From an uncultured delta proteobacterium (lineage in GTDB: Bacteria > Desulfobacterota > Binatia > UBA9968): DNA of 64,000 bases. Shown here piece after piece: positions 1-64,000 of this stretch (position 1 is the first letter of the stretch; the number at the start of each line of letters is the position of its first letter). The notes below the pieces were generated by a model. It saw only the letters and a program-made list of their open reading frames with translations. It had not been told where the DNA came from and made no database searches. The position numbers and the translations under genes are program-made. The DNA is taken from NCBI GenBank assembly GCA_963804165.1, contig CAWDPO010000046.1:128001-192000 (forward strand), written 5' to 3'.

Positions 1-670
1 ACCGATCGCGGTCATGGCTGAGCTGATCGTTATCGCGAGCATTTTCCAGCGAAATGTATTGATACCGAGGGCCTGTGCCGCGTCTTCGTTTTCACGGATG
101 GCCTGCCAATAGTAACCGGCGCGGCTGCGCAACAGCCATGCGCTCAGGACAAAGGCGGCCGCAGCGAGCGCAAGGATGACGTAGTAAAACATCGCGGGCG
201 TACCGCGGAGATTGAATCAGGTCGATCTGATCGCGCTCTGCGACCTTGAGAAACATTCCGCCGGAGCCGCCGACCCAGGCGAAATGATCGAAGCCGACGC
301 GCGTGAATTCGGCAAAGGCAATGGTCAGCAACGTAAAATACACGCCCGAGACACCATAACGAAAGGCGAGCGTGCCGATCGCCGCGCCGAACAAAGCGCA
401 AATCAGGATCGCAAGCCACAACCCCGCCCAAGGACCGATGCCGAAATGAAAGTAGAGGGCCGCCGCGGCGTATCCGCCCACGCCGAGATAGAGCGAATGG
501 CCGAGTGACAACTGCCCCGCGAAGCCCATCATGATATTCCATGCCTGGCCCGCGTAGGCGAAGAACAAGAACAACGTCACGATCGATAATAGATAGTTGT
601 CGGCGACGGCCGGTAGGAAGAGCAGGGCGGCTCCCAGGCCCGCGAGCAACCGGTTCGCGCGGCGGTTCAC
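1..670 (-). CDS. livM: Branched-chain amino acid ABC transporter permease, LivM type; 3' end runs off the window; 1-bp frameshift near 212
   Basis: Motif AWNIMMGFAGQLSLGH...GVYFTLLTIAFAE. After the shift the reading continues GTPAMFYYVIL...AIRENEDAAQALGIN. GTG start at 670 overlaps the livH stop. Confidence 0.85.
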
Positions 671-1542
671 AACTTGTTGCCTAACAAGCCGCGCGGGCGA
701 AATAGCAAGACGAGAATCAACAGCGCGAAGCTGAACATGCTCTTTGCCGACGGTGTGATGTAGAAACCGGCAAGCGCTTCGGAGACGCCGATGAGCACGC
801 CGCCGGCGAGGGCGCCGGACATCGAGCCGAGCCCGCCGACGATTACGATCACGAAGGCGAGCAGCGTGTATGCGGGACCGAGCGAGGGCGTCAGGTCGAC
901 GAGCAAACTCATCATGCAACCGGCGACGGCCACGCACGCGGAGCCAAGACCGAAGGTGAGCGCATACAGCCGCTTCACATCAAGTCCGACAATTTTGGCG
1001 CCGAGCCAGTTGTCGGCGCAGGCGCGGATCGCCGTGCCCGTGCGGGTCAGACGGAAAAACCCAAATAACGCAGCCGCCGCGCCGCAGGCGATGAGAGCGG
1101 CGTAAAACTTGCCGCGATCGATCAGCACGGGGCCCAACTCGATGGATTCGAGCAGATAATCGAGACTGACGGCGCGCGCGTCCGGACCGAAGATGATCAG
1201 CAGACCATTGGTCATGATCACCGCGATCGCCAGGAGCAGGATAAACTGGGAATGCTCGGGACGCGTGACGAAAGGATGAATCACCGCCGATTGGAGCGCA
1301 TAACCGAAAACAAAAAACGCCGCGGCCACCGGCAGCACGGCGATGAACGGGTTGAGGTTCAGGGTGAAAAATAAAATCACGCTGGCATACATGGCGAGCG
1401 TCATCATTTCGCCGTGGGCGAAGTTCACCAGGCGGGCGACGCCGAAGATCACCGACAGGCCGAGCGCCATGAGCCCGTAGACGATGCCGGTCAAAACGCC
1501 GGCGATGACGACATTGGCGAGGGTAACAAGGTCCACAGACAT
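667..1542 (-). CDS. livH: Branched-chain amino acid ABC transporter permease, LivH type
   Basis: YGLMALGLSVIFGVARLVNFAHGE, GTAIRACADN and IVGGLGS motifs; hydrophobic. Confidence 0.9.
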   Translation of the reverse strand: MSVDLVTLANVVIAGVLTGIVYGLMALGLSVIFGVARLVNFAHGEMMTLAMYASVILFFTLNLNPFIAVLPVAAAFFVFGYALQSAVIHPFVTRPEHSQFILLLAIAVIMTNGLLIIFGPDARAVSLDYLLESIELGPVLIDRGKFYAALIACGAAAALFGFFRLTRTGTAIRACADNWLGAKIVGLDVKRLYALTFGLGSACVAVAGCMMSLLVDLTPSLGPAYTLLAFVIVIVGGLGSMSGALAGGVLIGVSEALAGFYITPSAKSMFSFALLILVLLFRPRGLLGNKL

Positions 1543-1650
1543 GTTTACGAGAATACGTAGAGATCAGAAGAGCAACTCGTTCGGCAGGGTACAAGTCACC
1601 ATGCGATTCTGCGCGCCTCTCCGCGTCAAGTTAATTGCCGTTTCTCAGTC

Positions 1651-1727
1651 CGTCATTCCCGCATGCTTTAAGCGGGAATCCAGGCGAATCCGGATCTGGA
1701 CCCCGATAAAAATATTCGGGTGTGACG
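1651..1727. repeat. CGTC-tagged REP-like palindromic repeat, copy 1
   Basis: CGTCATTCCCGCATGCTTTAAGCGGGAATCCAGG...CTGGACCCCGATAAAAATATTCGGGTGTGACG; near-identical copies at 15378 and 18335. Confidence 0.85.
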
Positions 1728-1793
1728 GCTTTATGACAATTCTCATCGGCGAGTTCTGATGTCCCCAACTTACCGCGGGGTTGTCCATTCGCG

Positions 1794-3017
1794 TTACGCT
1801 TTTTTGTATTCCCGCCAAGGGAATACCGGCTTAGCCTCGGCGGACGTTTCGGGTAAAACCACGACCGGTTTCTGCTGTTGATTTTGAATGCACGCCGACA
1901 GGTTGCCCTCGACTTGTCCCTTGGCGTTGAACTTGATCGGACCGCCGATCATCATGCGATTCTTAATATCGGTTTGGCGAATGGCATCGGTGAGCGCCTG
2001 AGCTTCGGTCGATTTCGCGCGTTTGAACGCGTCGGCGGCGATCAAGGTCGCCTCGAAAGTGTAGCCGACGTTGAGCGCGTGAAACCTCAGCTGGTCTTTC
2101 GGATTCTGTTTTCTGAACGCCGCATCGACTGCCTTGGTTAGCGTCGATTTGGGGTCATACCACGGAACGTTGGAGATGCAGCCTTCGGAGAGCTTGCCGA
2201 GGGTCTGGAAAAATTGGTTTTCGTACATGCCGGGTGAGCCGGGACTGATGATGCCCATGACGTTCCAGCGCTGCTTGACGATCTCACGACGTAGAACGAT
2301 GGCGTCGTTCAACCGGCACACCAGCAGCAAAAAGTCCGCCTTCGCCGCCTTCGCTTTGGAAATCTCGACGGTGAGATCTTTAGCCCCGGGATCGTAGCTG
2401 ATGGTGTCCAACAGCTTAAAGGGCAAGTTCAGCTGTGGCAGGATCGCCGCAATCGCCTTCGCGTTGGCTTGTCCGAACGTGTCGTTGACGTGCATGAACA
2501 CCGCGGTGCGTGGTGTCGTCTTGGTGGCGCGGAAAAGATCTTCGCTCAACGCCAGACCGTTTTTTATGAGCTCCGAGGCGACGGGGAAATTGCGAAAGAC
2601 ATACTTATAGCCCTGTTCGGTGATCTGCGGCGCCGCGGCGATGTTGATTACGAACGGTACGCCGCGCTGCTCGGCGACCTGCGCGATCGCCGCCGCGGCG
2701 CCCGAGTCGAAGGCGCCGACGAGACAGTGCGCGCCCTCCTGAATCAGCTTCTCGGCGCGCGTGCGCGCGGTATCGACGTTGGTTTCCGTGTCGGCGTTCA
2801 TCAACTCGATATCGATGCCGAGCAAATCTTTGATCACAACGGGTGCCAAGTCGGCGCCTTTTTGACAAGACTGGCCGATCAAACCCTGCAAGCCTGACTT
2901 TGGCAGCAGAACGCCCACTTTCAATTTGTTGCTTTGCGCGCGGACTATATTAAATGGCGCGAGCGCGGCGGCAGCGCTGCTGCCGAGCAGGAGCTTAGCA
3001 AATTTGCGGCGATTCAT
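1794..3017 (-). CDS. ABC substrate-binding protein, LivJ/LivK family, with Tat signal peptide
   Basis: N-terminal MNRRKFAKLLLG...AQS twin-arginine signal; KVGVLLPKSG and GAFDSG PBP1 motifs; upstream of livHM. Confidence 0.88.
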   Translation of the reverse strand: MNRRKFAKLLLGSSAAAALAPFNIVRAQSNKLKVGVLLPKSGLQGLIGQSCQKGADLAPVVIKDLLGIDIELMNADTETNVDTARTRAEKLIQEGAHCLVGAFDSGAAAAIAQVAEQRGVPFVINIAAAPQITEQGYKYVFRNFPVASELIKNGLALSEDLFRATKTTPRTAVFMHVNDTFGQANAKAIAAILPQLNLPFKLLDTISYDPGAKDLTVEISKAKAAKADFLLLVCRLNDAIVLRREIVKQRWNVMGIISPGSPGMYENQFFQTLGKLSEGCISNVPWYDPKSTLTKAVDAAFRKQNPKDQLRFHALNVGYTFEATLIAADAFKRAKSTEAQALTDAIRQTDIKNRMMIGGPIKFNAKGQVEGNLSACIQNQQQKPVVVLPETSAEAKPVFPWREYKKA

Positions 3018-3144
3018 CCGACTTTCGATCCATGAGAGCTAGCCGCGAAACTAACTCACCCTCCAGTTCTCTGTCAATTTCACTACTTCTACGATCGAGA
3101 GATTCTTAGTGGATTTGTGTTAGTGGATTGCGGCGGCACGAACG

Positions 3145-4584
3145 TTACGCGGGAACTCCGTTGATAATCTGCATCAGTTTGCGACCATCCGCCAAGTCCG
3201 TAACAGACCATGCCGCGTCGATCAGGGTTGATTGCCTTTCTTTGTCTAACACTCCCTCGCAGCACGATCGCACTTTCGCTTCCAGGTCCGCGTCGCTGAG
3301 CGGGTTTTCCGGGCCGCCGCGGTAGCGCTCGTCGGCCCAACCGTCAAATTGACGGCCATCTTTGAGGCGAATAGCGATACGCGAGCGCATTTTATCGAAG
3401 CCCAGTTTTTCGATTTCAGGATCGAGCTCGGTCGTGATTCGTTTTTGCATGCGCTTGCATCGCCGCGGCGGCGACAAACTCGTCGGAGAATTCCCGCTTG
3501 CCGGCTTTGCGGGCGAGGGCGATCATCGCCAGCGCGGCCGGAAGCGAGAACTTCGCTTGGAGATGATTTGCCGCGATCGGATAGCGGATCGGATTCAAGA
3601 TATTCGTGCCCGCATAAACCTTCACGCTTCGATGTCGTCCGGCTTTAGGTCATTCTCCATCACGAGTTTGAGCATCAGGTCGATGGTCGGGTGGGTCAGC
3701 ACGCCGCAGGGATACGGTTTGATCGATACGCCCGGTTCGACGATCGTCCAGACTTTGCCGAAGCCCAGTGAAGTCTTTTCCGCGCTGACACCACCGCCTT
3801 GCACGGCGTAAAATCCCCACGGTCCATCCAACGCATCCGGATCGGCGGTGAAACCGCGCGCAGCCAGCAGCGCGGCGGTGACGCCGTTCTCGGCGGCGCG
3901 GCCGACGTGCAGCGGTTTGGTCATGGTGCCGAAGTTGCAGCGAATGCCGGCGGCGAAACTGGCGGCGATGCCGAAGCCGCTGCGTAGTTTTTCACCATTC
4001 AACCCGAGCAGCTTCGCCGCCGCCGCATAGGCGCCGAAGGTGCCGACCGTGCCGCTGGAATGCATGCCTCTCACGTAGTGCTGCGGCAGCATCCACTCGG
4101 AGATCTTACACTCGACTTCGAAGCCGGTAAGGAAAGCGAGCATGAAGGTTGTGCCGTCGACGCCGCCAAGTTTTTGCGCCATCACCAAGGCGCTGCTCAA
4201 CGGCGGGATCGTCGGATGAGTTAACAGGCCGTACACATGCGCCGGATCAACGCTCACCTGACTGTCGTCCCAGTCATGGGCGTGGCCGGCGGTGCCGAGA
4301 ATGCGCGCGGCCATGGAAGCAGGGACTTTGAAATTGCCGCGGGTCAATAGTAGCGCGTCGGGCCGTCCGCCCGTCTGTTCCGCCTCATCGACAAGAAGCT
4401 GGACGGTATGCTCCTGGGAGCCGGCGACGAAAAGGCCGAGACCGTCGAGAAGACAGCGCGTGCCGATCCGAACGGCTTCGTCGGGAATCGCGTCGAAAGT
4501 GATGGTCTCGACAAACGCGGCGGCGGCGGCCGTTGTCTTAAGTCCATTGGGAATCGTCGCGTAAATGTTTTGTTCGTTGGCCAT
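3145..4584 (-). CDS. MmgE/PrpD family protein, split by two 1-bp frameshifts near 3625 and 3455
   Basis: AGHAHDWDD, THPT, TKPLHVGRAAENG, IKPYPCG and the C-terminal RGGPENPLSD lie across ORFs 3622-4584, 3416-3625 and 3145-3477. Confidence 0.88.
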
Positions 4585-4841
4585 GATTCATCCTCGATTG
4601 GGAAGGGAAAAGATAGCGCCGTGGAAAGAAACTTTACGCGGCGACGGGCCGGCCTGCAAGATGCCGGGACTCCTGCCGGTGCGATTCGCGTGCGAAGCTC
4701 ACTCGTGCCCGGCCGCGTTCGACGGAGTCATATCAGCGATGTGTTCGTGAGGCAGCCGAACGTGACCGGCAATTACGAGCCGCTCGGAATCACTGACACG
4801 GGTCCGAGGGAGGTCAAGAAAGATTTGCACTGCGGCGCCGT

Positions 4842-5867
4842 TTAAAGCTTGCGAACTTTGATCGTGTATTTGCCCATGCCGCTGGCGCGATTGTAGTGGC
4901 GCACCTGGACGAAATACTGACCCGCAACGAGGTCCGTGCTGATCAGCGCATTGGTGTCGACCCCGGAGTCGTCATCTTCGGCGATCAAAGCGGTTTCACT
5001 GTTCGGACCGAACAGTTTCATGACGACGTCGGTGGGGCCGCGGGTGTCGATTTGATAGTGGCCGTCGGTTGCGGTCGTAAAGCGGAAGAGATCTTCTTCG
5101 CCGAATTTGCCGATGGACGCGGCGGTGCGGCGTTTTCCGTTGACTTCCAGCTCGACGGCGGTCGTTGTCGTCCCGCCGGTCTTCGGATACATTTTCGCTC
5201 CGGCGATGAATTGTTTATCGATGGTCGATAGAACTTCGTTCGCCTTGGTCGCGATGCCGTTGAGCGTCCAGGATGCGGGAAAGAAATAAAGCATGATCGA
5301 GTCCGGGTCGAACTCGGTTCCGTTGATCTGATCGATGCTGTATTTGCGGATGACATTGTGCCGCGCGGTCTCCTCGTCCCAAAAGTTCGGCGATTTCGCT
5401 AGTTCTTCGATCACCACTGGCTCGTTCCATTCGATGCCGCCGCGCGGATTTTGGTGCTCGTGGGCCAGGCCGATGGCGTGGCCAAACTCGTGGGCGGTAG
5501 TGCCGCCGTCGAGGAAACCGAGATTCATCGTCGGCTGGTTGACTGGGATACTGCGGCAGTCGGTGCCGATGTAGGACCAAGCGCCGTCGCTCGAATCAAA
5601 GGCAATGCGGATCTCCGCATTGGACGCATTATTGAAATCGAACTTTAGATTCGCCACCTGTGCCCACCAGCCGGCTTGTTCGCGGGCGGTGGCTTGCTCG
5701 TTTGCGGTGCCGCCCATGAAGCGCACGCGCAGGGTCGAGCCGTTCATCCATGTCTTACCGATCGGCGCGATGGCACGCTGGCCGCCTCCACGCCGCATCG
5801 TCCGTTGGGGTCGCATGAGCGCGGTCGGTAAAACGCGATCGATACAAATTTTCGCTCTGTCAGCCAT
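4842..5867 (-). CDS. Astacin-like (M12A/ZnMc) zinc metalloprotease with C-terminal PPC-like domain
   Basis: HEFGHAIGLAHEH zinc motif, SIMLY Met-turn, and C-terminal EDDDSG...LVAGQYFVQVRHY PPC signature. GGAGG RBS precedes ATG 5867. Confidence 0.88.
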   Translation of the reverse strand: MADRAKICIDRVLPTALMRPQRTMRRGGGQRAIAPIGKTWMNGSTLRVRFMGGTANEQATAREQAGWWAQVANLKFDFNNASNAEIRIAFDSSDGAWSYIGTDCRSIPVNQPTMNLGFLDGGTTAHEFGHAIGLAHEHQNPRGGIEWNEPVVIEELAKSPNFWDEETARHNVIRKYSIDQINGTEFDPDSIMLYFFPASWTLNGIATKANEVLSTIDKQFIAGAKMYPKTGGTTTTAVELEVNGKRRTAASIGKFGEEDLFRFTTATDGHYQIDTRGPTDVVMKLFGPNSETALIAEDDDSGVDTNALISTDLVAGQYFVQVRHYNRASGMGKYTIKVRKL

Positions 5868-6104
5868 GATCGTCGTGCCTCCTGCTTTGATTAGTCTGAT
5901 ATGGAACCCTAACCAACGAAGAGCAAACCTCATTCCAGCCGCACGCCAAGCTTCTGTCCGGACCGATTGGCGAAAGAGAGTAAGGATGTCGCAAATTTGT
6001 CACGGGTAATTTCTCAAGGGCAACCGTTTGGCCGTCCCATTGGTTGACAGCGAGTGTAAACGAGATCACCTCTCGCACGAAAGTACCGATGCAGGATTCT
6101 AAGC

Positions 6105-6288
6105 CTAGTGGCTTGTATCGGAAGTTCATTAATTATCTCGTGCGCCTCTTTTCAGTCATACCGGCGAAGGCCGGTATCCAAGGTGCTTGAAACTCCTGGA
6201 TTCCGGGTCGCGCAACCCCGGACTGTGATCCGGGGTTGCCCGGAATGACGCTCGACTTGTGTAACGAACTTTAGTTCCAAGACACTAG
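6105..6288. mobile_element. MITE A with IS630-type terminal inverted repeats, carrying a CGTC-class REP hairpin
   Basis: Left end CTAGTGGCTTGTATCGGAAGTTCATTA versus right end reverse complement CTAGTGTCTTGGAACTAAAGTTCGTTA (21/27 match). Internal GTCATACCGGCGAAGGCCGGTATCCA...CCGGAATGACG at 6155-6250. Confidence 0.7.
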
Positions 6289-6491
6289 TGTCCTGTCCCA
6301 GAAGTTCGCGACATAACTCTCGCGTCATTCCGTCGGAAAATCTCCCCTTCCCCTCTTTGGCAAAGAGGGGTGAGAATCGCACGGAGAAAAATTCCCCCTT
6401 TGAAAAAGGGGGACAAAGGGGGATTTGAGTTCAACTTCAGAGGCTGCCATCGTTTGAACTTTTTAAACGAACTTCTGAGACGCCACACTAG
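6285..6491. mobile_element. MITE B with IS630-type terminal inverted repeats; shares its CTAG with MITE A
   Basis: Left end CTAGTGTCCTGTCCCAGAAGTTCG versus right end reverse complement CTAGTGTGGCGTCTCAGAAGTTCG (20/24 match). Internal hairpins CCCCTCTTTGGCAAAGAGGGG and CCCCCTTTGAAAAAGGGGG. Confidence 0.75.
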
Positions 6492-6691
6492 CAGGTACTG
6501 AAAAGTACCGTTCATCCTTCGACAAAGCGCAGAGCCGTTCCCGAGCCTATCGAATCACGGGAGAACCTCCGGTCCTGATGGCGGCTTGCCCGACGTAGAT
6601 CGCACGAAGCCGCTGTGAAGCATTGGGACCCGCGCCAGCGGCTCAATCGCTATCATGTTTCCCGATTGTCAGCGAAACTTGGCCATCAGAA

Positions 6692-7372
6692 TCAGTCGAC
6701 AACCTCTGAGATGTAATAGTCGATGTAGCGACGGTTGGCGTTGGGCCGGTCGTGGCCTTTGGCCATTTGTTGGCATTCGTCCTGGCTGTGTGTTTTCAGT
6801 GCGCCCAAAGGCGCGGCCATGATCTGAATTCTCGCTGATCGCACCAGATCGAGTCCGAGCCGAAGCAAGGTATCGAGATCGTTCGACACCACCGTCCCGC
6901 CGTGGCCGCGCAGGAGCACGGCATTGCGGTCGCCGAGAGTGGCGGCGACTTTGTCGCCTAGCTGTTGGTTACGGATCAATACCGGAGAATCATAGATCGG
7001 TGTGCCGCGGTAAAAGTGCACGCCGCAGTTGGCGATAACTTTTATTTCCTGACCGGCGGCGGCCACCGCAATTAGCTCGTCGGGATGGTAGTGCAGGACG
7101 CACTGCACATCGGCACGCGCTTTATAGATCGACGTGTGCATCGCCGTCTCACCGTTGGGCTCGCCCAAACCTTCGAGCTTGTTTCCATCGGCGTCGATGA
7201 AGATCAAATCGCGCAATGCGACTTTGCCCGGCGGCATATGCGGCGTGCTCAATATTCTGCCATCGGACAGGCGCGCGGTAAGATGGCCGTAACCGTCGAT
7301 GACGCGCTGCTTTTGCAGGACTTTGCACGCCAAAACCATTTTTTCTTTCACTGCTTCAATGGCGTCTAACAT
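6692..7372 (-). CDS. Class II aldolase/adducin family protein
   Basis: GHLTAR, GETAMHTSIYKARADV...HYH and LLRGHG motifs. Confidence 0.9.
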   Translation of the reverse strand: MLDAIEAVKEKMVLACKVLQKQRVIDGYGHLTARLSDGRILSTPHMPPGKVALRDLIFIDADGNKLEGLGEPNGETAMHTSIYKARADVQCVLHYHPDELIAVAAAGQEIKVIANCGVHFYRGTPIYDSPVLIRNQQLGDKVAATLGDRNAVLLRGHGGTVVSNDLDTLLRLGLDLVRSARIQIMAAPLGALKTHSQDECQQMAKGHDRPNANRRYIDYYISEVVD

Positions 7373-7451
7373 TTCGCCTCCTTGGTCAATCTTTGAGTGG
7401 TTCTCTTCACGCCGATTCCTTACAGCAAAACAACAACATAGGCGAACGCTC

Positions 7452-8627
7452 TTAGACTTGGCGCAAGAGCGCCACAGCGTCGATTTCCACTAAACAACGC
7501 GGGGAAAGTTCGCCTACCTCGACAGTCAACCCCGCGGGCATCGTCGCGTTGCGCTTGTTAGCGGCGAAAAAGTCGCGGTAGGCAGTCGCAAATTTCGATC
7601 GATCCTGCCCGGCGGTGAGATAGACCGTGGTTTTTACGATGTCATCCAGAGTCCCGCCGGCTTCCTCGACGATGTCTTTGACATGTTGAAGCGTGACACG
7701 AGTTTGGCCCGCGAGATCTCCTTCCGCCTCGACAACACGGTTGAATCCAACGGCGTCTTGTCCCGCTTGCAGTAGCCAGTCGCGGACCCGCACGGATTGT
7801 GAAAAAGAACCGGGTGCTTTGCGTACTTTCGGGCTGGCGACGATGGTTTGTTTTCCATCGTAGGCGATGGCCACGGAACGCAGGAGAATATCTTTACCCA
7901 AGTCTTGAATGTAGATGCCGGAGTTTGGCGGGAACTCATCTTCGGCAAAAATGTTCTTGTAAACATTTTTTCGCGCCTCGCCATAGCCGGGGCGCAAATC
8001 GGTGCTCGGCATGAACATGAAAGTGCGGCAAAGATCGCGCAACGAGAGTTTCTGGTCTTTGAGAAGCTGGGCGATACGATGGAGGACGGTGGTGGTTTGC
8101 GATTGAATTGTCGCCGGCGGAGAAACTTTGCCGTTGCTATCGGCCACATCTACACCCGATAAGAAAATGAAATCGTGGGTGCGAACGCCGTGACAGCGCG
8201 CTCCGGCCGCCAGCGGCAAATCGCCAAGCAAGATCGGTTTTATCTGTGAGCGATCGCGCGTTGCCACCGCGTCGATTCGCACCCGGCAGTTTCCGTCGAG
8301 GCCGCTCACGCCGACGAAGGTGATGGCCGGTGTCGCGCTTCGATCCAACTGCGAGTGCAGCGCGCCGACGATTTCGGCGGCGTCGGCGTAATCGGCAAGA
8401 AATACCGTGAGACTTACCAGGTTCTGGAGATCTTGGCCGCAGGAATTGAGCGCTAGACGCAGCGCTTCGCAGCTTCGAATGCACTGAGCTTTCGCGCTTC
8501 GCTCTTCGACGGAGCCATCGGGCCCGCGGGCGTCTACAGCCACGAAGGTGAAATCCTCGGTGACGATGCCTTGAGAGAAAATTGTTGTTTCCGAATAAAG
8601 CTGGTTGGAATTGATCGCTTGTATCAT
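7452..8627 (-). CDS. Rid (YjgF/RidA) family protein with three tandem domains
   Basis: Three repeats of FSQ/FLSG...QT..L..V...V.L...P......V..L...VEIDAVA. GGAGGAAAGG RBS precedes ATG 8627. Confidence 0.8.
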   Translation of the reverse strand: MIQAINSNQLYSETTIFSQGIVTEDFTFVAVDARGPDGSVEERSAKAQCIRSCEALRLALNSCGQDLQNLVSLTVFLADYADAAEIVGALHSQLDRSATPAITFVGVSGLDGNCRVRIDAVATRDRSQIKPILLGDLPLAAGARCHGVRTHDFIFLSGVDVADSNGKVSPPATIQSQTTTVLHRIAQLLKDQKLSLRDLCRTFMFMPSTDLRPGYGEARKNVYKNIFAEDEFPPNSGIYIQDLGKDILLRSVAIAYDGKQTIVASPKVRKAPGSFSQSVRVRDWLLQAGQDAVGFNRVVEAEGDLAGQTRVTLQHVKDIVEEAGGTLDDIVKTTVYLTAGQDRSKFATAYRDFFAANKRNATMPAGLTVEVGELSPRCLVEIDAVALLRQV

Positions 8628-9033
8628 ACCTTTCCTCCGTAGCTTTACCGTCTGACACAGGTCAGCATATCCGCGGCGCGCGTGCTTCAATAGCCGATCA
8701 TCATGGCCGCCGACATCCGGTGCTGATCCGAGTTATGTTGCAGATGACTACGGACAGCATCACGATTGTCCCCAGCCACAGTTCGGGAAGCGTCAGCGAG
8801 GCGATTCAAGCATATGTTTAGCGTGAGGCTTTTGCCGGCGATAAAGTCGGGTGACACCTAGGTTTCGGGAGGATCTTAAGAACGATAACCAGGCCCCGCG
8901 TAGTCGCATCGGTTGGGAAAATGCGCGCCACGGTCATGCGGATCAGGAAATCAACAAGAACGTCTCAATCGCCTGGTCCAACAAGCACCAAAGCATTCGA
9001 TTGGATGGCCAAGTCCAAAACCTTACCGGCCAT

Positions 9034-9876
9034 CTACGAAATTCCCGCCCGTTTGATGAAGTCGCCAAACAGCGCGCCCATTTCTCCGGCTTTCTCGTCC
9101 CATTCCTCGCGCGGGCTCAAGGCTTCATTGTAAAATTTTGGAAACAGCTTGTGCACTTCGGCGTGGGGCATCGCGCGGCTCAGGTTCTCAACCACCTGGG
9201 GGCCGTGGGTCAAGTCGTTTCCCGGCACGACACACGTAGGAACTTTGATGGATTTTAAATCTTCCTCAGTCGCGCCGATCACCGGCAGGTCGGCGCCTTT
9301 GAGAAAATAGTCGCGCCAGTGCGACATGACTTTGATGAACTGTTCGGGGTTCATTTTCATCAGTGCGTCGCGATTTTCCGGCCGCGCTTCGATCCGTTCT
9401 TGCCAATGCTCCATCGCGCAGACAGCCGCCATGCCGCCGCGTTTGGCAGCTTCGATATATTGGCCGTAATACTCTTCGGCGAGGCGCTCGGCGGCGAATC
9501 GACCGCCGGTGACGCGCCACAGAAGGAGAGCGCGGACGGCATCGCGATGGCGCAACGCGACGAGCAGCGCGGTCCGGCAGCCCGAGGAGCTGCCGCCGAC
9601 CACCGCGGGCAGGGCGTTCAATTGCTTGAGCAGCTCGTAAACATCGTCCGCCCAAATTTCGTATTCGGATTCGGCGCCGTCGATGACCACGTCGGAAGCG
9701 CCGCAGTTCCGCCGGTCGAAGATGACGACGCGGTGCCCGGCGGCGGCAACTTTGCCGGCGAGCAGTTCGATGCCGCTGATATCGCGACGGCCGCCCGGTG
9801 ACAGCGCCACCCAAGGACCGTGATCGCCGATAACTTTATAGTTGATATTGACGCCGCGTACCTTTGTTAAGGGCAT
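9034..9876 (-). CDS. Alpha/beta fold hydrolase
   Basis: FDRRNCGAS, GSSSG nucleophile elbow and GNDLTH. GGAGG RBS precedes ATG 9876. Confidence 0.85.
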   Translation of the reverse strand: MPLTKVRGVNINYKVIGDHGPWVALSPGGRRDISGIELLAGKVAAAGHRVVIFDRRNCGASDVVIDGAESEYEIWADDVYELLKQLNALPAVVGGSSSGCRTALLVALRHRDAVRALLLWRVTGGRFAAERLAEEYYGQYIEAAKRGGMAAVCAMEHWQERIEARPENRDALMKMNPEQFIKVMSHWRDYFLKGADLPVIGATEEDLKSIKVPTCVVPGNDLTHGPQVVENLSRAMPHAEVHKLFPKFYNEALSPREEWDEKAGEMGALFGDFIKRAGIS

Positions 9877-9949
9877 ACAATCCTCCTGTTTGTTCGCAAT
9901 AAATTTAGTTCTCAATTCACCTGTGACCGGTCTAATTTAAATTCACTTC

Positions 9950-10705
9950 TCAGGATGAAAGCCGTTCGAGCGATTGCCGCACCGTCGGCTGTTTTCCTGC
10001 CTCGACGTCCTCGCGCCGACGCAAATGAAACGTTGTCAGCGTCTCATTGGCGCGCGCGAGCGTGGCAATCTCGGCGCAATAACTCGCGAGCTTGCGCCCC
10101 GGCAACGCCCACAGGGCCACGGCGTCGGTGAGCGCATCGAGGTAGGCGCGGGCGCCGCAGCACCCCAGACTCAGCGCGGCATTGCCATGATTAAACGCCT
10201 GAGGAACGACGGCGCAAGCCGGACGGCCCAGCGCCGGCGGAACGCCCTTGTCCACTCGGGCGATCGCCTCGCTGAGAATCAGACCTTGACGGGCGTGGGC
10301 GAATACGAGCACGACATCAGGGACCAGCTGACAATCGGCGAGGGGACCGTAAACGACGTAATGGACCTCGCGCTCGATGACCGGGATCGCCGCAACTTCA
10401 TCGGCACGCACGTAATCAAGAGCGCTCATGGCCGCCAGCGCTTCCGTTAGCTCCGCCTGGTGTGATGGCGCCGGCTGGGTCAGATGATGGGTATGCGTGC
10501 CGATCGAACAGAGCGCATGATCCTTTGCCGAGGTAACAAACGTGCGTGTTGCCGCCTGCTGCCAGAACACGCATCCCGCAGGCACGATACCGTCGTAGGT
10601 CGGCACGTCGGCAGGTGCGACATCGCTAAACGTCACGGCGATAGGCGGTAGGGCGAGTTCCAAAGACGAAATTAGATTTTTGGCCAGTTCGGTATTTTCA
10701 CTCAT
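9950..10705 (-). CDS. DUF169 family Cys-rich protein
   Basis: PPIAVTF, GCVFW, CSIG, YGPL...PDVVLV, PACA and SLGCCGAR match the DUF169 pattern. Confidence 0.8.
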   Translation of the reverse strand: MSENTELAKNLISSLELALPPIAVTFSDVAPADVPTYDGIVPAGCVFWQQAATRTFVTSAKDHALCSIGTHTHHLTQPAPSHQAELTEALAAMSALDYVRADEVAAIPVIEREVHYVVYGPLADCQLVPDVVLVFAHARQGLILSEAIARVDKGVPPALGRPACAVVPQAFNHGNAALSLGCCGARAYLDALTDAVALWALPGRKLASYCAEIATLARANETLTTFHLRRREDVEAGKQPTVRQSLERLSS

Positions 10706-10935
10706 CTGTACACCTTCATGTTATCGCAATTTTTGGTGGCCAATCGTGTTGAGGCTTCGGCAAAACGCTTCTACTAACTGAGCGGACTCTATAATCGCTC
10801 ACGCCGCATCGCAAGATGTTTCAGGTTGTGTTTTGAAGCTATTGCGATATTTTAGCTGGCGGGCCGAGGTCTCGCCGAGGGGAAAGAGTCAGATGCGATG
10901 GCGCACGATGATTAAAATGAAAGGTCGGAAGCGCG

Positions 10936-12000
10936 ATGGATTGCTGCGAAAAATTGACGCCTGATTTTACCGGCGAACCCGAAATAGGCAGTGATAATAA
11001 GTTCATCGGCAGACGATTGGCTTTGAAGCGACTGGCGGGGTTGGCCGGCGGCATCATGTTCGTCTCAAAGAAAAATGCCTACGGCCAGGGCCGTCAGGTA
11101 TTGCTCGCGTTCTGCGGCCAACTCCTATGCGTTATCCCCTACGAGGTGACCCGAGCGCGCGGCCACTTCGCGGACGAAGGTCTCGACGTCCGGTTGGTGT
11201 ATACGCGTGGCGGGAACGTCGCGATGCAGGCTCTGGTCGGCGGTTCTGTGGACTACGCGGGCACGTCCTTCGACGTGGCTCTCCAGGCATTCGCCCACGG
11301 AGCGAAGATCGCACGCTTCGCGTCCACCGGAAGATTACCGTTGTTCGCTCTCGCCAGCGCGCCGAAGATGGCGAAAGAGATTCGCGCTCTGAAGGATCTG
11401 GAGAACCGGACCGTCGGGGTCTCCGCGTTGGGCAACGCCGACCACATCCTGGTTCTTTATCTGATGACGCGCGCGGGCGCGGATCCAAAGCGGGTGCGTT
11501 TCGCCACCATCGGCACCAATTTGTTGGACGCGCTGCGCCTCGGCCAGGTCGATGCCGGCATGGTGCAAGAGCCGGCGCTGACGCTGATCACCGGCGCCGG
11601 TGGCGGCGTGATCGCCAATGCGATGGACATCGAACAGGCGAACCGCTACCTCGGCGGGGCTTACGAGTTTATGGGCGTGGCGGTGCGCGTCGAAGAACGC
11701 GAACGCCGCCGCGACGAGATGGCTCGGCTCGCGCGCGCTCTCGCCAAAGGCCTGCGCGATACCCGCACGATTCCCGTCGCAGACGCGGTTGCGGCTTTGC
11801 CTAAGGAATTGATCACCGGCGGCAACCGAGATCGCCTGGCAACGATACTGGAACGTTACCGGCGCTCGCTCTATCCTGACAATGTGAAAATTGACCTCGC
11901 CGCGACGGGTCGTGTCGCAGACGCGCACAAAGCGGCGGGTCTATTGGCGCCATCGATCGACTACAAGCCCCTACTCGATCTTTCAATCGTTGGAAGTTAA
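10936..12000 (+). CDS. NitT/TauT (SsuA/THI5-like) ABC substrate-binding protein, Tat-like signal, CxxxxC motif
   Basis: GRRLAL signal; FADEGLDV, ALVGGSVD and VDAGMVQEP motifs; first gene of an SBP-ATPase-permease operon. Confidence 0.88.
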   Translation: MDCCEKLTPDFTGEPEIGSDNKFIGRRLALKRLAGLAGGIMFVSKKNAYGQGRQVLLAFCGQLLCVIPYEVTRARGHFADEGLDVRLVYTRGGNVAMQALVGGSVDYAGTSFDVALQAFAHGAKIARFASTGRLPLFALASAPKMAKEIRALKDLENRTVGVSALGNADHILVLYLMTRAGADPKRVRFATIGTNLLDALRLGQVDAGMVQEPALTLITGAGGGVIANAMDIEQANRYLGGAYEFMGVAVRVEERERRRDEMARLARALAKGLRDTRTIPVADAVAALPKELITGGNRDRLATILERYRRSLYPDNVKIDLAATGRVADAHKAAGLLAPSIDYKPLLDLSIVGS

Positions 12001-12759
12001 GTGCTGCGCGTCCACGATCTCGCATTGGGTTATGGCGCAGAACCCGTCATCGAAGGAGTCAATCTCGAAGTTTCTTCAGGTAAATTCGTGAGCCTCGTCG
12101 GGCCCTCGGGTTCCGGCAAAACCAGCATCCTGCGCGCGGTCAGCGGATTACTTTCGCCCCGATCAGGCGGCATCGAATTGAACGGCAGCAGCGATTCACT
12201 CGGGTTCCTGTTTCAGGACGATGCGCTTTTGCCGTGGCGCACCGCCCGCGAAAATGTTGCGCTCGGGCTGCGCATTCGTAAGCTGTCAAACAACGCGGCG
12301 GAGTCCGAGGCCGACGCTTGGCTGGCGCACCTCGGGCTTGAAGGTTTTGGCGCGCGTTTTCCGCATGAACTTTCCGGCGGGCAAAGAAAGCGCGTCGCCA
12401 TCGCGCAAATTCTCGCCTTGAAACCGAAACTATTGCTCATGGATGAGCCCTTCGCGTCGCTCGATGCGATCGTGCGCACGCGCATCACCCAGGAACTGTT
12501 GAATTGGGTGGAGCGGGAGCATCTGAGCGTGCTCCTGGTCACGCACGACCTGGAAGAGGCATTGACCGTTTCCGACACGGTTTATTTACTGTCGCAGGGA
12601 CCGAAAGCGCGCATCCTCGCTTCTTACAACGTGGCGATCCCGCGGCCCCGAGATATTTTTGCCAGCCGCAAACACCCGAATTTTGCGCCGCTGCTCGAAC
12701 GACTGTGGAACGATATGTCGGGCGCGATGAATGGCGCCGAGTTTGAGGCGCAGCGATGA
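12001..12759 (+). CDS. NitT/TauT ABC transporter ATP-binding protein
   Basis: Walker A GPSGSGKT, signature LSGGQ, Walker B LLLMDEPF and VTHD. Confidence 0.93.
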   Translation: MLRVHDLALGYGAEPVIEGVNLEVSSGKFVSLVGPSGSGKTSILRAVSGLLSPRSGGIELNGSSDSLGFLFQDDALLPWRTARENVALGLRIRKLSNNAAESEADAWLAHLGLEGFGARFPHELSGGQRKRVAIAQILALKPKLLLMDEPFASLDAIVRTRITQELLNWVEREHLSVLLVTHDLEEALTVSDTVYLLSQGPKARILASYNVAIPRPRDIFASRKHPNFAPLLERLWNDMSGAMNGAEFEAQR

Positions 12760-13538
12760 ACCGCTATTTGAAAAATGTTGCTGTGCGCCGCGTGCTCGCG
12801 ATGGTTTTGCTGGCGTCCGCGTGGGAGGTGTTGTCGCGTATCGGCGTCATCAATCCGTTTTATGCAGCCGCGCCGAGCGAGATTTTGCGGGTTGTCTTTT
12901 CACTGTTCATCGAGGGGACGATCTACAACCATTTGGAAGCCACTTTCGTTGCTGCGCTCGTTGGACTGGCGATCGGGCTCGCGCTCGGGATTTTCCTCGG
13001 CTTTGCCGCCGCGCTGGTCCCGTTGGTCGCCGACGTGCTCGAGCCGATCATGTTGCTGCTGAACGCGATTCCTCGGGTCATTCTCGCGCCGCTATTCGTC
13101 ATCTGGCTCGGCATCGAGATCTCTTCGAAGATCGCGCTTGCGGTCGTGCTGGTGGCCGTGCTGATTTTTTTTGCCGTTTACAACGGCATCAAGGACGTGA
13201 ACCAGGTTTTTGTCGATCGCGTGCGCACGCTCGGTGGCGGGCGATTGGTTCTGTTGCGTGAAGTCTACGTTCCGTCCGTGACGGCGTGGGTGCTCGGCAG
13301 CCTCAAGGTTGCGGTGGGTTTCGCTTTTACCGGCGCCTGCGTCGGCGAGTTCGTCGCGGCGACGCGCGGCTTGGGCTATCTGCTGCAGTTTGCTCAGAGC
13401 ACTTATAATGCGGCGCTCACCATGGGGCTTATCTTTTTGATCATGGCGTTTGTTCTGATTCTTTTTTTCTGCGCGGAAGCGATAGAGCGCCGGCTGCTGC
13501 GTTGGCGTCATCGGGGCGGCGATGCGAAGGCCGCTTAG
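12756..13538 (+). CDS. NitT/TauT ABC transporter permease
   Basis: Hydrophobic; NAIPRVILAPLF and GEFVAATRGLGY; ATGA overlap with the ATPase gene. Confidence 0.92.
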   Translation: MNRYLKNVAVRRVLAMVLLASAWEVLSRIGVINPFYAAAPSEILRVVFSLFIEGTIYNHLEATFVAALVGLAIGLALGIFLGFAAALVPLVADVLEPIMLLLNAIPRVILAPLFVIWLGIEISSKIALAVVLVAVLIFFAVYNGIKDVNQVFVDRVRTLGGGRLVLLREVYVPSVTAWVLGSLKVAVGFAFTGACVGEFVAATRGLGYLLQFAQSTYNAALTMGLIFLIMAFVLILFFCAEAIERRLLRWRHRGGDAKAA

Positions 13539-13684
13539 ACGGGTCGCAAGTCAGATGCGCGCGCTTTCGGCGTAGGGCGCTGCGGCGATTGGCAACTTGA
13601 TCGTCCGCGAAAGTGTTTGCAGTTTGACGTGGTGGTTTGCGATCGGCTAGGATCGGCGCGCTGTTTGACGATCGTTTTTCGTCT

Positions 13685-14668
13685 ATGAAATTTCAATCGA
13701 AACTGATCGTTGGCGAACTTGTCTGCTTGGGCATTTTTCTCCTTCCCTTCCGGCCGACCTTCGCACAAGAAAAACTTGAAAGAGTCACGCTGGGAATCCC
13801 GGTGACGGCGCTAAGCCAGTTGCCGTCGTACGTCGGCACGCGCTTCGGGATTTTTCGCGAAGAGGGGCTCGACGTCCAGGTCGTTTTGATGAACGGACGA
13901 TTGGTCGGGCCGGCGTTGCTGCAGGGAGATCTAGATTATTCGACGCTGGCGGATACGATGTTGCGCGCGGCGACGACCGGACTCCCCGTGAAGGTGATCG
14001 CCTTCGGTGGCATTCGTCCTGCGCTGGCCCTGAACGTCCGGCCGGAGATCAAGACGCCGGCTGATTTGAAAGGCAAGAGTATCGCGGTCACTTCCATCGG
14101 CAGCACGACGGATATCGTGGCGCGCGAGATCGTGCGCCATTTCGGGCTGGTTCCCGAGCGCGACATCGTCACGCAGGGCCTCGGCAGCCAGGCAAACAAT
14201 CAGGCGGCGCTGCGCGCCGGCGCAGTGCACGGCGCGATCTTCACCCCGCCTTACGACGTCATCGGCGAGAAGGAAGGCTTTCGCGTCTTGGCGTGGGCCG
14301 GCGACGTGATCAAAGAACAACTGCAGGCGGGTCTGGTGACTTCCGATAACAAGATCAGCCGCAATCCGGCGCAGGTGAAACGAATGGTGCGCGGCTTTGT
14401 GAAGAGTCTTCTCTACTTGCGCAAGGAAAAAACCCGGGTGGTCGAAATGATCGCGAAGCAATGGCAAATCGACTCCGATATCGCCGAGAAAAGTTATCAA
14501 GTGATGATCAAGACGCTCAGCTCGAACGGCTCGGCCAGTGACAGCGCCGTCGAAAACGTGATCCAGCAGACGCTCAAGGTCAACAAATCGCAGAAACAAG
14601 TTCCTCACGCGCAGGTGGTCAACCTGAGCTTTCTCGGCGATGCGCAGAGAGAATTGGGGCTGCACTGA
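13685..14668 (+). CDS. Orphan SsuA/THI5-like substrate-binding protein
   Basis: Signal peptide ending FAQE; GIFREEGLDV and DLKGKSIAV motifs. Confidence 0.85.
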   Translation: MKFQSKLIVGELVCLGIFLLPFRPTFAQEKLERVTLGIPVTALSQLPSYVGTRFGIFREEGLDVQVVLMNGRLVGPALLQGDLDYSTLADTMLRAATTGLPVKVIAFGGIRPALALNVRPEIKTPADLKGKSIAVTSIGSTTDIVAREIVRHFGLVPERDIVTQGLGSQANNQAALRAGAVHGAIFTPPYDVIGEKEGFRVLAWAGDVIKEQLQAGLVTSDNKISRNPAQVKRMVRGFVKSLLYLRKEKTRVVEMIAKQWQIDSDIAEKSYQVMIKTLSSNGSASDSAVENVIQQTLKVNKSQKQVPHAQVVNLSFLGDAQRELGLH

Positions 14669-14806
14669 CCGTGTCGCCCGGCGCTTGGATGCGCCGAAGC
14701 AGATGGTAAAACGCAGCGGACAGCGTAAATCGAGCCGGTTTCGCATTAAAGAAATCAGCGGCCGTTGCCGATGACACTATCGTCAGGGTCAGTGGGACCG
14801 GCACGG

Positions 14807-15286
14807 ATGTCTTCGACGCCAAACAAAAGCCCATCGCGAGCGAATCAAAATAAGCCGGTGGCCGGACCGCTCGCAGCTGCGCCGCGCAGTGTCGGCGAGC
14901 TCATGACCACCGGCGTCGTCCAACTGCAGCCGCAGAATCTGTTCCGCGAAGCTGTCGATCTTCTGGCCAGACATCCCTTTCGCCATCTGCTCGTAGCGGA
15001 AGTCGATGGCAAGGTCGTCGGAGTGATTTCCGACCGGGACATCCTCCGTGCAGCGGACAGTTACGATTCGGAGACGACGCTGGCGGCGGATGTCATGACG
15101 CCGGAACCGATCACGGTAAACGTCGATACCCCGATATCGAGCGCAGTCGCTTTGGTGCTCGACAATCGAGTGAATTGTTTGCCGGTGGTCGACGCCGCCG
15201 GACACATCCAGGGGATAATCACGACGACGGATCTGCTGAAAGCCTTTCAAAATCTGCAGCATCAGATCGAAGAAGATCCCGTTTAA
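14807..15286 (+). CDS. CBS domain pair protein
   Basis: VGELMT...VVGVISDRDI and DVMTPEP...LPVVD...GIITTTDLL; start codon uncertain. Confidence 0.85.
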   Translation: MSSTPNKSPSRANQNKPVAGPLAAAPRSVGELMTTGVVQLQPQNLFREAVDLLARHPFRHLLVAEVDGKVVGVISDRDILRAADSYDSETTLAADVMTPEPITVNVDTPISSAVALVLDNRVNCLPVVDAAGHIQGIITTTDLLKAFQNLQHQIEEDPV

Positions 15287-15377
15287 GCCGCCCATCGAGC
15301 ATCCCCGTGGCTCGCTTGAATCACTAAAGTTTCATTCCCCGCAGTTTGCCGCCTGAAGTGGGTCGACATCCGATGTC

Positions 15378-15455
15378 CGTCATTCCCGCATGCTTTAAGC
15401 GGGAATCCAGGTTAATCCGGGCCTGGACCGCCGATAAAAACATTCGGGGGTGACG
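15378..15455. repeat. CGTC-tagged REP-like palindromic repeat, copy 2
   Basis: CGTCATTCCCGCATGCTTTAAGCGGGAATCCAGG...CATTCGGGGGTGACG. Confidence 0.85.
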
Positions 15456-15506
15456 AGAAGCGGGATTGTTTGCAGGATGCGCCTGTGCGGGAGCTGTAAC
15501 CGCGGC

Positions 15507-15536
15507 TTGACAGTCCAAAGACATTGCCGCTACAAA
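15507..15536 (+). promoter_or_regulatory. Possible sigma70 promoter
   Basis: TTGACA-18 bp-TACAAA just upstream of the RBS and ATG at 15559. Confidence 0.35.
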
Positions 15537-15558
15537 ACGCAGCCGGAAGGGAGCTCCA

Positions 15559-16572
15559 ATGAATTGTCGCACAATCGGGTTCGTGCTGGCGGTTTTCTTC
15601 GTATTCCGCGGTGAGTCTTGGGCGCAAAAAAACCCGCCGACGGTGCGCATCGGCATCGAAGCGCCCGCCGGAACCAACAGCCACTATTTCGTAACCAAGC
15701 AGATGGGGCTGTTTCAAAAACACGGTGTCAATATCGAGTTGATTTCTTTTCCCGGAGGCACGGTCGGGCTGCAGGCGTTGTTCGCCGGCGACATTCAGTT
15801 CACGACTTCGGACGGCGACGCGGGGCTGTCGGGCAAACCTGCGCGGCGTCAATCTCTATTTTATCGCCGGCATGATCAACACGTTTCCTTTCAGTATTCT
15901 TTCGCGCCCGGAGATTCGCACGCCTCAGGAACTTCGCGGCAAAAAGATCGTGATCAGCCGCTATGGCTCTTCGTCGGACACGGCGGTGCGCGCGGCGGTG
16001 GAAAAATACGATCTCAAACCGGACAAGGATGTGATCATCCTCCAAGGCGGCGGCCAGAGCGAACGGTTTGCCGCGCTCAAAGTCGGCGCGGTCGATGCGG
16101 CCATCGTCAGCCCGCCGCTCAACCTAGCCGGGCGTAAAATGGGTTTTAACGAGGTTATCGATCTCTCCGAATCCGGCGTCGCTTACTCGCACCAGCAGAT
16201 CGTTGCGATTAAAGAGTATCTCGATCGCAATCCCGATACAGTTTTGCGCGCACTCTGCGCGCGCTCATCGAAGGCCTGGCGGCGTGGAAAGATCCCGCTA
16301 AGAAATCACTGGTTCTGGCGAACGTCGCAAGATATCTGCGCTTGGATCCAGAGAAGAACAAGGATCAGCTCGAAGAGACCTATCGCTACTACAGCAAGAC
16401 TTTCCCGACGAAACCATATGCAACGGCGGAGGGTCTGGAGTTCACCGCGCAGATCTTGAAGAAGAACCGGCAGGAGGCGAAGGACATCCAAGCCAAAGAC
16501 TGGCTCAACAATCGATTTGTTGCCGAGTTGGAGAAAGAGGGATTTCTCGCCAAGGTGTTCGGCGGCAAGTAG
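15559..16572 (+). CDS. Orphan SsuA/THI5-like substrate-binding protein with two frameshifts (about 15832 and 16250)
   Basis: Signal ending SWAQ, GLFQKHGVN, ELRGKKIVISRYGSSSD and C-terminal FVAELEKEGF lie across three ORFs. The shifts are an extra G in a G-run and an extra GC in a GC repeat. Confidence 0.8.
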
Positions 16573-16654
16573 CATTCGTTCAGGGGCCGAGTCGGCGAAC
16601 CGAGTGTCAGGCCAGCGTGTAGGGCTTTGTTTAATCAAAGAAGCAAAGTGCGCG

Positions 16655-17038
16655 ATGCGGAAAATGAAACTAACAGTAGGTTTCACTTACGTTATAATAT
16701 TAGGCGTGGCCATTAACTTACTGGGAAGGCTCTTCTATTTTTTGTACGCATCCATTTACCTTGGCGGTGGAACAGCCAAAATTGAATTATCTTACTTTTG
16801 GCCTTTTGAGTTCTCTCTTCCTTTATGGTTTGACCCGTCGACTAGAGCCTAAGAGCGCAAAGAGAGTCGCGAGTATCCTTGCAGTTGCGGCACTGCTGAG
16901 AACGGTCTCTTATCTGGTAAACATTTACGTGCTGAACCAATGGACATTGGGACTAATTCTATATCTATGGTCGTAGGCGCCGAAAAGGTTGTTGTGTATT
17001 TTTGTTTGATTCACTTGAAGCAATTGCGTTCCGATTAG
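16655..17038 (+). pseudogene. AT-rich small membrane-protein gene, frameshifted
   Basis: Hydrophobic segments in successive frames (VIILGVAINLLGRLFYFLY; LTFGLLSSLFLYG; ILAVAALLRTVSYLV); visibly lower GC than the flanks. Confidence 0.45.
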
Positions 17039-17127
17039 GGTCCGATGAGAGATCTCGCGAGCTCCAATGGGGTCCGGCTTGCTTCGTTTCTTTGCTTATT
17101 GTCGGTGTTTTACGCTAAAGCATCGCC

Positions 17128-17228
17128 ATAGCCCGCCGCCCCGAAGCCATTTTCCCGGCGCGCTTTACCCTGTCATCAGCCGCGGCAATCAAAGGCAGAA
17201 GGTCTATAGAGACGACCAAGACTACCGC
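17128..17228 (+). pseudogene. 5' fragment of a REP-associated tyrosine transposase (RAYT, Y1)
   Basis: Translates as PPRSHFPGALYPVISRGNQRQKVYRDDQDYR, matching the RAYT N-terminal pattern PR...PGALYHV.SRGN.RQ.IF.DD.DY; nothing further follows. Confidence 0.75.
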
Positions 17229-17283
17229 ATCCTTGTCTGGTTTGACGACGAGCTGTGGTACGAGTTGTCGGCATGGGCTCCGA

Positions 17284-18252
17284 CTATTGCGATTTCCAGC
17301 CGAGATCTTCGGGCGTGAAGCGGGAATATTTGTCGATTTCTTCTTTAATCAATTTGTTTAGATCTGCGCCGGAAGTGCGTAGATCAACGTTATAGCCGCG
17401 CGATTTCAAGTTTTCCTTGAGCTTTGGTTCTTCCACGGTTTTTCTGATTGCGTCTGCGAGAACCTTTGCGGTTGCATCCGGTAAACCTTTCGGCGCGAGG
17501 AAGGCCACGCTCGCGAGCAGGTTGACCTGCGGGTATCCTTGCTTGGCGAAAGTCGGTACGTCCGGGAGGATTGCGGATTCGACGTCGACCGCGAGGCCGA
17601 TGAGCTTGCCGGCTTTGATGTGCGGCTGCGCGGCGACATCCGATGCCATGGCGAAATTCACATGGCCGCCCAGCAAATTTGTTATCGCTTGCGCCGAGCC
17701 TGCGAAGGGAAGCGCGGTGATATCGATCTTCGCTGCCCGTTTCAACAACTCGACTTCCAAGGTGAGGCTCGTGCCCACCGGTCCCACGGCGACGATTAGA
17801 TCGCCGGGCTTTTTCTGCGCTTGAGAAACGACGTCTTTCAAGTTTTTGAATTCGGCGTCGGCGCGACCGAGCATGATCACCGCCGCGTAGCCGTGCATAA
17901 TCGCGATCGGCTGAAAATCGCGGACCAAATTAGCTGGAGCCTTCGGATTGGCAACGGTCATTGTTGCGACTTGACCGAGCAGAGAGCCGAGCAGCGTGTG
18001 ACCGTCCTTCTGCGCCCTGGCGACCTTTTCGGCGGCGATCGCGCCCGCGCCGGCGGGTTGATTGACCACCGTCACCTGAACCTTTAAAGACTTCGCCAAC
18101 TCCTCGGCGATGAGGCGAAATATCAGATCGATGCCGCCGCCCGGACTCGACGAGACGACGAGCTCGATCGGTTTGCTTGGAAAATTTTGGCCGTAGAGAG
18201 CCGGGCTCAATCCGAACACGGCCAAAGTGACGATCGTTACTCTTAGTTTCAT
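17284..18252 (-). CDS. tctC: Tripartite tricarboxylate transporter binding protein (TctC/Bug)
   Basis: FPSKPIELVV..SPGGGID, DGHTLL, LLGGHV and LPDVPTF. Confidence 0.9.
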   Translation of the reverse strand: MKLRVTIVTLAVFGLSPALYGQNFPSKPIELVVSSSPGGGIDLIFRLIAEELAKSLKVQVTVVNQPAGAGAIAAEKVARAQKDGHTLLGSLLGQVATMTVANPKAPANLVRDFQPIAIMHGYAAVIMLGRADAEFKNLKDVVSQAQKKPGDLIVAVGPVGTSLTLEVELLKRAAKIDITALPFAGSAQAITNLLGGHVNFAMASDVAAQPHIKAGKLIGLAVDVESAILPDVPTFAKQGYPQVNLLASVAFLAPKGLPDATAKVLADAIRKTVEEPKLKENLKSRGYNVDLRTSGADLNKLIKEEIDKYSRFTPEDLGWKSQ

Positions 18253-18334
18253 GGCGCCTCCGTGCTGTCTTGTTCAATGTGTGTGCTTCGATTTCCGCAG
18301 GTTGATGCGTTAAATAAATCGCTTACCCGAAGTC

Positions 18335-18413
18335 CGTAATTCCCGCATGCTTTAAGCGGGAATCCAGGCGAGCTCGAAACCTGGACCCCCGATTAATACA
18401 TTCGGGGGTGACG
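18335..18413. repeat. CGTC-tagged REP-like palindromic repeat, copy 3
   Basis: CGTAATTCCCGCATGCTTTAAGCGGGAATCCAGG...CCTGGACCCCCGATTAATACATTCGGGGGTGACG. Confidence 0.85.
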
Positions 18414-18479
18414 CATTGGGAGAGCACTTCCATCGCGTGTTCGCGTCAGCTTACTGGGTAGTTCATAAGAACGCTTTCG

Positions 18480-19985
18480 TCACGGTTCTTCCAGCTTCTC
18501 AATAATCTCGTGACCGAGCCGGCGCCGAGTAAGCAGCGGGCTTAACAACATGAGCAACGCCGCGCCCATGAAGAATGCCGCGATCGGTCTTTGGAAAAAA
18601 ATCGCGACGTGTCCTTTGGACATGATCAGCGAACGCCGAATCGCCGTCTCCAAGAGCGGACCGATGACCAATCCCAATACCATCGGCGCGGGCTCATAGG
18701 CAAATTTCTTCATCAGGTAGCCGACGACGCCGAAGATGATCACAATCACGACGTCGCCGGTGTGGCCGGCGGCGGTATAGGCGCCGATGATGCTGAACAG
18801 AATAATCAATGGGAAAAGGAAAAAGTAGGGAACTTGGAGCACTCTGATCCACAGACCGATCAAGGGCAGATTGAGGATCAAAAGGAGAGTGTTGCCGATC
18901 GCCATGCTGCCGAGCAGGCCCCAAAAGATATCCGATGAATTTTTGATAAACAGCGGTCCGGGCGCCAAGCCGTGGATCAACAGCGCGCCAAAGATCAGCG
19001 ACGTCACCGAGCCGGTTGGCAAGCCCAGACTCAGCAGCGGGATCCAGCCGCTGCAGCTCGCCGCATTGTTGGCGGTCTCGGGCGCGGCCACTCCTTCGAT
19101 CGCACCGTGGCCGAATTTTTCCGGATGCTTGGAAATCTTTTTTTCGACCGCGTAGGCGGCAAAGGTGGCGATGACGACGTTGAGCCCGGGGATCGCGCCG
19201 ACCAAAAAACCAAGAAGAGTTCCGCGGGCGATGGGCATCGCGGAATCTTTCCAGTCTTGCAGCGTCGGCAGTAGTCCCTTGATCTTTTCTTGAAAGACTT
19301 CACCGGTTTGCGCGCGCAGATTGACCAACACCTCGGAAACTCCGAAGAGACCGATCACGACGGGAGTCAAGCCAACGCCGTCGCGCAGCACCAAAATGTC
19401 AAAGGTGAAGCGCGGCTGGCCGGTGACGGGATCGAGGCCGACACTGGCGAGAATGCTGCCGAAGAGGGCCATCAGCAGCGCTTTATCCATCGGGCCGTGC
19501 GCCAGATAGACGAGGGCGGTCAAACCGAACAGGAGCAGCGCGGCATACTCCGGCGGACCAAAGCGAAGCCCCAATTCCGCAAGGGGCGGCGCCAGGAACG
19601 CCACGCCGACGAGCCCAACCGTGCCGCCGATGAAGGAGCCGAAGGCAGCGATGCCGAGCGCCGGACCGGCGCGACCCTGACGAGCCATTGCGTAGCCGTC
19701 GAGACAGGTGACGACCGAAGAAGCTTCGCCCGGAATATTGACTAGAATCGAAGTTGTCGAGCCGCCGTATTGGGCGCCATAGGTAATGCCGAACAACATG
19801 ATCAGATACGCCAGCGGCGGCGCATGCAAAGCCAACGGCAAGAGTAATGCGATGGCGCCTGCGGGACCGAGTCCGGGAAGCACTCCGACCAAGGTGCCGA
19901 GTAGTACGCCGACGAATCCATATAATAGGTTGAGCGGGGAAGCGGCGGTAAGAATACCCTCAACTAACAACTGCAGCGTTTCCAT
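18480..19985 (-). CDS. tctA: Tripartite tricarboxylate transporter permease TctA
   Basis: GVLPGLG, YGGSTTSILVNIPG, APETANNAA and PGP motifs. Confidence 0.95.
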   Translation of the reverse strand: METLQLLVEGILTAASPLNLLYGFVGVLLGTLVGVLPGLGPAGAIALLLPLALHAPPLAYLIMLFGITYGAQYGGSTTSILVNIPGEASSVVTCLDGYAMARQGRAGPALGIAAFGSFIGGTVGLVGVAFLAPPLAELGLRFGPPEYAALLLFGLTALVYLAHGPMDKALLMALFGSILASVGLDPVTGQPRFTFDILVLRDGVGLTPVVIGLFGVSEVLVNLRAQTGEVFQEKIKGLLPTLQDWKDSAMPIARGTLLGFLVGAIPGLNVVIATFAAYAVEKKISKHPEKFGHGAIEGVAAPETANNAASCSGWIPLLSLGLPTGSVTSLIFGALLIHGLAPGPLFIKNSSDIFWGLLGSMAIGNTLLLILNLPLIGLWIRVLQVPYFFLFPLIILFSIIGAYTAAGHTGDVVIVIIFGVVGYLMKKFAYEPAPMVLGLVIGPLLETAIRRSLIMSKGHVAIFFQRPIAAFFMGAALLMLLSPLLTRRRLGHEIIEKLEEP

Positions 19986-19995
19986 TGGTCGCGTA

Positions 19996-20454
19996 TCAGA
20001 TGAGCCAGCTCAGCAAGCCTCTCGGCAACTCGGCTCTTAGGAGCACGTCAAAAAAGAAATGGGACGCTAGCGTTACCGCGGCCGCGAAACATAGAGTTAC
20101 GGGCCAACGGCGCGCAGCGATGACTTTTAAATAGAAAGTGACAAGCAGAAACGTGCAGAAAAGAAATCCGAGAAGGTCGAGCAAAAACGCGTACGCTGTC
20201 ATCCCGGCGACAACGCAAAGAACGAGTCTCGCTTCGCCGGCAATGCCCGGTTCAGAATTCTTATCAGGCGAACTCTTTCGAATACTCATGATCAAGCGAA
20301 AGGCGGCAATCAATCCTATGCCGACCGTCGCGATGAACGGAAATAACCCCGGCCCTGGCCGGTTGGCCGTACTTAGACCAAGGCGATAGGATTCGATGGA
20401 CAAGTAGAACGAGAGCAGCAGCCAAAAGCTGCAGATGATGATTTCTCTTTTCAT
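19996..20454 (-). CDS. tctB: Tripartite tricarboxylate transporter small subunit TctB
   Basis: PGPGLFP motif, four TM segments, C-terminal LPRG; directly upstream of tctA. Confidence 0.9.
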   Translation of the reverse strand: MKREIIICSFWLLLSFYLSIESYRLGLSTANRPGPGLFPFIATVGIGLIAAFRLIMSIRKSSPDKNSEPGIAGEARLVLCVVAGMTAYAFLLDLLGFLFCTFLLVTFYLKVIAARRWPVTLCFAAAVTLASHFFFDVLLRAELPRGLLSWLI

Positions 20455-20563
20455 GACTGTATGGCAGATAACGAATCCTTGATTCTTCGAGTGTAACGCA
20501 TGTGCATCATTGGAGGGGGAGAATGAGAGGCAAATATTAAGCTGATATCCCGGTGCGTGTTCC

Positions 20564-22072
20564 TGTCAAGCCATCTCAAAATCTAACCGGAGCTAGGATT
20601 CGTTGAGTCATGTGAAAATCTAACCGAAGGTTGTGTTCGAATCTGTCGTTGTATTTCATATTTCTGACTCTTTAGTTTTTGGCTAAAGGTCCAGTCTCTC
20701 CATGCTGAGCCCGATCGATGAGATACAGAGCGAGTCTTTTGTGGGTCGAGTTGAGGGTTTGGCCGCAGTTCTCTTATCGGGGTTTTCTCCCGCGTAGCAC
20801 CATTTCGTTGGGCAGCTAAAGGGTAAAGAGAGTCGAGTTGCTGATCGATGCGACGTGACAGTTCAAAAGGGTCGGTATTTTGCACCAGGGATTTTAGCTC
20901 CTGGATCTGTGGGAGAGTTTTCTTTTGGGATTTGAGCACCCGCTCCACAGGAGTAGTGGGCTGATCGTAATGGCGCATCACCCGCGAGCCTTTACGGACT
21001 TTGCTTCGAAGCTTCATGGAAGGCTGGAACAGATTCTGAAAGATCCGAAGCTGCTCATAGAGCTGATTGATCCTCTTTAGGGCTTCTAAAGTGTCATAGC
21101 GCTCCCAGCCCAAGAGTTTGCGCACGTGGGTCCAGTTTTTCTGTTCCACATGCGCATTGTCATCTTTTTTGTAGGGGCGCGAGCGGGTGAACTGGACTCT
21201 AGAGGTTTTGGGTCTTTGCTGACAGAAGTTAAACAGGTGGGTATTGATGAACTCGCTGCCGTTGTCGGAGTCAATGCCGCGCAGTGCGAAAGGCAAGCGC
21301 TGCTCAATGGCCTTAAGGGCGGCGACGATCCCGAGCTGTCCTTTGCCCATGACGGCCTGTCGTTCTACCCAGCCGGTGGCGATGTCGACACAGTCCAGGG
21401 TGTAGAGGAACTCTCCGGCTGCCGAGGCACCTGAATGCGAGACCAGATCGATTTCCAGATAGCCCGGCAACGTCACGTCCCAATGGTCGGTTTTAATGGG
21501 AATCATCTGTTTAAGAAGCGAGCCCGGGCGAGTGGTGCCATAGAGGCGGTGTTTGACAGCGAACTTGTGAGAGCGCAACCGACGATCCATTTGACGGGCG
21601 CTGACCGCCAAGAGCTCTTTTTCCAATTCTCCGTTCACCTTAAAGTACTTCTTGATCCAGGGGAGCCACTGCGGCAGTGCCGCCTTCAGACGCTGGGAGC
21701 ACAGATATCCGGAGGCTTCCCAGACTTTGGCCAGCGTCGCAATGCTTGCCCTACTGTAGATCACCGAGCGCGGCGTCACACCTCTGCACACAGCGGCGTT
21801 GGGCAAAGGACGGCTTAAAAGCCAGATGGCGTACTTCCGGTTGTAACCGCACACCTTGCAGAACTCTTCCAACATCGCGGTCTTCTCTGTGCGCCTCCCT
21901 TGTCGGTAGCGCTTATGAATCGATCGCAAATACTCCCTCTTGGATTGTCGCGCCATACTGAATCCCTCCATCACTCCCCCTCCTTCTCCTCGCATCATGA
22001 GGCCAAGGAGGGTTAGATTTCCAAATGGCGCAACGAACCTTTACTCGGTTAGATTATACACGGCGCAATACG
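20564..22072 (-). mobile_element. Insertion sequence with a single DDE integrase-core transposase and doubly repeated end sites; family unassigned
   Basis: AATCTAACC occurs twice at the left end (about 20580 and 20617) and twice inverted at the right end (about 22011 and 22047). Tentative target duplication GTGTTCC/GTGTTTC. Confidence 0.75.
20583..21956 (-). CDS. DDE (rve integrase core) transposase
   Basis: EIDLVSH, IDSDNGSEF and NAHVEQKN form the triad; N-terminal HTH-like KREYL...CGYNRKYAI. Start uncertain (21956, 21971 or 21998). Confidence 0.9.
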   Translation of the reverse strand: MARQSKREYLRSIHKRYRQGRRTEKTAMLEEFCKVCGYNRKYAIWLLSRPLPNAAVCRGVTPRSVIYSRASIATLAKVWEASGYLCSQRLKAALPQWLPWIKKYFKVNGELEKELLAVSARQMDRRLRSHKFAVKHRLYGTTRPGSLLKQMIPIKTDHWDVTLPGYLEIDLVSHSGASAAGEFLYTLDCVDIATGWVERQAVMGKGQLGIVAALKAIEQRLPFALRGIDSDNGSEFINTHLFNFCQQRPKTSRVQFTRSRPYKKDDNAHVEQKNWTHVRKLLGWERYDTLEALKRINQLYEQLRIFQNLFQPSMKLRSKVRKGSRVMRHYDQPTTPVERVLKSQKKTLPQIQELKSLVQNTDPFELSRRIDQQLDSLYPLAAQRNGATREKTPIRELRPNPQLDPQKTRSVSHRSGSAWRDWTFSQKLKSQKYEIQRQIRTQPSVRFSHDSTNPSSG

Positions 22073-22109
22073 GTGTTTCGCCGGCAGCAGGCACGGTGTG
22101 ATCGGCTTG

Positions 22110-23624
22110 TTAATATTCCTTGATGAATTCCGCGGCGCGCTCGCCGATCATCATGCTGGTGAGATTGGTATTGGCGTGGGCGACCGTCGGCATGATTGAC
22201 GCGTCGCCGATCCAGAGATTCTCCATGCCATGTACGCGCAAATGTTGGTCGACTACAGCCATGGGGTCAGATGCGGGCGCCATCTTACAGGTGCCGACGC
22301 CGTGAAAATAGCTGGTGTACGTGGAGCGCGCGAACTTGGTCCAATCTTCATCCGGACTCGGCGAAAATAACTCGCCACAGAATTTATCCATCGGTTCGGT
22401 GGCGGCGAGGCGTTGGACAAACTTCATCGCTGAGACCATCGCCTGAATGTCCTTTGGGTGCTCCAACATGCACGGGTCGATAATCGGCAAATCCGTCGGA
22501 TCGGAACTTTGCAGCGTCAAGCGGCCGCGATTGGTCTGCTCCAACAAGTGACAGGAGAAACCGATCATGTCGCCGATGCCGGAAACAGTGGTGATGTCGC
22601 GCAGGATGATGTGAAAATCGATATATTCGCGCGCCGGATCGCTTTTGAAATAGAGCTTTAACGTCGAGCGGCCGCGCGCGTCCGGCTTGTGGCCGCTCGT
22701 TTTCGCTCTGAGCGTCATCGTCACCACTGGATGATCTTGATAGTTTTCACCAACGCCTTCGAGCGCGTGCACGATCGGAATTCCATGGCGCTCGAGCTCA
22801 GCGCGCGGGCCGATGCCCGAGAGCATGAGAATCTGCGGCGAATGATAGACGCCGGCGCTGAGCACGATTTTGTCCGCGTTGGCTACATGCTCGCAGCTAT
22901 CTTTTAGATAGCGAACGCCTTCGACCTTCTTGTTGTGTACGATGAGTGATACAACCTGAGCGTCGCCAATGATCGTGAGATTCGATCGCGCTCGCGCCGG
23001 ACCGAGATACGCGACAGCGGAAGACTGTCGCTTGCCGTCTTTGATATTGCGTGCCGTTGGGGCGATGCCGTAGGGATTGGGCTCATTTTGATCGTCGAAG
23101 CGCGGCAACCCTAGTTTGTTCACCGCTTCCAAGAGGGCTTGTTCTTGGGCGCTAAGCTGTGCGTCGAAGACATGCTTGCGCTTTACATAGATCGGCCCCG
23201 AGTCGCCATGAATCGAACTACGCGGAAAATCTTGATCCGCTTCGATGCACTGCAAGACCGGCAGGACTTTCTCCCACGACCAAGCGGGATTGCCTTGAGC
23301 CGTCCAAGTATCGAGATCGGCCTTGATCGGGCGCGGGATCGACATCATGTTGACCGAGGAGCCACCGCCCATGATCCGTCCCGCCAAGGAGTAAAATTCG
23401 CTGGAGTCGTAGTTGCGCTTGGTCGGATACATGACGATATAGGGACTCTCCAGCAGCACGTTGGTGGCTTTCTCCGCATCGGCGACTGTTTCAGGAATCG
23501 GTTGCGGATCGGGTCCCGCTTCGAGCAATAAAACTTTTCGCGCCGGATCTTCGGAAAGGCGCGACGCGATCACGCAGCCCGCTGAACCGCCGCCGGCGAC
23601 AATAACGTCGTAATGATCAGACAT
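22110..23624 (-). CDS. GMC family FAD oxidoreductase (choline dehydrogenase-like)
   Basis: GGGSAG FAD motif, GGGSSVN, GENYQDHP, HGVGTCKM and ANTN. Confidence 0.92.
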   Translation of the reverse strand: MSDHYDVIVAGGGSAGCVIASRLSEDPARKVLLLEAGPDPQPIPETVADAEKATNVLLESPYIVMYPTKRNYDSSEFYSLAGRIMGGGSSVNMMSIPRPIKADLDTWTAQGNPAWSWEKVLPVLQCIEADQDFPRSSIHGDSGPIYVKRKHVFDAQLSAQEQALLEAVNKLGLPRFDDQNEPNPYGIAPTARNIKDGKRQSSAVAYLGPARARSNLTIIGDAQVVSLIVHNKKVEGVRYLKDSCEHVANADKIVLSAGVYHSPQILMLSGIGPRAELERHGIPIVHALEGVGENYQDHPVVTMTLRAKTSGHKPDARGRSTLKLYFKSDPAREYIDFHIILRDITTVSGIGDMIGFSCHLLEQTNRGRLTLQSSDPTDLPIIDPCMLEHPKDIQAMVSAMKFVQRLAATEPMDKFCGELFSPSPDEDWTKFARSTYTSYFHGVGTCKMAPASDPMAVVDQHLRVHGMENLWIGDASIMPTVAHANTNLTSMMIGERAAEFIKEY

Positions 23625-23644
23625 TCTTCCTCAATAGGATACAA

Positions 23645-23781
23645 AACGTTCAAGCAGTTCAACCGCTGCGCGGAGCCTGTCCTGAGCGAAGTCGAAGGGT
23701 TCAATCCCCCACCTCCGTCCTCCCCCGCTCGCGGGGGAGGATTCAGGAGGGGGCTTCGACGACTTGAACGATTTGAACGTT
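23645..23781. repeat. Composite inverted repeat with nested hairpins
   Basis: Outer IR AACGTTCAAGCAGTTCAA / TTGAACGATTTGAACGTT; inner CCTGAGCGAAGTCGAAGGG and hairpin CCTCCCCCGCTCGCGGGGGAGG. Confidence 0.7.
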
Positions 23782-23784
23782 GAA

Positions 23785-24741
23785 TTATAGCCATGCAATC
23801 CCCATCTGCTTTAGCCGCCGGCGATACTCCAGCGCGGGAGTATCCGGGCCGCGCAAATGCAGCTCCTCGGCGAGGTCGAGCGGTAATTCCTCAGGGCGCT
23901 GCGATTCGACGATTCTTTTGTCTTGTTCGAAGATCCGGCGATGTTGTGCATTCAATTGCTCGTCGGTCTTGACGTCACGATAGTTGCGTCCGGCGAGCCG
24001 ATAAAATTTGGTCTCGTGATTCGACACCGGTGTGCAAAGATAGATATTGGTATGGCGCTCGACGCTGTCCGGTTGGCGCCGTTGAATCGTCACCATGAAT
24101 GGCAGGATGACCGTATACAATTGTTTGGCGGCGCTGTTCGGACGAAATTTATTGACCGGGGTATCGATTTCATACTGGAAACCACCCTTGATCTCAGTGA
24201 GTGCGACCACCGGCGACTCGGCTTGATCCGGGTCGCCGAGGATGCCGGCATGAACCCAGGGAAAGTGGGAGAAGTCGGCGAGGTTCTCGATCATGCGCGC
24301 GGCATTGGCGCGCCACTGGCCTTCCGAAGTGTAGGGCGCCCAGTTAAAGCTCGGGTCGCCGAACTCAGACGGAAACTCCGGAATATCCTGGCGCGGCTCG
24401 TCGAGACAGACCCAAATCAAACCGTAGCGCTCTTGTACGCGATACGCCTTGGCGCGCGCCTTGGCCGGGATCTCGCGATCCGGCGGCAGCGACGGTATGC
24501 GCGTACACCTGCCGTCCGCGGCGTAGTTCCAACCGTGATAGCCACACGCAAGCTGATCGCCATTCACCCAACCGAGTGAAAGCGCCGCGCCGCGATGAAT
24601 GCAGAGATCGTAAAATGCCGACACATTTCCATTGGCGCGCCAAATCACTAACGGCTGATCGAGTAGCTTGACAGCGACAGGTTTATCGGTGACTTCTTTG
24701 GACCATAAAACGGGATACCAGTATTGCCAAAGGCCGTTCAT
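23785..24741 (-). CDS. Rieske non-heme iron oxygenase alpha subunit (VanA/NdmA-like demethylase group)
   Basis: Rieske motif CIH...CGYHGW; mononuclear Fe motif ENLADFSHFPWVH plus EQD. AAGGAG RBS precedes ATG 24741. Confidence 0.9.
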   Translation of the reverse strand: MNGLWQYWYPVLWSKEVTDKPVAVKLLDQPLVIWRANGNVSAFYDLCIHRGAALSLGWVNGDQLACGYHGWNYAADGRCTRIPSLPPDREIPAKARAKAYRVQERYGLIWVCLDEPRQDIPEFPSEFGDPSFNWAPYTSEGQWRANAARMIENLADFSHFPWVHAGILGDPDQAESPVVALTEIKGGFQYEIDTPVNKFRPNSAAKQLYTVILPFMVTIQRRQPDSVERHTNIYLCTPVSNHETKFYRLAGRNYRDVKTDEQLNAQHRRIFEQDKRIVESQRPEELPLDLAEELHLRGPDTPALEYRRRLKQMGIAWL

Positions 24742-24931
24742 TCCATTCTCCTTACTAATCGGAAAACCGCCACGCGAGATCGTCAACGACTCGTACCGCG
24801 ATGAATTCACGGTTCAACGTGTTTTAACAGAGAGCTTCCGCGTCTTGTCAAGTCCCGCGACATGCCGGCCTTCTACAAATACTGAGCCTGGCGCCTCATA
24901 CCGACAGCACGCAAATCACGACTATGTCATG

Positions 24932-25957
24932 TTACCGCCCAAGGCGCGCAAAAAAACCTTCCGCTTCCATCTCCTTGAGGAGTGAAGTATCGAAAAACTC
25001 GGACGGTCTCACTGAGGCAAGCTTGTCGCGCAGCTCCGGAGTGGTCGAGGCCAGCAGCCCAAGATCGAATTTAATGGTTTCTTCCTCCGGGTAGGGCTTT
25101 ATCGCGAGGCGCTCCAGAACGGAAGTTCGATAAACGATTTCCAGAAGTTTCGCCTCGTGAACTTTCATGTGCTTCCGGTAAGTCTGAAAGGTAAGGTCTC
25201 TGTTTTGTTTTGCCGTCCAGATGGCCTCGCAAAATGTCATAAGGAAAGCTTTCGCCTGCCGGCGCTGCGTTTCCAGATAACGGCGCGTCGTGGCCAGCAC
25301 GCTGCCGCTGGTATGAATTCCCATAGCCAAGAGGTCGGCGAGCGCGTTCAATTTCTGGCCTCTCGACTCAAAATTGGCAATGCTATCCGGACTTGCGAGG
25401 GTCGCATCCATTTTGCCCTGCAGCATAGAGAAGACTCTTCTATCCGACTCGCTGAGTCCCGTAGGTAAAATGGTGACGTCCTTTCCGGGAACGAGATCGA
25501 CCTTTGCGAGGAACCTGCGCAGCGCGAAATCGGAACCGGAGCCCGGCCGGCTTGTGCCGATGGTCTTGCCTTTGAGATCGTGCAGAGTTTTCACGGCAGG
25601 CAAAGCAACCAGCTTATACGGCGTAGGGCCGAAAGTTGCGACGATCACCACAGGGGCGCCGCGCACGGCTGCGGATATGGCAGAGGAGCTGGAGGCGGCA
25701 GCGATCTGAATGTCTCCGGAGATCAGGGCGTTGATGGAAACGAAGCCGGATGAAATGTTGACCAGCGTTACTTCAAGGCCATGCTTCTCGAATAGTCGGA
25801 GATCCTGAGCGATCCAAAGCGGCGCCATATTACCCGTAATCGATGGGTAAGAAGCGATCAAACGTTCCGGTTTACCATCAGCTCCATACGTCCAAGTGGC
25901 CAAAAAGTTCAAAACGCACAGCACGCAGCTCAAAATTGTTTTAGCGGGATGTTTCAT
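24932..25957 (-). CDS. Orphan SsuA/THI5-like substrate-binding protein
   Basis: Signal peptide; LFEKHGLEV, DLKGKTIG and C-terminal LKEMEAEGFF. Confidence 0.85.
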   Translation of the reverse strand: MKHPAKTILSCVLCVLNFLATWTYGADGKPERLIASYPSITGNMAPLWIAQDLRLFEKHGLEVTLVNISSGFVSINALISGDIQIAAASSSSAISAAVRGAPVVIVATFGPTPYKLVALPAVKTLHDLKGKTIGTSRPGSGSDFALRRFLAKVDLVPGKDVTILPTGLSESDRRVFSMLQGKMDATLASPDSIANFESRGQKLNALADLLAMGIHTSGSVLATTRRYLETQRRQAKAFLMTFCEAIWTAKQNRDLTFQTYRKHMKVHEAKLLEIVYRTSVLERLAIKPYPEEETIKFDLGLLASTTPELRDKLASVRPSEFFDTSLLKEMEAEGFFARLGR

Positions 25958-25959
25958 GG

Positions 25960-26859
25960 TCAGATGAGGCTATCATCAACGCAAGCCGAAACATCGAGGG
26001 GCTTAAAGCCCGAGTATTTTTCCTGAAGCTCTTCAATGTTGCTCCGGATCGCACGCTTGTCCGGCGCGGGCTTTTCCGGCGGCGGAAGACGGTTCAATTC
26101 GTCTGCCTTACTTTTCGCTGCCTCCAGATGAGTCAAGCCAAGGTGTTTACGGAAAGCTTCTTGGACTAAATCGCTGCGGCGCCTCGCCATGGCCAATGCG
26201 TCTTCCAAGGCACGCATGAGGCGCCGCAGAATTTCTCTATGCGTTCCGATGTAGGGACGGGCGGCCGCGATATCGGAACCACTGACGTAAATTCCGAGTT
26301 CAGTCAATTCGACCAGTTTCTTGATGCGGATTGCTTCAGCGGCTTCCAGCTCGGGAAAGTCTGGGTAATGCTCCATTCCCCCCATGACCGCTTCGACTTC
26401 CCCTCGGGAGAGAGCTTTGAGACGGTCCGCGGAATTGTTGAACCCTGTGTAGACAATTTCCAGATCTTTTTCCGGCTCGAGTCCGAGCCGCTTCAGCGCC
26501 CGGCGGGCGATTCTATCTTGGCTTGCACCGGGCGTGCTCACTCCAAAGCGCCTGCCTCTTAAATCTTGAGCCTTCTCTACGCGGTTGATTGTGAAGATGG
26601 CGAATTTCGCCGGTCCGAGGCTGCCGATCACCGCGAGCGGTTTGTTCTCCATCGCTATCGCTTCCACAACCGGACCTGAATTGCCGACCAGGACATCCAG
26701 CTCTCCGCTAAGCAGCTTTGGCGTCCCGAGTTTGACCGGGCTGATGCGTTCGAGCGAAACGTCGAGGCCGTGGTTTCGGTAAAGCCCCTCCTCTTGGGCA
26801 AGAAACAGGACGATTTTCGGGCCTTCGGCGTTGTCGTAGCCAAGCCGGATCGTATCCAT
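25960..26859 (-). CDS. SsuA/THI5-like PBP2-fold protein without a signal peptide
   Basis: GLYRNHGLDV and DLRGRRFGVS; the protein starts directly at IRLGY after an AGGAG RBS. Confidence 0.8.
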   Translation of the reverse strand: MDTIRLGYDNAEGPKIVLFLAQEEGLYRNHGLDVSLERISPVKLGTPKLLSGELDVLVGNSGPVVEAIAMENKPLAVIGSLGPAKFAIFTINRVEKAQDLRGRRFGVSTPGASQDRIARRALKRLGLEPEKDLEIVYTGFNNSADRLKALSRGEVEAVMGGMEHYPDFPELEAAEAIRIKKLVELTELGIYVSGSDIAAARPYIGTHREILRRLMRALEDALAMARRRSDLVQEAFRKHLGLTHLEAAKSKADELNRLPPPEKPAPDKRAIRSNIEELQEKYSGFKPLDVSACVDDSLI

Positions 26860-26869
26860 CGCAGTTCTC

Positions 26870-28618
26870 CTAGCGAAACTTGACGATTAGGTAAACCGGA
26901 TTTGAAGCCACTCCACCCGAACCCGGCTCGACGACGGTCACGGCATACACTCCGGGCTTTTGCACCAGCTTGGGGTCGATGGTCGCGGTCAGTTTGGTGG
27001 AACGATCGAAATTCTGCGGATAGGGCCTTGGAGCCAACTCCACCTGAGTGGGCAGGGGTTTTCCCTCAAGCATGGCCACCGAAGTGGTCATGAAGTTTGC
27101 GCCTTCGATGTTCAGTTTCACCGGGGTTGTGCTCTGAACCACCGAGGTTGGTTCGATTTTGTCGACTTCAGGCTTGGGCCGGTCACCGTCCAACAGCGGC
27201 ACGGGATTTTTGTAATTCTTGGTGTAGCCGAGCTTTACCGGCGTCCCTTCTTTGAAGACCATTTTGATGTTGCGTGTCTTGCTGATGTCTTCGAGCGGAT
27301 TTCCTTCGACGATAACGATGTCCGCAAAACTTCCCGGCATGATGACGCCGATCTCGTTCTCGCGGCGGATCAACTCGGCCGGATTGCGAGTCGCCGTTAA
27401 GATAGCCTCCATGGGCGTTAGACCGGCTTCGGTCAAGAGCTCCATCTCGACGTGGACCGCCCAGGCGGGAAGAACGGAGTTAGGATCCGAGCCGGAACGG
27501 ATTTTCCCTCCCGCTTTTGCGTAGCGACGAATGAAGTCCTGAATATTTTCGTAACCGGTTCGCACCCGGCGCAGCAGTTCCTGATCGGTGATATTGGCGA
27601 TGCCGTCCTGATTGGCCCGGACATTGGACTTGAAGTAAGGAGGAATGTAATTGAGGTTCGGATTTGCCAGGAGCTTGAGCTCCGCCTCCTTCAGCTGATT
27701 CCACTTCGGAGAATAGAATCGCCAGAAAGTAGCCAACGTCGGGGTCCAAGTTGTTTTGTGCTCGACCATGAAGCGAACGAGCTCGTCGAAGTTTTCGCGA
27801 TCGGCGTAGAAATGATACTCCGGCGTGGACATGCGATTTCTGAACGCCGCCCGGCGTTTGTTCAGTTCTTCTCTTTTCTTCGGATCCTTAATGGTGGACG
27901 AAACCACCGCGTAGCTGTGCTCGACGAAATCGAACCCGCTGTTCACAGATTGAAAAATGTCCTCGCTGTGGCCGCCGGCCGGTTTGCCCTGCTTGTGGGC
28001 CTCCTCGGCAAGAATTTTGATCACTTCGGCTGTGGCGTACTCATAGATTTTGACGATATCTGCACCCGAAGCTAGATGGGCTTGGACGGCTTTTCTTGCC
28101 TCATCCGGCGTCGCCACCGAAATCTCCTCGCGCCGCTGCGCCTGCAACTCGCGAATCGATCGGTCGCGCTCTCCGGGCCGCGGGCTGTTGAAGTGAGGGC
28201 CTGCGACAAAAAGTCTCGGCCCAGTGATCTTGCCTTTAGCGACGCCATCCCGCTGCGCAACCATCCAATCCAGCCGGTCGCTACCGGTTACCAGCGCCGT
28301 GGTGACGCCGTAATTGAGATAAAGCTCGCCCTGCCAATCCTTGTAGTGCGCATGCGAATCGACCAGTCCCGGAAATGCGGTGCTTTGAGGAATTCTGATG
28401 ATTTTAGCGTCTTTCGGAATGACGAGCTTTGCCTTTGGTCCGACGGCTTTGACCCGCTTGTCTTGGATCAAGATGACCGCGTCTTTGAGCGGTGCTCCCC
28501 CCGATCCGTCGATCAAAAGATCGACTTCGAGCGCGATCGGTTTTTCTTGCGGCCACGCGGCCGACAAATTTATGAGACAGGTCAAAAGAACCAGCGAGAG
28601 AAAGCGACGGGGCTTCAT
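26870..28618 (-). CDS. Secreted amidohydrolase family protein with C-terminal Ig-like (IPT/TIG) domain
   Basis: Signal peptide; PGLVDSHAH, GHS, EHS, GSD and ADIVIVEGNPL; C-terminal P.V..IEP...IEGANF...SNP beta-sandwich. Confidence 0.85.
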   Translation of the reverse strand: MKPRRFLSLVLLTCLINLSAAWPQEKPIALEVDLLIDGSGGAPLKDAVILIQDKRVKAVGPKAKLVIPKDAKIIRIPQSTAFPGLVDSHAHYKDWQGELYLNYGVTTALVTGSDRLDWMVAQRDGVAKGKITGPRLFVAGPHFNSPRPGERDRSIRELQAQRREEISVATPDEARKAVQAHLASGADIVKIYEYATAEVIKILAEEAHKQGKPAGGHSEDIFQSVNSGFDFVEHSYAVVSSTIKDPKKREELNKRRAAFRNRMSTPEYHFYADRENFDELVRFMVEHKTTWTPTLATFWRFYSPKWNQLKEAELKLLANPNLNYIPPYFKSNVRANQDGIANITDQELLRRVRTGYENIQDFIRRYAKAGGKIRSGSDPNSVLPAWAVHVEMELLTEAGLTPMEAILTATRNPAELIRRENEIGVIMPGSFADIVIVEGNPLEDISKTRNIKMVFKEGTPVKLGYTKNYKNPVPLLDGDRPKPEVDKIEPTSVVQSTTPVKLNIEGANFMTTSVAMLEGKPLPTQVELAPRPYPQNFDRSTKLTATIDPKLVQKPGVYAVTVVEPGSGGVASNPVYLIVKFR

Positions 28619-28799
28619 GTGATAGTTCCTTTCTTGCTCAGTTCACATCAGTTTGGTGAGTGTCGTAAACGGCGCAGAACCCGAGACTCGTTGGATCGCT
28701 GCGCTGGTTCGGATAAAGCCATTTACCTCGATATTGATCCTATGGCCGCCCATTCTATTGCGCATGCGTTTGTGATAGATCACCGGCCGGTTTTGTCGA

Positions 28800-29022
28800 A
28801 CGTCGCGAACTTCCAGCCGTGGTCCCGCAAACCAATTGATCGACGTTCACCCAGCCGAGTGATAGAGCCGCGCAGCCGTGAATGCAGAGATCATAAAATG
28901 CTGACAGGTTTTCACCCGCCGCCAGATTACCAAGGGTGGGTCGAGCAACCGGACCGGGACGGGCTTATCGGCCACTTCTTTCGACCATGAAACCGGATGC
29001 CCGTAGTGGCGAAGAACATTCA
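28800..29022 (-). pseudogene. Decayed 5' fragment of a Rieske oxygenase paralog of the gene at 23785-24741
   Basis: MNVLRHYGHPVSWSKEVADKPVPVRLLDPPLVIWR aligns to MNGLWQYWYPVLWSKEVTDKPVAVKLLDQPLVIWR; a frameshifted LCIH and HGW follow, then similarity ends. Confidence 0.8.
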
Positions 29023-29072
29023 TTGCCGGGGCTCCTTCGAAAAATTCCTTTTTTTGCCGCGCGATTTTCCTA

Positions 29073-30527
29073 CTAGGGCCCGCCCGCTCGTTTGCGCGCG
29101 CTTTGGAAAGACTCGGCGGCCTTGCGGACGATTTCATCGGCATCCAGCGCGACGAGCTCGCCCTTGTGCTTGAGGATCCGCCCGTCAATGACGACCGTGT
29201 CCACGTTGAACGGCTGTGCCTGCTGCACGAGCAAGAGCGCGGGATTGATGAAGGGCGCGACATTCAAGTCATTGGTTCGCACCAGGATCAGGTCGGCGCG
29301 CTTGCCGGGCGTGAGCGAGCCGGTGCGATCGGCGATGCCGAGATCTTTCGCGCCGTCGAGCGTGGCCAACTCCAGAATCCGCCTTGGCTGCACCTCCATC
29401 ACGTCCATCGAGCGCAGGTGATTGAGCTGTAGCATCAGACGCATGATGCCGAACATGTCGGCATTACCACCCACCGTGGTCGTATCCACGGACAAACTGC
29501 ATTGCACGCCTCGCTTGAGTAGATCGCCAAGATACGGCAGCCCCGAGGCCAGACGCGATGCGGTGAACGGCGCGATACTGACATGGGCTTTCGTCTCGGC
29601 GATCATCGCGCGCTCTTCGGCGGAGGCGCTGTAAGTGTGAATGAGCTGCACGTCCGGGCCCAGTAACTTGTCCTTATAGAGCATCTCAATACGACGAAAT
29701 CTTTTGATTTCGGCGAGTGAACGTCCGGCGTGCTGGGTGATGGGTAAGCCCAGGCTGCGGGCAAATTCCCATTCCTTGCGATAGACCTCCGGCGGCGTGT
29801 CGCCTGCTCCCCGCGAGGCAAAGCCCATGGTCGTCAAGCCATCGTTGGATGCGCCGAACCACTCGCGCTTCACTCGCGCGATGTCGTTGAAGTCGGCGGT
29901 CTCCTTGGGCTTCTGTTGCAAGTTGCGGCTGTAGCCGTAGGAAAAACGCGCGCGAATGCCGCAATCGCGCAACGCGCGCAGATCGGCATCGGCATAAGCG
30001 CCGGAAATAATATTGTGCGACCAGTCGTGAATCGTCGTGAGCCCGGAGTTGATCGCTTCGGCAATCGCCAGCTTAGCACTGTTGTAGGCGTCCTCCGGCA
30101 TCATCACCGGTCCAAGACGGCTCATCACCGGAAAATAATCGAAGTCGCCGTCGGCGACGACACCGCGCGCGAAGCTGCCCCAAAGATGAAAGTGCGTGTC
30201 GATAAAGCCGGGGCAGGCGATACGATTGCGGCCGTCGATTTCTTCGGCGCCGGGCGCAGAGAGATTCGGACCAACGGCAGCGAGACTACCGTTGCGCACG
30301 TGCACGTCGGCGACCGGTATATCGCCCAGTTTCGGGTCCATGGTGACGACGTACGCGTTACGCACGACAAACTCCCCGCGCGGCGGAAGTTTTCCGGAAG
30401 TCCGGTCCGCGGTCCAAAGTCTCGACTCTTGGCGCGCGGTGGTCGCGCATGCCGACAGCCCGACGGCGCCGATAGCGGCGACCGCTTCAATAAAGTTGCG
30501 ACGACTTAAGGTGTTTTCGTTTGCCAT
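29073..30527 (-). CDS. Amidohydrolase (MtaD/cytosine deaminase-like) with Tat lipoprotein signal
   Basis: SRRNFI...LSAC signal; PGFIDTHFH, ITQH, LIH, SVD and GSLTPGKRADL. Confidence 0.88.
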   Translation of the reverse strand: MANENTLSRRNFIEAVAAIGAVGLSACATTARQESRLWTADRTSGKLPPRGEFVVRNAYVVTMDPKLGDIPVADVHVRNGSLAAVGPNLSAPGAEEIDGRNRIACPGFIDTHFHLWGSFARGVVADGDFDYFPVMSRLGPVMMPEDAYNSAKLAIAEAINSGLTTIHDWSHNIISGAYADADLRALRDCGIRARFSYGYSRNLQQKPKETADFNDIARVKREWFGASNDGLTTMGFASRGAGDTPPEVYRKEWEFARSLGLPITQHAGRSLAEIKRFRRIEMLYKDKLLGPDVQLIHTYSASAEERAMIAETKAHVSIAPFTASRLASGLPYLGDLLKRGVQCSLSVDTTTVGGNADMFGIMRLMLQLNHLRSMDVMEVQPRRILELATLDGAKDLGIADRTGSLTPGKRADLILVRTNDLNVAPFINPALLLVQQAQPFNVDTVVIDGRILKHKGELVALDADEIVRKAAESFQSARKRAGGP

Positions 30528-30681
30528 GGTTGCGCTCCCTGACGTCGGTCGCTAATTTTAGCGCGAAATCAATGCGATCGTTCCGACTTTTAAGCATGTG
30601 AGCGGAGAGTAGTAAATCGTTCGACGAATAGTCAAGAAATATTACCCGTGGAATTTCCACGTACATTAATTTCGCATGGTT

Positions 30682-30755
30682 GCGTTCAAGCCGTTCAAAA
30701 AGTTTTGTTGCGATTTCTGTGTCCGACGGCTTGAACGAGCAGTTAGACTTGAGCG
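30682..30755. repeat. Degenerate TTCAA/TTGAA inverted repeat related to the 23645 element
   Basis: CGTTCAAGCCG...CGGCTTGAACG. Confidence 0.5.
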
Positions 30756-30798
30756 CCGACGACTTTCGCGCGCGTTCAGAGAAGGACCGATTCGGCGT

Positions 30799-31398
30799 TC
30801 AGGTTTGGCTACTTGTTTTGTCCCGCCACATATACCAGGTCGGTACGCCGATCAGTTCTTCATTGCGCTGCACAATGAATCCGAACTTTTCATAGAACCT
30901 GACATTTTCCGGCTTGTCGGTCTCGAGATAGCCGGCCATATTCTCTTTCTGGAGATATTCGACGTAGCGATTCATCAGCGCCGTGCCGATGCCATGTCCT
31001 TGCATTGCCGGCGCGACGCCGATGGGACCCAGATGGATGTGCGGTTCGTCGGGATCGAAGTGACACCAGCGGGCGAACCAGGCAATAACCCGCGGGCTCG
31101 CCGCGCCGAGAGGTTTTAACAAATTTGCCATGGCGTTTGGCAGCTCTTCAGGCGGTGGTAGGCAATAGGGCGACGCATTGAAGTGGGCGTAGCCGCAAAC
31201 GGCGCCATTCACCGATGCGACGATGGCTTCGCCGTGAAACATATGGCGCAGGCCGATGCGAAAGAACAGGCGATTGTAATCCATCCGTTGGGGGCCGAAG
31301 GCAGAAACGTGCAGCGGGCTTGTGATGAACGCGTTGGCGAGAACTGATAGCACGGATTCCAATTCTTTCGCGTTGTACTTTTCAATGACGATCTCCAT
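30799..31398 (-). CDS. GNAT family N-acetyltransferase
   Basis: Motif A IGVAPAMQGHGIGTALM; YLETDKPENVRFYEKFGF; ATG at 31398. Confidence 0.88.
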   Translation of the reverse strand: MEIVIEKYNAKELESVLSVLANAFITSPLHVSAFGPQRMDYNRLFFRIGLRHMFHGEAIVASVNGAVCGYAHFNASPYCLPPPEELPNAMANLLKPLGAASPRVIAWFARWCHFDPDEPHIHLGPIGVAPAMQGHGIGTALMNRYVEYLQKENMAGYLETDKPENVRFYEKFGFIVQRNEELIGVPTWYMWRDKTSSQT

Positions 31399-31418
31399 CG
31401 CGGGCCTTCTTCCCGATG

Positions 31419-32113
31419 CTAAGTGGCCACACCTTCGCCGATGGTTTGCCGGGTCATGGCGGCCAACTCGAGAACTTCCGTGCGGCCGTCTCCTTTGAAA
31501 GAAGCGCCGTGCATGATGGCGAGGATTTGCGGATTTAAATCCGCAAGTCTTCGCAAAGTAGCGTCCGTGTATGCCGTATAGGGCATGTCGTGGGCCATGG
31601 GGCCGGTCAGATTTTGTAGGATTGATTCGCGCGCGCGGCCGAGCACGCTCGTCTCCTCCAATGGCCGCGGATCTCCAGGTTGAAAAAAAAGGTCGGAGCA
31701 TAAAAGTATGCGCTCGTGGTTTCGAAAAATAATCCCGCGTCCCAGCTATGGGGCACGTGCGGTGTGGATAGAAACTGCAAACGGTGGCGTCCGATCTCGA
31801 GTATTTCGTTGTCGGCCAAAGCCCGCGCGGAACGGTCGGCGAAGTCGTTGACCATCACGACGGCGCCGACAAAGCTGCAGACAGCCTGCGCCTGCGGCGC
31901 GGTCTTCAGCCATTCGTTCAACGCGCCGCACTTGTCGGACTCGAAATGGCTAAAACCGATCCAACGCAACTTGGCGGGATCGAGGATGGAGGTATGCATT
32001 AGAAACGGCTCCTCGTCGGCGATGAGAAACTGATTGAACTGGATGCCAAATTCGGGATGAAACGTGGAAATACGATAAACATTGGCGGCAATTTCCGTCA
32101 CATGAGGTTCCAT
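31419..32113 (-). pseudogene. MBL-fold (FprA/ODP-like) protein, frameshifted with an apparent internal deletion
   Basis: [27 protein letters not shown] and AIMHG. The segment usually between HT and ILDP is missing, and there are frameshifts near 31690-31715. Confidence 0.7.
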
Positions 32114-32296
32114 GGGATGCTCCTTCTTAATGTTGACCGCGATCGAGCCAAGACATGTTAACACCCTTTTATTCTACCCTTTGAATAGCGCAATGCACGA
32201 ATCTTTCAATACGATAAAAATAATCCAACCGAGTGACGCTAGACATTCTCCCAGGGACTGATTTAAGTTCCACGTCAGTGCAGATGAGCTGGTCCA

Positions 32297-33297
32297 TGAC
32301 GAAGAAAAAGATGATCTTCGGCTTTATTTTGAGTTTGCTTATTGCCGACTGGGAGAGCGCCGGCGGGCAAATGACCAAGCTCGTGGTTGCCTATGCCTCG
32401 CCCGCGGCGACTTTTTGTCCGGGATGGATCGCTAAACGGGAAGGAATTTTTGCCAAGTACGGCCTCGACGTCGAAATGGTGCTGATGCAAGGGGCATCGA
32501 CGTATATGCCCGCGTTGGCCAGCGGCAATATTCAAGTGCTCTACGGCGGCGGCACGGCGGTGTCGCGCGCGATTGCGACGGGAGGTTTCGACGTTGTCGT
32601 AATCGCCACCGAGACGCGTTACGTGCCGTTGCGGATGATGGTCAATGCATCGATTCAAACCCCCGCTCAGCTGAAGGGCAAAAGGCTCGGCGCCGGGCAA
32701 GCCGGGCTCGACGAGTATGCCACGATTCTGTATTTGGAAAAAATTGGCTTGACTCCGAACAAGGACGTTCAGCTCGTCTATCTCGCGGGCGGCGTGCCGA
32801 GCCGGGCAGCGGCAATGAAGCAAGGATTGATCGACGGTGTGGCGGTGAATCCACCCAACGAATACGAACTCGAAAAGGCCGGCTATCGTGAGCTGGCCAA
32901 TTTCCTCGATTTCAAAATGCCCTATGCCGGCGTGCCGCACACGGTGAGTCGCGCTTTTCGCGACAAAAACCGTAAAGTCGTTGAGGATTACATGACCGCG
33001 GTGATTGAGGGCATGCAGATCTTTCGCACCAATCGGGAAAAGGCGTACAAAGCGATCTTCGAATTAACCCGGCAAAAAGATCCGGCGCTGCTCGAGCGCA
33101 CTTACGATTCCTATATGAAACAATACGACGCCATCGGCGGCGTGCCGCTACCGTGGGAGGCCGGCATTGAAAGCATGATCACCGGTTTTCACGAACGCTT
33201 TAACCCCCAGGGAATAAAAAATCGCGACGCCAAGCCCTATCTCGACCCATCGTTTGTGCAGCGCGCGGTGGAACGCTTAAAACTGCTCAAAAAATAG
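32297..33297 (+). CDS. Orphan SsuA/THI5-like substrate-binding protein
   Basis: Signal peptide; GIFAKYGLDV, QLKGKRLG and YLDPSFV. Start approximate. Confidence 0.85.
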
Positions 33298-33416
33298 CGC
33301 ATGACGCCTTGCCCAAGCTCAGTGTGTTCGTGTCACGTGCTTGGGTGTCCGCCGCGATGTCAACCGAAGGAGGGCGGTTGCGGGTCACCCGCGCCGACGT
33401 CCCAAGACAGCCAACC

Positions 33417-33443
33417 TTGACGCTTTTTGCAGAGCGGTATAAT
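33417..33443 (+). promoter_or_regulatory. Possible sigma70 promoter pointing into the IS701 insertion site
   Basis: TTGACG-15 bp-TATAAT; the spacer is short. Confidence 0.35.
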
Positions 33444-33515
33444 AATCCACGGCGACCGGATTAGAGTAGTCGCGCCTGCAGTACACACCCCATGGCGTGA
33501 ACGCCACGCGCACAG

Positions 33516-34862
33516 CTAGTACTACTGTGTCATTAACGTTGATTCACTATGCAGCACGGACATCGATCCAGTTTTCTGACGATGTTGCAAGCGAGCACGA
33601 AGCGCAGGGTGGCGAGGGAATCGGGCACGTGGCGTTGCGCGCGCTGGGCTGCCGCGCGGGATGTAATCTTGGGGTAGGGAAGGTATTTTTGATCGAGTAG
33701 AATTTTTTTTAGAGCCGTCATGTTTAAGACGTTCCGCCAACAAGAAACCGTAGGCTGCAATGCACAAGGTGGCGTGATGATGAAAGCCACGCCAGCCCCG
33801 TCCCTCGTAGTGGCTCAGGCCCAATTCCTGTTTAAGCTCCTGATAGTCCCGTTCAATGCGCCAGCGCATCTTGGCGGTATTGACCAAATCTACCAGCGCG
33901 GTATCCGCGGGCAACGTCGACAGCCAATACTTGGTCGGTTGTGCTTGATCTACAGGCCATTCGATCAACAACCATTGTTGTGCGCGGGGGGCGCGAAGCC
34001 CCTCCTTATCCCGATGCGCAGCCCGCACTCGCACCGCGGCAAAGCGCGACGACAATTTCTCGTTAGTTCCCTCGCGCCAGACCACCGTGTGCCATCGGCG
34101 TGCGGTCAACGTTTCGCTCACCCCCTTCACACTGAGCGGTGTGGCGCCGGCCATACGCTGCCAGCGTGTCCGGGACGCCCGATTTTGTTCTTGCGCTTGG
34201 GGGGCAGCGGCCCCGTGCCTGCTGCCCATACCGTGGTGACCGATTGCACCCCCACACAATACTCTAACTCCATCTCACCCAGCGCTTCACGCCACGCTGT
34301 TTCATTGCCATAGCCCGCATCCGCCAGCACAATGCCGATGGCACTGCCCGCGGCTCTGGCCGCTCGGATCTGCTCGAGCGCAATTTGGGGCTTGGTCAGA
34401 AACTTCACTGCCAGAGGAACTCCCGACTTTTTGCGACGCCGCCGATCCTTAGCCCATTTCTCCGGCAAGTACAGCCGCCAGTCAATTGGCACGCTGCCAC
34501 GCTCGCTTGCCAACGACAGACTCACCGCCACCTGACCATTGTCCTGTTTGCCCAGTTGCCCGCAGTATTGCCGCGCTACTCCTACCGAGTGCTCGCCTTT
34601 CTTCGGAAATCCGGTATCATCCACGATCCAATAAAACTTGCTCTTGCCCCTAAGCATGGGCATCACCCAATCGCGCACACACGCCAAAACCGCTCTGTCC
34701 GACCACTCCGACTGCGCCACCAAGTGATGCAGCGATTGATGTTTCGCGCTCACGTGCAACGCATTGGTATGCGCCGCCAGGGGTTCCACGCTCTTACGTT
34801 CCAGGGGCAGAATCAACCCTCGGCTGTAATCGGCAAAACTGCCGCGGCGGTCGCGGTGGGCG
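33516..34862 (-). mobile_element. IS701-family insertion sequence; transposase frameshifted (about 34170) and 5'-truncated, left end lost
   Basis: HRDR...Y.RGL.LP.ERKSVEP, WIVDDTGFPKKG.HSVGVARQYCGQLGK, ADAGYG and RWRIERDYQELKQELGL..YEGRGWRGFHHH. The ORF ends MTQ* in CTAGTACTACTGTGTCAT. Confidence 0.9.
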
Positions 34863-34926
34863 GCGTATTATATCGTCCATCGCAGCGCTCGCCGCCGGCG
34901 CCAAGGCCCTAGGCTCGGGCGAGACC

Positions 34927-37407
34927 GTGCCGATCGCGCGCTCGCCGGTGTTCGAAATCGATGAAGTCAGGCGTGAACTCGAAGCGGCTTCAGCGAAGCG
35001 CAATGAAATGGAAGCGAGCTTGCGCCAAAACGAGGCACGGCTGCGCGCGATTATCGACGCTGAACCCGAGTGCGTCAAAGTCATGGCGCCGGACGGCAAG
35101 CTTCTGGATATGAACGCGGCGGGTTTACGCATGCTCCAGGCCGAGTCGCTGGAGTCGATCGCGGATAAAAGCCTTCTCGATTTCGTGCTCCCGGGACACC
35201 GCGAAGCCTTCAGCCACTTACACCAAAGGGTGATGAGCGGGGGAAGCGGCAGGTTGGAGTTTGAAATCGCCGGGCTCAAAGGCCGACGGCGCTGGCTCGA
35301 AACCTACGCGGTGCCTTTGCGCGACGGTGGCGGGGAAGTCACCGCTTTGCTCGGTGCGACTCGAGACATCACGGAGCGCCGGCGCGCCGAAGAGCAACTG
35401 CGCTATGAGCTTCAACTAATTAAAGGCATTACGGATAGCGCGACCGAGTGTGTCTTCGTCGCGGACGCCAGCGGCAAGCTTACATTTGCCAGTCCGGAAG
35501 CGGTTAGAACCTTCGGTTTCAGCCTGGACGAGCTGCTCGGTCAATCCATGCACGAGATGCTGCATCACAGTTACCCGGATGGACGCCCGTTCCCGAGGAA
35601 CGAATGCGGGATGGCCCGAACCCGGACCGCGGGCGTCTCAATAAAGAACCATGAGGACGTTTTCTTTCGTAAGGATGGCTCCCAAGTGATCGTCGAGTGC
35701 AGCAACGCGCCGGTGGAGATCGACGGACAACAGGTCGGCGCGGTGGCGATCGTACGCGACATCACCGAGCGCAAACGGACTGAAGAGGCGCTGCGCCGCG
35801 CCCACGGCGAGCTGGAGCAGCGCGTGCGCGAGCGCACGGCCGAGTTGACCCTGTCCAATACGTTGTTGCGCGAAAGCGAGGAACTGTTGCGCGCCATCCT
35901 CAACAATAGTCCAACGCCGGTTTTCATCAAGGATCCCGCGGGTAAATACCTACATGTGAACTCCCGATTTACAGAGGCGTTCGGGTTGGAATCAGAAAAA
36001 GTCGATGGCAAAACCGACAAAGAAATATTTTCCGCGCCGCAAGCCGAGGCTTTCACGGCGAGTGACCATAAAGTTCTGGAGGCGGGCCACGCCATGCAAT
36101 TCGAAGAAGTTGCCCTATACCGGGACGGCGCGCACACCAACATCGTGAATAAATTCCCGCTGCGGGATCGGGAAGGCAATATTTACGCGCTGTGCGGCAT
36201 CGCCACGGACATCACCGAGCGCAAACATGCCGAAGAAGCGCGCCGACAACTCACGGCGGAGCTGGATCAACGGGTCGCCGAACGGACTCGGGAGTTGGCC
36301 GACTCGCAGGCGCGCTTGCGCGCTTTAGTGGCCGAGCTCACTCGTGCCGAGGAGCGCGAGCGGCGACGGCTGGCCGTCGAGCTGCACGATTACCTGGCTC
36401 AAATGCTGTTGGTGAGCCGGCTGCAAATCGATCGCGCCGGCAGCCTAGCGGTAAGCGACGATCTAAAGGAGCTGTTGGCCGAGACGCAAAACTCCCTCAA
36501 CGATTCGATCCATTACACGCGCACGCTGATGGCCGAGCTCAGCCCCAGAGTGCTTTATGATTTTGGTTTCCCGCCGGCGCTGCGTTGGCTCGCCACACGC
36601 ATGGGCCGTCACGGATTGAGCGTGGAAATCGACGGCAGCGACGAACTTTCGCTCGCGGAAGATCAGGCGGTCTTCATATTTCAGTGCGTCCGGGAGTTAC
36701 TCTGGAACGTCGTCAAGCACGCGGCAACCAATAAAGCGACGGTGTCGTACCATGTGGAACGGGAAGAACTCACGGTGGTCGTCGCCGATTATGGCAAGGG
36801 TTTTGATCCCACGATTTTATACAACACCGATAACGAGTCGGGTCAATTCGGCCTCTTTAGCGTACAGTCGCGGGTAGAGATGGTGGGCGGACGATTTGCG
36901 GTGCGCTCGTCCCCGGGTCAGGGGACTCACGTGACATTGACGTTGCCGCGGGTTTCATCGGCATATGAAAAGCCGGCCACGGCGTCACCCGAGCCACAGC
37001 CCACGTCGCACGAAGCCGGCAAACCTATCCGGATTGTGCTGGTCGACGATCATCAGATGATGCGCCAGGGGCTGCGCTCAGCTCTAGAGGGACACCCGGA
37101 GATTGTCATCGTCGGCGAGGCCGCGGATGGGCTTGCAGCCATCGCGGCGACGGAGCGCTTCGGGCCCGATGTGGTGTTGATGGATATCAATCTGCCGGAA
37201 ATGGATGGCATCGAAGCAACGCGGCGGATTTTGCAAACCCTGCCCTCGACGATCGTCATCGGGCTGTCATTTGATACCGACGAGTATGTGATTCATCAGC
37301 TAAAGACAGCGGGAGCCGTTGCTTGCGTCCCTAAAGAGCGCGCAATCGAAGATGTCTACCGAGCGATCATAGACGCGGTTCAGGGACGCCGACCGCGTTT
37401 CAACTGA
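34927..37407 (+). CDS. Hybrid sensor histidine kinase (3 PAS, HisKA_3, HATPase, NarL-type REC); N-terminus apparently deleted
   Basis: Three PAS ends RDITERR, RDITERK and TDITERK; H-box ERRRLAVELHD; NVVKHA, DYGKGF and GLFSV; REC LVDDH...LMDINLP. The upstream in-frame sequence is a HAMP remnant. Confidence 0.9.
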   Translation: MPIARSPVFEIDEVRRELEAASAKRNEMEASLRQNEARLRAIIDAEPECVKVMAPDGKLLDMNAAGLRMLQAESLESIADKSLLDFVLPGHREAFSHLHQRVMSGGSGRLEFEIAGLKGRRRWLETYAVPLRDGGGEVTALLGATRDITERRRAEEQLRYELQLIKGITDSATECVFVADASGKLTFASPEAVRTFGFSLDELLGQSMHEMLHHSYPDGRPFPRNECGMARTRTAGVSIKNHEDVFFRKDGSQVIVECSNAPVEIDGQQVGAVAIVRDITERKRTEEALRRAHGELEQRVRERTAELTLSNTLLRESEELLRAILNNSPTPVFIKDPAGKYLHVNSRFTEAFGLESEKVDGKTDKEIFSAPQAEAFTASDHKVLEAGHAMQFEEVALYRDGAHTNIVNKFPLRDREGNIYALCGIATDITERKHAEEARRQLTAELDQRVAERTRELADSQARLRALVAELTRAEERERRRLAVELHDYLAQMLLVSRLQIDRAGSLAVSDDLKELLAETQNSLNDSIHYTRTLMAELSPRVLYDFGFPPALRWLATRMGRHGLSVEIDGSDELSLAEDQAVFIFQCVRELLWNVVKHAATNKATVSYHVEREELTVVVADYGKGFDPTILYNTDNESGQFGLFSVQSRVEMVGGRFAVRSSPGQGTHVTLTLPRVSSAYEKPATASPEPQPTSHEAGKPIRIVLVDDHQMMRQGLRSALEGHPEIVIVGEAADGLAAIAATERFGPDVVLMDINLPEMDGIEATRRILQTLPSTIVIGLSFDTDEYVIHQLKTAGAVACVPKERAIEDVYRAIIDAVQGRRPRFN

Positions 37408-37459
37408 GAGCCGTTAGCGCTGCGTCCGTGCCGATCATGTCCGGCGCCATAGCTCGTGA

Positions 37460-38458
37460 TCAGCGCTTTTTGTATAACCCGTCGATATAGCCGCTTTGAT
37501 CCAGCTCTCGGATGAAACTCGAATCGACGAAGTCCTCGGGTTTGCCGGGTTTGCCTTTCGCCTCGGTCGCGAGAATTGTCTTGATCCCTTCGAGAGAGGG
37601 ATATTGCTTTCTGGCAGCACCGATTCGCTCAGTAGATTTTCCCAGGTTTTTTCCAGCACGTCGCGATCGACGGTCCGGCCGATAAACCGCGCCAGCGCTT
37701 TGATGGAGGCTTCTTTGTCGGTATAGATGCGATGCACGGCCTCCACTTGCGATTTGACATAGCGTCTGACGATGTCCGGATGCTCTCGTATATATTTCTT
37801 TGTGGTTGCCGCGGCGGTGTGTTGGTAAACCAGCCCGAGCTTGGGAAGGTCAGCCAAGATATTCATACCGCGCTTTTGCGCGATGATACTGGCCGGCGGC
37901 TGGACCACCGTCGCTTGAACTCTCCCCGTAAGTGCGGCATCCACGCGCGCCGTGGTGCTGCCGATCTGCACGATCGTGACATCTTTCCCCGGAACCAAAC
38001 CGATCTTGGACAGTGCATAGCGCGCGATGAAATCGGACGACGACCCGAAGCGGCTGATCGCCACCGTGCCTCCCTTGAGTTGTTCCGGCGTTTTAATTTC
38101 AGAGCGGGACAGCAAGTAATAATTGAGAGACGTGACGCCGCCAAGAATAAGGGTGGCGTCCGAGCCGGCCATGACTGAGTTCACGACGGCGGGGCCGGCC
38201 AATTGAGCGATCGGCGTATCCGCCGACACCAGCGCCATCACCGCCGTGGTTCCACCGGTGAAGAAGACCAGCTGGACGTCAAGCCCGTTTTTTTCAAAAA
38301 TGCCGGCATCCTTGGCGACCCAAGCAGGGAGCGCGTCGCCGCTGATGGCGCTATAGCCGACGTTGATCCTGGTCGTCTGGGCTTGCGCCAAAGCGCTGGA
38401 AAGAACGACCAGGCACAGAACCGATGAGTGCAGTTTTTACGAGAACGGTTTTTTTCAT
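37460..38458 (-). CDS. Orphan SsuA/THI5-like substrate-binding protein; frameshifts near 37610 and in the signal peptide
   Basis: GIFEKNGLDV and QLKGGTVAISRFGSSSD. The shifted C-terminus reads YPSLEGIKTIL...FVDSSFIRELDQSGYIDGLYKKR*. Confidence 0.8.
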
Positions 38459-38672
38459 CTGGGGGATTCCTTTCCTCTAGAGAGGATTCTTTGCGAGTTG
38501 CTTTACGTCCGTGGGCATTGCTTGGAGAAGAGCTATTTAGCAACGTCACGGATTGCCGCGTCATACGTCGCATCGTGTAAAATTCTTCAATGGGTTCGCT
38601 CTGTTGCTTTATCGGCCTAGGCTAGCTACAAAATAGGCAACCTTCCTATACCCTTATTACAAGGAGCACTCA

Positions 38673-41367
38673 ATGGCACAGAAGTACGTGGACAGTTTCG
38701 GCGCTCGTCAAGCGCTTAAGGTTGACGGCGAGAGCTACGATATTTTTCGGCTCGATCAATTGGAAAAGGCCGGGTTCAAAAACATCTCGCGTTTACCGGT
38801 CTCCCTAAAAGTTCTGCTGGAAAATTTGCTCCGCCAGGAAGATAATCATCACGTCGACAAAGCCGATATCGCGGCGCTAGCCAACTGGGATCCGCAGGCG
38901 AAGCCGCACAAAGAGATCGCCTTCATGCCGGCGCGCGTGCTGATGCAAGACTTGACGGGCGTCCCTGCGGTGGTTGACTTGGCGGCGATGCGCGAAGCGA
39001 TGAAACAGCTTGGCGGTGATCCCAAGAAAATCAATCCGCTTGCGCCGGTGGACCTGGTGATCGACCACTCCGTGCAGGTCGATTTCTTCGGTTCCGCGGA
39101 CGCGTTCTCCAAGAATTCCGAGATCGAATTCGAGCGTAACATCGAGCGTTACGCTTTTTTGCGGTGGGGACAGACCGCCTTCGATAATTTCCGGCTCATT
39201 CCACCGGACACCGGGATCTGCCATCAGGTCAATCTCGAGTATCTCGCGCCGGTGGTTTTTCGCGCGAAAAAAGACGGCGCCCATTTCGCTTATCCCGACA
39301 CGGTGGTCGGCACCGATTCGCATACGACAATGATCAACGGTCTGGGCGTCGTCGGCTGGGGCGTCGGCGGGATCGAAGCGGAAGCGGCGCTGCTCGGGCA
39401 ACCGATCATCATGCTGGCGCCGGAAGTCATCGGCTTTAGACTCCATGGCAGGTTGCCTGAGGGAGCGACGGCGACAGATCTCGTGCTCACCGTGGTGCAG
39501 ATGTTGCGGAAGAAAGGCGTCGTGGAAAAATTCGTCGAGTTCTACGGCCCGGGACTTTCCAGCTTGAGCCTGGCCGACCGCGCGACGATCGGCAACATGG
39601 GCCCCGAGTACGGCGCGACCGTCGGTTACTTTCCGGTGGACGCCGAGACCTTGCGCTACTTGGACCTCACCGGTCGCGACCCGCACCTGATCCAACTCGT
39701 CGAGGCCTATGCCAAAGAGCAAGGAATGTTTCGCACCGATGCGTCGCCCGATCCGATGTTCAGCGACACGCTGGAACTCGATCTCGGGAGCGTGGTGCCC
39801 AGCTTGGCCGGACCGCGACGGCCCCAGGATCGCGTGCCGCTCACAGAAAGCAAGAAAGCATTCAAAGAAGCTCTGCCGTCCTTAATAAAGAGCGGCGACG
39901 TAAACAAAAGCGTCGCTGTGCAAATGAACGGCGATAAGTTCAACTTAACGCACGGGTCGGTCGTGATCTCCGCCATTACAAGCTGCACGAATACGTCAAA
40001 TCCGTCCGTGCTGATCGGCGCCGGCCTTTTGGCTAAGAAAGCCGTCGAGAAGGGATTGACAAGTAAACGTTGGGTGAAAACCAGCTTGGCGCCGGGATCG
40101 AAAGTCGTCACGGAATATTTAAAAGATAGCGGTCTGCTGCCCTACTTGGAAAAAATCGGGTTTCACCTCGTCGGTTACGGCTGCACGACCTGTATCGGCA
40201 ACAGCGGGCCGCTGCCCGAGCCGGTGGTTGCCGCTATCCAAGAAGGCGATCTCGTCGCCGCCGCCGTGCTCTCAGGCAATCGCAATTTCGAAGGGCGCAT
40301 TCACGCCAACGTGCGCGCCAATTATTTAGCTTCGCCACCGCTGGTTGTCGCATACGCGCTGGCGGGCAGCATGGACGTCGACCTGTATAACGACCCGCTC
40401 GGGCACGATCCCGCGGGGAAGCCGGTGTATCTTAAAGATATCTGGCCGTCGCCGCAGGAGGTCAATGAGACCATGCGCAAATCGGTGCGCCAGGAGATGT
40501 TTAAGAAAGAATATGCCCAAGCCACCGAAGGCGACGCGCAATGGAAAAAAATGCCGGTGCCCCAAGGCGAACTGTTCAAATGGGACATGCAGTCGACGTA
40601 CGTGCGCCAGGCGCCGTATTTTGAGGGCATGTCAAAAACTCCCAGCGAGCCCAAACCCATTCATCGGCGCGCGGGTACTGGCGCTGCTCGGCGACTCGGT
40701 GACGACGGATCATATTTCGCCGGCGGGCGCCATCGAGAAAAACGGTCCAGCCGCGCGCTACCTGACCAACAATGACGTGCTGCCCAAAGATTACAACCAG
40801 TACGGCGCGCGCCGCGGCAATCATGAAGTCATGATGCGCGGCACGTTCGCCAATATTCGTCTCAAGAATATGCTGGCTCCGGGGACAGAGGGCGGGGTCA
40901 CCATCCATCTGCCCGACAAGAAGCAAATGTCGATCTACGACGCGGCGATGCAATACCAAAAGGAAGGCACGCCGCTGGTGGTTATCGCGGGCAAAGAGTA
41001 CGGCACCGGTTCGTCGCGCGACTGGGCGGCGAAGGGTCCGCGGCTGCTCGGTATCAAAGCCGCGATTGCCGAAAGCTTCGAGCGAATTCACCGCAGCAAC
41101 TTGATCGGCATGGGCATCGTGCCGCTGGTGTTCAAGCCGGGAGAAAATCTCAAGACACATAATCTGACAGGGTTTGAGAAGTTCGATATTCTCGGCATCG
41201 GTCCGGGGTTGAAGCTGCGCCAAGAACTGACGGTTAAAGCGACGGCCGACGACGGCAAGGTCGCCGAGTTCAAAGTGATTTGCCGCATCGACACACCAGC
41301 GGAGCTGGATTACTATCGGCACGGTGGGATTCTGGAATACGTGTTGCGACAGTTGTTGCAAAACTGA
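38673..41367 (+). CDS. acnA: Aconitate hydratase AcnA, 1-bp frameshift near 40660
   Basis: [44 protein letters not shown] and NRNFEG; then TTDHISPAG and [10 protein letters not shown] in the second ORF. Confidence 0.95.
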
Positions 41368-41376
41368 TTGCAACTA

Positions 41377-41440
41377 AGGTTTCGGTTCCTAGTTTCGAAT
41401 TCCTAGTTGATTAGAAACCAGAAAGACGGCACTAGAATCT
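41377..41440. repeat. Short heptamer-type inverted repeat after acnA; possible terminator
   Basis: GGTTTCGGTTCCTAGTTTCGAATTCCTAG...TAGAAACCAGAAA...ACTAGAA. Confidence 0.4.
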
Positions 41441-41447
41441 TACTGTA

Positions 41448-42362
41448 ATGACGAGAAGAGAAGCGCTGGCGAAATTGGGGAAAACCTCGCTGGCGCTTTT
41501 TTTTGCCGATTCAATTGCCTGCGGCGATGGAACTGCCGCTGAAAGGACCGCAATGGCGACACCGGATTTCATTGGGAAGTTCACGGCTAATAATCCCGGC
41601 ATTATGACGCTGCAAGGAACCAATCAATACATTGTCGGCAAGGAGACCGGCTTGGTCATCGACGTCGCTTTGAGCGAGGATTCCAATATGGACGGTATCA
41701 TCGAGCAAGCCGAGGCGATGGGTGTGAAAAAGATCGAGAAGATCTTACTCACGCATATTCATAACGACCACTGTGGCGGCGCGCTGGCTCTGCGGAAACG
41801 CTGCGGCGCCAAGCTCGGCATTCATCGCTCGCGCAAAGGCTATCTCGGCGGCGAGGACTTTCAATACGACGACAACGACCGGATCTCATTTGGCGAAGGG
41901 GAATTAAACGTCCTGCACACCCCTGGTCACGAATCGGGACATTGCTGCTTCTATGAGTCAAGCGACAAAGTGCTGTTTAGTGGCGATAACATTCTTGGTT
42001 ACGGCACGGCGGTGATTCATCCGCCCGACGGCAATATGACGGATTATCTTAAATCGCTCGAGCGCCTGTTAGGGTTCGACATCAGCTTAATTCTGCCAGG
42101 CCATGGGCCGCTGATCGGCAAGGCCGAAGCGAAGATCCGCGAGTACATCAAGCATCGTCTGGAAAGAGAGCAACAGGTGATCGCTGCGCTACGGAGCGGG
42201 CAAAGCACCATCGGCGATATAACGCAGAAGATCTACGCCGACGTGTCCGCCGCGCTGCAACGGGTGGCGGAATTTTCCGTTCAAGCGCATCTTGAAAAAC
42301 TCATGCGCGAAGGCCGAGTGAAGAAAGAAGACGCGCGCTACCTGCTCGTCAGTGAAAATTAA
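41448..42362 (+). CDS. Metallo-beta-lactamase fold hydrolase (LACTB2-like)
   Basis: NPGIMTLQGTN, THIHNDHCGG, HTPGH, SGD, PGHG and a C-terminal winged helix. Alternative start at 41553. Confidence 0.88.
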   Translation: MTRREALAKLGKTSLALFFADSIACGDGTAAERTAMATPDFIGKFTANNPGIMTLQGTNQYIVGKETGLVIDVALSEDSNMDGIIEQAEAMGVKKIEKILLTHIHNDHCGGALALRKRCGAKLGIHRSRKGYLGGEDFQYDDNDRISFGEGELNVLHTPGHESGHCCFYESSDKVLFSGDNILGYGTAVIHPPDGNMTDYLKSLERLLGFDISLILPGHGPLIGKAEAKIREYIKHRLEREQQVIAALRSGQSTIGDITQKIYADVSAALQRVAEFSVQAHLEKLMREGRVKKEDARYLLVSEN

Positions 42363-43740
42363 CCTGCCGTCGAGCAGACTCGAACCGAACGGCTGGCGCC
42401 TCGGGTTCGATTTCGAGATCCCGCCACGCCTCTTCAGCGAGCTCGGTGAGACGGTCTCCTGACGGGGCTTGCAGCGCCAACACGTTAGAACCGCGCGCTT
42501 GCAGCAGCCACACGCGACCGTCCCGCTGGGTCGCGATTCGGGTGCGGAGTTGTACTTGCCCCAGGGTATCGAAACGCACGCCCTGGCGGCTTTCGAGAAC
42601 CTTGCAGTAAGCCTCGAGAAACTCTTCTGCGCTGGTTTCGTTGCGCCACGAGCTGAACCAGAAAATATAGAACAAGTCATCATTCCGAAACGAGAAAAGC
42701 TGGTCGCCACGCCACGCGCTTGCCGTTTCGGCGGCGGACTTCGGAGCGTATTTGCTTCGCAGCAGCGCGCCGATCAACGATTCGCCGAAGCTTTGCTCGA
42801 CGATCGGCCGATTGTTGAATCGACGGAGCAACGCTGCGGGGAAAAAACGCAGCGGCTGTTCGCGCTGAACAAAATATTTCTCCGGGTGGAGAACTTGCGC
42901 GGTCGTGCTTGGAGGATTGGCATAGAGGCCGTTGACCCCTGGCCAGCCTTTCGCCGCAAACGCCCAATAAACATATTGGCTCCCGTCGCGATACGGGAAG
43001 CTGACTTGCTCACGCAAAAAATCCGGCAGGCGCGCGGCCAACTTGTCAATTTCCGCTGCGACTTGAAGCATGACCCCAAGCTGCGGATCCGAGAGTTTGC
43101 GGTTGTCTGGTCGAGCGGCGCGGCTCACTGCCGTAAGCAGGGCGTCGCCGTCGCCGACCGCGCGGAGCGCCGCGCGACGATCCTCGAACACAGTGGAGTC
43201 GACTCTGTCGCGCCAACTGAACCGTTGTTCTTGCAGCGCCCGCGCAATGGCGACGACGACGGGCAACTCGCGAGCGGTGGCCGGATTGATTTTCTCATAC
43301 GGTGCGCCGAGGCGGTTTGCGTCGGAGGATACGCTGATCGTGCCTTTCGCGTGGTCGTACCTGATCAAGTGAAGTATTTTTTCATATTCCGCCAAAGCGT
43401 TGGTTAGATCGACGTCGTTAGACAACAGGCCGATGCTCTTATACACCCATTCAATTTCCGGGATTGACACCGAGCCGTAATGCTCAGTTGGAGCCATCTG
43501 CGCTGTAATTTTGCTCGCTTGAGCGGCTCCGATTTCGAGTTGCAGTGTCCGATTGAGCGGCAGTTCGCGCCATTCCGCCACGCTCTTGGTCAATTCACCA
43601 AACGCGTCTGGCGAGGGATAAGTTACTGGCTCCGGCGACAAGCAGCCGGCGAGCGCGGCAAAAACAAGCAGCAGTTGGCTCCGTAATTTGATCAAGCGAC
43701 GAAACGTTATTAGGTTTTTTAGCGGATTCCGTTCATCCAC
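42349..43740 (-). CDS. Hypothetical lipoprotein resembling surface zincin-like proteins but lacking HExxH
   Basis: Lipobox LAGC; ALQEQRF, A.RAV.DGDA, FPYRDG, PPSTTAQVLHPEKY and WRGD motifs. Confidence 0.6.
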   Translation of the reverse strand: MDERNPLKNLITFRRLIKLRSQLLLVFAALAGCLSPEPVTYPSPDAFGELTKSVAEWRELPLNRTLQLEIGAAQASKITAQMAPTEHYGSVSIPEIEWVYKSIGLLSNDVDLTNALAEYEKILHLIRYDHAKGTISVSSDANRLGAPYEKINPATARELPVVVAIARALQEQRFSWRDRVDSTVFEDRRAALRAVGDGDALLTAVSRAARPDNRKLSDPQLGVMLQVAAEIDKLAARLPDFLREQVSFPYRDGSQYVYWAFAAKGWPGVNGLYANPPSTTAQVLHPEKYFVQREQPLRFFPAALLRRFNNRPIVEQSFGESLIGALLRSKYAPKSAAETASAWRGDQLFSFRNDDLFYIFWFSSWRNETSAEEFLEAYCKVLESRQGVRFDTLGQVQLRTRIATQRDGRVWLLQARGSNVLALQAPSGDRLTELAEEAWRDLEIEPEAPAVRFESARRQVNFH

Positions 43741-44424
43741 CTATTTCTCCATGATGATGACCGAGTATCCGGCCTGGGTGAGTTGGCGGGCGCGCTCTTC
43801 GGCGTCGGCCCGGCTTGTAAAAGTTCCCAGGCTCACCCGGTAATAGGTGGTATCTTTGGATTGGAGCGGCGTGATGGTCACCTCACTAAATGATTTGGCA
43901 ACACGGTCACGCAGCTGCCGAGCGTTTTCCAACTGGGAAAACGAGCCAAGTTGCAAGGTATAATCAAGCGAAGCGCGCACCGTCTGTATCGGTATTGGGC
44001 TGTCGAGGACATCGACGCGAACCAGCGCCGTGCCGGGCCCCACCATGTTGAGCGCCTGGGCGGCGGCGTAAGAGAGATCGATAATCCGGCCCTTGGCGAA
44101 CGGCCCGCGATCGTTGATCGTGACTTCGGTGGCGCTGCCGGTTTCCGTGTTGGTGACCATGACGCGCGCGCCGAGGGGCAGGGTTTGGTGCGCGGCAGTG
44201 AATTCGTTCTGGTTGTAGATGGTGCCGCTCGCCGTGGCCTTGCCGTGGAATCCAGGACCGTACCACGACGCGATGCCGACTTGACTGACTGGACTTTCGG
44301 GGAGCGGCGGCAGACGTACCTTGCTTGGCGGTATCGAGCAACCAATGACGAATGCGAAGAGCGGAAGTAGATTAATGGCTCTGGCGCGACGGAACTTCGA
44401 GGTAGAGCCGATCAATCTGGACAT
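43741..44424 (-). CDS. rlpA: Septal ring lytic transglycosylase RlpA with SPOR domain
   Basis: GIASWYG, TAAHQTLP and INDRGPF...IIDLS; SPOR YTLQLGSF...YRVSLG; lipobox IGC. Start uncertain. Confidence 0.92.
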   Translation of the reverse strand: MSRLIGSTSKFRRARAINLLPLFAFVIGCSIPPSKVRLPPLPESPVSQVGIASWYGPGFHGKATASGTIYNQNEFTAAHQTLPLGARVMVTNTETGSATEVTINDRGPFAKGRIIDLSYAAAQALNMVGPGTALVRVDVLDSPIPIQTVRASLDYTLQLGSFSQLENARQLRDRVAKSFSEVTITPLQSKDTTYYRVSLGTFTSRADAEERARQLTQAGYSVIIMEK

Positions 44425-44679
44425 GAGCGCGGCCCGATACGTCATTGCCGCCGAATATATCGGAAAGTGCAACGAGAAAAAAGCAATCGTTGCAGAATAG
44501 CTTAGCGCATGACCAATTTATCAACTTGTAAGTGTAATGTTGGCCTTCAACCCCAAGGATGAACGTGACCAGGGGTGAAATCGGACGATCGCGTCGCAGC
44601 TTATCCTTCGGCCCAGCGTGGTTTACGCAGCGTAGGGTTTATGATAGTTTACCAACGATTTTAAAGGGAAGGTTCTTTT

Positions 44680-45426
44680 ATGTCCGGTCATTCTAAGTGG
44701 AGCACGATCAAGCATAAAAAAGCGGCCAAGGATGCTAAGAAGGGCAAGCTTTTCACCAAGTTCATCAAAGAGATCACGGTCGCTGCACGCATGGGTGGCG
44801 GGGATTTGAATTCCAACCCGCGTTTGCGCACCGCGGTGCTGACCGCCCGCGCGCAGAGCATGCCCAACGAAAACATTGAGCGGGCGATCAAGAAGGGAAC
44901 CGGCGAGCTCGAAGGTGTGACCTACGAAGAAATTCAGTACGAAGGTTACGGCCCCGGCGGCGTGGCGATCATCGCGCAGGTTTTGACCGACAACAAAAAT
45001 CGCACGGTCTCCGAGATTCGCCGGATGTTCACCAAGCATGGCGGCAACATGGGTGAGACCGGCTGCGTTTCCTGGATGTTCGACAAGAAGGGATTGATCA
45101 CCGTAGAAAAATCACAAGTCGATGAAGATCGTCTGATGGATGTCGTGCTCGATGCGGGCGCCGAAGACGTGCGCGACGAAGGCGAGATCTTTGAAGTGGT
45201 CACCCGGCCGGAAGATTTCGAAAAGGTGAAAGATCGCCTGGATCAGGAAAAGATCGCCGTTTCGAGCGCGCAGGTGACTCTGGTGCCGAAGAACTCCGTC
45301 GACGTCGATGCCAAAAATGTGGAACAGGTTTTAAAACTCAGCGAAGAATTGGAAGATCACGACGACGTGCAAAGCGTCGCCGCAAACTTTAATATTCCCG
45401 CCGAATTGATGGACAAGGCGAGCTGA
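44680..45426 (+). CDS. yebC: YebC/PmpR family protein
   Basis: [15 protein letters not shown] and TDNKNRT; directly upstream of ruvC. Confidence 0.95.
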
Positions 45427-45439
45427 ACCGGTGGCGCCG

Positions 45440-46021
45440 ATGCCAAAGAGCAGCGCCAAACCGCCCAGCGAAATCATCCTCGGCATCGATCCCGGCTCGC
45501 TGGTGACGGGCTGGGGGCTCGTCGAGGTCACAGGCAACCAACTTCATCACATTTCCCACGGAACGATTGTGACCACCACGGCCGTCGGATTGCCGTTGCG
45601 CTTGAATCAGATTCACCGCGGATTGCGCGAAGTCATCGAGCGCTACCGACCTTCGGCCGTGAGCTTGGAGAAGGTATTTTTTTCGCGCAACGTCCAGAGC
45701 GCGCTAAAGCTCGGCCAAGCGCGCGGAGTGGCGTTGCTTGCGACGGCGGAGCGTGAGCTTGGCGTCGCTGAATATTCCGCCGCGGAAGTCAAAGTGGCCG
45801 TGGTGGGTTATGGCCAGGCGACCAAAGAGCAGGTGCAGCGGATGGTAAGTGTGCTGCTCGGTTTGCGTGGCGCGATCCGTGCCGACGCGGCCGATGCGCT
45901 GGCCAGCGCTATTTGCCATGCGCATCGGCGGACGTTCCAAAACCTGGTGATTCGATCGATGAATGGGCGGGTTAAAGCCACCAGCTGGCGTGACTATCTC
46001 GAAACGGCTTCGCGGCGCTGA
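45440..46021 (+). CDS. ruvC: Holliday junction resolvase RuvC
   Basis: ILGIDPG, LEKVFF, LGQARG and DAADALA. Confidence 0.95.
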   Translation: MPKSSAKPPSEIILGIDPGSLVTGWGLVEVTGNQLHHISHGTIVTTTAVGLPLRLNQIHRGLREVIERYRPSAVSLEKVFFSRNVQSALKLGQARGVALLATAERELGVAEYSAAEVKVAVVGYGQATKEQVQRMVSVLLGLRGAIRADAADALASAICHAHRRTFQNLVIRSMNGRVKATSWRDYLETASRR

Positions 46022-46065
46022 GGGCCACGGCGAAGGTCGCTTCCTCATCGCATGCAAATCTTGAC

Positions 46066-46659
46066 GTGATCGCCCAACTTCATGGAACGTTAGCCCAAAA
46101 GATTCCCGGCGAAATCATCGTTGACGTCGGCGGCGTGGGCTATCAGATATTTATCCCCCTCAACGTGTTTTACCAGTTGCCGGAAATCAACGCGCCGGTG
46201 AGCTTGCAGATACACACCCATGTCCGTGAAGATGCGTTGCAGCTTTTTGGTTTTCGCGATTTTACCGAGAAGCAAGTCTTTCTGCTGCTCATCGGTGTCT
46301 CGGGAATCGGTCCGAAACTGGCCATCAATATCTTGTCCGGCATCCCAGCAGAGGAACTGGCTCGCGCGCTACGAGAAGGCGATCAACCGCGGTTGATCGC
46401 TATTCCCGGTGTGGGCCGGAAACTCGCCGAGCGCATGATGGTTGAGCTGAAGGACAAGTTCGCAACCTTAACGCCGATCGGAGCCGAGAGCGTGAAAGCC
46501 GAAGGCACTTCGCAAATGCTGCTGGACGCGGTTTCGGCGCTGGTCAATCTGGGTTATAAAAGACCTGACGCGGAAAAGGTGGTGCGAGAGGTTCTCAAAA
46601 AAGGCGACCATTCATTGGAAAGCGCGTTGAAAGAGAGCCTGAGGCTGCTGAGCCGGTAA
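46066..46659 (+). CDS. ruvA: Holliday junction branch migration protein RuvA
   Basis: DVGGVGY, HVREDA.QLFGF, VSGIGPKLA and ALVNLGY. Confidence 0.95.
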   Translation: MIAQLHGTLAQKIPGEIIVDVGGVGYQIFIPLNVFYQLPEINAPVSLQIHTHVREDALQLFGFRDFTEKQVFLLLIGVSGIGPKLAINILSGIPAEELARALREGDQPRLIAIPGVGRKLAERMMVELKDKFATLTPIGAESVKAEGTSQMLLDAVSALVNLGYKRPDAEKVVREVLKKGDHSLESALKESLRLLSR

Positions 46660-46689
46660 GTTCCGGCGGGCGCGGCGCTGATTTGAATC

Positions 46690-47715
46690 ATGCTCAACGG
46701 AATCAAAATCGACGAAGACTTAACTTTCGAAGTTAACTTGCGGCCGCGCGGGTTCGACGAATACGTCGGCCAAGAACATGTCAAAGAGAATCTCAAGGTC
46801 GCGATCACCGCGGCTCAAGCGCGCCAGGATGTGCTCGATCATATTCTCTTCCACGGCCCGCCGGGATTGGGCAAAACCTCTTTAGCCTATATCATCGCAC
46901 GCGAGATGGGGGTCAACATTAAAGCCACTTCCGGGCCGGTGGTCGAGCGTCCCGGCGACCTCGCCGCGCTCCTGACCAATCTCGAAGAGGGCGATGTTCT
47001 GTTCATCGACGAGATTCATCGTCTGAATCACGTGGTCGAGGAGGTGCTCTATCCGGCGATGGAAGATTATCAGATCGACATCATGGTCGGTCAGGGGCCG
47101 GCTGCACGCTCGATCAAACTGCCGCTCAAGCACTTCACCCTGATCGGCGCGACCACCCGCTCCGGCCTTTTGACTTCGCCGCTGCGCGATCGCTTCGGCC
47201 ATATTCATCGGCTCGACTTCTATGACACCGACGCGCTCTCTAAAATTCTTAAGCGCTCGGCCGCCATTCTTGCCGTTCGGGAGGAGAACGACGGCATCGC
47301 GGAAATCGCATGCCGTTCGCGCGGCACGCCACGCATCGCCAATCGGCTGCTGCGCCGGGTGCGCGACTACGCGCAAGTGAAAGGCGACGGTACGATCACC
47401 AAGCGGCTAACGGATGAAGCGCTCCACATGCTGGAGGTCGACCGGATAGGGCTGGACAAGATGGACACGATGCTGCTCGTGACCTTGATCGATAAATTTG
47501 CCGGCGGTCCGGTCGGCGTGGAGACCTTGGCCGCCGCCATCGGCGAAGAGAAGGATACCATCGAGGACGTTTACGAGCCATTTCTGATTCAGGCTGGTTT
47601 CATTCAAAGAACGCCGCGCGGGCGAGTAGCGACCGCGCTGGCATTTGATCATTTCGGCAGAACACAAAAAAGCTCCGCGGCGAATCATCCGCGAAAACAA
47701 CCGAGTCTGTTTTGA
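46690..47715 (+). CDS. ruvB: Holliday junction DNA helicase RuvB
   Basis: [31 protein letters not shown] and RTPRGR. Confidence 0.97.
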
Positions 47716-47762
47716 CCGGGCCGGGTTGCCGGCGCATGATTTCGAGCTGACAGGCGTAGAGA

Positions 47763-47975
47763 ATGGGGGAATTTGGCAAGACGCTGATCTATCTTGGCAT
47801 TCTCTTGGTGATTGTCGGAGTGATTTTTTCGCTGGCGGGCAAGTTGCCCGGGCTGGGAAATTTGCCGGGGGATATTACCATCCAACGGGAGCGCTTCACG
47901 TTCTATTTTCCGCTTACGACATGCATTCTCATCAGCGTGATCATTTCTCTTGTCCTTTATTTTTTTAGAAGGTAG
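47763..47975 (+). CDS. DUF2905 small membrane protein
   Basis: LGNLPGDI...FYFPLTTCILIS. Confidence 0.85.
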   Translation: MGEFGKTLIYLGILLVIVGVIFSLAGKLPGLGNLPGDITIQRERFTFYFPLTTCILISVIISLVLYFFRR

Positions 47976-48012
47976 AATTTTTCAACCGTATTAGCCCTTG
48001 TTCAGGGCGCTT

Positions 48013-50244
48013 ATGGAAGCAGCCAATCCCGCCAACTACGTCGAGCAAAGCCTCAAAATCGAGGAAAACAAACGCCGCAAGCGCGAGGGCATCGTGATCC
48101 TCGTCACCGCGCTGATGGTTGCGGCGCTGATTTTTTTCGAAGTGCAGCTGCCTGATGTTGCCCCGGAGTATTCGCTCGGCAGCAATATTGTTTTTTTCCT
48201 ACTGATCAATGTCAATATTATCCTGCTGGGTTTGCTCGTCTTTCTGGTCGTTCGCAACTTGGTCAAGCTGGTCGTCGAGCATAAGCGGCGCATGCTCGGT
48301 TCTCGCCTGCAGGCGCGCTTGGTTGTGGCCTTTGTCGCCATGGTACTGGTTCCCAGCGTATTAATGTTCGTGATCGCGGGAGGTTTGTTGCGGCGGTCGT
48401 TTGACCGTTGGTTTGATTCCAAAGTCGAAAGCGCGCTGCAAGGGTCGTTGGAAATCGGCCAAACCTACTACCAAAACTCCGCTAACAATGCGCTTTTTTA
48501 CGCGCGTCAACTCAGTCAGCGGATCACGGCGGAAGGGCTCGTCGACCAGCCACGCTTGGCCGAGCTGAAAAAGTTCGTCGAGACCAAGCAGCGCGAGTAT
48601 AATCTCGGCACGGTGGAGCTGTTTTCGCCCGACGGTCAGCCGTTCGTAGTGGCCTTCAATCAGCAGGTGCCGACCGGGGTCACGATCAAGCCGGAAAGCG
48701 AATTTCTAAATCGGGCTTTGCGCGGTCTCGAAGTGACGCGCACTCAAGCGTTCGGCGACGGTGATGTGATTCGCGGCGGAGTGCCGATTTACGCTCGCGA
48801 TAAGCGGATCATCGGCGTGGTGGTGGTCGACTATTATGTGCCCAAAAGCATTTCCAAGCGGGCGATCCAAATTTCTCAGTCCTATGAACAGTACAAGTAT
48901 CTGACGTTTCTCAAGGCGCCGGTCAAAAATAGTTATCTACTGACCATGCTGTTGATTACGTTGGTGATCATTTTCGCGGCGACGTGGTGCGGTATCTATT
49001 TGTCCAAAGGGATCACCGTGCCGATCCAAAAACTCGCTGAGGGCACGCATCAGGTGGCGCAGGGAAACTGGGATTATAAAATTGAGGCCGGGGGGGATGA
49101 TGAGATCGGCGTATTGGTCAATTCGTTCAATCAGATGACCGCTGATTTGAAACGGATTAAGCTCGAGCTCGAGCGGCGCGGCAACGTGGTGCAGACCCTG
49201 TTGGCGAACATCGCTGCCGGCGTCGTATCCGTCGACCCGTCCGGTAAGATCACCACTTGGAACAAGGCTGCCGAGCAGATTTTAGGAGTGGCGGTGGATC
49301 GCGCGTTGGGAAAACACTACCAAGAGGTGTTTCGCGCCGAGCCCTTGCGCGGGATTCGCGAGATCGTGGACAGCGTCAACGGAGGCGAGAGCGTCGAACG
49401 AGAGATCAAGCTGTCGTTGCACGAGCAGTTGCGCAACGTGGTGGTCAGCGCGGCGACGCTGCACGACGACGACGGTTCAATCCTAGGCATGATGCTCTTT
49501 CTCGAGGACATCACGCAAATTCAAAAAGTTCAAAGGATGGAGGCCTGGCGCGAGGTGGCGCGGCGTATCGCGCACGAAATCAAAAATCCGCTCACGCCGA
49601 TCCAGTTATCCGCGGAGCGGCTGCGCAAGCGCTATGCGAAGATCTTGGCGGAGGACGGCGAGATTTTCGACAAGTGCACCACGACGATCATCCAGCAGGT
49701 GGACGATCTTAAAAAACTCGTGAATGAATTTTCCCAGTTTGCCCGCCTGCCGTCCGCTCAGCTTATGTCGCACGATCTCAACGAAATCGTCGGTGAAGCT
49801 TTGGTGCTCTTCAAGGAAGGGCATTCCGGTATTCAATTTCAATTTCGCCCCGGCGCGATCCCTCCGGTGGAGCTTGATCGGGACCAGATGAAACGAGTGC
49901 TGATGAACCTCTTGGACAACGCGGTCGCCGCCGTACAAAGCAGCGGAGAAATCAAGCTGGCGACGAACCACGAAAGCGCGCGCGGCAAGGTGACTCTGGA
50001 AGTCGCGGACAACGGCTGCGGACTAGCGCCTGAGATTAGAGCTAAGATTTTCGAGCCCTATTTTTCCACTAAGGAAAACGGCACGGGCCTGGGTCTAACC
50101 ATCGTAAGCCAGATTGTTGAAGATCATCGTGGCTATATTCGCGCATGGCCCAACGATCCCCAGGGGACGCGTATTATCATCGAATTGCCGGCGGGGCAGG
50201 ATACGGTTATTCCGGTTACGGTGAAAAATGCGCTACACTCTTAA
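48013..50244 (+). CDS. ntrY: NtrY-type membrane sensor histidine kinase (TMs, periplasmic domain, HAMP, PAS, HisKA, HATPase)
   Basis: H-box EAWREVARRIAHEIKNPLTPIQLSAERL; HAMP DDEIGVLVNSFNQMT; FEPYFSTK..GTGLGL. Confidence 0.9.
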   Translation: MEAANPANYVEQSLKIEENKRRKREGIVILVTALMVAALIFFEVQLPDVAPEYSLGSNIVFFLLINVNIILLGLLVFLVVRNLVKLVVEHKRRMLGSRLQARLVVAFVAMVLVPSVLMFVIAGGLLRRSFDRWFDSKVESALQGSLEIGQTYYQNSANNALFYARQLSQRITAEGLVDQPRLAELKKFVETKQREYNLGTVELFSPDGQPFVVAFNQQVPTGVTIKPESEFLNRALRGLEVTRTQAFGDGDVIRGGVPIYARDKRIIGVVVVDYYVPKSISKRAIQISQSYEQYKYLTFLKAPVKNSYLLTMLLITLVIIFAATWCGIYLSKGITVPIQKLAEGTHQVAQGNWDYKIEAGGDDEIGVLVNSFNQMTADLKRIKLELERRGNVVQTLLANIAAGVVSVDPSGKITTWNKAAEQILGVAVDRALGKHYQEVFRAEPLRGIREIVDSVNGGESVEREIKLSLHEQLRNVVVSAATLHDDDGSILGMMLFLEDITQIQKVQRMEAWREVARRIAHEIKNPLTPIQLSAERLRKRYAKILAEDGEIFDKCTTTIIQQVDDLKKLVNEFSQFARLPSAQLMSHDLNEIVGEALVLFKEGHSGIQFQFRPGAIPPVELDRDQMKRVLMNLLDNAVAAVQSSGEIKLATNHESARGKVTLEVADNGCGLAPEIRAKIFEPYFSTKENGTGLGLTIVSQIVEDHRGYIRAWPNDPQGTRIIIELPAGQDTVIPVTVKNALHS

Positions 50245-50263
50245 GAGAAAATCAGGAGGATCT

Positions 50264-51565
50264 GTGGAAGAACCGGCGGCGCCAAAGACGATTTTAGTTG
50301 TGGATGATGAGGACGGAGTGCGCGAGTCTGTGCGCGAAGTCCTAAGCGACGAAGGTTATCGGGTCGTGGACACCGCCGATTGCACCCAGGTGCTGCGGAT
50401 CATTAAGGAACAGAAACCCGAGCTGGTTTTGCTCGACATCTGGATGCCGCAGATGGACGGGATCGGTTTACTCAAAGAGATCAAGACCCAGGAACCGGAC
50501 ATTAACGTCGTCATGGTTTCCGGCCACGGCAATATCCACACGGCGGTTACCGCGACCAAGTTTGGTGCCTTTGATTTTATCGAGAAGCCAGTGTCCCTGG
50601 ACGGGCTTTTGTCAACTGTGCAGCGTGCTTTGGGGGAAATGCCCGGAGCAAGCGAGCCTAAGCACGCCGACAGTCGGGCGAGAAGATTGCGCAGTGCGAG
50701 GGGCATGTCCACATCGAGAAACGTACCCCTGAACCAGAGCATTAAGCAGCGGACTTTGAAGAAGAGCGTGGTGCTTTCCGGACAGGGTCTACACTCCGGC
50801 GTGAAAACCGGACTCATTTTGCATCCATTGCCGCCGCATAACGGAATCCTTTTCACCGGCATCTCAGGTGATGTTACCGTACCCGCCCACCTGGACTATG
50901 TGGGCTCGACGGGTTACGCGACTTCGCTGCGCTCTAAAGATTACGCGGTCGGCACCGTCGAGCATTTGCTCGCGGTGTTACATAGCTACAGCATCACCAA
51001 CCTTCTGGTCAAGGTGCAGGGCGAAATCCCGATCTTGGATGGTTCTGCGGTGGAGTTTTGTCAGGCCATCGAAGAGGCCGGGATCCAGGAGGAAGACGAG
51101 GAATGTGCGGCGATCGTCATCGAACGGCTATACCGGGTAGGTGCCGAAGGCGGCGAATCGATCAGCATCGAGCCCGCGGAAGGGTTTTCCGTGCGCTACG
51201 TTTTGCGCTATCCGAAGCCGGTCGGCGAACAGGAACATACCTACGTGTTTCAGGGAGCCGAATATTTCAAAACCGAGATTGCCCCTGCGCGCACGTTCGG
51301 ATTTCTCAAGGACATCGCGCAGCTGCAGAACATGGGATTGGCGAACGGCGGCCGGCTCAGTAATTTCATACTGATCGACGATGAGAAAATCGTCAACACC
51401 GAATTGCGTTACCCCAATGAGTTCGCGCGCCACAAGATCCTCGATATTCTCGGCGATCTATATCTGCTCGGCAGACCGATTCGCGGCGCGGTGACGGCCG
51501 TGATGACCGGACACTCGGACAATATTGCTTTGCTGCGCCAGGTTCGCGAGGGCATGAAACTCTAG
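50264..51565 (+). CDS. lpxC: Fusion of an NtrX-like receiver domain and UDP-3-O-acyl-GlcNAc deacetylase LpxC
   Basis: One uninterrupted ORF: REC (VVDDE, LLDIWMP, VSGHG, FIEKP), a linker of about 36 aa, then LpxC (KQRTL...GLHSG, TVEHLL, PILDGSA, ARTFGF, HKILDILGDL, GH). AGGAGG RBS precedes GTG 50264. Confidence 0.92.
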   Translation: MEEPAAPKTILVVDDEDGVRESVREVLSDEGYRVVDTADCTQVLRIIKEQKPELVLLDIWMPQMDGIGLLKEIKTQEPDINVVMVSGHGNIHTAVTATKFGAFDFIEKPVSLDGLLSTVQRALGEMPGASEPKHADSRARRLRSARGMSTSRNVPLNQSIKQRTLKKSVVLSGQGLHSGVKTGLILHPLPPHNGILFTGISGDVTVPAHLDYVGSTGYATSLRSKDYAVGTVEHLLAVLHSYSITNLLVKVQGEIPILDGSAVEFCQAIEEAGIQEEDEECAAIVIERLYRVGAEGGESISIEPAEGFSVRYVLRYPKPVGEQEHTYVFQGAEYFKTEIAPARTFGFLKDIAQLQNMGLANGGRLSNFILIDDEKIVNTELRYPNEFARHKILDILGDLYLLGRPIRGAVTAVMTGHSDNIALLRQVREGMKL

Positions 51566-51615
51566 GGGAGAAAGAATCAGGTCGACTCAAAGTTGGCCCG
51601 GCAAGAAGATTTTTT

Positions 51616-52065
51616 ATGGATTCCCAAGGCAATTTTCCGCGACTTTTTACTATTGACGAAGCTAACGGTTTGCTGCCTACACTGCGACCGCTGGTGGAGC
51701 AGATTCTGGAGAACATCCGGCGCCTGAAGGGCGCCAGTGAAACCGTGATTCGCCGAGAAGCGCTCGACCCCGAGGCGCCCAATCTCATGAATCGGCTGCG
51801 CGACGACGCCGAGGTTGCGCGGTTGGTTGGGCAGGTAAAGGGTTGGGTCGACGAAATCAATAGTTATGGCTGCGTGTGTAAGGGGGTGGAGCAGGGGTTG
51901 ATCGATTTTCCCTGCCTGTTCGGCGCGGAAGTCGTTTTTCTTTGCTGGCAGATTGGTGAGTCGAACGTAGGTTTCTGGCATCGCATCGAAGACGGTTTTG
52001 CGGGCCGCAAACCCTTACTCGACGGTGAAACCGCCGATCCCGAAACCAAAGTCTCCTATCACTGA
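51616..52065 (+). CDS. DUF2203 family protein
   Basis: FTIDEANGLLP...GLIDFP...FLCWQIGE...WH...GFAGRKPL. Confidence 0.85.
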   Translation: MDSQGNFPRLFTIDEANGLLPTLRPLVEQILENIRRLKGASETVIRREALDPEAPNLMNRLRDDAEVARLVGQVKGWVDEINSYGCVCKGVEQGLIDFPCLFGAEVVFLCWQIGESNVGFWHRIEDGFAGRKPLLDGETADPETKVSYH

Positions 52066-52143
52066 CCGGCCATGGCGAAAAGTTAACCAAGTTTCACCGC
52101 CCTTCAAGCGATAGCCTCGCCGTTAGGCGTATCCGGGTTTGCC

Positions 52144-53316
52144 ATGAAGCATCCGCTACAGCGTGCCGAAGCTCCCTTATCGCTTCAGGTCAAGGAAAAA
52201 GCTCAAACTTTGGGTTTCGAGCTCGTCGGAATCTCAGCGGTGAGGCCGCCGCCCCACGAACAATCATTCGCGCAATGGCTGCGTCAGGGCTTGGCCGGCA
52301 AGCTGGCCTACATGGAACGCACGGAGTGGCTGCGGCGCGATCCACACCAGCTGGTGCCGTGGGCGGTCTCTGTGATCTCCGTGGGGATGAACTATCACAC
52401 CGGATACTCGCGTCCGGCTTCAACGCGTACCCGTGGATGGATCTCGCGCTACGCTTGGGGGGACGACTATCACGACGTGATGTCGAGCAGGTTGGAGGCG
52501 CTGCTCGCGAGTGTCAAGGAGCTCCACGACGGTCACGTCCAGGGGAAAGCCTTTGTCGATTCGGGTCCCGTGATGGAACGAGACTTCGCCGGCATCGCCG
52601 GGCTCGGTTGGATCGGCAAAAATACTCACCTCATTTCGCCCCGCAAGGGCTCGTGGTTTTTTCTGGGAGAATTGTTTCTCGATTTGCCGCTCGCTTACGA
52701 TCGGCCGATTCGCGATCGCTGCGGTGCCTGCGAATTGTGCCTTCATGCTTGCCCCACGGGCGCCTTTGTCGGTCCCTACGTGCTCGACGCGCGGCGCTGT
52801 ATCTCCTATCTGACCATCGAGCTGAAAGATTGGATGCCCCGATCGTTACGTCCGCTCGTTGGCAATCATATTTTCGGCTGCGACATCTGCCAGGAGATTT
52901 GTCCCTATAACATCAAGGCGGGCGCGACCGAGGAGCCTGCGTATCAGCCAAGAGCCGGACTGCATGCGCCGGAACTGATCCCGCTGCTGTCCCTGACTGA
53001 AGATGAGTTTCGCCAACGCTTCCGCGGCAGTCCGATTCTGCGCGCCAAACGGCGTGGGTTTTTGCGCAACGTTGCGGTCGCTCTCGGAAATCTTAAGAGT
53101 GTCGAAGCCGTGCCGGCATTGATGCGCGCCATCGAGGATGAGGAGTCTTTGGTGCGCGGTCACGCCGCATGGGCGCTGGGCCAAATCGGCTCTCGGATCG
53201 CAATCGATGCTCTACAGCTTCGCATGCAAACTGAGTTGGACGCCGACGTTCGGAGCGAAATAAAAGACGCACTCAAGACCCTTGGGGCGGAAGACGATCT
53301 CGCCACGCGCGTCTAA
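52144..53316 (+). CDS. queG: Epoxyqueuosine reductase QueG with C-terminal HEAT repeats
   Basis: SRYAWGDDYH, GWIGKN, CGACELCLHACPT, CISYLTIE and GCDICQEICP. Confidence 0.95.
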   Translation: MKHPLQRAEAPLSLQVKEKAQTLGFELVGISAVRPPPHEQSFAQWLRQGLAGKLAYMERTEWLRRDPHQLVPWAVSVISVGMNYHTGYSRPASTRTRGWISRYAWGDDYHDVMSSRLEALLASVKELHDGHVQGKAFVDSGPVMERDFAGIAGLGWIGKNTHLISPRKGSWFFLGELFLDLPLAYDRPIRDRCGACELCLHACPTGAFVGPYVLDARRCISYLTIELKDWMPRSLRPLVGNHIFGCDICQEICPYNIKAGATEEPAYQPRAGLHAPELIPLLSLTEDEFRQRFRGSPILRAKRRGFLRNVAVALGNLKSVEAVPALMRAIEDEESLVRGHAAWALGQIGSRIAIDALQLRMQTELDADVRSEIKDALKTLGAEDDLATRV

Positions 53317-53738
53317 CGGGGAGCGGCCTTTAGTGCGTCTTCGAAAATTTTCGGGATTCGAGTGACATGACCCGCGTGATCGATACATGCGTGCTTCGTC
53401 GAGCCGGTTGCGAGCAAACATGTGTCCGGTTCGCGTGAGATTCGATAGTTGAAAGAAAGCGAGGCTCGGCCCATCGCCGCCAGTTCGGTCTCGATCTGAA
53501 TGACTTCGTCGAAACGGGCCGACTGGCTATAGTGACAGTTCACATCCGCCACTGGAAAGTGGAAGCCCGCCCGTTCGATGGTGGAGTAGGGGAGGCCGAT
53601 TTGTCGCAGAAACTCCGATCGGCCGCGTTCGAACCAACGCAGATAATTGGCGTAGTAAACCACTCCCATCTGGTCGGTATCGCCGTAAATTACCCGGTAT
53701 GAAGTGACGTTGGTAATCTTCGCGGGTGATTTTTTCAT
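53313..53738 (-). CDS. YbgC/FadM-like hotdog acyl-CoA thioesterase
   Basis: YGDTDQMGVVYYANYLRWFERGR. Confidence 0.9.
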   Translation of the reverse strand: MKKSPAKITNVTSYRVIYGDTDQMGVVYYANYLRWFERGRSEFLRQIGLPYSTIERAGFHFPVADVNCHYSQSARFDEVIQIETELAAMGRASLSFNYRISREPDTCLLATGSTKHACIDHAGHVTRIPKIFEDALKAAPR

Positions 53739-54298
53739 TAAACATTTTTAGTCCGTTTCCGTCCCGATCTCAACGCAAAGCGCAAGTTCCAGAACTGCGC
53801 GCTTTTTAACTCGCAGAATTAATTCACTGTCACAGGCGTACTCGACGAATGGGATTTACCGTCTCCCAAGTGCGAGCGTTGGAAAGCCGCGAGGTCGTCG
53901 TCGGGGTATCCGAATTTTCAATCACGAGACCGCGGAGAAGCGACAGAAACTCTAGCCCAGCGCCAAGAACGCATTTCTTTGGAGTCGACGATGTAGCTTT
54001 GGTCCACTACCTCGGGTCCTTCGAGCGGGATAGGAAGCGGACTTTAGCGATGACCCTACCCCTAGGCTTTGGTCGGTATCGCAGCGAAAAATGCGGCATG
54101 AACCGATGTGGGTGAATTTGACGGGCGCCCATTTTTTTAAGACATGTCCAGTTGTTCGTGATGACTCTGCCGCAGGCGTCGCGCAGGCGGCTGCTTGCCT
54201 TGACAAGCTAAACTGAAGTGTGGTTTAAGCTGAGAAAAATATTTTTGTCAGAACGACTTAACGTCGGTGAACGACGTGATTTTCGAGGAGGTTAGCGA

Positions 54299-54763
54299 AT
54301 GAAAATTCTATTTAGAAACGCGACTTGGCCGATCGGCATGACACTGGCGACGGTGCTAGCGATGGCGTGCAGCTCGGTGGATGAAAAGCCAGCACCGCCG
54401 CCGGCGGCAGCGGCGAAACCGGCGCCCGCGCCCGCTCCGGCTGCGCCACCGGCTTCTGCGCCGGCGAAATCAGAATCGGCAAAGGCGTCGAAGACCAAGG
54501 CCGTCGACGTGGAAGGCGTAATCAGCGCGGTGGGGCAAAGAACGATTACATTTCAAATGGAACGGAAAGGCAAAGTTCGGGAAGAAGTTGTCGGGGTAGA
54601 CGACAAGACCAAAATTGAAAAGGGCGGCGCGAATGTGAAGCTGGGGGACTTGCAGGAAGCTGACAAGGCGATGATCAATTACGAACCGGAAGCTTACACA
54701 CCGGCGCTCGCGATTAAAGTCGTAGGTAAGGGCGAGATAAAGAAAGTAGGGGGCGACGACTAG
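54299..54763 (+). CDS. Lipoprotein with Pro/Ala linker and a small beta-barrel (DUF5666-like) domain
   Basis: Lipobox LAMAC; PAPAPAP linker; VEGVISAV...VDDKTKI...LQEADK...ALAIKV; GAGGAGG RBS. Confidence 0.7.
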   Translation: MKILFRNATWPIGMTLATVLAMACSSVDEKPAPPPAAAAKPAPAPAPAAPPASAPAKSESAKASKTKAVDVEGVISAVGQRTITFQMERKGKVREEVVGVDDKTKIEKGGANVKLGDLQEADKAMINYEPEAYTPALAIKVVGKGEIKKVGGDD

Positions 54764-55662
54764 GATCGGTAGCGGTCGGCTCGATCGCCGCCGACAACCT
54801 CGAGATCGAACGACTGATCGTCCCTGAGAATCCTGAAAGCGATCCGTTCGCCCGGAAGCTTTTTCCACATTTCCTGGTAAAGCTCCTGACGCGAACGGAT
54901 CTCTTTTTTTTCGACGGCCAGAATAATGTCGCCCTGCTGCAGCCCGAACTTGGCAGCCGGTCCATTCGACACCAGCCCGCCAACCACGACATGACCCGCC
55001 ATGACTTGCGGATAAATGCCCAGCCACGGTCGCCGCGGGCGGCTGCGAACCTGTCCGTGTTGCTTCAACTCCTGCTCGTAGACGCGATAATAATCAATGG
55101 GAATCGCCATCGTGAATTTGCCGACTTCGGTTAAGTTGAGCGAGACGACGCCCACCAACTCGCCGCGAAAATTAGCCAGCGTCCCGCCGCCGAAGCCTGG
55201 ATTGGCGGCGGTTACCCGAATCGATTTGTCGATCATGTATTCCCACTGGCCGTCGTAACCTTCCAGCGACGTGACATAACCGCCACTGACGCGCCGCGCG
55301 GTTTCTCCGCTGCTGGCGATCATGACCACGGCTTGGCCGAGGGCAACCGAATCGGCGGGCGCAAGTTTGAGGCAAGGCAAATTTCTGCCGGAGATTTTCA
55401 CTAGCGATAGGCCGGTTTCTTGATCCTGGGCTGCTACTTGGGCCGGATACTGCTCGCCATCCGGCAATGTCGCAGTAATCGAGGTCGCGCCCACGGTCAC
55501 ATAATGAACCGTCAGAATGTAACCGTCAGGATCGACGATCGTACCGGAACCGACGCGTTCAGAACCGAGATTACGCGCGGATGGGTGGCTGTCCGGAATG
55601 CTGACGTGAAGATCCACTGTCGCCGGCAGGATCGAATGAATCAAACCGAGATGTCCGTTCAA
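54760..55662 (-). CDS. HtrA-like (S1C) trypsin plus PDZ protein with a non-canonical active site
   Basis: GSGTIVDPDGYILT; NPGFGGG in place of NPGNSGG; PDZ PWLG...GPAAKFGLQQGDII. Confidence 0.82.
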   Translation of the reverse strand: MNGHLGLIHSILPATVDLHVSIPDSHPSARNLGSERVGSGTIVDPDGYILTVHYVTVGATSITATLPDGEQYPAQVAAQDQETGLSLVKISGRNLPCLKLAPADSVALGQAVVMIASSGETARRVSGGYVTSLEGYDGQWEYMIDKSIRVTAANPGFGGGTLANFRGELVGVVSLNLTEVGKFTMAIPIDYYRVYEQELKQHGQVRSRPRRPWLGIYPQVMAGHVVVGGLVSNGPAAKFGLQQGDIILAVEKKEIRSRQELYQEMWKKLPGERIAFRILRDDQSFDLEVVGGDRADRYRS

Positions 55663-56663
55663 AGTCCAACTCCTTCGGCACCGTAGGAAACCGTTTGGAC
55701 TGGCGCGTTCGTTTGGTCGATTGAAAATATTCTACTCTGCCAAGTGCCTCGACCTTCGAGGCTCTTGAAGATCGCATTGTGGACGCCGATCTTGTCGATG
55801 GACCAATGCGGGGCGACGGTAATGGCGCGGTAAGTTTCCCCGGACAACCGATGCACGACAATATCCGGGCCCAACCGCTCAAGAAAATCGACAACCAATT
55901 CCACGTATTCGTCACGGCTGAATAGCGGGACTTGCCCCTGTTGGTAGAGCCTTTCGAGAGGTGTGTTCTTAATCACGTGCAGATTGTGCAATTTGACGCC
56001 GTCGATCCCGAGCTGGTTGAGTAAGCCCGACGTTGCTAAAATCTCATCCCGGCTTTCACCCGGGAAACCAAGGATAAGATGGGTGCAGATACGCAGCTGA
56101 CGTTTTTTGGCGCGTTTCACGGCATCGACAAAGTCACTCAAGCCATGGCCGCGATTTACCCACGCGAGTGTGCGATCATACATGGACTCGAGGCCGAGTT
56201 CGAGCCATAGGTACGTTTGTTTCGATAATTCGCCGAGGAGATCGAGCGTGTCCTCAGGCAGGCAATCCGGTCGCGTTGCGATAGACAGTCCGACGACACC
56301 GGGAAATTGAAGGGCCTCGCGATAAAGGTTTTCGAGCTTCGCTGAAGCATCGTAAGTGTTTGTGTAGCTCTGAAAATAGGCGATGAATTTTTCAGCCCTG
56401 TGGCGTTTTTGGATGGCCACGGCGCCTTGTTCGAGTTGCCGGGTAACTGACGTGCGCGGCCGATAGTCACCGGGAGTATGGCTTGCGTTGTTACAGTAGA
56501 TACAGCCGCCGACCGCTACCTTGCCGTCGCGGTTGGGACAGGTGAAATCCACGCGCAGGCCGATCTTGTAGACGCGCGCGTCGAAACGGTCACGCAACAC
56601 TCGGTTGAACGAGTTGTAGCGTTTACCGCGCCAGCGTCTTTCAAAGGACTCTGGAAAATTCAT
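55659..56663 (-). CDS. TIGR01212/YhcC family radical SAM protein
   Basis: FTCPNRDG...GGCIYC, YFQSYTNTY, ATRPDC and GVKLHNLH. Confidence 0.92.
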   Translation of the reverse strand: MNFPESFERRWRGKRYNSFNRVLRDRFDARVYKIGLRVDFTCPNRDGKVAVGGCIYCNNASHTPGDYRPRTSVTRQLEQGAVAIQKRHRAEKFIAYFQSYTNTYDASAKLENLYREALQFPGVVGLSIATRPDCLPEDTLDLLGELSKQTYLWLELGLESMYDRTLAWVNRGHGLSDFVDAVKRAKKRQLRICTHLILGFPGESRDEILATSGLLNQLGIDGVKLHNLHVIKNTPLERLYQQGQVPLFSRDEYVELVVDFLERLGPDIVVHRLSGETYRAITVAPHWSIDKIGVHNAIFKSLEGRGTWQSRIFSIDQTNAPVQTVSYGAEGVGL

Positions 56664-56841
56664 GAGCCAAACAGAAACAGGGTTAACAAAAAGCCCATGA
56701 ATACTCAAGGTGATTAAATAAGTTGATGAAAGAACAATGGAGCAAAATTTCGGTTATCTCAAGGCCTTGATGCCCATCATCGGTTGCGCCGGAAGTCGCG
56801 AATATTTCATGATCTTTTTGCAATGAGGGGAATGGGTTTGC

Positions 56842-56869
56842 TTGACAATGGAGGGGAATTGTCTATATT
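56842..56869 (+). promoter_or_regulatory. Probable sigma70 promoter of the yceD-rpmF-plsX-fab operon
   Basis: TTGACA-16 bp-TATATT, about 30 bp upstream of the yceD ATG. Confidence 0.5.
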
Positions 56870-56901
56870 CACTTAACACTGGACGGCCCGCACGACCGCT
56901 A

Positions 56902-57438
56902 ATGAAGATCTCTGTCGACGAGATTCCTCAATTCCCCAAAGAGATAAAATTCTCCGAAAGCATTGAGGAACTTAACGAGATCTACCGCCGGAGCAACAAC
57001 CGGGATTTTGGTTTTCCATCCACTCTGGACGTAGATCTGACCTATTACCGCTCGGGGCCGGAGATTTTTTTCAGCGGGCGATTCCAGGGATTGTTTCGGG
57101 GTTGTTGCGGGCGGTGCTTAGAGACTTACAATTTTACTTTGAATCGCCATTTTGATTTCGTCCTGACTCCCGATCCAGCCAAGGCTGCGCGCCGCGCTGA
57201 AGAATTGCGTAGAGACGAACTCGGTTTGAGTTATTATTCATCGGATGAAATCAATCTGGCGCCGTTGATTGCCGAACAAGTGATGCTGGCATTGCCGACA
57301 CGGCCGCTCTGCTTGGACAAGTGCCGCGGGCTGTGCGCCAGTTGCGGCGCGAATCTCAATAAGGACAATTGCGGCTGTTCCGCCGCCCAGGGCGATCCTC
57401 GAATGGCGATTTTCCGTACGCTCAAAGTCGGTCGCTAA
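56902..57438 (+). CDS. yceD: YceD/DUF177 family protein
   Basis: CGRCL and LALP.RPLC...CRGLC..CG.NLN...C.C...DPR; directly upstream of rpmF. Confidence 0.92.
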   Translation: MKISVDEIPQFPKEIKFSESIEELNEIYRRSNNRDFGFPSTLDVDLTYYRSGPEIFFSGRFQGLFRGCCGRCLETYNFTLNRHFDFVLTPDPAKAARRAEELRRDELGLSYYSSDEINLAPLIAEQVMLALPTRPLCLDKCRGLCASCGANLNKDNCGCSAAQGDPRMAIFRTLKVGR

Positions 57439-57499
57439 TTCACGCTTAAATCTTAAATACTGCCGCCCCGCGTACGCGGAGAAAGACGGGACTGAACCG

Positions 57500-57682
57500 A
57501 TGCCGGTACCCAAACGAAGAACTTCGAAACGTGTGAAAAACCAGCGCCGCGCGCACGATGGCCTGACCAAGCCGCAATGGAGCACGTGCTCGAATTGCGG
57601 TGAAACGGTCATGCCGCATCGCGCCTGCGCTCACTGTGGCTTTTATCGAGGCCGCGCAGTTCTGCCGGTCGAACAAAGCTAA
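57500..57682 (+). CDS. rpmF: 50S ribosomal protein L32 (zinc-ribbon type)
   Basis: MPVPKRRTSK...CSNCGE...PHRACAHCGFY. Confidence 0.96.
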   Translation: MPVPKRRTSKRVKNQRRAHDGLTKPQWSTCSNCGETVMPHRACAHCGFYRGRAVLPVEQS

Positions 57683-57699
57683 CTCGCCTCCTACCCCAT

Positions 57700-58818
57700 A
57701 TGCCGAAAATCGCCATCGACGCGATGGGTGGAGATCACGCCCCGCAAGCGGTCGTCGAGGGTGCCTTACTTGCTGCCCAAGAACTCGGCGTCGAAATGGT
57801 TTTGGTCGGGGACAAAGAGTCCATCGAACGGGAGCTTGCTAGACACAAAGGCGCCCTGAAATTCAGTATTGTCGCGGCTTCGCAAGTCGTGCCGATGCAC
57901 GAATCGCCGAGCATCGCGCTCCGCAAAAAAGATTCCTCCATGAGGGTCGGATTCGAATTGATGAAGCGCGGTGAGGTCGATGCCGTTATCAGCGCGGGAA
58001 ACTCGGGCGCCATGATGGCTGTCGGCATGTTCGTCATGGGAACGTTGCCGCAGGTTGCCCGTCCCGCCATTTTGGTGGTCGTTCCCAGCCTGGGTAAAGG
58101 GACGGTGATCGTCGATGCGGGCGCGAATGTCGACTGCAAGCCGCGCCACTTGGTTCAGTTCGGTCTTATGGGATCGATTTACGCCGAACGGATCTTGGGT
58201 ATCGCGAAACCACGCGTCGGAGTGTTGAGCAACGGCGAAGAGGAAGGCAAGGGCAACGAACTCACCCGAGCGGCAAGCGAACAGTTAGCCGCGATGTCCC
58301 TCAATTTTATCGGTTACGTCGAGGGTCGGGATATTTTTGCCGATCATGTGGATGTCGTCGTCTGCGACGGTTTTACGGGGAACATCGCGCTCAAAACCAT
58401 GGAAGGTGTCGCGAGTTTCGCCAGCGCCGTATTAAAAAGCGCTTTCCAAAAAAATCTTTCGAGTCGTTTGGGGTACTTGCTGAGCCGTAATTCCCTTGCC
58501 GAAGCCTATCGCCGGTTAGATTATGCCGAGTACGGCGGCGCTCCGTTGATCGGCTTGGATGGCGTGGCGATCATTGCTCACGGCGGCTCCAGCCCGCTGG
58601 CGATTAAGAATGCCATTCGGGCAGCGCGTGACGCCGTGGATCAGCGGATTAATCGCCATATCGCCGATGCTCTAGGGGACACGGATGGCGTGGGGGACAA
58701 CAAGAAGGAAGGTTTACCGAGAAAACTTTGGGAGCGCTTTAAATCGAAAATTGAGTCCTTGGGCGAGAAGACGGAACCTGACGCCGAGCCGAACGAACGG
58801 AGGGGAGGTGGCGAGTAG
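57700..58818 (+). CDS. plsX: Phosphate acyltransferase PlsX with C-terminal extension
   Basis: IAIDAMGGDHAP, SAGNSGA, DAGAN, CDGFTGN and AHG. Confidence 0.95.
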   Translation: MPKIAIDAMGGDHAPQAVVEGALLAAQELGVEMVLVGDKESIERELARHKGALKFSIVAASQVVPMHESPSIALRKKDSSMRVGFELMKRGEVDAVISAGNSGAMMAVGMFVMGTLPQVARPAILVVVPSLGKGTVIVDAGANVDCKPRHLVQFGLMGSIYAERILGIAKPRVGVLSNGEEEGKGNELTRAASEQLAAMSLNFIGYVEGRDIFADHVDVVVCDGFTGNIALKTMEGVASFASAVLKSAFQKNLSSRLGYLLSRNSLAEAYRRLDYAEYGGAPLIGLDGVAIIAHGGSSPLAIKNAIRAARDAVDQRINRHIADALGDTDGVGDNKKEGLPRKLWERFKSKIESLGEKTEPDAEPNERRGGGE

Positions 58819-59752
58819 TCCTCTGGCATTTGTTTTTCCCGGGCAAGGATCACAGTACGTCGGTATGGGCAAGGAATTCAACGCCGAGTTCCCGGTCGCC
58901 CAAGAGATTTTTGCTGAGGCCGACGACGCGCTCGAATGTTCTCTCAGCGCCCTTTGCTTTTACGGTCCGGAAACTGACCTCAAGTTGACCGAGAACACCC
59001 AGCCAGCGATTCTCACCGCCTCGATCGCCGCTTTGCGGGTACTCGAGACAGAGACTCCGCTGCGGCCATCATTCGTCGCGGGCCACAGCCTGGGCGAATA
59101 TAGCGCGCTGGTCGCCGTGGGAGCGCTGCAATTCCGGGACGCGGTGAAAATAGTACGCGAACGTGGACGCCTAATGCAGCAGGCCGTGCCCTCGGGTCGA
59201 GGCGCGATGGCGGTGGTACTCGGGTTGGAGATGGAGGCGGTGCGCGATCTGTGCGTGGATGCTAGTCGCGGCGAAGTCGTCTCGCCCGCCAATTTCAATG
59301 GCGCCGGACAGGTTGTCATTGCTGGCGACCATGGCGCCGTTGAACGGGCTATGAAACTAGCAAAGGAACGCGGCGCGAAGAGAGTGCTGGACCTGCCGGT
59401 GAGCGCGCCGTTTCATTGCCGGCTCATGCAGCCTGCCGCTGACGGCCTGAAGCAAATATTGAGTGACGTCACGGTTCGCCCCTTCGTTACAGGTGTGGTA
59501 TCAAACGTTGAAGCTGAAGTTAATCTCAGTGCTGAGCGAGTGAAATCGTTACTGGTCGATCAAGCCGTGTGTCCGGTGCGTTGGGAAGAAACGGTGCGAA
59601 AGTTCCACGAATTAGGCTGTGATCGAGCGCTCGAGATCGGTCCGGGCAAGGTCCTCAAAGGACTTATGAAGCGAATCGTTCCGACGATGGAAATTGAAAA
59701 CTTCGCAGTTCCGCAGGATCTATCGCGGCTCGCTTCGGCGTGGACTCAATGA
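58808..59752 (+). CDS. fabD: Malonyl-CoA:ACP transacylase FabD
   Basis: FPGQGSQ, GHSLGEY and VSAPFH; GTG at 58808 overlaps the plsX end. Confidence 0.95.
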   Translation: MASSPLAFVFPGQGSQYVGMGKEFNAEFPVAQEIFAEADDALECSLSALCFYGPETDLKLTENTQPAILTASIAALRVLETETPLRPSFVAGHSLGEYSALVAVGALQFRDAVKIVRERGRLMQQAVPSGRGAMAVVLGLEMEAVRDLCVDASRGEVVSPANFNGAGQVVIAGDHGAVERAMKLAKERGAKRVLDLPVSAPFHCRLMQPAADGLKQILSDVTVRPFVTGVVSNVEAEVNLSAERVKSLLVDQAVCPVRWEETVRKFHELGCDRALEIGPGKVLKGLMKRIVPTMEIENFAVPQDLSRLASAWTQ

Positions 59753-60492
59753 TTCTCAACGGTCAGGTCGCGCTCGTCACCGGCGCTAGTCGCGGCATCG
59801 GACGCGCGGTCGCATTGGCGCTTGCGCGTTTGGGTTCCCATGTAGTTGTCAATTACCGGGGTAACCACTCGGCGGCCGAGGAGTCTTTGGCCAAGGTCGT
59901 GGCCGAAGGAGGCCAGGGCGAGCTTTGCCCGTTCGATGTCGCCGACGAGAATCAGGTCGAAGCCGCAATCAAGGGAATCGTTGACCATCACAAGAAAATT
60001 GATATTCTCGTTAACAATGCCGGTATAACCTCTGATAATCTTTTGATGCGCGTCAAGCCGGCGGATTGGGACCAGGTTGTCGGCACTAATCTCAAGGGTA
60101 CCGTTCTCTGCACAAAGATCGTATCGCGTTATATGATCCGACAACATCATGGGCGGATCATCAATTTATCGTCGGTGGTGGGGCAAACGGGTAACGTCGG
60201 ACAGTCGCTCTACGCTGCTTCCAAGGCGGGGATCATCGGCTTCACCAAAGCGGTGGCTCGCGAGGTGGCGTCCAGAAGTGTGACGGTGAATGTCGTTGCG
60301 CCGGGGTTTATCGAAACGGATATGACGGCGAAGCTGCCGGAAAAGATGCGCGAGGACTTTCTCCATGCGATCCCGCTCGGCCGTTTTGGTACTTGCGAGG
60401 AAGTCGCTGAAATGATTGTATTTCTCGCGGGGGAGAAATCTGGATATATTACCGGGCAGGTGTTTAGTATTAACGGCGGACTGTACATGTAA
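59749..60492 (+). CDS. fabG: 3-oxoacyl-ACP reductase FabG
   Basis: [17 protein letters not shown] and PGFIETDMT. Confidence 0.96.
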
Positions 60493-60520
60493 CGAATCTG
60501 TATGCAGGAGGTATGTGAAG

Positions 60521-60757
60521 ATGGCGGCGTCTGTTCAGGCTAGAGTGAAGGAAATTGTATGCGAGCAACTCGGAGTGAGCGCAGAAGAGGTAACCCCGGA
60601 AGCCTCATTTATTGAGGATTTAGGGGCAGATTCCCTGGATATCGTCGAGTTGGTGATGGCGCTCGAAGAAGAGTACGAGATGGAGATCTCCGATGAGGAC
60701 GCGGAAAAGATCAAGACCGTCCAGGATGTCATCACCTATATCGAAGCCCATCGTTAG
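60521..60757 (+). CDS. acpP: Acyl carrier protein
   Basis: [19 protein letters not shown]; AGGAGG RBS. Confidence 0.97.
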
Positions 60758-60826
60758 GATCTCCGGGGTCGCGTAGAGCGTATTAGGGCTAATTGATCGC
60801 CCAACCAGTTACTCAAGAAGCAAAGC

Positions 60827-60879
60827 AAATCGCAGGCGAGTGGGATCCAATGTCCATGCTCCTGCGATTTTCTTTATTT
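60827..60879 (+). terminator. Hairpin with T-rich tail after acpP
   Basis: AAATCGCAGG...CCTGCGATTT followed by TCTTTATTT. Confidence 0.5.
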
Positions 60880-60904
60880 CGATAGCGCGGGTCAAGTTCG
60901 AGTT

Positions 60905-61378
60905 ATGATCGTATTCGGTTGCGACCACGGTGGCTTGGAGCTCAAAAACTTTCTCGTCGATCGTCTGCGCTCCAAGGGCCTTGACGTTTATGATCACGGC
61001 ACTCACAGCAGGGACTCCGTGGATTATCCAGATTATGCGCGCGAAGTGTGCCGATGCGTCGTTGCGTGTGACGCAGACCGTGGCGTGCTCGTTTGCACGA
61101 CCGGCATCGGCATGTCGATCATCGCCAACAAATTTCCCGGCGTGCGCGCTGCGCTGGTGCAGGACCTCGACGGCGCGCGCTCGAGCCGCGAGCACAACGA
61201 TGCGAACATTTTGGTCCTGAGCGGCGCGAAGACCGTCCCATCATTGGCGCAACAAATCGTCGACGTTTGGCTAACCACGCCGTTTGCCGGTGGTCGGCAC
61301 CAGAGACGCGTCGACAAAATTACTCAGACCGAAAAAGAGCTGGGTCTCCGGCCCGCTCCTGAAACAGAGAAGAAGTAG
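60905..61378 (+). CDS. rpiB: Ribose-5-phosphate isomerase B
   Basis: GCDHGG, VDYPD, CTTGIG, REHNDAN and GGRHQRRV. Confidence 0.95.
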   Translation: MIVFGCDHGGLELKNFLVDRLRSKGLDVYDHGTHSRDSVDYPDYAREVCRCVVACDADRGVLVCTTGIGMSIIANKFPGVRAALVQDLDGARSSREHNDANILVLSGAKTVPSLAQQIVDVWLTTPFAGGRHQRRVDKITQTEKELGLRPAPETEKK

Positions 61379-61393
61379 CGCGAAGGTATTCAT

Positions 61394-62647
61394 ATGTCAT
61401 TTTTAGAACAAGCCGATCCAGCCGTGTTCTCGGCAATTCAGAAAGAAACCCAGAGGCTGGAAGGTAACCTGGAGCTGATCGCATCTGAAAACGTCGTGAG
61501 CGAGGCGGTGTTGGAGGCGCAGGGGTGCGTGATGACCAACAAGTACGCCGAAGGCTATCCGGGCAAGCGGTATTATGGCGGCTGCGAGTTTGTCGATGAA
61601 GTTGAATCGTTGGCGATCGCGCGGGCCAAAGAGCTATTCAGTGCCGATCACGCGAACGTGCAGCCGCATTCGGGCTCGCAGGCCAACATGACGGTTTATC
61701 TCGCGGTGTTAAAGCCAGGCGACACCTATTTGGGAATGAACCTGGCCCACGGTGGGCATCTGTCGATGGGCAGCCCGGTTAATTTTTCTGGATTTATCTA
61801 CAAAGTGATTCCCTACGGCGTTTCGGAAAAAACCGAAACCATCGACTATGACGAAGTTGAACGGTTGGCTAAGGAACATCGTCCCAAACTGATCGTCGCC
61901 GGCGCCAGCGCCTACCCGCGCGTCATCGATTATCCTCGGTTTCGCAAAATCGCCGATGAAGTCGGCGCGTTGCTGATGGTCGACATGGCGCACGTCGCCG
62001 GATTGATCGCGGCGGGCTTACACCCGAGTCCGGTGCCTTACGCGGACTTCGTTACCACGACGACGCATAAAACCTTACGCGGGCCGCGCGGCGGTCTAGT
62101 GCTCTGCAAAGCCGAGCACGCCAAGATCGTCGACAGCCGGGTTTTTCCGGGTATGCAGGGCGGGCCGCTGATGCACGTGATCGCCGCCAAGGCGGTGGCA
62201 TTGAAGGAAGCTTTGTGTCCGGAATTTAAAATCTATCAGCAGCAGATCGTCAAGAATGCGCAGGTGCTCGCCCAGGCGTTGATGCGCGCCGGATTTCGCC
62301 TCACGTCGGACGGCACCGACAATCATTTGATGCTGGTCGATTTGCGCAAATCGGAGCTCACCGGCAAAGTGGCGCAAGAGACTTTGGATAAAGCGCGCAT
62401 TACCGTGAATCGCAACGCCGTGCCGTTCGACACGCGCTCGCCGTTCGTTACCAGCGGCGTGCGCATCGGCACGCCGGCCGTGACCACGCGCGGCATGAAA
62501 GAAACGGAGATGGACTTGATCGGTGATTTCATTTCCAGAGCGCTGAAACGTGTGGGAGATGACGCCGCGCTCCAAGGGATTGCCGGTGAAGTCGGCAGTC
62601 TGTGCAGGAAGTTTCCGGTCTATCCGCATCGGTTGGAGAAAGCTTAG
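61394..62647 (+). CDS. glyA: Serine hydroxymethyltransferase
   Basis: [21 protein letters not shown] and [13 protein letters not shown]. Confidence 0.97.
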
Positions 62648-62654
62648 CTGAAGG

Positions 62655-62728
62655 GCTAGAAGATCGAGGACTGAAGATCGGGATTTTCCGTAGCAATCTT
62701 CTAACTTCGATCCTCTTTCTTCGATTCT
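62655..62728. repeat. Heptamer-type (GAAGATC/GATCCTC) imperfect inverted repeat
   Basis: AGAAGATCGAGGACTGAAGATCG...CTTCGATCCTCTTTCTTCGATTCT. Confidence 0.45.
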
Positions 62729-62732
62729 TACT

Positions 62733-63236
62733 ATGAAATGTCCTTTTTGCCACGAGACGGAAAATCGCGTCATCGATTCGCGATTGAGCAAGGATAGCAA
62801 TATGATCCGGCGCCGGCGCGAGTGCGAGCGCTGCAATCGGCGCTTCACGACTTATGAACGCGTCGAAGAAATGATGCCGTTGCTGGTAAAAAAAGACGGC
62901 CGGCGCGAAGCTTACGATCGGGTAAAAATCGTCAACGGTTTGAAACGGGCGTGCGAAAAGCGCCCGGTCAGCATCAACACGATCGAGGCAATCGCCGATC
63001 GCATCGAGCGCACGCTGCAAGAGCGCGGCGAAAAAGAAATCCCCAGTTCCGTGATCGGCGAAGCGCTGATGCGCGAGCTTCACGATACCGATCCCGTGGC
63101 CTACGTCCGTTTCGCATCGGTGTACCGCTCCTTCAAGGATATCGGCGAGTTTATGGTCGAGTTGGAGGAGCTGATCAAAGAACGCAAAGGTTTGCCGCTG
63201 GCCAAAACTGCCGAACCGGGACGCAGAAGGGAATAG
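62733..63236 (+). CDS. nrdR: Transcriptional repressor NrdR
   Basis: MKCPFC...DSR...[18 protein letters not shown] cone and [10 protein letters not shown]. Confidence 0.97.
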
Positions 63237-63241
63237 CTCCG

Positions 63242-64000
63242 TTGTCCGGCGCCTCGTGGAGCGACTCCGATAAACGATACTTACGCATGGCTTGCCGTTT
63301 GGCGCGCAAGGCGGCGGGCCGGACCAGCCCCAACCCTATTGTTGGCGCCGTGCTGGTGCGCGGTGGCCGAATCGTCGGCGTCGGTTTCCATCGATTCGCC
63401 GGCGGCGATCATGCTGAAATCGTCGCACTCAAGCACGCCGGCGCGCAAGCCCGGGGCGCGACACTCTACATCACACTGGAACCATGCAGCCATTACGGCC
63501 GCACACCGCCGTGCACGCGGGCGTTGATCCGCGCCGGCATCAAAGAAGTGGTATGCGGCACGAGGGACCCCAACCCCCTAATCGCGGGGCAGGGCTTTCG
63601 CCAGCTACGGCGAGCGGGAATTAAAGTCCGCATTGGCGTGTTGGAAAACGACTGCCGCGCGCTCATCGAGAGTTTCGCGAAATTCATAACTCGCCGTTTG
63701 CCGTTCGTAACCCTCAAGCTGGCGGCTACTCTGGATGGCAAAATCGCCGCCGCCAGTGGCGATGCGCGCTGGATCAGCGGTGAAGATTCGCGCCGGAGAG
63801 TTCACCGGATGCGCAATGAAGTCGATGCCGTCATTGTCGGCGTGGAGACTGTAAAAGCCGATGATCCTCAACTGACCTGCCGAATTCCGCGCGGCCGTAA
63901 CCCGTGGCGGATCGTCGTGGATAGCCGTCTGAGTATTCCGCTTTCTGCGCGCGTTCTGCGCCAAGCCGATCCGGCAAAGACGATCGTCGCGACGGGAACT
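63242..64000 (+). CDS. ribD: Riboflavin biosynthesis protein RibD; runs off the window
   Basis: Read directly from the sequence (not in the ORF track): RTSPNPIVGAV, HAE, TLEPCSHYGRTPPC, LKLAATLDGKIA and DDPQLTCR. Confidence 0.93.
   Translation, partial: MSGASWSDSDKRYLRMACRLARKAAGRTSPNPIVGAVLVRGGRIVGVGFHRFAGGDHAEIVALKHAGAQARGATLYITLEPCSHYGRTPPCTRALIRAGIKEVVCGTRDPNPLIAGQGFRQLRRAGIKVRIGVLENDCRALIESFAKFITRRLPFVTLKLAATLDGKIAAASGDARWISGEDSRRRVHRMRNEVDAVIVGVETVKADDPQLTCRIPRGRNPWRIVVDSRLSIPLSARVLRQADPAKTIVATGT

What the first reader, a model, noticed from the sequence alone, without database searches (positions are those of the whole stretch)
48013..51565. NtrY kinase paired with a receiver-LpxC fusion: a candidate phospho-switch on the committed step of lipid A synthesis
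Seen: directly after an NtrY-type kinase, one open frame encodes an NtrX-like REC domain with the acidic pocket, the phospho-Asp in LLDIWMP, the Ser switch and the Lys of EKP. A low-complexity linker of about 36 aa (50636-50743) follows, then an LpxC that keeps the E78/H79 (TVEH), T191 (ARTFGF), H238/K239/D242 (HKILD) and H265 equivalents. There is no AAA+ or HTH output domain. Established: ntrY is normally followed by ntrX; NtrYX has been linked to envelope control in Alphaproteobacteria; LpxC is the committed lipid A enzyme, controlled in E. coli by FtsH/LapB/YejM proteolysis. Inference: here an envelope-sensing kinase could regulate LpxC activity or stability by Asp phosphorylation instead of through transcription. 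I know of no characterised example. The fusion may have arisen by loss of the NtrX AAA+/HTH part from an ancestral ntrY-ntrX-lpxC arrangement.
Basis: partly seen in the sequence, partly recalled or inferred. Interest (0 to 1): 0.9.

Follow-up and report, generated by a model that had tools for sequence, protein, structure and literature searches.

The report
Response-regulator receiver fused to LpxC
The only copy of the enzyme that commits this soil bacterium to making lipid A is fused to a phosphorylatable receiver domain and sits right after a membrane sensor kinase, so outer-membrane lipid synthesis here is probably switched directly by a two-component signal rather than through gene transcription.

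Summary
One frame (GTG 50264 to 51565, 433 aa; longest ORF from ATG 50228) encodes a complete receiver (REC) domain, a 23-61 aa unconserved linker and a complete LpxC. It follows an NtrY-type kinase by 19 nt. It is the genome's only LpxC, and the kinase is its only NtrY-type kinase. The fusion is not an artefact: 40 of 41 related genomes carry it, contigs from three soil runs bridge the linker, and REC is under purifying selection as strong as LpxC (dN/dS 0.05 vs 0.06; linker 0.5).

New context: in the same phylum, unfused genomes have lpxC-(DUF4390)-ntrY-sigma54 activator clusters, with a sigma54 promoter and a palindrome upstream of lpxC. This resembles the published Desulfovibrio system, whose only target is lpxC. 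Other lineages carry REC-AAA+-HTH-LpxC fusions with a degenerate AAA+. All fused forms are one clade. So a kinase that ancestrally controlled lpxC transcription now faces LpxC itself.

I found no paper describing the fusion. Verdict: real, conserved, uncharacterised new response-regulator output and LpxC control mode. Interest 0.8.

The parts
47998..50244 (+). NtrY-type sensor histidine kinase gene (748 aa from TTG 47998; first ATG at 48013). Hydrophobic segments lie at about residues 28-133 and 307-337, with a roughly 170-aa loop between them that is presumably extracytoplasmic.
   Evidence: ORF. Pfam NtrY_N, HAMP, PAS, HisKA and HATPase_c. Hydropathy. It is the only NtrY_N match in the genome.
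48094..48687 (+). NtrY_N region of the kinase (residues 33-230)
   Evidence: Pfam PF19312, 35.6 bits against a cut-off of 23.2
49000..49512 (+). HAMP (residues 335-385) and PAS (residues 399-505) domains of the kinase
   Evidence: Pfam
49546..50193 (+). HisKA (residues 517-585, H-box AHEIKNPLTPI) and HATPase_c (residues 627-732): the transmitter module
   Evidence: Pfam; translation
50254..50259 (+). Shine-Dalgarno-like AGGAGG, 4 nt before GTG 50264
   Evidence: Read directly from the sequence
50264..51565 (+). REC-LpxC fusion gene (433 aa from GTG 50264; the longest ORF starts at ATG 50228 and gives 445 aa; the stop is at 51563-51565)
   Evidence: ORF. The called protein P0001 is 433 aa. Pfam finds both domains.
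50291..50620 (+). Receiver (REC) domain. The acidic pair DD, the S and the K of EKP are all present.
   Evidence: Pfam Response_reg, E 1.2e-31. D14, D15, D58, S86 and K108 are invariant in 57 of 57 short fusions. The best solved relatives are 4d6x and 5m7n; I recall these as Brucella NtrX.
50435..50437 (+). Codon GAC for the predicted phospho-acceptor Asp (D70 of the 445-aa ORF, D58 of the 433-aa protein), in LLDIWMP
   Evidence: Sequence. Invariant in alignments A1 and A2.
50621..50746 (+). Unconserved Ala/Ser/Arg/Gly/Pro-rich linker
   Evidence: Length is 23-61 aa in 57 homologues. Mean majority fraction is 0.20, against 0.72 for REC and 0.73 for LpxC. dN/dS is about 0.5. Contigs of 3 runs bridge it without an indel.
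50747..51544 (+). LpxC (UDP-3-O-acyl-GlcNAc deacetylase) domain. Catalytic and zinc residues are at E245/H246 (50960-50965), H402/K403/D406 (51431-51445) and H429 (51512-51514), in 445-aa numbering.
   Evidence: Pfam LpxC, E 1.1e-81. TIGR00325 scores above its cut-off. Alignment to solved LpxC chains. Invariance across homologues.

Best explanation
The locus is a two-gene, two-component system whose output is an enzyme.

Shown from sequence:
- The membrane kinase is NtrY-type, with a roughly 170-aa loop between hydrophobic segments, then HAMP and PAS domains.
- It is followed by a response regulator made of a canonical, phosphorylatable receiver domain, a flexible linker, and the genome's only LpxC. 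LpxC is the zinc deacetylase that commits UDP-3-O-acyl-GlcNAc to lipid A.

Inferred from comparative data:
- The pair descends from an lpxC-dedicated circuit still seen in unfused relatives. There, the NtrY-type kinase controls a sigma54 activator that acts at an upstream palindrome and a sigma54 promoter in front of lpxC.
- The regulator then became fused to its target's product. Its AAA+ module decayed, and in this lineage the AAA+ and HTH parts are gone.
- As a result, the kinase now signals to the enzyme rather than to its promoter.

Inferred mechanism:
- The kinase sets the phosphorylation state of Asp58 (Asp70 of the 445-aa ORF). Through the Ser86/Phe105/Lys108 switch face, the receiver changes how it packs against or dimerises next to the LpxC domain, and this raises or lowers deacetylase activity.
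- My committed guess is a CheB-like arrangement: the unphosphorylated receiver restrains LpxC and phosphorylation releases it. This keeps the sign of the ancestral circuit, in which the phosphorylated activator gives more LpxC.
- I hold the direction at only about 0.4.
For: Anatomy: both domains are complete and all catalytic and phospho-signalling residues are invariant in 57 of 57 short fusions. F105, at the aromatic-switch position, is conserved in at least 90%.

The gene is real and selected:
- 40 of 41 genomes of the same order carry it. In 34 the match is full length in one frame; 6 are cut by contig ends.
- The best 120 metagenome proteins all carry PF00072 plus PF03331.
- Contigs of 3 soil runs from 3 studies bridge the linker.
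- dN/dS is 0.050 for REC, 0.064 for LpxC and 0.51 for the linker.

Sole components in the genome: one LpxC, one NtrY_N kinase, and no NtrX equivalog (best 393 bits against a cut-off of 600).

Partnership with the kinase:
- An NtrY-type kinase lies directly upstream in 45 of 55 short and 13 of 16 long fusion loci that have at least 2 kb of flank.
- REC domains of short fusions, long fusions and unfused NtrY partners form one clade (SH-aLRT 96) apart from 12 NtrC-type paralogues of this genome.

Ancestral transcriptional circuit in unfused relatives:
- 9 of 10 inspected loci are lpxC-ntrY-REC/AAA+/HTH.
- The unfused regulators have GAFTGA in 10 of 11, Walker B DE in 11 of 11 and GNVREL in 10 of 11.
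- A sigma54 -24/-12 element lies within 150 nt upstream of lpxC in 7 of 10 loci, against 0.035 expected per 150 nt.
- A TGTG-N10-CACA palindrome lies upstream of lpxC in 5 of 10. The background is 4 hits in 885 kb, 0 in 450 kb of short-fusion loci and 0 in the window.
- In a kinase-centred sample, 31 of 66 evaluable loci have lpxC directly upstream and 8 have a downstream fusion.

Published experiments (passages read):
- D. vulgaris DVU2934 has lpxC as its single target and sits in an operon with kinase DVU2931 (PMC3333781).
- In D. alaskensis, lpxC is the only gene strongly up in the Dde_3000 kinase mutant, and it has a sigma54 site and an activator site at -101 (PMC4045070).
- NtrYX lowers lpxC transcripts in R. 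sphaeroides and Caulobacter (PMC7240162, PMC12444477).

Intermediates and single origin:
- Long fusions keep Walker A (16 of 17) but have lost Walker B DE, GAFTGA and GNVREL (0 of 17 each).
- One form lacks the HTH (L067).
- All fused proteins form one clade, with SH-aLRT 98 on the LpxC tree and 100 on REC+LpxC.
- No sigma54 element was found in window 44000-52000.
Against: - No experiment or structure bears on whether phosphorylation changes LpxC activity, or in which direction. Structure prediction and complex prediction could not be run.
- The linker is long and unconserved, so a fixed REC-LpxC interface is not evident from sequence. A loosely tethered receiver could act through other partners.
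- In 10 of 55 short and 3 of 16 long fusion loci no kinase is adjacent. The pairing there rests on an NtrY_N kinase elsewhere in the genome.
- Orthology of the unfused circuit to DVU2931/DVU2934 is inferred from gene order and cis elements, not from sequence. I could not fetch the Desulfovibrio loci. The palindrome found here (TGTG-N10-CACA) is not identical in spacing to the published Dde_3003 site.
- In D. alaskensis the kinase lowers regulator activity under laboratory conditions, so the sign of signalling is uncertain.
- The genome is 81% complete, so a second lpxC or an ntrX could be unassembled.
- dS is near saturation at about 1.8.
Confidence: 0.55

Rival explanations
1. The receiver controls the amount or location of LpxC rather than its catalysis. 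Phosphorylation would expose or hide a degron or an adaptor-binding face (as with RssB- or CpdR-type receivers), or would drive dimerisation or membrane association. In that case the kinase sets LpxC turnover.
For: - LpxC is controlled by proteolysis in the organisms studied: FtsH/LapB/YejM in E. coli, and possibly Lon in some Alphaproteobacteria (review PMC12444477, passages read).
- In the alignment to E. coli chain 4mdt, only residues 2-275 of 305 are covered, so the fused LpxC lacks the C-terminal tail. That tail is recalled as carrying the FtsH degron.
- No LapB equivalog scored over the cut-off in 21 genomes of the order (best 48 bits).
- A long flexible linker suits a tethered regulatory module that recruits partners.
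Against: - No protease or adaptor gene is linked to the locus. The neighbours are ruvCAB, DUF2203 and queG.
- The LapB model passes its cut-off only in E. coli among 14 controls, so its absence here says little.
- 14 LpxC positions are specific to fused forms. Several sit on the segment just after the catalytic TVEH motif (H240, Y242, L247, K250). That is what an intramolecular contact would predict, although it does not exclude this rival.
Confidence: 0.2
2. The fusion has no regulatory effect on LpxC. On this view it merely fixed co-expression of two functionally linked genes. The receiver would act as a phosphate sink, or would signal to other, unlinked partners. LpxC could even be the input, reporting substrate load back to the kinase.
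For: - Gene fusions of functionally linked neighbours can be neutral.
- The linker is unconserved.
- 13 of 71 fusion loci with at least 2 kb of upstream flank have lost adjacency to the kinase.
Against: - The receiver is as constrained as the enzyme (dN/dS 0.050 vs 0.064), and its five signalling residues are invariant in 57 of 57.
- The fusion has persisted through dozens of clusters at 50% identity. There are 18 full-length single-stretch short forms down to 36% identity, plus 15 two-stretch forms of 650-736 aa read as long forms, among the best 150 representatives.
- In short forms no other output domain exists, and no NtrX equivalog is found in the genome. The kinase would then have no output at all.
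- The transcriptional elements that tied the system to lpxC were lost exactly where the fusion exists.
Confidence: 0.1
3. The fusion is an artefact or two products. Either the single frame comes from a mis-assembly or a collapsed deletion, or LpxC is translated separately from the internal ATG at 50705.
For: - The genome is a metagenome-assembled draft of 46 contigs with 5% contamination.
- Some genes in it and in relatives show broken frames: LpxB has 4 stops, and 3 relatives have stops inside the match.
Against: - The same uninterrupted architecture is found in 34 full-length copies in the order, in 57 aligned homologues, and in 51 of 301 genomes sampled from the phylum.
- Contigs from three runs cross 50597-50923 with 0-2 substitutions and no indel.
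- The Met at 50705 occurs in 1 of 57 homologues. The G-rich stretch before it ends 1 nt from the ATG.
Confidence: 0.02

Closest known systems
Desulfovibrio lpxC-dedicated two-component system: DVU2931/DVU2934 in D. vulgaris (Rajeev 2011, PMC3333781) and Dde_3000/Dde_3003 in D. alaskensis (Kuehl 2014, PMC4045070). Passages read.
   Same: [quoted passage not shown] The organisms appear to belong to the same phylum: relatives of the window are labelled Thermodesulfobacteriota or Deltaproteobacteria; that Desulfovibrio belongs there is recalled. Rajeev notes that in S. fumaroxidans lpxC lies directly upstream of the orthologous operon. That is the lpxC-ntrY-RR order I find in 31 of 66 evaluable kinase loci. 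The unfused loci here also have a sigma54 promoter and an upstream palindrome in front of lpxC.
   Different: In Desulfovibrio the regulator is a separate sigma54-dependent DNA-binding activator that acts on the lpxC promoter. Here the receiver is covalently joined to LpxC, there is no AAA+ or HTH, and no sigma54 element or palindrome is found at the locus. Sequence orthology to the DVU and Dde proteins was not tested, because the loci could not be fetched.
NtrY/NtrX of Alphaproteobacteria (R. sphaeroides, Caulobacter, Brucella)
   Same: The kinase has the same architecture: NtrY_N-HAMP-PAS-HisKA-HATPase. The receiver's best solved relatives are 4d6x and 5m7n, which I recall as Brucella NtrX, and NtrX is the best-scoring NCBIfam regulator model. 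NtrYX loss raises lpxC transcript about 9-fold and LPS about 2-fold in R. sphaeroides (PMC7240162; PMC12444477). Like NtrX as I recall it, the long fusions lack GAFTGA.
   Different: NtrX is a pleiotropic transcription factor with dozens of targets, and it acts on lpxC indirectly: no NtrX site lies upstream of lpxC. Here the NtrX equivalog test fails (138.7 bits against 600, REC only) and the output is the enzyme itself.
Response regulators with enzymatic outputs: CheB (REC-methylesterase), PleD/WspR (REC-GGDEF), RpfG (REC-HD-GYP). Recalled; RpfG-type regulators are mentioned in the preprint 10.1101/2021.11.05.467447.
   Same: An N-terminal receiver, a flexible linker and a C-terminal enzyme. 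Phosphorylation is expected to relieve autoinhibition or to drive dimerisation.
   Different: The output is a biosynthetic zinc amidase of lipid A synthesis, not a signalling enzyme. In six full-text searches I found no paper listing LpxC as a regulator output. The mechanism is not tested.
E. coli control of LpxC by FtsH/LapB/YejM proteolysis (review PMC12444477, passages read)
   Same: Post-translational control aimed at the same committed step.
   Different: The mechanism and components are different. No LapB equivalog was detected in 21 genomes of this order (a weak test), and the C-terminal tail of E. coli LpxC is absent.
LpxC-FabZ bifunctional proteins (NCBIfam NF009667)
   Same: Another natural LpxC fusion. 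The model hits the LpxC part at 209.8 bits.
   Different: There the partner is C-terminal and metabolic (a dehydratase). Here it is N-terminal and signalling. The score is below the cut-off of 465, and no FabZ part is present.

Membership tests
LpxC (UDP-3-O-acyl-N-acetylglucosamine deacetylase, TIGR00325 equivalog / PF03331) | Whole-domain match above the curated cut-offs | tested here: met
   TIGR00325 scores 245.9 bits against 187.25. PF03331 scores 274.7 bits against 27 and covers profile positions 1-266 of 268.
LpxC (UDP-3-O-acyl-N-acetylglucosamine deacetylase, TIGR00325 equivalog / PF03331) | Zinc ligands (the His of TVEH, and the His and Asp of HKILD) and catalytic Glu/His/Thr/Lys. The roles are recalled from the E. 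coli and P. aeruginosa literature. | tested here: met
   The motifs TVEH, ARTFGF, HKILDxxGD and GHSxN align to the same motifs of the top-scoring solved LpxC chains. E233, H234, H390, K391, D394, D398 and H417 are invariant and T344 is at least 90% conserved in 57 fusions.
LpxC (UDP-3-O-acyl-N-acetylglucosamine deacetylase, TIGR00325 equivalog / PF03331) | Deacetylase activity and a role as the cell's lipid A enzyme | not testable with these tools
   Indirect only. It is the single PF03331 match in the 81%-complete genome. LpxB is present, although its frame is broken in the assembly.
Phosphorylatable response-regulator receiver (PF00072) | Acidic pair, phospho-acceptor Asp, Ser/Thr, aromatic switch residue and Lys | tested here: met
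   PF00072 scores 109.6 bits. D14, D15, D58, S86 and K108 are invariant in 57 of 57, and F105 is at least 90% conserved.
Phosphorylatable response-regulator receiver (PF00072) | A cognate histidine kinase, with phosphotransfer from it | tested here: inconclusive
   A kinase lies 19 nt upstream on the same strand. This adjacency is conserved in 58 of 71 fusion loci that have enough flank. The REC domain groups with NtrY-partner receivers. Phosphotransfer itself is not testable here.
NtrY-type sensor kinase | NtrY_N membrane region + HAMP + PAS + HisKA + HATPase_c | tested here: met
   All five Pfam domains score above their cut-offs. It is the single NtrY_N match in the genome.
NtrX (NCBIfam NF051870 equivalog: REC + AAA+ + Fis-type HTH) | Full-length match of at least 600 bits, with AAA+ and HTH domains | tested here: not met
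   138.7 bits, covering model positions 3-169 only. No AAA+ or HTH family is found by Pfam. The protein is therefore an NtrX-like receiver, not an NtrX.
Sigma54-dependent enhancer-binding protein (NtrC family) | AAA+ domain with Walker A/B, the GAFTGA loop and an arginine finger | tested here: not met
   The domain is absent in the window protein. Long fusions have 0 of 17 with GAFTGA, Walker B DE or GNVREL. Unfused partners have them in 10 of 11, 11 of 11 and 10 of 11.
CheB-like autoinhibited enzyme regulators | The receiver packs on the catalytic domain and blocks it until phosphorylated | not testable with these tools
The only hint is 14 fused-specific LpxC positions.

The most novel reading that the evidence does not exclude
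NtrY and REC-LpxC would form a closed, transcription-free feedback loop on outer-membrane lipid synthesis. The kinase's extracytoplasmic loop and/or its PAS domain would read envelope or LPS status, and within seconds would set the catalytic activity of the committed lipid A enzyme by Asp phosphorylation. This would functionally replace the FtsH/LapB/YejM proteolytic circuit of Enterobacteria. The lineage would also record, step by step, how a transcription factor was converted into an allosteric domain of its own target enzyme: separate activator, then fused with a dead AAA+, then HTH lost, then REC only.
Probability: 0.35. Interest if true: 0.9.

Novelty: new variant of a known kind. Interest (0 to 1): 0.8.

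Why it matters
LpxC is the committed, flux-controlling step of lipid A synthesis and a long-standing antibiotic target. How bacteria outside the Enterobacteria regulate it is an open question. The 2025 review of lipid A regulation contains none of the words fused, fusion, bifunctional, receiver, response regulator, Desulfovibrio or sigma-54.

A receiver domain wired directly to LpxC would be a new regulatory principle for envelope homeostasis and a new enzymatic output class for two-component systems. The family is large. In a 301-genome sample of the phylum, 51 genomes have the short form and 25 have the long frame of 554-837 aa; 5 of the 25 were checked and all 5 have REC in frame. There are dozens of clusters at 50% identity, and forms also occur in MAGs labelled Nitrospinota.

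The claim is directly testable with one purified protein. The series unfused, long and short also gives a rare natural example of regulation moving from the promoter to the protein. It independently supports, as a 'Rosetta stone' fusion, the NtrYX-lpxC link seen genetically in Alphaproteobacteria and Desulfovibrio.

Tried and rejected
Ideas tested and rejected:

- Triple fusion of kinase, REC and LpxC. Open frames of 1007-1423 aa in G150, G183 and G116 suggested this. It is rejected because the kinase lies in another frame in all three; the long frames are just open G+C-rich sequence.
- LpxC-FabZ as the explanation for the 450-497 aa frames. Rejected: 5 of 5 checked (L083, L256-L259) have REC in frame upstream.
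- A remnant of the HTH inside the short linker. None is visible; MAFFT scatters the linker and nothing is conserved.
- The NCBIfam NtrX match reaching model position 169. I take this as alignment run-on into the linker.

Checks that gave nothing usable:

- Sigma70 promoter and terminator scan of 47600-52200. Counts were not above the shuffled sequence (3 vs 2.2; 7 vs 6.0). A TTGTCC-17-TAGAAT at 47950-47978 is only a possibility.
- Expression. No RNA holder was listed for 49900-51600. Laid contigs cover only parts of the stretch, and no single contig spans it all.
- LapB. PF18073 rang in 10 of 14 controls, and its one hit in this genome is RadA. The LapB equivalog NF008757 gave only TPR-level hits of at most 48 bits in 21 genomes, but it passes only in E. 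coli among the controls. So I say 'not detected', not 'absent'.
- DUF4390. Not found in the genome, but the control rang nowhere.
- Linking to the Desulfovibrio loci by sequence. The published 16-nt sigma54 site alone gave 120 chance hits, none next to lpxC. The published activator site plus the sigma54 site with a gap gave 0 hits. A kinase-alignment scan returned 80 loci with no Desulfovibrio or S. fumaroxidans record. L122 was inspected as a possible Desulfovibrio-like operon and is not one.
- Direction of evolution. Neither the LpxC tree nor the concatenated tree resolves whether short forms arose once or several times. The LpxC tree needs 5 changes (starred branches force 2) and the concatenated tree needs 3 (starred branches force 1). 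Both are 'quick' IQ-TREE searches with SH-aLRT support only and several long branches. Close relatives were thinned: of rows above 72% LpxC identity, every 4th and every 3rd was kept.

Limits on what I saw:

- Supplementary files of the papers were closed. Rajeev's Table S9 and Figure 8 (motifs, orthologue lists) could bear on the orthology claim.
- Papers were read as search listings and 'find' passages only, not in full.
- G005 is flagged as an unpublished genome. Its locus L006 is one row in A2, in the trees and in the dN/dS set, and G005 is one of the counted genomes.

Full report
**What is there**

Window 47998-50244 (+) encodes a 748-aa histidine kinase and 50228-51565 (+) a 445-aa open frame. 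The kinase stop is TAA at 50242-50244. AGGAGG lies at 50254-50259 and an in-frame GTG at 50264. The window's own called protein is 433 aa (P0001). I therefore take GTG 50264 as the start, which puts the two genes 19 nt apart on the same strand.

Pfam finds Response_reg at residues 22-131 (E 1.2e-31) and LpxC at 174-439 (E 1.1e-81) of the 445-aa frame. In the kinase it finds NtrY_N, HAMP, PAS, HisKA and HATPase_c. NCBIfam's lpxC equivalog is passed (245.9 bits against 187.25). The best regulator model is NtrX, but only over its receiver part (138.7 bits against a cut-off of 600). The closest solved receivers are 4d6x and 5m7n (I recall these as Brucella NtrX), and the LpxC part aligns over its whole length to solved LpxC chains. 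The kinase has hydrophobic segments at about residues 28-133 and 307-337, with a loop of about 170 aa between them.

**Is it real?**

The genome (7.5 Mb, 46 contigs, 81% complete, 5% contamination) has a single LpxC match, and it is this one.

- Of 41 genomes of the same order, 40 carry the fused gene. G019's best hit is only a receiver paralogue. In 34 the match runs over both domains in one frame, and 6 are cut by contig ends.
- The 120 best metagenome proteins all carry both Pfam domains.
- Contigs from three soil runs of three studies cross the linker with 0-2 substitutions and no indel: 50563-50923, 50603-50753 and 50597-50844. One of these may be the source sample.
- In 57 aligned short fusions, the acidic pair, the phospho-Asp, the Ser and the Lys of the receiver are invariant. 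So are the Glu/His, His/Lys/Asp, Asp and His of LpxC.
- Against 22 close relatives (69-83% identical), dN/dS is 0.050 for REC, 0.064 for LpxC and 0.51 for the linker. dS is near saturation.
- The linker is 23-61 aa long, rich in Ala/Ser/Arg/Gly/Pro, and unconserved.
- The in-frame Met at 50705 is present in 1 of 57 homologues.

Artefact and separate-translation readings are therefore set aside.

**Who is the partner?**

The genome has one NtrY_N kinase, the neighbour. It has no NtrX equivalog: the best NtrC-type paralogues reach 393 bits against 600. Among 93 unique loci, an NtrY-type kinase lies directly upstream of 45 of 55 short fusions and 13 of 16 long fusions that have at least 2 kb of flank. 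The receiver domains of the fusions group with the receivers of unfused NtrY partners (SH-aLRT 96), apart from 12 NtrC-type paralogues of this genome.

**The wider family**

Named nearest contigs are labelled Candidatus Binatia, Deltaproteobacteria or Thermodesulfobacteriota MAGs. In a 301-genome sample of the phylum I counted by hand:

- 41 genomes, including this one, with a full-length short match;
- 10 more with 450-497 aa frames, of which 5 were checked and all are REC-LpxC;
- 25 with 554-837 aa frames;
- stand-alone LpxC of about 300 aa at about 40% identity in most of the rest.

The long frames are REC, Sigma54_activat, AAA_lid, a Fis-type HTH and LpxC, about 730 aa, again placed just after an NtrY-type kinase. 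One form from a MAG labelled Nitrospinota lacks the HTH (L067).

Among representatives of 50%-identity clusters, the best 150 include 18 single-stretch short forms (down to 36% identity), 4 two-stretch short forms and 15 two-stretch forms of 650-736 aa that I read as long forms. Public annotation calls them LpxC, or in JGI, NtrX.

**The unfused state**

NtrY_N kinases occur in 231 of 301 sampled genomes. Where LpxC is free it is often the kinase's neighbour.

- In the rows printed by both, 14 genomes have the two adjacent and 18 do not (hand tally).
- In a kinase-centred set of 80 named loci, 66 are evaluable. Of these, 31 have lpxC directly upstream, 7 have a short and 1 a long fusion downstream, and 27 have none. 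Some of the 27 end too soon after the kinase to show a fusion.
- Ten adjacent loci were inspected. I picked them because the coordinates suggested adjacency. Nine read lpxC, ntrY, then a 453-485 aa REC-AAA+-HTH regulator. Eight have a DUF4390 gene between lpxC and ntrY.
- The unfused regulators are true sigma54 activators: GAFTGA in 10 of 11, Walker B DE in 11 of 11, GNVREL in 10 of 11, and Sigma54_activat scores of 235-239 bits.
- Upstream of lpxC there is a -24/-12 element in 7 of 10 loci, against 0.035 expected per 150 nt.
- A TGTG-N10-CACA palindrome lies further upstream in 5 of 10. The background is 4 hits in 885 kb.
- The palindrome is absent from 450 kb of short-fusion loci and from the window. 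It occurs twice, far from the operon, in 156 kb of long-fusion loci.
- The window has no sigma54 element in 44000-52000.
- The long fusions keep Walker A (16 of 17) but none keeps Walker B DE, GAFTGA or GNVREL. Their Sigma54_activat scores are 49-93 bits.

**Trees**

On the LpxC domain (85 rows), all fused proteins form one clade against 6 free LpxCs of the phylum (SH-aLRT 98). On REC+LpxC (64 rows), 55 fused proteins form one clade against 9 unfused pairs (SH-aLRT 100). One fusion event is therefore the simplest reading. The short and long states change 3-5 times on these trees, but well-supported branches force only 1-2 changes. The number and direction of AAA+/HTH losses are not resolved. 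That long precedes short is inferred from architecture: REC-AAA+-HTH is the native regulator.

**Literature**

- Rajeev et al. 2011 (PMC3333781) report that D. vulgaris regulator DVU2934 has one target, lpxC. It is encoded with kinase DVU2931, and in S. fumaroxidans lpxC lies directly upstream of the orthologous operon.
- Kuehl et al. 2014 (PMC4045070) show that in D. alaskensis lpxC is the only gene strongly up in the Dde_3000 kinase mutant. Dde_3003 is a sigma54 activator, and lpxC has a sigma54 site and an activator site at -101.
- In R. sphaeroides, loss of NtrYX raises lpxC transcript 8.8-fold without an NtrX site at lpxC (PMC7240162). The 2025 JBC review summarises this for R. sphaeroides and Caulobacter (PMC12444477).
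- That review does not contain the words fusion, fused, receiver, response regulator, Desulfovibrio or sigma-54.
- Six full-text searches found no paper describing a receiver-LpxC or NtrX-LpxC fusion: LpxC with 'receiver domain' and fusion; with NtrX; with 'output domain' and 'response regulator'; with 'REC domain'; with 'response regulator' and fused; and Binatota with lipopolysaccharide.
- All papers were seen as listings and passages only.

**How it most likely works**

Shown:
- a phosphorylatable receiver is covalently tied to the only LpxC found;
- the cognate-type kinase is next door;
- relatives use the same kinase family to drive lpxC transcription;
- the transcriptional parts are gone where the fusion exists.

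Inferred: the kinase sets the phosphorylation state of D58, and this changes LpxC output directly. I favour intramolecular control of catalysis (confidence about 0.55 as stated), with phosphorylation activating (about 0.4). This follows the analogy with CheB and the sign of the ancestral activator.

Fourteen LpxC positions are specific to fused forms (at least 90% of 76 fused, at most 20% of 16 free). Four of them lie just after the catalytic TVEH motif: H240, Y242, L247 and K250. This is a candidate docking patch, nothing more.

Control of turnover or localisation is the main rival (0.2). A regulatory-neutral fusion is unlikely (0.1) given the constraint on REC.

**Verdict**

It is not NtrX and not a sigma54 activator, because both membership tests fail. 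It is a new response-regulator output class and a new candidate mode of LpxC control. It is visible in domain databases but, as far as my searches reach, undescribed.

Noticed in passing
L109:1447-2019 (+), and the lpxC-ntrY spacers of L108, L110-L113, L115 and L116: A conserved gene of 185-247 aa with a signal-peptide-like N-terminus lies between lpxC and ntrY in 8 of 10 unfused loci. It is Pfam DUF4390 (95 bits). A tblastn match to it sits just upstream of the kinase in 35 of 80 kinase-centred loci (hand count). It is probably a periplasmic accessory of NtrY. It was not found in the window's genome, but the control genomes did not ring either.
   Followed up: partly
L067:4992-7025 (+) (MAG labelled Nitrospinota); also P0136 and P0316 (681 aa): A REC-AAA+-LpxC fusion that lacks the Fis-type HTH and has no recognisable Walker A. 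It is a possible intermediate between the long and short forms, and it occurs outside the window's phylum by NCBI label, including in marine (Tara) contigs.
   Followed up: partly
G074: L084:2468-3793 (-) and L117:5130-8484 (-): One genome has two LpxCs. The first is a divergent REC-LpxC (42% identity, long branch, catalytic residues kept) with no kinase nearby. The second is a free lpxC directly upstream of ntrY, with no regulator gene found after the kinase. The fused copy may be that kinase's only regulator.
   Followed up: no
G000:C2:111553-112255 (-), outside the window: The genome's only LpxB match is broken by 4-6 stop codons across two pieces. It is either assembly error or a pseudogene. 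Three relatives (G003, G004, G015) also show 1-2 stops inside their REC-LpxC match.
   Followed up: no
G019 (same genus, 91% complete): This is the only one of 41 related genomes in which no REC-LpxC or any LpxC-level match was found with this query. The best hit is a receiver paralogue at E 1.5e-24.
   Followed up: no
window 43741-47715 and 51616-53738: Neighbours are ordinary housekeeping genes:
- an RlpA-like DPBB+SPOR protein (43741-44472, -);
- a YebC-like protein (44680-45426), named by eye;
- RuvC, RuvA and RuvB-like ORFs (45431-47715), named by eye from the translations;
- DUF2203 (51616-52065);
- QueG (52144-53316);
- a small thioesterase-like ORF (53313-53738, -), named by eye.
No other lipid A gene is adjacent.
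   Followed up: partly
Fusion protein residues 240-250 (433-aa numbering), window about 50981-51013: Fused-specific substitutions cluster just after the catalytic TVEH motif: H240, Y242, L247 and K250. Free LpxCs mostly have Glu at the K250 position, so this is a charge reversal.
   Followed up: partly
L261, L262, L264, L265, L269, L271, L294 (contigs labelled Desulfuromonadales or Geobacteraceae): In these loci lpxC sits only 150-250 nt upstream of ntrY, with no DUF4390 between them. This is a second, tighter variant of the unfused cluster.
   Followed up: no
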